The position numbers and the translations under genes are program-made. The notes under the pieces were generated by a model. That model was not told the origin of the DNA and searched no databases. It saw only the letters and a list, made by a program, of their open reading frames with translations. 32,000 nt of DNA, from positions 346,043 through 378,042 of the forward strand of contig JAXMBK010000009.1 in NCBI GenBank assembly GCA_046349935.1, read 5' to 3'. The first letter of the stretch is position 1; each line of letters opens with the position of its first letter. This DNA is from Pirellulales bacterium (GTDB taxonomy: Bacteria > Planctomycetota > Planctomycetia > Pirellulales > Pirellulaceae). Positions 1 through 32,000 of the stretch are shown here, in pieces.

Positions 1-1356
1 GTCGATCAAGTGAGCCGGATCGGCGACCAGTTTCGATCGCAGCGGCGCGTCAATTCCGGCCGGCCAGTGAGCAACCAGCGGCGAACTGATGCCGCCTTCG
101 TGCACCCAATGCTTGAACTCGCGAAACGGCGTGTTGCTCACGTTGGCCCACGCCTCGCCGTACGCGTGGTAAGTGTCCGGCCCGCCAGGTAGAACGCCGT
201 ACCCTTGTCGCATGGGGAACCCGTCGCGAGTCTGCTTGGGGATCATATCGGGCTGCAGGAAGGACGCCGGCAACGGTGGAAGGCTCGGTTGATCAGCCCG
301 CCCCCGCGGCGCCGGCATCTTCTTCGCGCGCCCCATCGGTTCGGCGCAGCCGCCGTTGTCTTGCAGGAACAAGATGAGCGTATTGTCGAGTTTTCCTTGC
401 CGTCGCAGTTCGTCGACGATGCGTCCCACGCCTTGATCGAGTCGATCGATCATTGCCGCGTAGGTCTCCATGCAGCGTGATTCAAACTCACGATCGGCGA
501 CTTTGTCCCACGACTCGCCTTGCGCCGGTGCGAGCGGCTGATCGGCTGCAACGATTCCCAACGCCTTCTGCTTTTCCAGCCGCGCGGCCCGGACCGCAGC
601 ATGACCGGCGTCGTACTTTCCGCGATATTTGGCCATGTCCTCCGGCAACGCGTGTAGCGGCCAGTGAGGCGCCGTGAACGCGACATATAAGAAAAAGGGC
701 CGGTCGCGATGCTCTCGCGCGTGGTCCGCGATGAATCGTACGGCGTGATCGCGAATGGCGTCGGTGTAGTAAAACGACGTCGCCGGTTGATATTCGGCGT
801 CGTCATACGGCGAGATGAGCCGATTGTCGCGCACAAGCGAATTGGGGTCGAAGAAACTGCCGGCGCCGTGAATCGTACCGTAAAACCGATCGAAGCCGCG
901 TTGCAACGGCCAGTTGCGGCGATCATCGTCGCCTTCCGGCTTGATCTTCTTCGTGACGTGCCATTTGCCGGCCATATAGTTGCGATAGTCGGCGGTGCGC
1001 AGCACTTCGGCGATGGTGACGCACTGCTGGTTCAAATCGCCGCGGTAGGCGTCGTGCCCCAAGTCCTCCATCATATGGCCGATCCCCGCCTCATGCGGGT
1101 AGAGTCCCGTCAGCAACGCAGCACGAGTCGGGCAACATCGCGCCGTATTGTAAAACTGCGTGAAACGCACGCCTTCCATGGCGAGTCGATCGATGTTCGG
1201 CGTCGCGATCTCGCCGCCGTAGCAGCCAAGGTCCGACCACCCCATGTCGTCGGCCATGATCACGACGATGTTCGGCCTTTCAGCGCTGTCGGCGGTCGTC
1301 GTCCAACCAGCCGTCGCGACGGCGAGCATCCCTACGATCAAGGCCCAACGCATCAT
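1..1356 (-). CDS. Arylsulfatase (type I sulfatase), first 452 codons; 3' end runs off the window
   Basis: Absent from the ORF track because it has no stop in the window. My reverse-strand translation from ATG 1356 reads MMRWALIVGMLAVATAGW...ERPNIVVIMADDMGWSDLGCYGGEIATPNIDRLAMEGVRFTQFYNTARCCPTRAALLTGLYPH, with the CxPxR formylglycine motif CCPTR. Further on come GKWHV, PFFLYVAFTAPHWPL and DNTLILFLQDNGG. The frame stays open to position 1. Confidence 0.9.
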   Translation of the reverse strand, partial: MMRWALIVGMLAVATAGWTTTADSAERPNIVVIMADDMGWSDLGCYGGEIATPNIDRLAMEGVRFTQFYNTARCCPTRAALLTGLYPHEAGIGHMMEDLGHDAYRGDLNQQCVTIAEVLRTADYRNYMAGKWHVTKKIKPEGDDDRRNWPLQRGFDRFYGTIHGAGSFFDPNSLVRDNRLISPYDDAEYQPATSFYYTDAIRDHAVRFIADHAREHRDRPFFLYVAFTAPHWPLHALPEDMAKYRGKYDAGHAAVRAARLEKQKALGIVAADQPLAPAQGESWDKVADREFESRCMETYAAMIDRLDQGVGRIVDELRRQGKLDNTLILFLQDNGGCAEPMGRAKKMPAPRGRADQPSLPPLPASFLQPDMIPKQTRDGFPMRQGYGVLPGGPDTYHAYGEAWANVSNTPFREFKHWVHEGGISSPLVAHWPAGIDAPLRSKLVADPAHLID

Positions 1357-1430
1357 GATGAACTCCAGGAGAATGGCTCCGAGCAAGCACGCTCACGCCT
1401 GAACCCCATGACGGCTCTCGCCAGCCCCAG

Positions 1431-1561
1431 GGCCCGCTCCGCGGTCCAGCGGAACAGACGTGGACCGCTCCGCGGTCCAACGCAATAGTCGTGGACCGCT
1501 CCGCGGTCCGACGTTAGCCCCTGCACGTCAGCCCCTGCACGTTGGATCGCGGAGCGATCCA
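1431..1561. repeat. Cluster of REP-like palindromes in the intergenic region
   Basis: Three ~31-bp tandem units each carry GGACCGC-TCC-GCGGTCC (1431-1447 with one stem mismatch, 1462-1478, 1493-1509). They are followed by 2 x 14 bp (T/C)AGCCCCTGCACGT at 1515-1542. A fourth palindrome, TGGATCGC-GGA-GCGATCCA (1543-1561), lies in the opposite orientation, 3 nt (1562-1564) past the stop of the upstream minus-strand gene. Confidence 0.85.
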
Positions 1562-1564
1562 CGA

Positions 1565-2899
1565 CTAACCCGCAAAGATCGAATCCGACAGCGTGCCGGT
1601 GCTGTCGCCGAACGCGTCGGCGGGGATGTCGAGCGCTCGTAGGATGCTTAGATAGACGTTGGACATCCGCGTGTGCGGCTTGCGCCAATGGACGCCGTGC
1701 TTGAGCCCCAGGGCGGCGCCGCCGGCGACCAGCGTCGGCAGGTTCGTTGGGTTGTGCGTCGTGCTCGCGCCGCTGCCGAACAGCACGATGGTATTGTCGA
1801 GCAGCGGGCGATCCTGGTCGCGGAATTCGTTCAGACGTCCCAGGAAATACGCCATCTGTTCGCTGAGGAACAAGTCGTACTTGGCAAACGCCAACTGTCC
1901 ATCCTTGTCCTCGGCATGCGACAGATTGTGGTGAGTTCGCTTGAGGCCAAGTTGAAGCGGGAAGGTGTCGCTGATCCCCATCCCGTCTTCGCGATTCAGC
2001 ATGAAACTCACCGACCGCGTGATGTCGGCGTCGAAGGCGAGCGCGATCAAGTCGAACATATTCCGATAGTACTCGTGCGGATCCCCCTCCGAGGTCGCGT
2101 CGAGGTTCAATTTCGAGTAGTCCTGCGGCTTTAAGGGAACGTCGATCCATCGTTCGGAGGCCGCCAAGCGAGACTCCATCTCGTTGAGCGACGTGAGGTA
2201 TTGATCGAGCTTTTCGCGGTCGGATTGTCCCAGCTTGCCGTTCAGCGACTTGGCGCTGTCGAGCACCGCGTCGACCAGTTTGATCTTTTTCTGGAGTTCG
2301 CCGCGCTGCGACGCCAGGGAATCCTGTTCGCCGCGAAACAGCCGATTGAAGACGCGCCGCGGATTGTTCTCCGCCGGAATCGGTTTGCCGTCCAAGTTGT
2401 ACGAGATGGTGCCGGTGCGGGAGAGGAAGCCGACGCCCGCGTCGATCGACAAGACGAGCGACGGTTGGCGGCAGTATTGCTTGGTGTGCAGCGCGACGAC
2501 TTGGTCCAGCGACACCGAGTTGAACATGCCCGGCTTGGGATTGTGCAGCGGGGCGCCGGTCAGCCACATGTCTGAACACATGTGCGGGTCGGCCTTGATG
2601 CCATTGGGATGCTCGCAGCCGCCCAGGAAACTCAACTGCTTGCGGAACGGCTTGAGCGGCGCGGTCGATTGTCCAAACTCGAAGCCCGGCCCTTCGGCCG
2701 TCGGAAACCAACTCCAGTCGCTCATCCCATGCTTGGCGTTCGGCAACGACATGCCGTTGGCCGTGTACATCGCACAGAACCGACGCGGCGCCTTGGCCGT
2801 CGCGTCGCTTCCCATCGCCTCAAGTGCGGGCAGCGCCAGCGTGACGCCCGCCAGTCCTTTCAACACCGTCCGACGATCCAGCTTCGCGGGAGACGCCAT
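1565..2899 (-). CDS. DUF1552-family protein with Tat-like signal, partner of the upstream DUF1592-type protein
   Basis: ORF 1565..2989; I prefer the ATG at 2899 ([30 protein letters not shown], an RR signal). HHNLSHAED and [26 protein letters not shown] match my recollection of DUF1552. The out-of-frame 452-aa ORF 1353..2711 is Arg-rich noise. Confidence 0.8.
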
Positions 2900-2985
2900 G
2901 TTCAGCTTCCTTACGTCGACTTCTGCTCTCTTCCGACCTCTACTAACCACGTCGATCCGACGCCCGTCTGTTCTTGAGAAACAGG

Positions 2986-5900
2986 TCATTTCTTAAGAAA
3001 CACGTCGCTATGGACCACAAATCGTATCATATCCAACAGGCGGTAATCTCGCGACGCGAACTTGGCCGCCTCGGCCCGCAAGAAGACCTGTTCGTTGTAC
3101 GACAGCGTTCTCCCGACGGCATAGGTCGCCGCATGCTTGAGAAAGCTATAGGCGACTTGGTCGCACTGCGGTCCGCTCAAGTAGTTTTGCAGCGCTGGCA
3201 GGCCATCGACCTCCGTCCCGTCAGGCAGCGTCGACCGAGCGTCGATTGGGCCGTCTGCTCGATACACGCCGCTCGCGTCGTACCGTTCGAAAGGCAGCCC
3301 CCACGGGTCGATTCCCTGATGACATTTGGCGCACCCCTCCTGATTGCGATGCCGCTCGAGCTTCTCGCGCAGCGTCAGCTTCGAACCGTCGTCCTCCTTG
3401 ATTTGCGGCACGTTCGGCGGCGGGTCGGCGGGCGGTCGCGCGACGATCTTGCGTGCCAGCCACGCGCCGCGTTTCACTGGATTCGACTCGCGTCCATCCG
3501 ACAATCCGGCCAAGATCCCCGCCTGCGACAGCAGCCCGCCTAAGTCGCTTCGTTCGTGCCGAATCGGTTGAAACTCAAAGCCCGATTCCACGCGGTCTCC
3601 CAAACGGTAGTAGCTCGCCACCGCCTCATTCGCCACGACGAAATCGGATTTGACCAGCGCCCGGACTGACAGGTTCTGCCGCAGCGCATGCTTCAGATAT
3701 TCGACTGGTTCGCGACGAAGTTCGGCCTTGACGTCGCGGGTGATTCGCGGGAAGCGGTCGCCGTCGATCGACAGCACGTCGAACTTCTCAAGGTTCAACC
3801 ATTGCGTCGCAAATTCGTCCACGAACCGCTCGAACCGCGCGTCGGCCGTCATGCGATCCAGTTCCTCGTCGAGCGCCACGTGCAATTCGCCGCGCGCCGC
3901 TCGTTGCAACAGCCGTTCGTCGGGAGGGCCGTTCCATAAGAAGTACGACAACTTCGACGCCAACTCGTATTGATCGAGATCTTCCGACTGCGGCCCCGCA
4001 CTCGCTTCAATCAAGAACAAGAACTGCGGCGAGGTGAGCGCTACCAGGAGCGCGTCTTTGATGCTCCGAGCAAAATCCTGCGTTTCGGAGAACGAGGCGT
4101 TCCAAACGGCCCACAGTTTGTCGACTTCGTCTTGCGACGCCGGCCGTCGAAACGCGCGGCCGGAAAACGCCTGCAGCACTTCGCGCGCATAGGCCGCAGG
4201 GTCGCCCTTTTGATCGGACTCGATGAAAATGCGTCGATGCGATTCGGGCGGCCATTGCGTGTAATACGGCCCCTCGAACTCGATGGACCGCACGAGCAGA
4301 CGCGGCATGTCGCGACCGTCGGTGAACTCGCTGCGCACCCCGATCTCGCGAATGCCCGCCAGATAGTTCACGTTGTCGCGTTCGACGTCGGGACTCGGAA
4401 AGTCGGCGATGGCGCCGAAGAACGCGTAATCCTGCAGTTCAGTCGTCGAGACGCGCTGCGGCAGGCCCACTCGCGTCAACGTGCTGCCGCAGTCGCGGCG
4501 CAGACCGACATGGACGCCCAACGAGGGCGCACGCTTCTCAAAGACGACGAAGCGACGCGCGTGGGCGTGATCGTCCGGCAGGAGCGTGAACGTCAGTTTC
4601 TTCAGCCGCGCGGGGTCGCCATAAGCGGCCGCCACCGGCAGTTTCCCCGCCGGCAAACGCACTACCAGAAACGAAATGTCGCGCTCCGACGGCGGTGCTT
4701 CGCCGGCCGCCGGCTTCGCTGGCTCGAAGAGCGTCCCAGTGAAGCTGCGCGACCCCAATTGCAGCGAGAGCGATTTGGCGGCGCCGGGCGCGACCGTCGC
4801 CTCCACCTGATAAACGCCCTCCGCCGGCAAGTCTACCGCCGCGCGGCGGGCTTCCTCGGCCGTCGCAAACGACAATTCCCCATGCGGCGACTCGCGCGGC
4901 GCCAGCGACGCACCCGCCTCGAGGAGCAAACCGTCTTCATAACGAGCGGCCTTGACGGTGATGCGAAAGTCACCGGCGTCGGGCAATTCGCGAAGCGAGA
5001 TCTTGAAGTTGGCCATCGGGCCATAGGTGTTCGAGCGTCCGAAGATTTCAGAACTGGGAATCGCGGGTCGCAGCGCGAGTCCGTCTTGGAGCACCTGGTT
5101 CGGCTCTCCTTTCGGATAACCGGGCGTGCCGCGAACGCAGGCGAAGACGGCGTGGTAGATGCTGTCGTACTTGCGCCAGCCGCGCACCGTATCGTTGCCC
5201 GCATAGCCCTCGATAAAGTCAAACTTGGTCCGCATCGCGATCGGGTCGAACGCAAACGGCTTCGTCGGAGTCGGCTGCGTCACGACAAAATCTTGATTGG
5301 CCAGCAGGTCGCTGTTGGCGCCGAGGATCAATCGGTCCGGGCACGGCTGAGCGTTGATGGCGGCGCCGAACTCCATCCGAAATGTCTGAATCTGCGGCTT
5401 GGCCTTCTCGTCAACGATGACGCGGTCCAGCGCTTGACGCGCCACGTCGAAGTACGTCTCCAGCAGCAACGGCGACAGCAACAGCGTGCGATCGTGGTTG
5501 GTGAACCCCTCCTTCGAGACCGCGTCGGGCGGCAGCGTGTCGGTCAAATCCTCCCGCAACCCCAGCAACTCGCCGAGCGTGTTGCGGTACTGAGCGACGG
5601 TAAGGCGGCGGATCGAGCCGTTGCGGTCGCGCTGCCTTGTCTGGGCCGCGATCGTGACGCGTTCGATCCAGTCGACCACCTGTCGCCGTTCCGCCTCCGT
5701 CGGCTGCGGCTCATCCTCCGGCGGCATCGCTTTCTCGCTCAATTGCGAACGAATCCCGCTCAACAGTCCAATCTGCTGGTCGTCGGCGGTCGCCGTCAGT
5801 TGATCGACGCGGACGCCCGACTTGCGATTGTCGGCGTTGTGACAGCGCACACAGTGCTTCGCCAGGAACGGCTGCACCTGCTCGCGGAACTCCCGAGCGA

Positions 5901-6030
5901 CGGTCTGCGCGGCCGCATCGTCGGGGCTTGCGGGGCCGGCGGGCTGCGCCGCGACCAATGGCCCGCGAATCAGGCAACTACTAATGACGAGTACAGTGAG
6001 GGCGAGTTCAAAGTAGGGACGCATAGTCAT
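2986..6030 (-). CDS. Large secreted DUF1587/DUF1592/DUF1595/DUF1588/DUF1585-type protein with two CxxCH motifs
   Basis: ORF 2986..6066 (1026 aa). The N-terminal hydrophobic signal starts at [18 protein letters not shown] (ATG 6030; 6066 is an alternative start). CxxCH motifs occur at [11 protein letters not shown] and near the C-terminus at [22 protein letters not shown]. The gene sits directly upstream of the DUF1552 gene, which is the usual pairing. Confidence 0.8.
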
Positions 6031-6241
6031 GTCCAGCGACGACCAATTCGGCGGGAGTTTTGGCAAGGCGGCGGGCGCGCTCCGCGAGCGAACGCACGCG
6101 ACACCTTACCCCAGCGACGCGCCCAGTGTAAACCGCCAAAGCGAGCGTTGCGGCTTGGGACGTGCTCTCTGATTCGCTATAACCGCCCGTGCGTCGCGTC
6201 GATTCCATGCTCATTCCCGCCGATCCTCCCGGAGGTGCTCG

Positions 6242-7549
6242 ATGACTGTTCCCCAATCAACCACTCGCCGCTCGTTCGTGGCTCAAGCCGCGGCGCTTAC
6301 CGCGGCGGCCGGCGTCGCCAGCTACGTCCCGGCACACGTGCTGGGTCGTGAAGGGAAGACGGCCGCAGGCGCCAAGATCACCCTCGGCGTCATCGGCATC
6401 GGCCCGCGCTGTACCTACGACCTCAAGTCCATGCTGCCCTTCGACGACGTGCAGTGCGTCGCCATCGCCGACGTCCAAGCAAGCCGCCGCAACGCCGGCA
6501 AGAAACTGGTCGACGAACACTACGGCAACAACGACTGCCGCTTGTACCGCGACTTTCGCGAGCTGCTCGACCGCAAAGACATCGACGCGGTCATCGTCGC
6601 CACGGGCGATCGCTGGCATGCGGCCGCCTCCATTCTGGCGGCCCAGGCCGGCAAAGACGTCTACAGTGAAAAGCCCTGCGGCATCACGATCGCCGCCTGC
6701 CAGGAATTGGCGGACGTCATGCACAAACAACAGCGAGTGTTCCAAGCGGGAACGCAGCGTCGCAGCGTGCCGAACTTTCAGAAGGCCGTCGAGTGGGCGC
6801 AATCTGGGAAACTCGGCAAACTGCACACGCTCCACGCTTCCGTCTACATCCCGACGCTCGACAACACGTGGCTGCCTCCCCAGCCGACTCCCGCCCGCGA
6901 CGTCGTCGACTGGAATCTGTGGCTCGGCCCCGCAGCCTGGCGCCCGTTCAATCAGAAGTACGTCGATGGCGGCTGGCGCGGACAATGGGACTTCGATTCA
7001 GGCGCGCGGCTGCTCGATTGGGGCGCCCACACGGTCGACCTCTGTCAGTGGGCGAACAAGGCCGACGACACGCTGCCGATCGAATACGAGCCGACCGAAA
7101 ACAACATCGTCTGCCGCTACGCCAACGGCGTGAAATTGATCATCGACTTCCTGCCGACGCCGTTCGGAGACCGCGCGCCGCACTATGTCACTCGACTAGG
7201 CACCTGCCCCGTCCGCTTCATCGGCGACGAGGGCTGGGTGGAGACGGGGGACGAAGGCGAGATCATTGCACAGCCCGAGTCGCTGCAAAAACAATTGCCC
7301 GACGCGACCAAACGCGTCCGGGGACTCGACGTCACCGCTCACGCCCGCAATTTCTTCGACTCTATTCGTTCCCGGCAGCCGACCGCCGCCAACCCTGACG
7401 TCATGCGCCGCTCGCACGTCGCCTGCCACGCCGCGGCGATCGCGTGGATTTTGCAACGCAAGCTGAAGATCGATCCACAGACCGAAACCTTCGTCGACGA
7501 TCCGGAGGCGAATCTTCTGCGCCAGCGTCCGACCCGCAACTGGGCCTAG
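6242..7549 (+). CDS. Gfo/Idh/MocA-family oxidoreductase with Tat signal
   Basis: MTVPQSTTRRSFVAQAAALTAAAGVA is a twin-Arg signal. ITLGVIGIGPRC is the Rossmann motif, and YSEKPCG is the family EKP motif. GGAGG lies 8 nt upstream of the ATG. Confidence 0.9.
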   Translation: MTVPQSTTRRSFVAQAAALTAAAGVASYVPAHVLGREGKTAAGAKITLGVIGIGPRCTYDLKSMLPFDDVQCVAIADVQASRRNAGKKLVDEHYGNNDCRLYRDFRELLDRKDIDAVIVATGDRWHAAASILAAQAGKDVYSEKPCGITIAACQELADVMHKQQRVFQAGTQRRSVPNFQKAVEWAQSGKLGKLHTLHASVYIPTLDNTWLPPQPTPARDVVDWNLWLGPAAWRPFNQKYVDGGWRGQWDFDSGARLLDWGAHTVDLCQWANKADDTLPIEYEPTENNIVCRYANGVKLIIDFLPTPFGDRAPHYVTRLGTCPVRFIGDEGWVETGDEGEIIAQPESLQKQLPDATKRVRGLDVTAHARNFFDSIRSRQPTAANPDVMRRSHVACHAAAIAWILQRKLKIDPQTETFVDDPEANLLRQRPTRNWA

Positions 7550-7577
7550 CTCCAGAGTCCTCGCAGGTCGACGACGT

Positions 7578-7766
7578 TTAATGACACCGCGGCAAATCGC
7601 GCGGCGTCGGATCGGGGCGTTCCTCGACCGTCGCCGCGTCCACGGCTCGTTCGGCTTCTTCTTCCGACTCGTCGTGTTCCTCGCGCAAATGGCGAAACAA
7701 TAGTTCCACGCCCGCCGCCGTCACCGAAAACGCCTGACGGCAATGCGGACAAAGCTTTACTTTCAT
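7578..7766 (-). CDS. Small (62 aa) Cys/His protein, C2H2-like, acidic tail
   Basis: MKVKLCPHCRQAFSVTAAGVELLFRHLREEHDESEEE... Its ATG (7766-7764) overlaps the TGA (7765-7763) of the upstream gene as ATGA, which suggests translational coupling. I recognise no homolog. Confidence 0.5.
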   Translation of the reverse strand: MKVKLCPHCRQAFSVTAAGVELLFRHLREEHDESEEEAERAVDAATVEERPDPTPRDLPRCH

Positions 7767-9634
7767 GGGTTGTTGAGACGGCGGTCGAGCTGGTCGGTCA
7801 GTTGCTGAATCACGGGCGTCCCCGGGAGCGTGGACTGACGCGACTTCGCGAGCGCCTGTCGTGCCTCTTCCATTCGCCCTAACTGTTGCAAACTCCAGGC
7901 CTCGAACACAAACGCATTCGGCAGCCAGGGACGCCGTCGACCGCTCTTCTGAAACAGTTCGAAGGCTCGCTGAGCGTCCCCTTGGTTGAGATAGGCGCGC
8001 CCCAGCGCATCGACTAGATCGTCGACTTTGGATTTATTGTCCAGCTTCGCAAACGTAATCAGCTCCGCGTCGCCGAGCGGCTGCGAGAGCCGTTCGATCT
8101 CCGCCTCCAGTCGAGTTCGATGTTGAGCCGCATCGACGGCCCGGTTGAACGGCGGCACGTCGTAGAGAAAGTAGGCCAACGCATGCGCGGCGACGGCGTC
8201 TTCAGCGAGTGCATCGAGCCAAGCGGCGCGTTCCGTCGTCGAGGGCGCCCGAGCTTCGTCCCACGCGTCGTCCTTCGACTCTTCCATGATCGCCTGCGCG
8301 ATGCTCCGCGCGATCAGCCAGTGGCCTTCCAGCGTGAGATGCACATGCTCCAAGAAAAACCGGCTGCCTGCCGCACGCGGGGCGGACGCCGTTTCAAAAA
8401 CGGCCGGCACATCGACGTACATCGCACCTGACTCGGCGGCCACTCGACGGTCGATCTCGCGAAATGACGAAGGAGCTCGATAACGACACGGATCTTCATC
8501 CCGCGCCCGCACGAACGCTGCACGCGATTCGTCGTAACGCTCCAGTCGTTCCAGACACTCCCCTCGTCGATAGTGCAGCACTGCGTTCGCGGGATCTCGC
8601 TTGAGCGCCGCGTCGACCTGCGTCGCGGCCTCCGTCCAGCGGTTTTGCCGAAACGCCTCCTCGATTTGCGAAAGCGACTTCTTGGTCGCAGCCGCGGCAG
8701 CCGAGTCGGGCGATTCGTAGGCCAATGGACTGTGGTCGCGGAGATTGGAGGCGACGCTACAGAGCACCAACTTTACGTTCGCGCGACGGCAGATCGACGC
8801 GATTTCGCGCAGTCGCCGTTCGTAGGTCGCCTCCACCTCGCGCACCCACGGGTGATCGGAGGGAATCTCCAATTGCTTCGGGAGTCGCGAGACCAGTTCC
8901 CCGCCGGCGGCCTCTTGTTCGCCGCCCCAGCCGCGCGCCAAGACCTGCGGCAGACGATACCGGCGGGCCATCATCCCCAGGCGACTGAGCGTCGCATTCG
9001 ACGCCACGCCTCCGACGCCGTAAAACTCGTTGTGCCCCGCGTAAACGACTAGGATGTCGGGCTGAGCCGCCAGCGATTGCCGAACCAGATCCACCAAGGG
9101 GAGGCTGCTAATGCCGACGATGCCCGCATTGAGCACCTCGACTTGACGGGCCGGCTGCTGCGTCTCGAGCGCCATCTCCAGCTGACGGGGAAACGCGAGT
9201 TCCGATGAATGGGGATACCCCTGCACCGACGACTCGCCCAGCACCACGATGCGCAACAAGCCTGCCGGCTTCGGCAAAACAAACCCTCGCGGCTCGGGTC
9301 CCCGCAAATCGGCCGCGCAATAGGCTCGATCAACGTCTGGGTTCAAGTAATACGTCGGCGTCGGTCCACGCGTCGACGGCACAACGAGCCGCGTGTCGAC
9401 GCCGATTCCCAACGCATACAGGACGACATTGGCGAAGAACATCGCGCACAAGGGAAATGCCAACGCGAGCGCGCGAAAGATGCCCGTCCGGCGTCGCGAG
9501 CGGCGCACCACCGCCCCGCTCGACTCTGATGCGCTGCCTCTCGCATCCGACTCGACTTCGGTTCGGCTCGTGGTCGCTTTGCGACGCCCATCCTCGCGCG
9601 CCCCCGCCGCCTGACGGCGACTGGGGCGTGCCAT
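7763..9634 (-). CDS. SGNH/GDSL-like hydrolase domain protein with C-terminal TPR repeats, N-terminal membrane anchor
   Basis: ORF 7763..9832; I prefer ATG 9634 (MARPSRRQ..., then the TM segment IFRALALAFPLCAMFFANVVLYALGI). SGNH-like blocks are VVLGESSVQGYP, VYAGHNEFYG and FFLEHVHLTLEGHWLIA. TPR-like helices lie toward the C-terminus. The longer N-terminal extension would run through the 54-bp repeat. Confidence 0.7.
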   Translation of the reverse strand: MARPSRRQAAGAREDGRRKATTSRTEVESDARGSASESSGAVVRRSRRRTGIFRALALAFPLCAMFFANVVLYALGIGVDTRLVVPSTRGPTPTYYLNPDVDRAYCAADLRGPEPRGFVLPKPAGLLRIVVLGESSVQGYPHSSELAFPRQLEMALETQQPARQVEVLNAGIVGISSLPLVDLVRQSLAAQPDILVVYAGHNEFYGVGGVASNATLSRLGMMARRYRLPQVLARGWGGEQEAAGGELVSRLPKQLEIPSDHPWVREVEATYERRLREIASICRRANVKLVLCSVASNLRDHSPLAYESPDSAAAAATKKSLSQIEEAFRQNRWTEAATQVDAALKRDPANAVLHYRRGECLERLERYDESRAAFVRARDEDPCRYRAPSSFREIDRRVAAESGAMYVDVPAVFETASAPRAAGSRFFLEHVHLTLEGHWLIARSIAQAIMEESKDDAWDEARAPSTTERAAWLDALAEDAVAAHALAYFLYDVPPFNRAVDAAQHRTRLEAEIERLSQPLGDAELITFAKLDNKSKVDDLVDALGRAYLNQGDAQRAFELFQKSGRRRPWLPNAFVFEAWSLQQLGRMEEARQALAKSRQSTLPGTPVIQQLTDQLDRRLNNP

Positions 9635-9750
9635 GGAGAAAACTCCCGAATGATTCCGCCGCCTGCTGCGGCCGCTCGCCCACGCGCTAATCGTCGACGT
9701 TCGGCAGCCGCTGCTTCTGCTGGAGCCCCAGGATAGACCAACCGTGCGCA

Positions 9751-9804
9751 GCGAAAAGGTGGGTGAGCGGAATGTAATGCGGGGAGGGTGACAGGCTGGA
9801 AGCC
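9751..9804. repeat. Left copy of a perfect 54-bp direct repeat flanking the IS remnant
   Basis: GCGAAAAGGTGGGTGAGCGGAATGTAATGCGGGGAGGGTGACAGGCTGGAAGCC is identical to 11300-11353. The flanking bases differ on both sides. Confidence 0.95.
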
Positions 9805-11299
9805 AATTCCGTTCGGCACGAAATTTGCGCATTAGGCGGAGGTAGTCTCAAACCCTGCCAAAATGGCGTGACACCATGCCGAAGAAGACGAATGCTGCGC
9901 CGGTCGGTGAATCTTCCTCAACGAAGATCAGGGCCAGTGACCTGAAGAACTTACGCGACTTGAAGGCGATTTCCAAGTCCTGGAACGTCTTCGTCCGGTC
10001 GGAGCGGAGCGAGACGCAGCTGGCAATCGCCAGCTGTACATGAATGATTACTGCTTGCTCGTGCTGCTCTGGCTCTTCAACCCGATCGTAGATTCGCTGC
10101 GAGGCCTGCAGCAGGCCGGCGACTTGGACGTCGTTCGCAAGCGGTTGGGGGTGGGGCGAGCTTCGCTGGAAGCCTGTCGAATCGGTGTCGATATTCGACC
10201 CAGGCCGCTCCAAGCCATCGTGGAGGAGTGGAGCGAAAAGCTGCCGATGCGGGTTCCGACGGGTTGGCCCCGTCGACAAGCAGGTCACAGCGGTCGATGG
10301 TTCCGTGTTCCGCGCGTTCTGACGCAAATCGCCAAACTGGCATGGATTCGGGCAAGCAAGGCAAGTCGACCTGCGGATACCGCATACACCCAATTCGAGG
10401 TGTTCCGCGGTTTTCCGAATAAGATCCAATTCACTCCTGCCAAGCCGAAGGGAGAGGCGGATGAACGAGTTGTCCTTGAGAAGTCGGTGGAAGCAGGACG
10501 CTGCTATCTGATGGATCGTGGTTACGAGAAGTACGCCTTGTGGAACGCCATTCAACACGCAGGCAGCGACTATGTCTGCCGCATTCGAGACAACCCTGTC
10601 TACAAGGTGTTGCGGGACGTACCGTTGAGCGACCAAGCCCGCGAGGACCAAGTCGTCAGCGACCAAATCGTCCAATTTGGCGGTGAGGATACGCGTACGG
10701 TGTTGCCCGACCACGAAACGCGGCTTGTCATCGTCAAGGTCAAACCCCGCACGATGTCGCAGTCGCAAGAACGCCCAACATGGCCCCAGTTGCGGCGGTT
10801 ATCTTCGTATAGCGACCAACAATCTGTCGATTCCCGCCGAACTGGTCGCAGCCCTCTATTCTCTGCGTTGGACGATTGAACTCTTCTTTCGCCTGATCAA
10901 ACAACTGCTCGGCTGTCGCCATCTCCTCAGCTTCAAGGAGAACGGGGTGACGATCCAGATCTACATGGCGATCATCGCCTGCATCATGATTCTGAGCTAC
11001 ACGGGCAAAATGCCGACGAAGCGGACTTACGAAATGATCTGCTTCTACCTCATGGGATGGGCGTCAATCAGCGAGTTAGAGGCCCACATCCTCAAACTCA
11101 ACGCGGTAAAAACGTAGCCGCACTGCGCGCTCGAGGTGCTCGGTACGGCAAACCGGGCAAATGCCGCCACAGCAGGAAAACACTGTCAAAACACGCTGCT
11201 ACCCCTCTGGTGCATAGTTCCCAATCAATGCCGCCGCCGACGTTGCGGCTTTGAAAGGGCGATCGCGAACACGCCCAGCTACTCTCGACCGACATCAAT
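9805..11299 (+). mobile_element. Decayed IS4-superfamily insertion sequence (1495 bp between the direct repeats)
   Basis: It holds a DDE transposase reading frame broken into several frames. The size is typical for an IS. I could not identify terminal inverted repeats by eye. Confidence 0.75.
9876..11117 (+). pseudogene. IS4-family (DDE_Tnp_1) transposase, multiply frameshifted
   Basis: The recognisable pieces lie in different frames. They are MPKK...(stop 10041), LLVLLWLFNPIVDSLRGLQQAGDL, KQVTAVDGSVFRA (first D, then stop 10320), YLMDRGYEKYALWNAIQHAGSDYVCRIRDN (second D), and LRIATNNLSIPAELVAALYSLRWTIELFFRLIKQLLGCRHL (E, in ORF 10677..11117). At least three or four frame switches are needed to join them. 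Confidence 0.8.
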
Positions 11300-11353
11300 G
11301 CGAAAAGGTGGGTGAGCGGAATGTAATGCGGGGAGGGTGACAGGCTGGAAGCC
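11300..11353. repeat. Right copy of the perfect 54-bp direct repeat
   Basis: Identical to 9751-9804. This copy continues into an intact palindrome, ACAGGCT-GGA-AGCCTGT (11340-11356). Confidence 0.95.
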
Positions 11354-11356
11354 TGT
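11340..11356 (-). terminator. 7-bp stem / 3-nt loop hairpin 1 nt after the sulfatase stop codon (REP-like or terminator-like, no U tract)
   Basis: ACAGGCT GGA AGCCTGT on the + strand, so the loop is UCC on the minus-strand transcript. The stop codon lies at 11358-11360. Confidence 0.3.
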
Positions 11357-11357
11357 T

Positions 11358-13289
11358 CTACGGGGAGAGGACTTCGACTTTGCCTGGGAAACGTGCGGGG
11401 ACGCCGTAATCGGCGACCGGCGCGCCGTCGTCGTGACCGATGCAGAAGTTTTCCTTGGGTTGACGAGATAGGAGGCCCAGGGCAGCGGCGGCGACCTGCG
11501 GAGCGTCGCCGATGCGGAGGGTCATTTGACCGTCGGCGGCGAGCGACGCTTCGATCGTTTGCGGAGCGTCGCTGCCGCGCCATTCCGACTCGACGCGTCG
11601 CAGCTCGCCCCGATCACGCACCACAAACGTCGCACGGCCGTCCTTCAAGTAGACTGCGTACCCGACTAAAGATCCTCCGTGCGCCACAACGACGCCTTGA
11701 GCGTCGCTGGCCGCCGTTACTCGACAACGCAACTTCCAGGGACGTTCGGCGACCTGCGGCGCGGCGATCCCCGCCCCTTTCGCAGCCGGCGCTGGTTTGG
11801 CCGAGGGAATCGTCGGGTACAACGTCGTAGGATAGGCAGCCACGCCGGCAGGTCGTCGCGCCTTCGGCAAACTCCCGCCGATCTCGGCGTTCATCCGCTC
11901 CGCCAACGCCTGCAACCGCGCCACGATCTCGGGATGTTGCTCTGAGACGTCCGTGCGTTCGCCGATCTCGGCGTCCAAGTTGTAAAGTCGCGGGTTCTTG
12001 CGGGCGTCTGCAGCCGCTTCCTTCCCCATCGTCTCCGGCTGCGTCGCTAGCGCCAACTTCCATGGCCCCTGCCGCACGGCTTGCAGGTTGTAGCCCGCAA
12101 AATAATAGTGGGCCTCGCGCGGCGACTCGGAGCTGAGTCCCATCAAGAGGGGCGTGAGGTCGCGTCCATCGAGGATCGGCTCCGCCGGCAGTTGGCCCCC
12201 CGCCAGCTTCACGGCCGTCGGCAGAATATCGATCGTCCCAGTCACCGCATCACACACCGACCCCGGGGCAATCTTCCCCGGCCACCAGGCGATCGTCGGC
12301 ACTCGCACGCCCCCTTCCCACGTGCTCCCCTTGCCGCCGCGCAGCGGCAAGGCGCTGCCGCCGTCGGCGCCCTTGATGAGCCACGGCCCGTTGTCGCTTG
12401 TGAACAGCACCAACGTGCGCTCTTCGAGCTTCAGTTCGCGCAGCGTGTCGAGGATTCGGCCGACCGACCAGTCCACCTCCTCGACCCAGTCGCCGAACCG
12501 CCCGTTGTTCGACCGGCCGCGAAATTTCTCGCCTGGCCAGATCGGCGTGTGCACGGCCGAATGCGGCAAATACAGCAAGAATGGCTGCCGAACATGGTCG
12601 CGGATGAACGTCTCCGCCGCTTCCGTGTACCGCTCCACCAATCGGCTTTGCTGCTCGTCGCGCAGCAACTCCACCACCTTCTCGTCGCGCAACAGCGGCG
12701 CCACCATTTCGCCCGTACTCGCCGACTTCCGCTGCATGTCGTTCGAGTAGGGAATGCCGAAGTAGTGATCGAACCCCTGTCTCGTCGGCAGAAATTCGAA
12801 CTGATCGCCGACGTGCCACTTGCCAACGCACATCGTCGCATAGCCCAGCGGCTTGAGCCGTTCGGCGATCGTCGTTTCATCAGGGTGCAGCCCCTGCGCT
12901 GAACCGGGGCCGAACACGCCCGGCACCGACACTCGAGCCCCATAACAGCCGGTCAGCAACTGAGCGCGCGACACGGAACAGACCGGCGCCGCGTAGAACG
13001 AAGTGAGCTTCATGCCTTCGCGCGCCATGCGATCCAGGTGAGGCGTGCGTTGCTTCGTCGCACCGAACGGCCCGATGTCGGCATACCCGAGATCATCGAT
13101 GAACACGACGACGATGTTGGGACGCTCGGCATTCTGCCGAAGACTTGACTGGCCGTCGGCGGCGCAGACCGCCGAAGACGCCCTTCCCTGGCTGGCGAGA
13201 AACAGCACGATGAGAAGAGCCAGTCGCCCGCGAGCCGCTCGAGTTCGCCTTCGCAAATCGTTCATCGCCTCGCTCCCTTCGTGCCTCAC
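11358..13289 (-). CDS. Type I sulfatase with C-terminal beta-sandwich-like extension; non-canonical CSVSR active-site motif
   Basis: A signal peptide is present (alternative start MNDLRRR at 13265). Sulfatase blocks are PNIVVVFIDDLGYADIGPFG, FYAAPVCSVSRAQLLTGCY, GKWHVG and LVLFTSDNGPW. The roughly 150-aa C-terminal tail resembles the tail of the 16174 sulfatase. Confidence 0.9.
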   Translation of the reverse strand: MRHEGSEAMNDLRRRTRAARGRLALLIVLFLASQGRASSAVCAADGQSSLRQNAERPNIVVVFIDDLGYADIGPFGATKQRTPHLDRMAREGMKLTSFYAAPVCSVSRAQLLTGCYGARVSVPGVFGPGSAQGLHPDETTIAERLKPLGYATMCVGKWHVGDQFEFLPTRQGFDHYFGIPYSNDMQRKSASTGEMVAPLLRDEKVVELLRDEQQSRLVERYTEAAETFIRDHVRQPFLLYLPHSAVHTPIWPGEKFRGRSNNGRFGDWVEEVDWSVGRILDTLRELKLEERTLVLFTSDNGPWLIKGADGGSALPLRGGKGSTWEGGVRVPTIAWWPGKIAPGSVCDAVTGTIDILPTAVKLAGGQLPAEPILDGRDLTPLLMGLSSESPREAHYYFAGYNLQAVRQGPWKLALATQPETMGKEAAADARKNPRLYNLDAEIGERTDVSEQHPEIVARLQALAERMNAEIGGSLPKARRPAGVAAYPTTLYPTIPSAKPAPAAKGAGIAAPQVAERPWKLRCRVTAASDAQGVVVAHGGSLVGYAVYLKDGRATFVVRDRGELRRVESEWRGSDAPQTIEASLAADGQMTLRIGDAPQVAAAALGLLSRQPKENFCIGHDDGAPVADYGVPARFPGKVEVLSP

Positions 13290-13545
13290 TTAGGACGCTT
13301 CTACTTCAACCATTAAAACAACGCGTGTTCCTTCACGCCGGCCGATCTTCGCCGACTCTTATCCCCTTCGCCTCAAAAACCTTAGAACGAGATCGGCCAT
13401 CGTATCCCGACGCCTGGAAACCGCCAACCACGCGCGACTTTTTTGCGAATTCTGCGCCGCGAACTATCCTCTACAGAAGACATTTGCGTCTCAGCGCCAG
13501 GCCGCCTGGTCGCGGCCTCGCCGTTCGGCATAAGGAAAACACGTC

Positions 13546-14466
13546 GTGAAACTTTCGTCTCGATTCGCGGCTCTCGTCGTTGCCGCGCTCGCTTTGGTCG
13601 GATTCTGGAGCGGTTCTCGCTTAACAGCTCAAGACCCCAACGCCTCGCCCGCCTCCACCGACTTGGCCGCGCTGCACGCAGCGTCCAAGAGCTTTGTGGA
13701 GGCCTTCAATAAGGGGGATGCCAAAGCGGTGGCCGCACATTGGACGACCGACGGCGAACTGGTCGACGAAGCAGGCCGCGTCTACTCGGGCCGCGAGGCG
13801 ATCGCCGCCGAATATGCCTCGTTCTTCCAAACAACGCCCAAGTCGCGGATGCAAGTCGTCGTCGATTCTTTCAAGCTGCTCTCGGACTCCGCGGCGCTTG
13901 AGGAAGGCCGCACGCTGCTGGAGCCGGCCCCTCCCGGATCGCCCGCGCTCAGCAAGTACCTGGCGGTCCACATCAAGGTCGACGGCAAGTGGCTCATGTC
14001 GACCGTGCGTGAATCGCGAGTGGAAACGCAGTCGACTTACGGCAGCCTCGTCGAACTGGAATGGCTCATCGGAACCTGGACCGCCGAAGAGCATGGAGTC
14101 AAGTCGACGTCCGTATGTCGCTGGTTGGGCAACAAGAGCTTCATTGAGCGGCGTTATACGACGACCACGCATGACGGCCTGACGACCAACGGCGTGCAGA
14201 TCATCGGTTGGAATCCGCTCGCAGGTCATATTCAGTCTTGGAACTTTAGCGCCGACGGCGGTCATGCCATCGGCGTCTGGTCGCCATCGGAAGAAGGCTG
14301 GCAGGCGGAAGTGGAAGGCGCGACCGGCGCGGGCCGAATCAGCACGTCCGTCAATCTCCTCCGCCGGCTCGACGACGACGCCTACGTGTGGCAATCGGTG
14401 AAGCGGACGCTGGACGGCGAGTCGCTGCCGGACACCGACGAAATTGTGATGAAGCGTTCGCGCTAA
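13546..14466 (+). CDS. Secreted tandem SnoaL-like / DUF4440 (NTF2-fold) domain protein
   Basis: GTG start, with signal MKLSSRFAALVVAALALVGFW. SKSFVEAFNKGDAKAVAAHWTTDGELVDEAGRVYSGREAIAAEY is typical of DUF4440/SgcJ-type NTF2-like domains. A second similar half follows (WLIGTWTAEE...). Confidence 0.7.
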   Translation: MKLSSRFAALVVAALALVGFWSGSRLTAQDPNASPASTDLAALHAASKSFVEAFNKGDAKAVAAHWTTDGELVDEAGRVYSGREAIAAEYASFFQTTPKSRMQVVVDSFKLLSDSAALEEGRTLLEPAPPGSPALSKYLAVHIKVDGKWLMSTVRESRVETQSTYGSLVELEWLIGTWTAEEHGVKSTSVCRWLGNKSFIERRYTTTTHDGLTTNGVQIIGWNPLAGHIQSWNFSADGGHAIGVWSPSEEGWQAEVEGATGAGRISTSVNLLRRLDDDAYVWQSVKRTLDGESLPDTDEIVMKRSR

Positions 14467-14524
14467 CGGCGTCCTCTTCGGCGACTCTCGCATTCCCAGA
14501 TCATTTAAAAACAAAGTAAAAGCT

Positions 14525-16102
14525 ATGGCTCTTCGCACTCCAACAATTCGTGCCTTGATGGTGGTTCTGATTCTGGGAAGCGCAGCCGCGAGTCCCTGTT
14601 TTGGCCGCGGATTCGGCGGCGGCCACGCGGCCGGCGGCTTCCACGGCGGCGGAGGAGGGGGCGGCTTTCATCCGCCTGCGGGCGGCATGCATCCTGGCGG
14701 CATGGGCGGGTACCATCCGGGCGGCAACATGGGAGGGTACCATCCAGGCGGCAACATGGGCGGGTATCATCCCGGCGGCATGGGCGGCCCGGGAGGCATG
14801 GGCGGCGTCAATTTCAATCGTCCGGGCGGCATGAGCGGCTTGGGCGGCGCGGGCGCGGGGCGCCCCGGCGGATTCGGCGGAGCGGGTGGAGTCGGCGGCG
14901 TCGGCCGTCCCGGAGGAATGGGAGGCGTCGGCGGCGCGAGCGGGTTCCACCCCGGCGGCGCGAACGGCTTTGGTCGCGACAGTTTCGGCGATCGCTACGG
15001 CGGCGGGGCGCCCAGTCGAAGTTCGCTCAATAGCTTCCTCGGCCTGCCTGGCGACGAAGGCATGCATGGCCTCAGCAGCTCGGCCACAGGCAGCCACGGG
15101 TTCGACGTCAATCACGGCGCGGTCGAAGGCCCGCGCGGAGGCATGGCTGCTGGTACAACCGTCACCGGCCCGCGCGGCAATACGGTCGGTCGCGGCGCGG
15201 CCGTCGGCCCCAACGGCGGCGCCGTCGCCGGCCGCGGCGTGGAAGGCGCCGGCGGAGCAGCGGCCGGTCAAGCGGTCGCCCGCGGTCCCGGCGGCGGAGT
15301 GGCCGCAGCAGGCGGCGTACGGGGACCGAACGGCGGTGCGGCAGTGCGCGGCGCAGCGGTGGGACCGTATGGCGGAGCGGCGGCCGGTTTCGCGCGCGTC
15401 AGCCCAACCGGACGCTATACGGCCGCGGCGGCGGTGCGCGGCAACTACAACCACTGGGATTACTATCGTCGCGGCTGGTACGGCGCTCACCCCGGCGCCT
15501 GGTACGCCACACGTTGGGCCGCCGACGCCGCTTGGGCGCGCTGCGCCTGGATGGACGCCGCCATGTTCTGCGGCATGGGGTACGGATACGGCGGCTACGG
15601 GGGCTACGGCGGCTACTCCGAGCCGATGTACTACGACTACGGCAACAACGTCACGTACGAGGACAACAGCGTCGTCATCAACGGCGAAAACGTCGGCACC
15701 GCTCAGCAGTACTACGATCAATCGTCGCAGTTGGCCGCGACCGGCGCCAAGGCGGACGCGCCCGCGGACGGCGAGTGGCTGCCGCTGGGCGTGTTCGCGC
15801 TGTCGAAAACCGACGCTTCGCAGTCTCACATCACGGTGCAGTTGGCCGTGAATCACGACGGCGTCGTCCGCGGCAACTACACCGATAGCGTCACCGACAA
15901 GTCGCAAGTGGTCCATGGCTCGGTCGACAAAAAGACGCAAAAGCTGGCCTTCACCGTCGGCGACAACAAGACCACCGTCCTGGAAACGGGCCTCTACAAC
16001 TTGACGAAAGATGAATCGCCCTGTCTGATTCTTCATGGTGCGGATCAGACCGAACAATGGTTGCTCGTTCGTCTGCAACAGCCGGATAGCGCCGCGAAGT
16101 AG
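14525..16102 (+). CDS. Secreted Gly/His/Met-rich low-complexity protein with a structured C-terminal domain
   Basis: Signal peptide MALRTPTIRALMVVLILGSAAASP. A 3 x 27-bp repeat encodes MGGYHPGGN (14702-14782), and the three copies differ only at synonymous third positions, which supports this strand and frame. The non-repetitive C-terminus reads EWLPLGVFALSK...LILHGADQTEQWLLVRL. Confidence 0.7.
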   Translation: MALRTPTIRALMVVLILGSAAASPCFGRGFGGGHAAGGFHGGGGGGGFHPPAGGMHPGGMGGYHPGGNMGGYHPGGNMGGYHPGGMGGPGGMGGVNFNRPGGMSGLGGAGAGRPGGFGGAGGVGGVGRPGGMGGVGGASGFHPGGANGFGRDSFGDRYGGGAPSRSSLNSFLGLPGDEGMHGLSSSATGSHGFDVNHGAVEGPRGGMAAGTTVTGPRGNTVGRGAAVGPNGGAVAGRGVEGAGGAAAGQAVARGPGGGVAAAGGVRGPNGGAAVRGAAVGPYGGAAAGFARVSPTGRYTAAAAVRGNYNHWDYYRRGWYGAHPGAWYATRWAADAAWARCAWMDAAMFCGMGYGYGGYGGYGGYSEPMYYDYGNNVTYEDNSVVINGENVGTAQQYYDQSSQLAATGAKADAPADGEWLPLGVFALSKTDASQSHITVQLAVNHDGVVRGNYTDSVTDKSQVVHGSVDKKTQKLAFTVGDNKTTVLETGLYNLTKDESPCLILHGADQTEQWLLVRLQQPDSAAK

Positions 16103-16173
16103 TGCTGCGACGTAGCGTCGGCCCGCTTCGAGTCGCCTCCGAGCGCCTCGTCTTTGGGTCGGAGCTCTTCGCC

Positions 16174-18615
16174 ATGCCTGGTGCGTCTAGCAAGGTGCGT
16201 CGTCTTTCGTGGAGCGGGCGCGTCGCGTCGCTGGCGCTGTTACTTCTAACCGTCCCGTCGACTCGGCCCCTCGCGGCTCAAGAGTCGCCGGGCCCGACCG
16301 TCGATCGGCCCCAGTTGCCTGTGCCGGACGGGGCCTTTCAAGGGGCGACGAAACGGACGCTCGCTGGCAGCCGCCCCGACTTCCCCGTACCCGTCGAAGC
16401 GCCCACGGACGCGCCGAACATTCTGCTCGTCCTCGTCGACGACGCCGGTTTCGGCAATCCGTCCGTCTACGGCGGCCCCTGTCAAACCCCGACGCTCGAA
16501 CGGCTCGCGAAACGCGGCTTGCGTTACAACCGTTTCCACGTCACGGCCCTGTGCTCGCCCACCCGCGCCGCCCTCCTGTCGGGTCGCAATCATCATGCCG
16601 TCGGTTTCGGGTCGATTGCCGAGTTTGCCGGCGGCTATCCGGGCTACAACGCCACTTGGCCGAAAAGCGCCGCGAGCGTCGCACGAATCTTGCAAGACAA
16701 CGGCTACTCCACGGCCGCGTTCGGCAAGTGGCATCTCACGCCCGACGATCAGCAAGGCCCTGCCGGCCCCTTCGACCGCTGGCCTTCGGGGCTTGGATTC
16801 GACTACTTCTACGGCTTCCTCGGCGGCGCGTCGGGACAGTACGATCCGATTCTTACCGAGAACAACACGATCCTCGGCGTCCCCGCCGCTGCGGAAAGCG
16901 GTCAGTATTATCTGCCGGACGACTTGACCGAACGGACGATTCACTGGATTCAAAATCAGAAGGCGCAGTCCCCCGATCGCCCCTTCTTCATCTATTACTC
17001 CACCGGCGCCACGCACTCGCCCCACCACGTTCCCAAGGCCTGGGCCGACAAGTACGCCGGCAAGTTCGATCAAGGCTGGGACCGACTGCGCGAGGAAACG
17101 TTTGCGCGTCAGAAGGCGTTAGGCGTCATTCCGGCCGACGCGAAGCTCACGCCCCGCCACGACGCCTTCCCCGCCTGGGACTCGCTCAAGCCGGAAGAAA
17201 AGAAGTTCTACGCACGGCAGATGGAAGTGTACGCCGGCTTCCAGGAAAACACCGATTATCAAATCGGTCGCGTCGTGCAAGCGATCGAAGACTTCGGACT
17301 CGCCGATAATACGCTGGTCGTCTGCATCTGGGGCGACAACGGTTCGAGCATGGAAGGAACCGAGACGGGCACGTTCAACGAAACGACGACGATCACCGGC
17401 ATTCCGATCACTCCTGATCAGCAGATGAAGCTGATCGAGACCTACGGTGGACTCGACGCCTGGGGCGGTCCGATCATGCAGCCGCACTTCTCTTGCGCAT
17501 GGGCCTGGGCCGGCAACACGCCGTTCCAGTGGGGCAAGCAAGTCGCCTCGCACTTGGGCGGCACGCGCAATCCACTCATCGTCTCTTGGCCCCAAAAGAT
17601 CAAACAACAGGGGCAAGTCCGCTCGCAGTTCACCCACGTCACCGACGTCGCTCCCACGTTGCTCGAAGCGGCCGGCGTCGCGCCGCCCAAGACGGTCGAC
17701 GGCATCGCTCAAATGCCGATGCACGGAACCAGCTTCGCGTTTTCTTTCGCGGATGCCACCGCGGCCAGCCGCCATACGCAGCAGTACTTCGAGATTCTCG
17801 GCAACCGCGGCATGTATAAGGACGGTTGGCTCGCCAGCGCGCGGCTCGACCGCATCCCCTGGCGGCTCGACCCGATCACGCTCGCCAAGTTCCGACCAGG
17901 CGGACCGTGGGACCCTGACTCGGACAATTGGGAACTGTACCACTTGGACGAAGACTTCTCGCAGTCCGAGAACGTCGCTGCCCAACATCCCGAAAAACTC
18001 GCAGAGCTAAAGAAGCTGTTCTGGGAGGAAGCGGAGAAGCATCACGTGACGCCGATCCTCGGCAGTTTCGCCCCCATGTTCGGGCAAGGACCGCCGCCCG
18101 GTAAACGAACGAAGTACGTGTACTACCCGGGCAGCGAGAGCATCGAACCGGGCATGATTCCTCGCATCTACAACCGGTCGTTCAAAATCACGGCCCATGT
18201 TGAGATACCCGACCAGGGGGTCGAAGGCGTCATCGTCGCCAACGCCGACGTGATGGGCGGCTTCTCGCTGTACGTGCAAGACCATCAGCTGCGCTACACC
18301 TACAGCTTCATGGGCATCCGCGTCGATACGCTGGCAGCGGAAGGCAAACTGCCCGCCGGCCCGGTGCAGATCGAGTACCAGTTTACGGCCGACCAACCGG
18401 GGCGTCCCGCGACCGGCGGCCGCGGACGTTTACTGGTCAACGGCAAGGCGGTGGGGGAAAACCAATTGGCTCGTACCGTCCCGCAACGCTTCAGCACCTA
18501 CGCCGGCCTCGACATCGGCAAAGACAACGGCGACGTCGTCGCGCTCAGCTACCGTTCGAAAGCCCCGTTCGCCTTTACCGGCAAGATCAAAAAGGTGGAG
18601 TTCGAGTTGCAATAG
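16174..18615 (+). CDS. Arylsulfatase (AtsA-like, large form with C-terminal beta-sandwich domain)
   Basis: PNILLVLVDDAGFGNPSVYGG, TALCSPTRAALLSGRNHH (CSPTR) and GKWHL. I prefer the ATG at 16174 (MPGASSKVRRLSWSGRVASLALLLL signal). The ORF track starts at GTG 16102. Confidence 0.9.
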   Translation: MPGASSKVRRLSWSGRVASLALLLLTVPSTRPLAAQESPGPTVDRPQLPVPDGAFQGATKRTLAGSRPDFPVPVEAPTDAPNILLVLVDDAGFGNPSVYGGPCQTPTLERLAKRGLRYNRFHVTALCSPTRAALLSGRNHHAVGFGSIAEFAGGYPGYNATWPKSAASVARILQDNGYSTAAFGKWHLTPDDQQGPAGPFDRWPSGLGFDYFYGFLGGASGQYDPILTENNTILGVPAAAESGQYYLPDDLTERTIHWIQNQKAQSPDRPFFIYYSTGATHSPHHVPKAWADKYAGKFDQGWDRLREETFARQKALGVIPADAKLTPRHDAFPAWDSLKPEEKKFYARQMEVYAGFQENTDYQIGRVVQAIEDFGLADNTLVVCIWGDNGSSMEGTETGTFNETTTITGIPITPDQQMKLIETYGGLDAWGGPIMQPHFSCAWAWAGNTPFQWGKQVASHLGGTRNPLIVSWPQKIKQQGQVRSQFTHVTDVAPTLLEAAGVAPPKTVDGIAQMPMHGTSFAFSFADATAASRHTQQYFEILGNRGMYKDGWLASARLDRIPWRLDPITLAKFRPGGPWDPDSDNWELYHLDEDFSQSENVAAQHPEKLAELKKLFWEEAEKHHVTPILGSFAPMFGQGPPPGKRTKYVYYPGSESIEPGMIPRIYNRSFKITAHVEIPDQGVEGVIVANADVMGGFSLYVQDHQLRYTYSFMGIRVDTLAAEGKLPAGPVQIEYQFTADQPGRPATGGRGRLLVNGKAVGENQLARTVPQRFSTYAGLDIGKDNGDVVALSYRSKAPFAFTGKIKKVEFELQ

Positions 18616-18621
18616 CGATTC

Positions 18622-19021
18622 GGTGGGCCCGCGCTGCGCTTGGCCCACCCTACCGCAGCCGCTTCGCCTGGCCGATTCTCGGAGGACTCTGTGATCTCGG
18701 TGGCCAATCATCCTGCGCATGGAAGGCTCTGAGGCGCATCTCACGGTGGGCCCGCGCTGCGCTTGGCCCACCCTACCGCAGCCGCTTCGCCTGGCCGATT
18801 CTCAGAGGACTCCGTGATCTCGGTGGCCAATCATCCTGCGTGTGGATTGCTCGGCGGCCCATCTCATGGTGGGCCCGCGCTGCGATTGGCCCACCCTACC
18901 GCAGCCGCTTCGCCTGGCCGATTCTCGGAGGACTCTGTGGTCTCGGTGGCCAATCATCCTGTGCGTGGAAGACTCTGAGGCGCATCTCATGGTGGGCCCG
19001 CGCAGCCCAGGCCCACCCTAC
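18622..19021. repeat. Tandem repeat, 123-bp unit x 3.25, each unit opening with the hairpin GGTGGGCC-N12-GGCCCACC
   Basis: Units start at 18622, 18745, 18868 and 18991 (the last is partial). The first ~95 nt of each unit are nearly identical and the last ~28 nt are more variable. The array fills the gap between the convergent genes ending at 18615 (+) and 19018 (-). Confidence 0.95.
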
Positions 19022-20193
19022 TTGGCGCCGGTGACTTGGCGGATGTAGTCGACTTCGCTTTGACAGAACGGTGCGCCGTCGGGTTGGATGATGTCGTGGA
19101 ACCAAATGGGCGGCGGAGCGTCGTACTGTTTGGTCCACGAATCCCAGGGATAGATCGTTTGCGACTTGCCGTTCACAAAGCCCCAGCAATACGCGGCCGT
19201 CTTGGCTTGCTTCATTATCGCCAAATGCGGCTCGAAGACGCTCCCATTCGGACGCGCCATGAACTCCGTGCACAACAGCGGTCGACCGTAGACGGCCAGG
19301 TTCTTCAGACAGCGTTCCAGCGACGGCGGGTCGCCGTAACTGTGGAAGCTCACGACGTCGCTATGCGATAGCTGGATGCGTTTGCAAGCGTCGAGCTGAG
19401 CGACGTTGTCCGAATCGCGCCACACGCCGGAAGTAAGCGGCTGCGACGGCTGCGCCTCGCGGGCCCACGCAAAGGCCTGCGGCAACAGCGCGTTGACGAG
19501 CTCGATTTTGTTCTTCGGATCAAGCCCCGGACGCTTCGCCGCTCCACCGTCGAAATTGTCCGGCTCATTCCAGACGTCCCACACGACGACCCGTTTGTCA
19601 TCCTTGAAGCGTCCCACGACCCCCTGCACATACTCGCGCAGCCGTGGATGCTGCCGAGCGTCCTGCAGCGCCGCGGCGCCCGGGCTTTGAACCCAGCCCG
19701 AATTGTGAGTGTGCGGCGCCGGACTCGGCTGCTTCCCCAGTCGCGGCACGGGGTGCCAACAGCTATCGAACAGCACAAACATCACTTTGATGCCGCGGTG
19801 GTCGGCCAGTTCGAGCAGCTTATCGCAGCGTTTCAGGAACCCCTCTCGATCCTGCTCCCACAACAGGTCGTGCAGGAAGACGCGGATGCTGTTGAAGCCC
19901 AATCGCTGGGCATAACCTAACTCGCGATCTAAGGTCGCGACGTCGAACGTATCCGCTTGAAACATCTCGAGTTGGTTGATCGCGTTGCTGGGGATGAAGT
20001 TGCAACCGACGAGCCACGGTTGCTCGGCGTACCACGCCTGCGCCCGTTCGCGCGACCAGCGTCCCGGGGCGTCGTCGAGCCGCTCGGGAGTCTGTGCGAC
20101 GGCCGCGCCGCCGCTCGCGAAAGCCAGCACCAACCACGCCGCCGCCCATCGGCCGGCCGTCGCCCAGCACGCCGAAATACGTGAATTCGCCAT
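19018..20193 (-). CDS. Glycoside hydrolase, clan GH-A (GH5-like), secreted
   Basis: A signal peptide is present. Motifs are GFNSIRVFLHDLLWE, IKVMFVLFDSCW, VVVWDVWNEPDN (NEP acid/base motif) and PLLCTEFMAR (candidate nucleophile Glu). Confidence 0.75.
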   Translation of the reverse strand: MANSRISACWATAGRWAAAWLVLAFASGGAAVAQTPERLDDAPGRWSRERAQAWYAEQPWLVGCNFIPSNAINQLEMFQADTFDVATLDRELGYAQRLGFNSIRVFLHDLLWEQDREGFLKRCDKLLELADHRGIKVMFVLFDSCWHPVPRLGKQPSPAPHTHNSGWVQSPGAAALQDARQHPRLREYVQGVVGRFKDDKRVVVWDVWNEPDNFDGGAAKRPGLDPKNKIELVNALLPQAFAWAREAQPSQPLTSGVWRDSDNVAQLDACKRIQLSHSDVVSFHSYGDPPSLERCLKNLAVYGRPLLCTEFMARPNGSVFEPHLAIMKQAKTAAYCWGFVNGKSQTIYPWDSWTKQYDAPPPIWFHDIIQPDGAPFCQSEVDYIRQVTGAK

Positions 20194-20352
20194 CGAGTCC
20201 GCCTCCTCGAGTCTGTGAGTCCAATTCGAGGCTGCCGCGCGCGCGAGCAGTCACGCGGTATTCAACCTTCGCCGGCAATTCCTCGCCAGCCCCAGCTTCG
20301 CCGTGCGACGTCTGGTAAACTCTTGAGATCCCCCCGCCGCGAGGTTGCCAGC

Positions 20353-23115
20353 GTGCCTCCTACGAACAATCCGAAACAGTATCAGCTTGAGTCGCAAGGC
20401 GTGCTCAGCGGCCCCTACACGGCGGCTCAATTGCGCGAGCTCGCCAAGGCGGGGCAGTTGCGACGCACCGACACGTTGTGGGATGTCAGCACCGGGACGC
20501 GTTTCGTCGCGGGAAATGTCGGCGGTCTGTTCCCCGACTCGCGACTTGCCCCGGTCGCAGCGCGCCCGTCCTCCTCGCCCACCGCGAGCCCCGCGGCGCC
20601 TGCCGCCGCACCGCCGCAGCCATCGCCGCCGCAGACATCGCCGCCGCAGACATCGCCGCCGCAGACATCGCCGCCGAGGCCGACGGCCGCGGCGACCGCG
20701 CCGGCCCCCGCTGCGCCTCCGCTCACGGCCGTCATGGTGCGCGACGTCTTTATCTCGTACGCATCGCGCGACCAACCAATCGCGCACGAGATCTGTGAAC
20801 GGCTGGAGTCGGAGGGACTTTGTTGTTGGATCGCGCCGCGCGACATCGTGCCCGGCAGCGAATACGCTGAAGCGATCATCGATGGGATTGAATCGAGTCG
20901 CTTGATGGTCGTGGTCCATTCGTCGGCCGCCAACGACTCGCCGCACGTGCTCCGCGAAGTCGAGCGGGCGGTCAGCAAGGGGATCACGGTGATTCCGTTC
21001 CGCATTGAAAACGTGAAGCCGAAGAAGTCGCTCGAGTTCTTCCTGAGCGCTCCGCATTGGCTCGACGCCTTCACGCCTCCGTTCGAGGACCATTTGCAGC
21101 GACTGCGGGAGGTGGTTCAATCGGCGCTCGCCAATGCGGCGCATCAAACGTCCTTGCCGAACGGTCCGACGAACGCAGCCTCTCGTGCGGCTAGCCCCGT
21201 CAACCACCGATCGTCGCGCAGGCCGCAAGGCGCGTGGCTGGCCGCGCTTCGCCGTTTGCCCTGGTATTGCCTCCCCAGCGCGGCGGGTGCGCTCGCCTTG
21301 CTGCTCGGAGTCTGGTTGCTCGCCGCCTGGCTGCGTCCTGATCCGCTCGAGTCGGAATTTGTGGATTACCAGCGGAATGTGACGGTCGGCAACGGCTCGG
21401 TCGTCTTTCTCAACAAGCACGCTCCGAACCGCTACTCGGCGTGGCGACGACTGGCGGACGAGGGCAATCCGGTCGCGCAGCTATTCGTCGGTCGCTGCTA
21501 TCAAGAAGGCATCGTGGTGCCGGAGAATCAGGAGACGGCCATCGAGTGGCTCAGGAAGTCGGCAGCACGCGAAAACTCGTACGCGATGGTGGCGATCGGT
21601 TTGGCGCATGAAGAGGGGCAAGGCGTTCCGAAAAACAATTCGGAAGCGCTGCATTGGTTCACTCAGGCCGCCAATCTGGGCAATCACACGGCCATGCGGA
21701 ATATGGCGTCTTTGTATGCCGACGGATTGCAAGGCGCGCCCGATCCCCAAGCAGCCTTTGAGTGGCATCGGCGCGGAGCGGCCGCGGGGAACCCGTACTG
21801 CATGCGCAAGTTGGGCGATTACTATGCACTCGGACAAAACGTCGCGATCGACAAGGCCGAATCGGAAAAGTGGTACGACAAGGCCGTCGCCGCCGGCGAT
21901 CGTTATCTCATGGGCAAACGCATGGGGAACGAATTCGCCAAACACTTTGCGGCGTACTTGGCCCCCAAGGCGACGTCCGAAGCGAAGGCCGCGGCAGTCG
22001 CCGCCCTGAACGCACGGCTCGACGAGTTCCGCGAGTTAGAACTGAGCAGCGTCGGTCCCTTCTACTCGGATTCCGAGTTCAATACGTCGACGACCGGCAT
22101 CGACGACTTGCCCGCCGACGATCCGTTGCGCGAGGTTCAAGACGCCATGTCGACGCGTTACATCGAATTGTTCTCGCAGGCCTCGATGCGGGAGAAGGTG
22201 GAATACACCTCCGGGTTTTCGATGGCGACGGAATCGCGAGTTCGTCGGTTGCATGCCGCCGCCCAGTACGCGGAGATCGTGGACTTCTGGAGTCGCTGCT
22301 ATCGAGACCTGCCTTTCGCGAAACTGCGGAAGACCGACGAGTGGAATAGCTTGGTGGCGCAGTTGCGCATGAGCGTCACGGCGTTGCTGAAGCACGGCCA
22401 GCGGCCGGAGGCTGAATCGGTGATCGCGTCGACGCTCGAACTGTGCGACGCCGTCCTCAAAGACCGTCCCTGGGACTGGTATCTGAAGGACGCATACACC
22501 GGTTTTTGCTTCGAAACGGCCGATGTGTGGTTCGAATTAGGCGAACCGCAAGCCGTGCAGCCGCTGCTGCTCCGCAGTTGGACCGTGCGGTTCCGTCAGT
22601 TCGGAAAGGACGAATTGCTCGCACGCTACCAAAACAATCTGCCGCGCAAGGGACAGTCGCCGCCGAACGCGACCGACGACGACAAAAAGTTCTTCGAGCG
22701 ATTTGCGACGGCCAAGGAGGGAGAGCCGAAGCCCAATTCGGGCATGACGCGATTTACGATCCCGGCCGACTTTTCGGGCAAGGAGTACCCCTTCCACGTC
22801 TACCTCCTCACAGGCCCGCGGGGATACCAAGAACTTCAAGACCAGTTGCGTTGGGTGGAAGAAGTGCGCGGCGGCACGATCCCGAAAAAAATCCGCGAAT
22901 CGTTCCTGAAGCTCAATCAAATCGCCGCTCAAAACAACGTCGATTTCATGGAGCTCACCGTGTACGCGCTCGGCGCCGCGAATCAGGACGGCGAGAAGAA
23001 GGGCGAGGCGGGAGACGACCCCTTTGGGGACGCGACGGCGGCCGCGAGCGCTGTTGACGCCAAGTCGGATTACAAAGATAAGGCGACGAATCCGGCGTTC
23101 AAGGAAAAGAATTGA
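20353..23115 (+). CDS. GYF_2-like / Pro-rich linker / TIR domain / single TM / Sel1-like repeats / unknown C-terminal region protein
   Basis: I prefer GTG 20353, with GAGG 8 nt upstream and no in-frame ATG before the TIR. The GYF-like segment is YQLESQGVLSGPYTAAQLRELAKAGQLRRTDTLWDVSTGTRF. The TIR domain reads VFISYASRDQPIAHEICERLESEGLCCWIAPRDIVPGSEYAEAIIDGIESSRLMVVVHSSAANDSPHVLREVERAVSKGITVIPF. The TM segment is WYCLPSAAGALALLLGVWLLAAWL. Sel1-type repeats include AQLFVGRCYQEGIVVPENQETAIEWLRKSA and VAIGLAHEEGQGVPKNNSEALHWFTQAA. Confidence 0.85.
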   Translation: MPPTNNPKQYQLESQGVLSGPYTAAQLRELAKAGQLRRTDTLWDVSTGTRFVAGNVGGLFPDSRLAPVAARPSSSPTASPAAPAAAPPQPSPPQTSPPQTSPPQTSPPRPTAAATAPAPAAPPLTAVMVRDVFISYASRDQPIAHEICERLESEGLCCWIAPRDIVPGSEYAEAIIDGIESSRLMVVVHSSAANDSPHVLREVERAVSKGITVIPFRIENVKPKKSLEFFLSAPHWLDAFTPPFEDHLQRLREVVQSALANAAHQTSLPNGPTNAASRAASPVNHRSSRRPQGAWLAALRRLPWYCLPSAAGALALLLGVWLLAAWLRPDPLESEFVDYQRNVTVGNGSVVFLNKHAPNRYSAWRRLADEGNPVAQLFVGRCYQEGIVVPENQETAIEWLRKSAARENSYAMVAIGLAHEEGQGVPKNNSEALHWFTQAANLGNHTAMRNMASLYADGLQGAPDPQAAFEWHRRGAAAGNPYCMRKLGDYYALGQNVAIDKAESEKWYDKAVAAGDRYLMGKRMGNEFAKHFAAYLAPKATSEAKAAAVAALNARLDEFRELELSSVGPFYSDSEFNTSTTGIDDLPADDPLREVQDAMSTRYIELFSQASMREKVEYTSGFSMATESRVRRLHAAAQYAEIVDFWSRCYRDLPFAKLRKTDEWNSLVAQLRMSVTALLKHGQRPEAESVIASTLELCDAVLKDRPWDWYLKDAYTGFCFETADVWFELGEPQAVQPLLLRSWTVRFRQFGKDELLARYQNNLPRKGQSPPNATDDDKKFFERFATAKEGEPKPNSGMTRFTIPADFSGKEYPFHVYLLTGPRGYQELQDQLRWVEEVRGGTIPKKIRESFLKLNQIAAQNNVDFMELTVYALGAANQDGEKKGEAGDDPFGDATAAASAVDAKSDYKDKATNPAFKEKN

Positions 23116-23188
23116 CCCAGCGCCGCGAATCCTCCCTCCTTTCTCGCGACCGCTTCCGACGCGACGGTCCACCCTGGAGTTTGCACGT

Positions 23189-23473
23189 ATGTCGAATTAC
23201 GTCCCGCGACCGCTCGACACGTCCCACATACGATTGCCCGAGACGCTCGCCGGTCTGCTCGAAAAGCTGGCGGAAAACACCCATGACGTCTGGGCGGCGC
23301 AGCGCATCAGCGACGGCTGGACCTACGGTCCGCAGCGTGACGACGCCGCGAAGAAACATCCGAGCCTCGTGCCGTATCACGAATTGTCCGAGTCAGAGAA
23401 GGCGTACGACCGCAATACGGCGGCCGAAACCATCAAGGTGCTGCTGGCGCTTGGATTCCGCATTGGAGAGTGA
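23189..23473 (+). CDS. Stand-alone RyR (ryanodine-receptor repeat) domain protein, 94 aa
   Basis: ATG 23189 with GGAG 8 nt upstream. LAENTHDVWAAQRISDGWTYGPQRDDAAKKHPSLVPYHELSESEKAYDRNTAAETIKVLLALGFRI fits the bacterial RyR-domain pattern (H..W...GW.YG....K.HP.LVPY.EL...EK..DR). Confidence 0.8.
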   Translation: MSNYVPRPLDTSHIRLPETLAGLLEKLAENTHDVWAAQRISDGWTYGPQRDDAAKKHPSLVPYHELSESEKAYDRNTAAETIKVLLALGFRIGE

Positions 23474-23476
23474 CGC

Positions 23477-25408
23477 ATGCCCGAACCTCGCCGCACCAAT
23501 CGCTCGACCCTCCTGCAAAAGCTGTCTCGCCGTGGACTCGCCACCGTCATCGGGACGCTCGCGATCACCATCGCCGTGACCGGCCTGAGCGGCTACTACT
23601 GGCAACACTATCACAAGGGATCGAATCACGATTGGACCGTTCCCATTTTGAAGACGGTGCAGTTGTACGTGCTGGAAGTCGGCGACGACAACGACTACAC
23701 GCACGGCAGCAATTACCTGCTCATGGTCGCGCGCCTCTGCGCCTCCGTTTTGTTCCTGGTCGTCTCTTGGACCGTGATTGCCAACGTTCTGGAAGAAGTC
23801 CGTCGGCTCCCGCGGCACCTCACGCGCCGCCGGCACGTCATCCTCTGCGGCTTGGGACAGATCGGCCTGCAGTTGCTCGACGATCTTCGCACTCGGGGAA
23901 CGGCCGATGAGACGGTGATCATCGACCCGCGCGCCGATCATCCTTGGTTCGACTATGCGCGCAACCTCGGCGCCACCGTGATCGTCGGCGACGCGACGCG
24001 CGCCGAAACGCTGCTCGAAGCGCGTGCTCTTCACGCGCGCGAGCTGTTCATCGTCACGGGGGACGACGGCGTGAATCTGGAGGTGGCGGCCGAATTGGGA
24101 AGTTTGTTTTCCCAGGAGCAAACTCGGCGCACGGCGGACGACAAACTGCACGTTTACGTCCATATCGTCGACACCAATTTGGCCGCGACGCTCCGTCCCT
24201 TCGGCGAAGTCCTGCATGACTCAGCCGACATGGATGTGAATGTCTTTAACGTTCCGCGCGCCGCCGCGGCGCGGTTGGTTGCGCAGCAGATCTGGCCGCA
24301 TGCCCCTACGTCGCCCGCCGAGGTGGCCCACTTCGTCATCGTCGGCTTCGGCGACATGGGCCAAGCCCTCGCCATCCAACTCGCGCACCTGGGCCACTTC
24401 CCCAACCACAAGCGTTCTCGCATGACGATCGCGGATCGCAAGATGCACGACTTGGCGGCCGAGTTTCTGGGGCGTTTTCCGCGATTTACCGCCTGGGAAG
24501 ACTACAAGTCGCCGGGCGTCTCTTCGTTTTCCTCCGCTGCGGACGCCTGGGATTGGAATGAACATCCCCTGCCGCCGCCGCTCCGCTCGACGTCGCCCGA
24601 GGCCGTGCAGTATGCGTGTAATGCGGAGTTCGTGGAGTTGGCGTCGGGGCGCGGCGACCAGTTGTTCGCGCATCGCTTGGCAGCACACTTTTCCGAGACG
24701 GGAGTGAAGCCGGTCATCTTCGTCTGCGGCCAACAGGATCACGACAATTTTGAAACGGCCGTGCAGTTGCGCGACCAACTGCTGCACCTCGGCCAGGCCA
24801 ATGTACCCATCTTCGTCTGGTTGCCGCGTCAACCCGCGCTCGCCGAAACGCTGGCCCGCGCCGAGGACGGGCGACTGCGTCCTTTCGGCGAGTGTCGGGC
24901 TTCCGCGAGCTACAACGAGATTACGAATCCCTTGCGCGAGTCGTTAGGGCGCCGCATTCATGCCAGCTACGTGGGGACCATGCCTCCTGGTTCCGTGAAC
25001 GAGGCGGCGCGTCCCTGGAACGAACTTCGCGACGACTTCCGTGAATCGAATCGCGCGTCGGCCGATCACCTGATCATCAAGCTCGCGGCGCTCGGATACG
25101 TCCTCCAGCCGGGAGATTCCTCCGAACGGCTGGACGTGGACCAACTGCCGGAACACTTGGCCTGGCAGCTAGCGGAGATGGAACATAATCGCTGGATGGC
25201 CGAACGACTCTTGGCCGGCTGGCGTCACGCCCCACGGCCCGACTCGCCAGAGGAAGCCGCGCGCAACAAACTGCGCAAGCACAACCACAACCTGGTCGCC
25301 TGGACGCACCTGGGCGACCAACGCCTTCGCGACCTCCAACAAGTCCGCACGGCCCTCGCCGAGTGTCAATTGCAAGGCTACTGCCTGCACCGCAGCGGCT
25401 CGGCCTGA
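23477..25408 (+). CDS. Membrane protein: 2 predicted TM helices + two TrkA-N/RCK Rossmann modules + C-terminal RyR-like pair
   Basis: It starts 3 nt after the previous stop. TM segments are LATVIGTLAITIAVTGLSGYYW and LLMVARLCASVLFLVVSWTVIANVL. GxGxxG motifs are HVILCGLGQIGLQLLDDL and HFVIVGFGDMGQALAIQLA. The C-terminus has IHASYVG...RPWNELRDDFRESNRASADHLIIKLAALGYVL and LAEMEHNRWMAERLLAGWRHAP...KHNHNLVAWTHLGD. I see no TVGYG-type K+ filter. Confidence 0.8.
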   Translation: MPEPRRTNRSTLLQKLSRRGLATVIGTLAITIAVTGLSGYYWQHYHKGSNHDWTVPILKTVQLYVLEVGDDNDYTHGSNYLLMVARLCASVLFLVVSWTVIANVLEEVRRLPRHLTRRRHVILCGLGQIGLQLLDDLRTRGTADETVIIDPRADHPWFDYARNLGATVIVGDATRAETLLEARALHARELFIVTGDDGVNLEVAAELGSLFSQEQTRRTADDKLHVYVHIVDTNLAATLRPFGEVLHDSADMDVNVFNVPRAAAARLVAQQIWPHAPTSPAEVAHFVIVGFGDMGQALAIQLAHLGHFPNHKRSRMTIADRKMHDLAAEFLGRFPRFTAWEDYKSPGVSSFSSAADAWDWNEHPLPPPLRSTSPEAVQYACNAEFVELASGRGDQLFAHRLAAHFSETGVKPVIFVCGQQDHDNFETAVQLRDQLLHLGQANVPIFVWLPRQPALAETLARAEDGRLRPFGECRASASYNEITNPLRESLGRRIHASYVGTMPPGSVNEAARPWNELRDDFRESNRASADHLIIKLAALGYVLQPGDSSERLDVDQLPEHLAWQLAEMEHNRWMAERLLAGWRHAPRPDSPEEAARNKLRKHNHNLVAWTHLGDQRLRDLQQVRTALAECQLQGYCLHRSGSA

Positions 25409-25508
25409 CGACGCCGCTTGCCGATCGTCCCCCCAGCGCCTAGCGTGCCCTCAACGGCGAACCGCTATATAACACTCGACAAGACAGCCTCACTTCCCTG
25501 GCGCCCCC

Positions 25509-26009
25509 ATGACGACGACCTACTTCCAGCATCAATTCGCGAGCGTCGAACAGTATCTGCATCACCGCGCCCCCTACTTGATGGTCGACCGGATCTTGTC
25601 GTGCGATCCCACTCAGGTCGTGACGGAAAAGCGAGTGCGCGGCGACGAGTTTTTCTTGGCGGGGCATTTTCCGGGCGCACCGATCTTTCCCGGCGCGATG
25701 CAACAGGAAGTCACGACTCAGTCGGCCGGCATCCTGATCGCCGCGCATTACAACCCCATGGCCCAGTTCGACACAACCGACCCGTTCGCGAACGAGTACG
25801 CACTGGGCGTGTTGGTGCGCGTGGACCGAGCGCGGTACAAGTCGTTCGCGCGCCCCGGCGACGTGCTCGTCGCCCAGGTGAAGTTGACAGACATGGTCGA
25901 CAATCTGTTCGACTTTCAGGCCTCCATCTCGGTCGACTCGACGCCCATCATGCGCATCGCCTTCCAACTCACCAACATCCCGTCGCGCATTCTCCAGGGA
26001 GTGGGATAG
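25509..26009 (+). CDS. FabZ/FabA-like hotdog-fold dehydratase
   Basis: HRAPYLMVDRILSCDP...EFFLAGHFPGAPIFPGAMQQEVTTQSAGIL contains the GHFP His and the downstream Glu of FabZ-type active sites. No lpx or fab genes are nearby. Confidence 0.7.
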   Translation: MTTTYFQHQFASVEQYLHHRAPYLMVDRILSCDPTQVVTEKRVRGDEFFLAGHFPGAPIFPGAMQQEVTTQSAGILIAAHYNPMAQFDTTDPFANEYALGVLVRVDRARYKSFARPGDVLVAQVKLTDMVDNLFDFQASISVDSTPIMRIAFQLTNIPSRILQGVG

Positions 26010-26087
26010 CTGTTCCGTCGTCCAACGAGTGGTAAACTGGTGCTCCATCGCGCCGCGTTTTCGCTCTTTTGACGCCGGATTTCCTCC

Positions 26088-27827
26088 ATGCTCCGTCTTC
26101 GCCCGACCTCGCTGCTGCACCTCGTCGTTGCGTTTACGAGCGTCTGGTCGGCATCCGCCGCCGCACAATCCGCCGCCGCCGAAAAACACGTTCCGCGGAA
26201 ACCGAATGTTCTCTTGATCTGCGTCGACGACTTGAAGCCGGCGCTCCGTTGCTACGGCGATTCACTCGCGCATACCCCGAACTTGGATCGGTTGGCCCAA
26301 CGAGGCGTGCTGTTTGAGCGTGCGTATTGCAACCAGGCCGTCTGTTCGCCGTCGCGCAACGCGCTGCTCACCGGACTCCGCCCCCAGACGCTCGGCATCT
26401 ACGACCTTCCCACGCATTTCCGTCGCGCGGCGCCTGACGCACACACGATCGGACAACACTTTCGCGCGCAGGGGTATCGCACCGAGTCGCTCGGCAAGAT
26501 CTTCCATGTCGGACACGGCAATCAAGATGACGCGGCTTCGTGGAGCGTCCCGTCATGGAAGCCCAAGGGCAAAGGGTACGCTCTTCCCGAGAATCAAGCG
26601 CCGCCAGGCAATAAGGCGCAGGACGCCGATTGGCGCGGGGCAGCCTACGAGTCGGCTGAAGTACCTGACAGCTTCTACGGCGACGGACAAATCGCCGACG
26701 AAGCCATCCGGCGACTGCAGGTCGCTGGGGAGAAGCCCGACGAACCCTTTCTCCTGGCAGTCGGTTTTCTCAAGCCGCACCTTCCGTTCGTGGCGCCGAA
26801 AAAGTACTGGGATCTTCATCCGCTCGCAAAGTTTTCGGTCGCGGCCGTTCGCAACCCGCCGCAAGGCGCGCCAACCTACGCACCGCAATTCGGCGGAGAA
26901 CTACGGCAGTACAAGGACGTACCAACAGGCCCGCTCGCCGACCTTTGGCAACAGACGCTCATCCAGGGCTACTACGCCGCCGTCAGCTACATGGACGCCC
27001 AGCTCGGTCGAGTCCTCGATGAACTTGACCGACTTCAACTAACCGACGACACGATTATCGTCCTCTGGGGCGACCATGGTTGGCACCTCGGCGATCATGG
27101 CATGTGGTGCAAGCATACGAACTACGAGCAAGCGGCGCGCATCCCGCTGATCGTGGCGGCGCCCGCGGGTGCCCGTGCAGCCCGTTCGTCGGCGCTGGTC
27201 GAAACGGTCGATCTTTTTCCAACTCTCGCTCAGCTCGCCGACCTTCCCGCCCCGGCGCAAATCGACGGCCGGAGTTTCGCGAGTCTCCTCACTCGCCCCG
27301 ACGCTGCGCATCGCGATCACGTCATTCACGTCTACCCGCGCAGCGTCAAGGAGCGGGGCCAGGTGCTGGGACGCGCGATCCGTACAGAGCGCTACCGCTT
27401 GGTGGAATGGAAGGCGTTCGACGATCCAACGGGGAAGGTCGACTACGAGTTGTACGACTACCAGTCTGATCCGCTCGAGACGAGAAACCTGTACCACGAC
27501 CAGCCCGAGGCCGCTGCGCCGCTTCGAGCTTTGCTCGCTCAACACCCGCCCGCCAAACCGCAGGTGTCCGGTGCGGCGAAGAAACAGGCATCGAAAAAGG
27601 CCGACTCGAAGGACGCCGCTCCAAAACCGGCTGCCGAGCCAGATCGCAACGCTCTCTTCGACCGCCGCGACAAAGACCGCGACGGCAAGCTCACTCGCGA
27701 CGAATTCCTCGTCAACCAACCCGACCCTGATGAGGCCCCCGCTCGCTTCCACCGCTTCGACGCTGACGGAGACGGGGTCCTCAGTCGTCAAGAATTCGTG
27801 AACCCAGTGCCGGCGAAGCGTCCCTGA
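26088..27827 (+). CDS. Type I sulfatase (iduronate-2-sulfatase-like) with Lys/Ala/Pro linker and C-terminal EF-hand pair
   Basis: A signal peptide is present. Sulfatase blocks are PNVLLICVDDLKPALRCYGD, NQAVCSPSRNALLTGLRP and IIVLWGDHGWHLGDHG. The C-terminus has DKDRDGKLTRDE and DADGDGVLSRQE, both canonical 12-residue EF loops. Confidence 0.9.
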   Translation: MLRLRPTSLLHLVVAFTSVWSASAAAQSAAAEKHVPRKPNVLLICVDDLKPALRCYGDSLAHTPNLDRLAQRGVLFERAYCNQAVCSPSRNALLTGLRPQTLGIYDLPTHFRRAAPDAHTIGQHFRAQGYRTESLGKIFHVGHGNQDDAASWSVPSWKPKGKGYALPENQAPPGNKAQDADWRGAAYESAEVPDSFYGDGQIADEAIRRLQVAGEKPDEPFLLAVGFLKPHLPFVAPKKYWDLHPLAKFSVAAVRNPPQGAPTYAPQFGGELRQYKDVPTGPLADLWQQTLIQGYYAAVSYMDAQLGRVLDELDRLQLTDDTIIVLWGDHGWHLGDHGMWCKHTNYEQAARIPLIVAAPAGARAARSSALVETVDLFPTLAQLADLPAPAQIDGRSFASLLTRPDAAHRDHVIHVYPRSVKERGQVLGRAIRTERYRLVEWKAFDDPTGKVDYELYDYQSDPLETRNLYHDQPEAAAPLRALLAQHPPAKPQVSGAAKKQASKKADSKDAAPKPAAEPDRNALFDRRDKDRDGKLTRDEFLVNQPDPDEAPARFHRFDADGDGVLSRQEFVNPVPAKRP

Positions 27828-27861
27828 GCCGAGAGTACGTTCCTCGCTACGGAGGTCTTCG

Positions 27862-28707
27862 TTGAAGAACTGCATATCGTTCCTCATCCTCCTCGCTTCC
27901 ATTTCATCTTGTGGAGCGACGGAGCCTTTCGACTCATCGCTCATCAGACCGCGAGCGACATTCTTCACTTCCCGCCTCCAAGACGCTCGCACCTGCGAAG
28001 GAACCTACCCGCATCATTTGCAAGGCATCTGCGCAGCTAAAGAAGCCCTCTATTGGTCGTTCACCACGACGCTGGTGAAGACCGACCTCAACGGCAAGCT
28101 GCTGCAGAAAACGCCGGTCGCCAACCATCACGGCGACCTCTGCTTCCATGATGGAAAACTCTACGTCGCCGTGAACCTCGGCAAGTTCAACGATCCGCTT
28201 GGGAACGCCGATTCGTGGGTCTACGTCTACGACGCCGACTCCCTGAAGGAATCGGCCCGACACAGAATCCCAGACGTGTTTCACGGTGCGGGCGGCATCG
28301 GAGTTCGCGACGGCCGCTTCTTCGTCGTGGGCGGCTTGCCGGACGGCGTCCAAGAAAACTACGTCTACGAGTACAACTCCAAGTTTCAGCTTCAGAAGAA
28401 ACATGTCATCCGCAGCGGCCACACGCACTTGGGCATTCAAACCGCCGCGTTCGCCCACGATCGCTGGTGGTTTGGGTGCTACGGCGAACCGAAGATCCTG
28501 CTCGTCGCGGACGCTGACTTTCAATTGCAGGGGCGGTACGAGTTCGACTGTTCGCTGGGGATCGAGGGACTTCCCGACGGCCGACTGCTCGCGGCGAATG
28601 GGGAGTGCAAACAAGGCAAAGACTGTACCGGCAGCATCCAAATCGCGGCGCCCGATGAAAAGACCGGGCTACGCTACGTGAATTCCCAGGAAAACGCCTC
28701 GAAGTGA
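27862..28707 (+). CDS. Secreted or lipoprotein-like hypothetical protein (possible beta-propeller-like fold)
   Basis: TTG start, with GGAGG six nt upstream. MKNCISFLILLASISSCGA has a lipobox-like ISSC. I recognise no family. The 5' end is noticeably less GC-rich than its surroundings. Confidence 0.6.
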   Translation: MKNCISFLILLASISSCGATEPFDSSLIRPRATFFTSRLQDARTCEGTYPHHLQGICAAKEALYWSFTTTLVKTDLNGKLLQKTPVANHHGDLCFHDGKLYVAVNLGKFNDPLGNADSWVYVYDADSLKESARHRIPDVFHGAGGIGVRDGRFFVVGGLPDGVQENYVYEYNSKFQLQKKHVIRSGHTHLGIQTAAFAHDRWWFGCYGEPKILLVADADFQLQGRYEFDCSLGIEGLPDGRLLAANGECKQGKDCTGSIQIAAPDEKTGLRYVNSQENASK

Positions 28708-29603
28708 TCCACATCGTCTCTCGCTTTCGACTCGGACGACGTGCTTTCCTGCACCATGGGACGCTCGTACTGACCGCCGCTGCGCTCGTGGACGCCGACC
28801 TGCTCGCCGCGGACGAAGCCTCGCACTTGCGAATCGGACTCGTCACCGACCTGCACTACGCCGACAAGGCGCCTGCCGGGACTCGGCACTACCGCGACAC
28901 GCTCGCCAAACTCGAAGACGCGGGTCGCCAGTTCGACCGCTTCCGGCCGTCGTTCGTCGTGGAGCTCGGCGATTTCATCGACGCGGCGGATTCGGTCGAC
29001 GTAGAACGGAATTACCTCCAGACGATCAATCGCAATTTCGCGACCCTCTGCCAAGAGCGCCATTACGTCTTAGGCAATCACTGCGTCGACACCTTGAAAA
29101 AGGAAGAGTTTCTGGGCGGCGTCGAGCAAGAGCGGGCGTATTACTCGTTCGACCGCAGCGGCGTTCATTTCATCGTGCTGGATGCTTGCTTCCGGAGCGA
29201 CGGCCAGCCGTATGGTCGCAGGAATTTCCAGTGGACCGACGCCAACGTGCCGGCAGCGGAACTCGAATGGTTGGCAGCCGACCTCCAGGCGAACGTCAAG
29301 CCGGTCGTCGTCTTCGCCCACCAGCGGCTCGACGTGAACAACCACTATGGCGTGAAGAACTGCGCCGCCGTCCGCCAGATCTTGGAATCGTCGAAGCGCG
29401 TCTTGGCTGTCTTCCAAGGGCACAGCCATCAGAACGCCCTGCAAGAGATCGGCGGCATCCACTACTGCACGTTGGCGGCGATGATTGAAGGCGCGGGCGT
29501 CGAGAACAACGGTTACTCGCTCTTGGAAATCGAACCGAACGGTACGCTCCGCCTCACCGGATTTCGCAAACAGAGCTCGTATCGATGGGAGCGTGGGACA
29601 TGA
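28704..29603 (+). CDS. Calcineurin-like metallophosphoesterase with Tat signal
   Basis: The GTG start overlaps the previous stop (GTGA). RRAFLHHGTLVLTAAALV is the Tat signal. Metallophosphoesterase motifs are GLVTDLHYAD, ELGDFID, LGNHC, VFAHQRL and GHSHQN. Confidence 0.85.
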   Translation: MIHIVSRFRLGRRAFLHHGTLVLTAAALVDADLLAADEASHLRIGLVTDLHYADKAPAGTRHYRDTLAKLEDAGRQFDRFRPSFVVELGDFIDAADSVDVERNYLQTINRNFATLCQERHYVLGNHCVDTLKKEEFLGGVEQERAYYSFDRSGVHFIVLDACFRSDGQPYGRRNFQWTDANVPAAELEWLAADLQANVKPVVVFAHQRLDVNNHYGVKNCAAVRQILESSKRVLAVFQGHSHQNALQEIGGIHYCTLAAMIEGAGVENNGYSLLEIEPNGTLRLTGFRKQSSYRWERGT

Positions 29604-31114
29604 GAGACAACTCGAGCCGCCGCGGCCCGTTCGCCCGCCACGTCGCCTGGGCCTTAGCAATCTTCGTCGGGATGAGTGCGGGGCGACTTGCCGCCGCCGC
29701 GCCGCCGAACATCGTGTTCATCCTGGCCGACGACTTGGGTTACACCGACGTCGGTTGCTACGGCAGTCGCTACTACGAGACGCCGAACATCGATCGCCTT
29801 GCGTCGCAAGGGCTCAAGCTCGCCGCGCATCACCACTGTCAGAATTGCACGCCGACTCGAGCGGCCATCATGAGCGGCCAGTATGGCGCTCGCACCGGGG
29901 TTTACACGGTCGGCGGCATCGATCGGTTCAACTGGCAAGAGCGACCGCTGCGCCCCGTCGACAACGTCGTCAACCTGCCGCTCGACCGCGTCACTGTCGC
30001 CCAACAGTTGCAGGCGGCCGGCTACGTCACCGGGCTGTTCGGCAAATGGCATCTCGGCGAACGAGGCGATCACCATCCCGCGCGGCGGGGCTTCCACGAA
30101 GCGATCGTCACGGCCGGCAAACATTTTCAGTTTGAAACGAACCCCAAGGTCGATTATCCGGCTGGACAATACTTGGCCGATTTCCTTACCGATCGCGCCG
30201 TCGACTTTGTGCGTCGCCATCGCTCCGAGCGATTTTTTCTGTACCTCCCCCACTTCGGCGTTCATTCGCCGCACGATGCCAAACCTGAACTGATCGCGCG
30301 GTTCAAGGACAAGCCGGCCGTCGGCGGTCACAACCATCCGGTCTACGCCGCCATGATCGCGAGCGTCGATGAAAGCGTAGGTCGCATCCTCCAGACGCTC
30401 GACGAACTTCAACTGTCCCAAAACACGGTGGTGATTTTTGCGAGCGACAACGGCGGCGTCGGCGGGTACGTCCGCGAGGGAATCAGGAAGGGAGGCGACG
30501 TCACCGACAACGCGCCTCTGCGCAGCGGCAAAGGCAGCCTTTACGAAGGAGGAACTCGCGTGCCATTCATTGTCCGCTGGCCCGGCGTGGTTCCCCCTGG
30601 GGCCGTATGCGACGCGCCGACCATCCATGTCGACCTCTATCCCACGTTCCTCGACCTCGCCTCCGCCCCTCGCCCCGCTCAGCCGCTCGATGGCGAAAGC
30701 CTCGTCCCCCTCTTCCGCGAACCTACGGCCAAGCTACAGCGCGACGCCATCTTTCAGCATTTCCCCGGCTACTTGGGCGCGGGCCCCGGCCAATGGCGGA
30801 CGACGCCCGTGAGTCTCATCCAGAGCGGCGACTGGAAGCTCATGGAGTTTCTCGAGGACGGTCGTCTGGAACTGTACAACTTGCGCGACGACGTCGGCGA
30901 ATCAAAGAACCTCGCGACGACGCACCTTGACAAAGCGGCCGAGTTGCACGCGCGACTTGTGGCTTGGCGCAAGACTGTAAACGCCCCGATGCCGACGCGG
31001 AACGACTCGCCGACGGCGGCCAATTCGAAGAAGGCTGGCAAGAAGGCGGCGAAGGCGGCGGGCCAGGGGCCAGGAAAGAAGAAGGCGGCGAAGGCGGCAG
31101 CGGGCGAAGATTAA
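29600..31114 (+). CDS. Type I sulfatase (GALNS / arylsulfatase-like) with Lys/Ala-rich C-terminal tail
   Basis: ATG 29600 overlaps the previous TGA (ATGA); an in-frame ATG at 29585 is an alternative. Sulfatase blocks are PNIVFILADDLGYTDVGCYG, CQNCTPTRAAIMSGQY (CTPTR), GKWHLG and VVIFASDNGG. The tail reads KKAGKKAAKAAGQGPGKKKAAKAAAGED. Confidence 0.9.
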   Translation: MRDNSSRRGPFARHVAWALAIFVGMSAGRLAAAAPPNIVFILADDLGYTDVGCYGSRYYETPNIDRLASQGLKLAAHHHCQNCTPTRAAIMSGQYGARTGVYTVGGIDRFNWQERPLRPVDNVVNLPLDRVTVAQQLQAAGYVTGLFGKWHLGERGDHHPARRGFHEAIVTAGKHFQFETNPKVDYPAGQYLADFLTDRAVDFVRRHRSERFFLYLPHFGVHSPHDAKPELIARFKDKPAVGGHNHPVYAAMIASVDESVGRILQTLDELQLSQNTVVIFASDNGGVGGYVREGIRKGGDVTDNAPLRSGKGSLYEGGTRVPFIVRWPGVVPPGAVCDAPTIHVDLYPTFLDLASAPRPAQPLDGESLVPLFREPTAKLQRDAIFQHFPGYLGAGPGQWRTTPVSLIQSGDWKLMEFLEDGRLELYNLRDDVGESKNLATTHLDKAAELHARLVAWRKTVNAPMPTRNDSPTAANSKKAGKKAAKAAGQGPGKKKAAKAAAGED

Positions 31115-31123
31115 CCAAGGTGC

Positions 31124-32000
31124 ATGGTGATGCGCAAACTTCGAGCGGTCGTGGTGGGAACTGGCTTCATCGGGCCCGTCCATGTCGAGGCGCTGCGGCG
31201 AGCAGGCGTCGAGGCGGCCGGCATCGTCGGCTCCACGCCGGAGAAATCGCGCGAGGCCGCTCAGCGACTCGGCATCGACTCCCCGATCGCGACGCTCGAC
31301 GACGCACTCGCCGATCCCACGATCGACGCCGTGCACTTAGCGACTCCTAACCGCTTCCACTTCGCGCAGACGGCCGCCGTGCTGGCCGCCGGCAAACACG
31401 TCGTCTGCGAGAAGCCGCTCGCCATGACGACCCGCGAATCGGCCGAGTTGGTGCGGTTGGCCGGCGAGGCCCAGGTCGCGGCGGCAGTCGCCTACAACAT
31501 TCGCTTCTATCCGCTATGCGTCGAGGCGGCGGAGCGATTCCAAAGCGGCGAGTGCGGCGACTTGCTGCACGTCCATGGTTCGTACGTGCAAGACTGGCTG
31601 CTGCGTTCGACTGATTTCAATTGGCGAGTGCTCGCGCAGGAGGGAGGCGAACTGCGCGCGGTGGCGGACATCGGCACCCATTGGCTCGACCTCGTGCAGT
31701 TCATCACAGGGCGTTCGATCGTCGCCGTTTGCGCCGACCTGCGAACCGTACACGATGTGCGGCACGCACCGCTGGGCGGTCGACAGACCTTTAAGTCGGC
31801 CGACGGGGAGACTACGAGCCGTAGCGATCACGATGGGGACGACCGCAGCAGGGCGATTGCCATCGACACCGAGGATTGCGGATCGGTTTTGCTGCGTTTC
31901 GCCGACGGCGCCAACGGCTGCCTTTGGGTTTCGCAAACGACCGCCGGCCGCAAGAACTGTTTGCGGTTTGAATTGTCGGGCGCACGAAAATCGCTGGCTT
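31124..32000 (+). CDS. Gfo/Idh/MocA-family oxidoreductase, 5' part; runs off the window
   Basis: Absent from the ORF track because it has no stop in the window. My translation reads MVMRKLRAVVVGTGFIGPVHVEALRRAGVEAAGIVG...AAGKHVVCEKPLAMT (Rossmann plus EKP motif). ATG 31130 is an alternative start. Confidence 0.85.
   Translation, partial: MVMRKLRAVVVGTGFIGPVHVEALRRAGVEAAGIVGSTPEKSREAAQRLGIDSPIATLDDALADPTIDAVHLATPNRFHFAQTAAVLAAGKHVVCEKPLAMTTRESAELVRLAGEAQVAAAVAYNIRFYPLCVEAAERFQSGECGDLLHVHGSYVQDWLLRSTDFNWRVLAQEGGELRAVADIGTHWLDLVQFITGRSIVAVCADLRTVHDVRHAPLGGRQTFKSADGETTSRSDHDGDDRSRAIAIDTEDCGSVLLRFADGANGCLWVSQTTAGRKNCLRFELSGARKSLA

Follow-up and report, generated by a model that had tools for sequence, protein, structure and literature searches.

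Three adjacent genes in the genome of a Pirellulales bacterium raise the question of whether a TIR-domain protein, a small RyR-domain protein and a membrane protein with RCK and RyR domains act as one signalling module. A first-pass annotation of the window (the whole 32,000-nucleotide stretch of DNA analysed) had proposed that the TIR protein generates a signal and the membrane protein responds to it, possibly in defence. The layout on which this was based agreed with the ORF list: genes A, B and C lay on the forward strand, separated by 73 nt and 3 nt. The ORF of A spanned 20215–23115, and the GTG start at 20353 was matched by an independent public gene call (P0186, 99% identical) with the same first residue. 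A GGAG motif was located 9 nt upstream of the start of C, and B and C are translationally coupled. The cluster was flanked by sulfatases and by GH5-like, FabA-like and SnoaL-like genes, in keeping with the sulfatase and glycan neighbourhood originally described. The suggestion of a defence locus was not borne out by its surroundings. The window contained no defence genes and no mobile-element genes and was not a defence island, and PADLOC did not call a system at the locus (no match for B and C, weak TIR matches only for A). The features of the locus were as follows.

20353–23115, + strand: gene A, putative receptor-like TIR protein of 920 aa (ORF, Pfam, AF2, start of P0186)
20404–20481, + strand: weak GYF_2 match in A, aa 18–43 (Pfam E = 0.0029, below cut-off)
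20542–20733, + strand: disordered Pro-rich linker of A with three SPPQT repeats, aa 64–127 (AF2 pLDDT <50)
20746–21105, + strand: TIR_2 domain of A, aa 132–251 (Pfam E = 1.9e-23, 83.7 bits, cut-off 28)
20956–20958, + strand: codon of E202 (HVLREVE), at the catalytic Glu position of NAD-cleaving TIRs (coordinates exact)
21265–21336, + strand: single TM helix of A, aa 305–328 (hydropathy scan; AF2 helix aa 304–327)
21349–22632, + strand: all-alpha Sel1/TPR-like solenoid of A, aa 333–760 (four Pfam Sel1 matches, 1e-29)
22744–22986, + strand: DUF2610 alpha/beta domain of A, aa 798–878 (Pfam 4e-22)
23116–23188, + strand: A–B spacer of 73 nt (no terminator-like site found)
23189–23473, + strand: gene B, stand-alone RyR (R12-type) repeat of 94 aa (Pfam PF02026)
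23477–25408, + strand: gene C, predicted GsuK-like 2TM pore-loop channel of 643 aa (Pfam, AF2, Foldseek)
23510–23821, + strand: predicted pore module of C (AF2; family profile against MthK)
23837–24286, + strand: RCK1/TrkA_N Rossmann module of C with GLGQIG (Pfam TrkA_N, aa 121–223, 5e-18)
24323–24904, + strand: RCK2-like Rossmann module of C with GFGDMG (Pfam F420_oxidored, aa 287–330, 1.4e-5)
24914–25396, + strand: tandem RyR-type repeats of C, aa 480–640 (Pfam RyR 6e-6; AF2 helices 486–538 and 559–632)

The TIR_2 profile identified A as a TIR protein, as annotated, and the Glu codon had been placed exactly. The order of domains was a GYF-like domain, the Pro-rich linker, TIR_2, one TM helix, the Sel1 solenoid and DUF2610 (AF2 model, pLDDT 78.9), and 15 full-length homologues shared 40–49% identity with A. 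Among the expected domains, TIR and Sel1 were supported by their profiles and GYF_2 only weakly. The GYF_2 match sat in a small beta-rich N-terminal domain (aa 9–52; AF2 strands, pLDDT 83–90), and GYF_2 was precomputed for several A homologues. The number of SPPQT repeats differed between A and P0186, visible as a 10-aa gap in their alignment. The TIR domain belonged to a ‘CWIAPRD / REVERA / HWLDA’ subfamily and in phmmer comparisons it matched (E 1e-37 to 1e-53) TIR genes that neighbour C relatives of Alphaproteobacteria and archaea. E202 was invariant across the 15 homologues, and at loci with C relatives the catalytic position was a Glu in every TIR domain aligned (46 of 46). The position of the TM helix suggests that the TIR domain is cytoplasmic and that the solenoid and DUF2610 (strands at 798–819 plus helices, pLDDT ~90) lie outside, as in a single-pass, receptor-like protein. 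The best Foldseek matches of the solenoid were secreted or periplasmic Sel1-repeat proteins, and we presume that it is an extracytoplasmic sensor.

Gene B encoded a stand-alone RyR-domain protein, as first described: the Pfam RyR model matched over its full length (E = 1.9e-37, 127.8 bits, cut-off 27.4). B was ~55% identical to repeat 1 of rabbit RyR1 (aa 850–940; 86 bits). Its residues H32, W35, H57 and D74 had a spacing identical to that of H75/W78/H100/D117 in the phage protein RyDEP, and are predicted to be ligand-binding or catalytic. In the small RyR genes that neighbour C relatives, H32, W35, K71, D74 and R75 showed no variation (21 of 21).

AF2 modelled C (pLDDT 84.5, pTM 0.79) as TM1 (aa 12–46), a pore helix (aa 54–64), TM2 (aa 80–115), a tandem of RCK Rossmann modules and, at the C-terminus, a pair of RyR repeats. 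The two long TM helices had been recognised before; the short re-entrant helix between them had been missed. GsuK and MthK were the best matches by Foldseek and by profile. GsuK ranked first by Foldseek (E 4e-9; one of the entries matched is titled ‘GsuK channel bound to NAD’), followed by TrkA, MthK, Slo1 and CASTOR. The profile of the C family (2,817 cluster representatives at E ≤1e-30) covered the whole MthK pore (residues 22–195, E 4e-8) and aligned the MthK filter TVGYGD with NSGAED. The filter-like loop of C read LEVGDDND (family consensus LLNSGAEDD), and L66 and G69 were invariant among 20 relatives. Since TVGYGD is replaced by EVGDDN in C and by NSGAED in the family, K+ selectivity is unlikely. 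On the monomer model, in which the filter loop has a pLDDT <50 at aa 70–74, C appears to be a genuine pore-loop channel similar to GsuK and MthK, but one that lacks a K+ selectivity filter.

Both GxGxxG motifs of the annotated RCK modules (G125/G127/G130 and G290/G292/G295) were invariant in the 20 relatives. An acidic residue, E150, ended beta2 of RCK1; like D320 of the RCK2-like module, which showed a beta-alpha-beta pattern in the AF2 model, it was kept in at least 90% of sequences. The C-terminal repeats formed an R12-like pseudo-dimer, the second repeat keeping E569, H570, R572, W573 and D619. The Pfam RyR match of C itself was marginal (aa 558–637; 26.8 bits, just below the cut-off of 27.4). 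The RyR assignment is nevertheless secure, given the match of the family profile to RyR R12 structures (E 4.6e-13) and the relatives that pass Pfam.

Linkage was surveyed in 74 loci encoding C relatives, with TIR_2 and DUF4062 (a TIR-like NADase) counted as TIR-like. A TIR-like gene was found in 33 of these loci, in 28 of them no more than 1.5 kb from C. Where at least 3 kb was available on both sides, such a gene was adjacent in 19/39 loci. TIR-like density dropped about tenfold, from 1.73 per 10 kb beside C to 0.17 per 10 kb at a distance of 7.5–10 kb, and adjacent TIR-like ORFs were mostly on the same strand as C (28/33). The C relatives came from Planctomycetota, Verrucomicrobiota, Alpha- and other Proteobacteria, Bacteroidales and Treponema, and from the archaeal Thermoplasmatota, Thorarchaeota and Methanoregulaceae. 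TIR architectures differed among TIR–C loci of distant phyla, and many partner TIR proteins bore STAND, WD40 or TPR sensor parts of their own, typical of signal generators. The closest C relatives lay within TIR/DUF4062/STAND/NUDIX clusters, in which a small RyR gene was always present. A single planctomycete contig (L087) carried clear homologues of all three genes together, namely of A, of B (a small RyR gene) and of C, at 43–57% identity. In a metagenome survey seeded with B, 32 loci reached 5 kb or more; 19 of these contained a TIR or DUF4062 gene and only three a C-like gene. About half of the fully flanked C relatives had no TIR-like gene within 10 kb and were surrounded by housekeeping genes (thiolase, SDR, PEP carboxylase, AcrB). 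B and C were absent near three of the four A homologues sampled, and one A homologue lay between ECF sigma-factor genes. The association of TIR and RyR genes is not a local accident; the co-occurrence beyond this lineage on which the initial proposal depended was found in both surveys and on L087.

RyR domains also occurred at the C-terminus of other proteins in the surveyed loci, namely RelA/SpoT (in one case with an additional SLOG domain), AAA-NTPases (AAA/nSTAND5) and a Ser/Thr kinase with TPR-S. In locus L060, LSDAT_prok, the TRPM-type prokaryotic SLOG, was fused to RyR in a neighbouring protein. Such C-terminal attachment to several effector-like proteins is the pattern expected of a shared sensor domain, i.e. 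a signal receptor. Phage RyR-domain proteins bind 2'cADPR, 3'cADPR and cADPR with nanomolar affinity, or cleave them, through their H/W/H/D residues (PMC13232231; bioRxiv 10.64898/2026.06.04.730250). Both reports are 2026 preprints and strengthen the TIR–RyR idea after the fact. The ligand could be something other than a cADPR isomer, since DUF4062 proteins, TIR-like NADases that are among the partners found here, are reported to make linear ADPR only (bioRxiv 10.64898/2026.05.01.722283). Animal R12 domains are reported to bind adenine nucleotides (ADP/ATP) and dantrolene, so the RyR pair of C could read energy charge instead of a TIR product.

The annotation knew of no system that pairs TIR with RyR or RCK proteins, and we found none in the literature searched; the two phage preprints, included in that search, describe no cellular TIR–RyR effector system either. 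The closest parallel is Thoeris, types I–XI (Yirmiya et al., bioRxiv 10.64898/2025.12.03.692087). In Thoeris as here, a TIR with catalytic Glu is encoded in operon-like fashion with a membrane-acting protein bearing a small-molecule-binding domain, and TIR–effector adjacency is conserved across taxa; the effectors of types II, V, VI, VII and X are membrane proteins. The known Thoeris sensors are SLOG, Macro, DUF2270, DUF6650, SLATT and others, and the text and the table parts searched contain no mention of RyR or TrkA, whereas the putative sensor here is of the R12-type RyR. The present locus further differs in its pore-loop channel with tandem RCK modules as the predicted effector, in a third, small RyR gene and in a TIR protein that is a 920-aa receptor-like membrane protein. 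Type X Thoeris (Bacillus sp. BH32, B. cereus Q1) likewise pairs a TIR protein, ThsB, with a predicted ‘ion channel’ effector, ThsK. Its TIR is of the ThsB_TIR/DUF1863 type, in contrast to the TIR_2 of A (Pfam ThsB_TIR, E 0.013 only). In the B. cereus loci the TIR gene is preceded, at a distance of 14 nt, by a gene for a 222-aa multi-TM protein, which is probably the type X effector; it had no Pfam domain, lacked RCK and RyR, and was not similar to C (BLASTP E 0.2).

B resembles phage RyDEP and RyR-Tad (PMC13232231; bioRxiv 10.64898/2026.06.04.730250) as a stand-alone PF02026 protein of similar size with the same H/W/H/D pocket. Unlike these immune-evasion proteins, B is chromosomal, conserved beside cellular channel and TIR genes without phage context, and proposed to serve host-side buffering or switch-off. 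Since phage RyR sponges keep the dyad, a sponge and a glycosidase role of B cannot be told apart from sequence. C shares with the prokaryotic 2TM K+ channels GsuK and MthK (PDB 4gx0/4gx2/4gx5 and 1lnq), whose gates are controlled by RCK rings in the cytoplasm, the succession of TM1, pore helix, TM2 and RCK, and with GsuK the two RCK modules per subunit with retained Rossmann GxGxxG; it departs from both in its filter, its C-terminal RyR pair and its coupling to TIR-like genes. As in animal ryanodine receptors, an R12-type (Repeat12, RY12) domain is attached to a cation channel, and the pair in C matches R12 as a two-repeat unit. The pores are altogether different, being 2TM pore-loop plus RCK in C (643 aa) and 6TM in RyR/IP3R (RyR ~5,000 aa). 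To our knowledge, direct binding of cADPR to animal R12 is not established. TRPM2, an ADPR-gated cation channel with SLOG-like MHR1/2 and NUDT9H, offers a conceptual parallel in that a ligand of the ADP-ribose family opens a cation channel. The SLOG–RyR fusion in L060 and NUDIX genes in planctomycete loci recall it too, but neither pore nor sensor of C is homologous to TRPM2, and the likeness is an analogy only.

What the analysis establishes is the domain architecture, the conservation of key residues, the structural class to which C belongs and the recurrence of TIR–RyR linkage; enzyme activity, ligand identity, signalling direction, gating, ion selectivity and biological role we infer. We consider it probable that A, B and C constitute a new Thoeris-like module for NAD-derived signals, in which the TIR product gates a RyR-sensing cation channel. 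A would be triggered, probably by clustering, through its outward-facing Sel1/DUF2610 part, and its cytoplasmic TIR domain would then cleave NAD+, with ADPR or a cADPR isomer as the ADP-ribose-type product. C, the effector, would be a probably tetrameric channel whose cytoplasmic gating apparatus consists of the two RCK modules and the R12-like pair. Binding of the product to the RyR pair would open the pore, so that ion gradients collapse or cations enter, with growth arrest, abortive infection or a stress response as the outcome. The RCK Rossmann sites may additionally read NAD+ or ADP. B, as a soluble homodimer and the host-side counterpart of RyDEP and RyR-Tad, may bind or hydrolyse the same signal and thereby set a threshold or switch the response off. 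The first-pass interpretation was supported in its linkage and domains. As reader of the TIR product, however, the RyR pair has become a better candidate than the RCK folds that it had favoured.

Other readings of the same genes were weighed. C could be a housekeeping cation or K+ channel controlled by adenine nucleotides or NAD(H), with B as an accessory nucleotide-binding subunit and A an unrelated membrane receptor that is adjacent by chance. The very large size of the C family, the C relatives beside housekeeping genes, the A homologues without B or C, the binding of NAD+ and ADP by GsuK (according to the titles of structure entries) and the nucleotide binding of animal R12 are in line with this. 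We nevertheless consider it quite improbable in view of the steep and mostly co-directional enrichment of TIR-like genes, which is seen in distant phyla of both bacteria and archaea, with varied TIR architectures, and once more in the B-seeded survey, and of the renewed linkage of all three genes on L087 despite low identity. Only slightly less improbable is that A itself is an NAD+-depleting toxin (similar to TIR-STING, TIR-SAVED or SARM1) and B the antidote for leaky product, with C secondary, e.g. sensing NAD+ loss through RCK, or outside the system. The intact Rossmann motifs of C would suit such a role, as would the scarcity of C-like genes in B-seeded loci rich in TIR-like genes, the plain NADase nature of DUF4062 partners and the neutralisation of TIR products by phage RyR proteins. 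An antidote alone does not account for RyR domains fused to a channel, RelA/SpoT, AAA NTPases and a kinase, and the coupling of B with C and the sensor-bearing partner TIRs also speak against this reading.

A doubtful but more serious possibility retains the step from TIR product to RyR channel and assigns it to physiological transmembrane sensing (envelope, surface or cell–cell) rather than to anti-phage defence. The modelled topology of A would be that of a Toll-like receptor with an extracytoplasmic solenoid, relatives in its TIR subfamily have large Ig-repeat, SH3, PG-binding, WD40 or FGE ectodomains, and the homologue between ECF sigma-factor genes, the absence of defence and mobile-element genes from the window and the silence of PADLOC point the same way. 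Against it, many C relatives are paired with cytoplasmic STAND-type DUF4062/TIR sensors and lie in conflict-system clusters (e.g. NUDIX-TCAD9-TPR-S, nSTAND), and the bacterial TIR-signal/effector pairs studied experimentally so far are all anti-phage.

The module, in our favoured reading a TIR receptor signalling to a RyR-gated channel, brings together parts not previously combined, and C is a predicted ion channel with a RyR tag of a kind not described before. A simple system would thereby become available for testing the old idea of a direct action of ADP-ribose signals on channel domains of the RyR type.

The open reading frames of the window agreed with the three co-directional genes at the coordinates given by the first-pass annotation, which had proposed from the sequence a TIR / RyR / RCK–RyR signalling or defence module.

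Genes of the cluster
20215–23115, + strand: open reading frame containing gene A, which from a GTG start at 20353 encodes a 920-aa TIR receptor-like protein
23189–23473, + strand: gene B, encoding a 94-aa stand-alone RyR protein
23477–25408, + strand: gene C, encoding a 643-aa RCK/RyR channel-like protein

The GTG start at 20353 was corroborated by an independent public gene call: P0186, a protein 99% identical to A, opens at the same residue. The spacers are 73 nt (A–B) and 3 nt (B–C), and a GGAG motif lies inside the end of B, 9 nt ahead of the ATG of C. Scans of the cluster for promoters and terminators, including terminator-like sites between the three genes, gave nothing above shuffled expectation, so that the operon structure of A–B–C is read solely from spacing and strand. 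The flanking genes were sulfatases and a GH5-like gene, as originally described, and also FabA-like and SnoaL-like genes; the neighbours of the cluster in the window are thus sulfatases and metabolic genes. This abundance of sulfatases, together with the best relatives, suggests a planctomycete, probably of the Pirellulales. One sulfatase (26088–27824) carries a pair of EF-hands at its C-terminus. The intergenic region between a sulfatase gene (+) and the GH5-like gene (−) contains three tandem copies of a 123-nt unit, 93–95% identical (18622–19006). Among defence-system models (PADLOC), A gave weak TIR matches only and B and C none. A search of NCBIfam returned generic Trk/Kef matches for C and nothing more specific, and PHROGs returned matches solely to families without assigned function.

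The TIR and Sel1 assignments in A were upheld by Pfam (TIR_2 at aa 132–251, E 1.9e-23, 83.7 bits against a cut-off of 28; four Sel1 repeats, E 1e-29), and GYF_2 was matched weakly. A DUF2610 domain (aa 798–878, E 4e-22) was found in addition to the domains first named. The codon at 20956–20958, singled out as that of the catalytic Glu, indeed encodes E202 within HVLREVE; this conserved position is Glu in 46/46 TIR domains aligned from loci of C relatives. By its sequence, A is a TIR-domain protein with a Glu at the catalytic position, as in Thoeris-type signalling. An AF2 model (pLDDT 78.9) and a hydropathy scan gave the following anatomy.

Predicted anatomy of protein A (AF2, unless stated otherwise)
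aa 9–52: GYF-like small beta-rich domain
aa 64–127 (window 20542–20733): disordered Pro-rich linker
aa 130–265: TIR domain, followed by a disordered stretch
aa 304–328: single TM helix (AF2 and hydropathy)
aa 333–760: all-alpha Sel1/TPR solenoid
aa 798–878: DUF2610, a small alpha/beta domain C-terminal to the solenoid

A single predicted membrane crossing separates the TIR domain from the Sel1 part, so that the two must lie on opposite sides of the membrane, and the TIR domain is placed inside because NAD+ is cytoplasmic. The resulting arrangement, TIR inside and Sel1 outside, would be that of a Toll-like receptor. Foldseek searches with the model gave strong matches only to Sel1/TPR proteins, namely secreted or periplasmic Sel1-repeat proteins, and no clue to the stimulus sensed. 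The linker carries SPPQT three times directly after the GYF-like domain; GYF domains bind Pro-rich peptides. P0186 differs from A by two substitutions and a 10-residue deletion in this linker, corresponding to two SPPQT units, which points to a polymorphic repeat number.

The RyR assignment of B was confirmed by a full-length match to PF02026 (E 1.9e-37, 127.8 bits against 27.4). B consists of one RyR repeat and aligns with residues 850–940 (repeat 1) of rabbit RyR1 (86 bits, approximately 55% identity). RyR domains also occur in phage anti-Thoeris proteins. The phage protein RyDEP is a RyR-domain glycosidase for 2'/3'cADPR, with H75, W78, H100 and D117 as catalytic dyad and ligand contacts, and further phage proteins with RyR domains act as sponges of nM affinity (Lopez Rivera et al., PMC13232231, May 2026). 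The phage sponge RyR-Tad binds 3'cADPR (Kd 43 nM), 2'cADPR and cADPR (10.64898/2026.06.04.730250). Both studies are on viral proteins and describe no cellular RyR effectors. B shares with RyDEP the PF02026 profile match and the His/Trp/His/Asp pocket positions: its H32, W35, H57 and D74 are spaced exactly as H75, W78, H100 and D117. In the small RyR proteins beside C relatives, H32, W35, K71, D74 and R75 were kept in 21/21 and H57 in 18/21. From these residues, a sponge role of B cannot be separated from a glycosidase role. The possibility that B is a prophage-derived anti-Thoeris gene was ruled out: phage genes are absent nearby, many genomes conserve B beside C, and 3 nt separate the stop of B from the start of C.

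For C, Pfam supported the proposed TrkA_N module (E 5e-18) and a second Rossmann module (E 1.4e-5). The RyR match of C itself was marginally under the cut-off (E 6e-6, 26.8 bits; cut-off 27.4); many relatives pass it, and a profile of 20 family members matched solved structures of Repeat12 (R12), the two-repeat RyR unit of animal ryanodine receptors (E 4.6e-13), so the assignment stands. The AF2 monomer prediction (pLDDT 84.5, pTM 0.79) showed the following order.

Predicted anatomy of protein C (AF2)
aa 12–46: long helix
aa 54–64: short helix, then a loop
aa 80–115: second long helix
thereafter: two Rossmann-type modules, then helical RyR-type repeats (aa 486–545 and 559–639)

In the model, TM1, pore helix and TM2 followed by RCK modules reproduce the fold of RCK-gated pore-loop channels (MthK/GsuK). 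The top Foldseek match in the PDB was GsuK (E 4e-9), including the entry 'GsuK channel bound to NAD', followed by TrkA rings, MthK (5e-7), Slo1/BK and the CASTOR gating ring. The C-family profile spans MthK residues 22–195, the whole pore and the start of the RCK domain (E 4e-8). On the basis of fold, structural matches and profile, C is predicted to be a pore-loop channel of the RCK-gated class. The filter of MthK, which we take to read TVGYGD, aligned with NSGAED in the family consensus and EVGDDN in C; the T-V-G-Y-G K+ filter is absent, and its first Gly alone is retained (G69, invariant). C thus shares the fold of the K+-selective RCK channels MthK and GsuK but not their K+ filter. Since the filter residues are replaced, C is unlikely to be K+-selective, and its acidic filter would be in keeping with a cation pore that is non-selective or lets divalent ions pass. 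Nucleotide binding by the RCK modules is a further possibility, since both GxGxxG motifs and an acidic residue after beta2 are conserved in the family. In the second RyR repeat, E569, H570, R572 and W573 do not vary, and D619 is shared by at least 90% of sequences. The RyR pair of C keeps H570, W573 and D619; in phage proteins, RyR domains bind cADPR isomers. This large, uncharacterised channel family comprises about 2,800 sequence clusters: a search of 1.84 billion proteins at E ≤ 1e-30 gave 2,817 cluster representatives.

Homologues of C were surveyed at 74 loci (L-numbers below; P-numbers denote individual proteins) on contigs from one genome per species. The bacterial loci came from Planctomycetota, Verrucomicrobiota, Kiritimatiellia, Acidobacteria, Alpha-, Gamma- and Deltaproteobacteria, Bacteroidales and Treponema, the archaeal loci from several phyla. 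Single-sequence phmmer with the TIR domain of A found a TIR gene in 17/74 loci and undercounted partners, so that iterated TIR and DUF4062 HMMs were needed; the DUF4062 HMM still overlooks some cases (e.g. L007 and L008). Counts were made on stop-to-stop ORFs; greedy ORF calling missed C in seven high-GC loci. With the iterated HMMs, TIR-like genes were indeed enriched near C: a TIR_2 or DUF4062 gene was present in 33/74 loci, in 28 of them within 1.5 kb. Where the contig extended at least 3 kb to either side of C (39 loci), a TIR-like gene was adjacent in 19 and present anywhere in 23. TIR-like ORFs were densest next to C, at 1.73 per 10 kb up to 1.5 kb away (28/33 on the same strand); their density fell with distance to 0.48, 0.29 and 0.35, reaching 0.17 per 10 kb at 7.5–10 kb. 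TIR matches of E 1e-37 to 1e-53 lay directly beside C in four alphaproteobacterial MAGs and in three archaea, one each of Thermoplasmatota, Thorarchaeota and Methanoregulaceae. Neighbour clustering revealed the following multidomain partners.

Multidomain partners of C relatives
L026, L028, L030, L056, L063, L065: large DUF4062-NACHT/STAND-WD40 or -TPR protein, immediately downstream of C
L003, L004: TIR_2-kinase-WD40 protein
L002, L030: TIR_2-NB-ARC-TPR protein

At TIR-less loci, a search for other conserved partners of C gave solely housekeeping genes (BamB-like, SDR, thiolase, PEP carboxylase, AcrB). Four alphaproteobacterial loci (L035, L038, L039 and L059, ~7900–13200) contained an operon-like triplet of a 667–685-aa DUF4231 protein, a C relative and a TIR-TM protein. 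If DUF4231 belongs to the SLATT clan, as we assume, this protein is possibly a second membrane effector in the same system.

As to a defence-island setting, the window has sulfatase and metabolic genes around the cluster, whereas the closest relatives of C lie within TIR/DUF4062/STAND/NUDIX-TCAD9 clusters. Two of them share 56–57% identity with C (P0006 and P0011), and an A homologue (P0196) occurs on one contig with a C relative (P0003).

Gene content of three related loci
P0006: LysR, small RyR, DUF4062+TIR_2, C, TIR_2-STAND, TIR_2, DUF4062-TPR, TIR-STAND; NUDIX-TCAD9-TPR-S upstream
P0011: TIR_2-NB-ARC, LysR, 146-aa gene, NUDIX-TCAD9-TPR-S, small RyR, C
P0196/P0003: NUDIX-TCAD9-TPR-S, small RyR, 67-aa gene, A homologue, C homologue, TIR_2, TIR_2

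The last contig shows that the A+B+C combination is conserved at 43–57% identity in a different gene order. A had 15 full-length homologues (TIR-Sel1-DUF2610, with or without GYF_2; 40–49% identity). Near three others of these, B or C was not found; one of the three belongs to a MAG in which the C relative is encoded on a different contig. In the wider TIR subfamily to which A belongs (motifs CWIAPRD, REVERA and HWLDA), the domain is joined to many different ectodomain-like parts. At one locus (L088, 6388–9759), an A homologue (TIR-Sel1-DUF2610) sits between two ECF-sigma-like genes with B and C absent nearby, a possible sign that receptors of this family can have another output. A planctomycete module of LysR, a 146-aa protein in which no Pfam domain was found, NUDIX-TCAD9-TPR-S (~914 aa), small RyR, in some cases TIR, and C recurred at L079, L081, L087, L001 and L018; its NUDIX enzyme would fit ADPR turnover.

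A second survey, seeded with gene B on metagenome contigs, yielded 76 loci, 32 of which were at least 5 kb long. TIR_2 or DUF4062 was present in 19 of these 32. In the B-seeded loci, TIR-like genes were mostly less than 3 kb away on the same strand, many at less than 130 nt. In both surveys, large proteins with a C-terminal RyR domain were RCK channels, RelA_SpoT-...-RyR, AAA/nSTAND5-RyR and Ser/Thr kinase-TPR-TPR-S-RyR proteins. RelA_SpoT (alarmone-synthetase-like) proteins with a C-terminal RyR occurred in TIR/DUF4062 loci (L060, 11719–14277; L099, 4975–7953; L146, 5005–7908; L162, 5075–8116), the one in L060 also containing TPR and a prokaryotic TRPM-type SLOG domain (LSDAT_prok). AAA/nSTAND5 NTPases with one or two C-terminal RyR domains (L033, L037, L070, L071, L126, L134, L165) were repeatedly encountered next to C relatives, small RyR genes and TIR-like genes. 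A Ser/Thr kinase with TPR, TPR-S and a full-length C-terminal RyR (E 1.2e-35; L152, 5265–8276) is directly followed by a TIR gene. Second-messenger sensor domains such as SLOG, SAVED, CARF and Macro are small binding domains placed on interchangeable effector modules. By analogy, RyR on interchangeable effector-type modules beside signal-generating enzymes is the pattern of a second-messenger sensor.

Thoeris, a form of bacterial TIR signalling, is classified by its effectors. In the text and table portions consulted, Yirmiya et al. (10.64898/2025.12.03.692087) describe types I–XI with 29 putative effector classes and mention neither RyR nor TrkA; type X is given there as a ThsB-type TIR with an 'ion channel' (ThsK). 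The type X TIR is ThsB_TIR/DUF1863 (PF08937; cluster 2598792572), to which A matched below the cut-off (E 0.013, 16.3 bits; cut-off 21.2). A protein search in B. cereus loci gave a multi-TM protein of 222 aa that has no Pfam domain and is dissimilar to C, presumably ThsK by its adjacency upstream of the type X TIR; compared with C, it gave BLASTP E 0.2 and no domains in common. By its TIR type and by this comparison, the module falls outside type X Thoeris. At L083–L086 (B. cereus-type), the presumed type X pair is immediately upstream of a Gabija-like OLD-family ATPase and UvrD helicase. The type X effector was also sought on plasmids by tblastn with the type X TIR, and every locus inspected was type II (Macro effector). 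RyR and TrkA are unmentioned in the DUF4062 papers and in Kaur et al. 2020 (TCAD domains). A targeted literature search returned no further TIR–RyR report; an earlier in-silico mention (Burroughs et al. 2015, Burroughs & Aravind 2020) may exist. The module shares with Thoeris a TIR with catalytic Glu and a TIR–effector adjacency conserved across genomes (tenfold decay with distance, replicated from gene B), and differs in its putative RyR sensor and channel effector. We would file it under TIR-based (Thoeris-like) signalling, as a form whose sensor domain and channel effector are both new.

For catalysis, ligand, gating and role, we infer a scheme to be set beside the observed architecture, conserved residues, structural class and genomic coupling. 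A trigger sensed by the outward Sel1/DUF2610 part of A or, with alternative partners, by their STAND sensors would activate the TIR domain, which would convert NAD+ to an ADPR-family product. This product would bind the R12-like RyR pair of C and open the cation pore. B would bind or cleave the same product, setting a threshold or ending the signal, and removal of ADPR would fall to the NUDIX genes of related loci. A 2026 report describes DUF4062 as a TIR-like NADase making linear ADPR (bioRxiv 10.64898/2026.05.01.722283); since C has partners of both kinds, TIR_2 and DUF4062, ADPR itself may be the ligand in place of a cADPR isomer. Every available in silico test supported the first-pass interpretation, and we regard the whole mechanism, a TIR product gating the RyR pair of C and quenched by B, as fairly probable.

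The high frequency of TIR plus small RyR pairs would also fit a toxin–antidote pair, in which the TIR protein depletes NAD, the small RyR protein is the antidote and C has a secondary part, yet RyR is fused to effector modules and B is coupled to C, which makes this account unlikely. C as a housekeeping nucleotide-regulated channel with an incidental TIR neighbour is improbable too, slightly more so: the TIR-less half of the C family agrees with it, whereas the decay of TIR-like density with distance, the phylogenetic breadth and the B-seeded replicate contradict it. Gating of C by a TIR product leaves a separate choice on biological function only; given this mechanism, anti-phage or abortive-infection defence and physiological, non-defence envelope or stress signalling are about equally likely.

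Direct action of cADPR on ryanodine receptors has been debated for decades. The special interest of the module lies in a direct genomic link of predicted TIR NADases with RyR-bearing ion channels in prokaryotes: in bacteria as well as archaea, the domain by which phage proteins bind cADPR isomers is here part of a predicted ion channel, with genetic coupling to TIR NADases. Since the 643-aa channel and its 94-aa partner could be expressed, reconstituted and mutated, the cADPR–RyR question becomes directly testable. To Thoeris signalling the module would add an RyR/R12 sensor, a pore-loop RCK channel effector without K+ filter and a host-encoded signal quencher. We tentatively raise the possibility that the R12-type RyR is an ancient cellular receptor for TIR-made ADP-ribose signals, here directly gating a tetrameric cation channel. 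If so, one sensor would serve at least four effector classes (RCK channel, RelA/SpoT, AAA NTPases and kinase), in Thoeris-like systems that form an entirely new branch, whose off-switch would be an RyR glycosidase or sponge supplied by the host itself. It would also provide a small, tractable model for cADPR/ADPR binding to R12 of animal RyRs. The finding suggests a source of the eukaryotic R12 module, and the sequence of NAD-derived nucleotide, RyR domain and ion flux would then be a prokaryotic invention older than animal ryanodine receptors.
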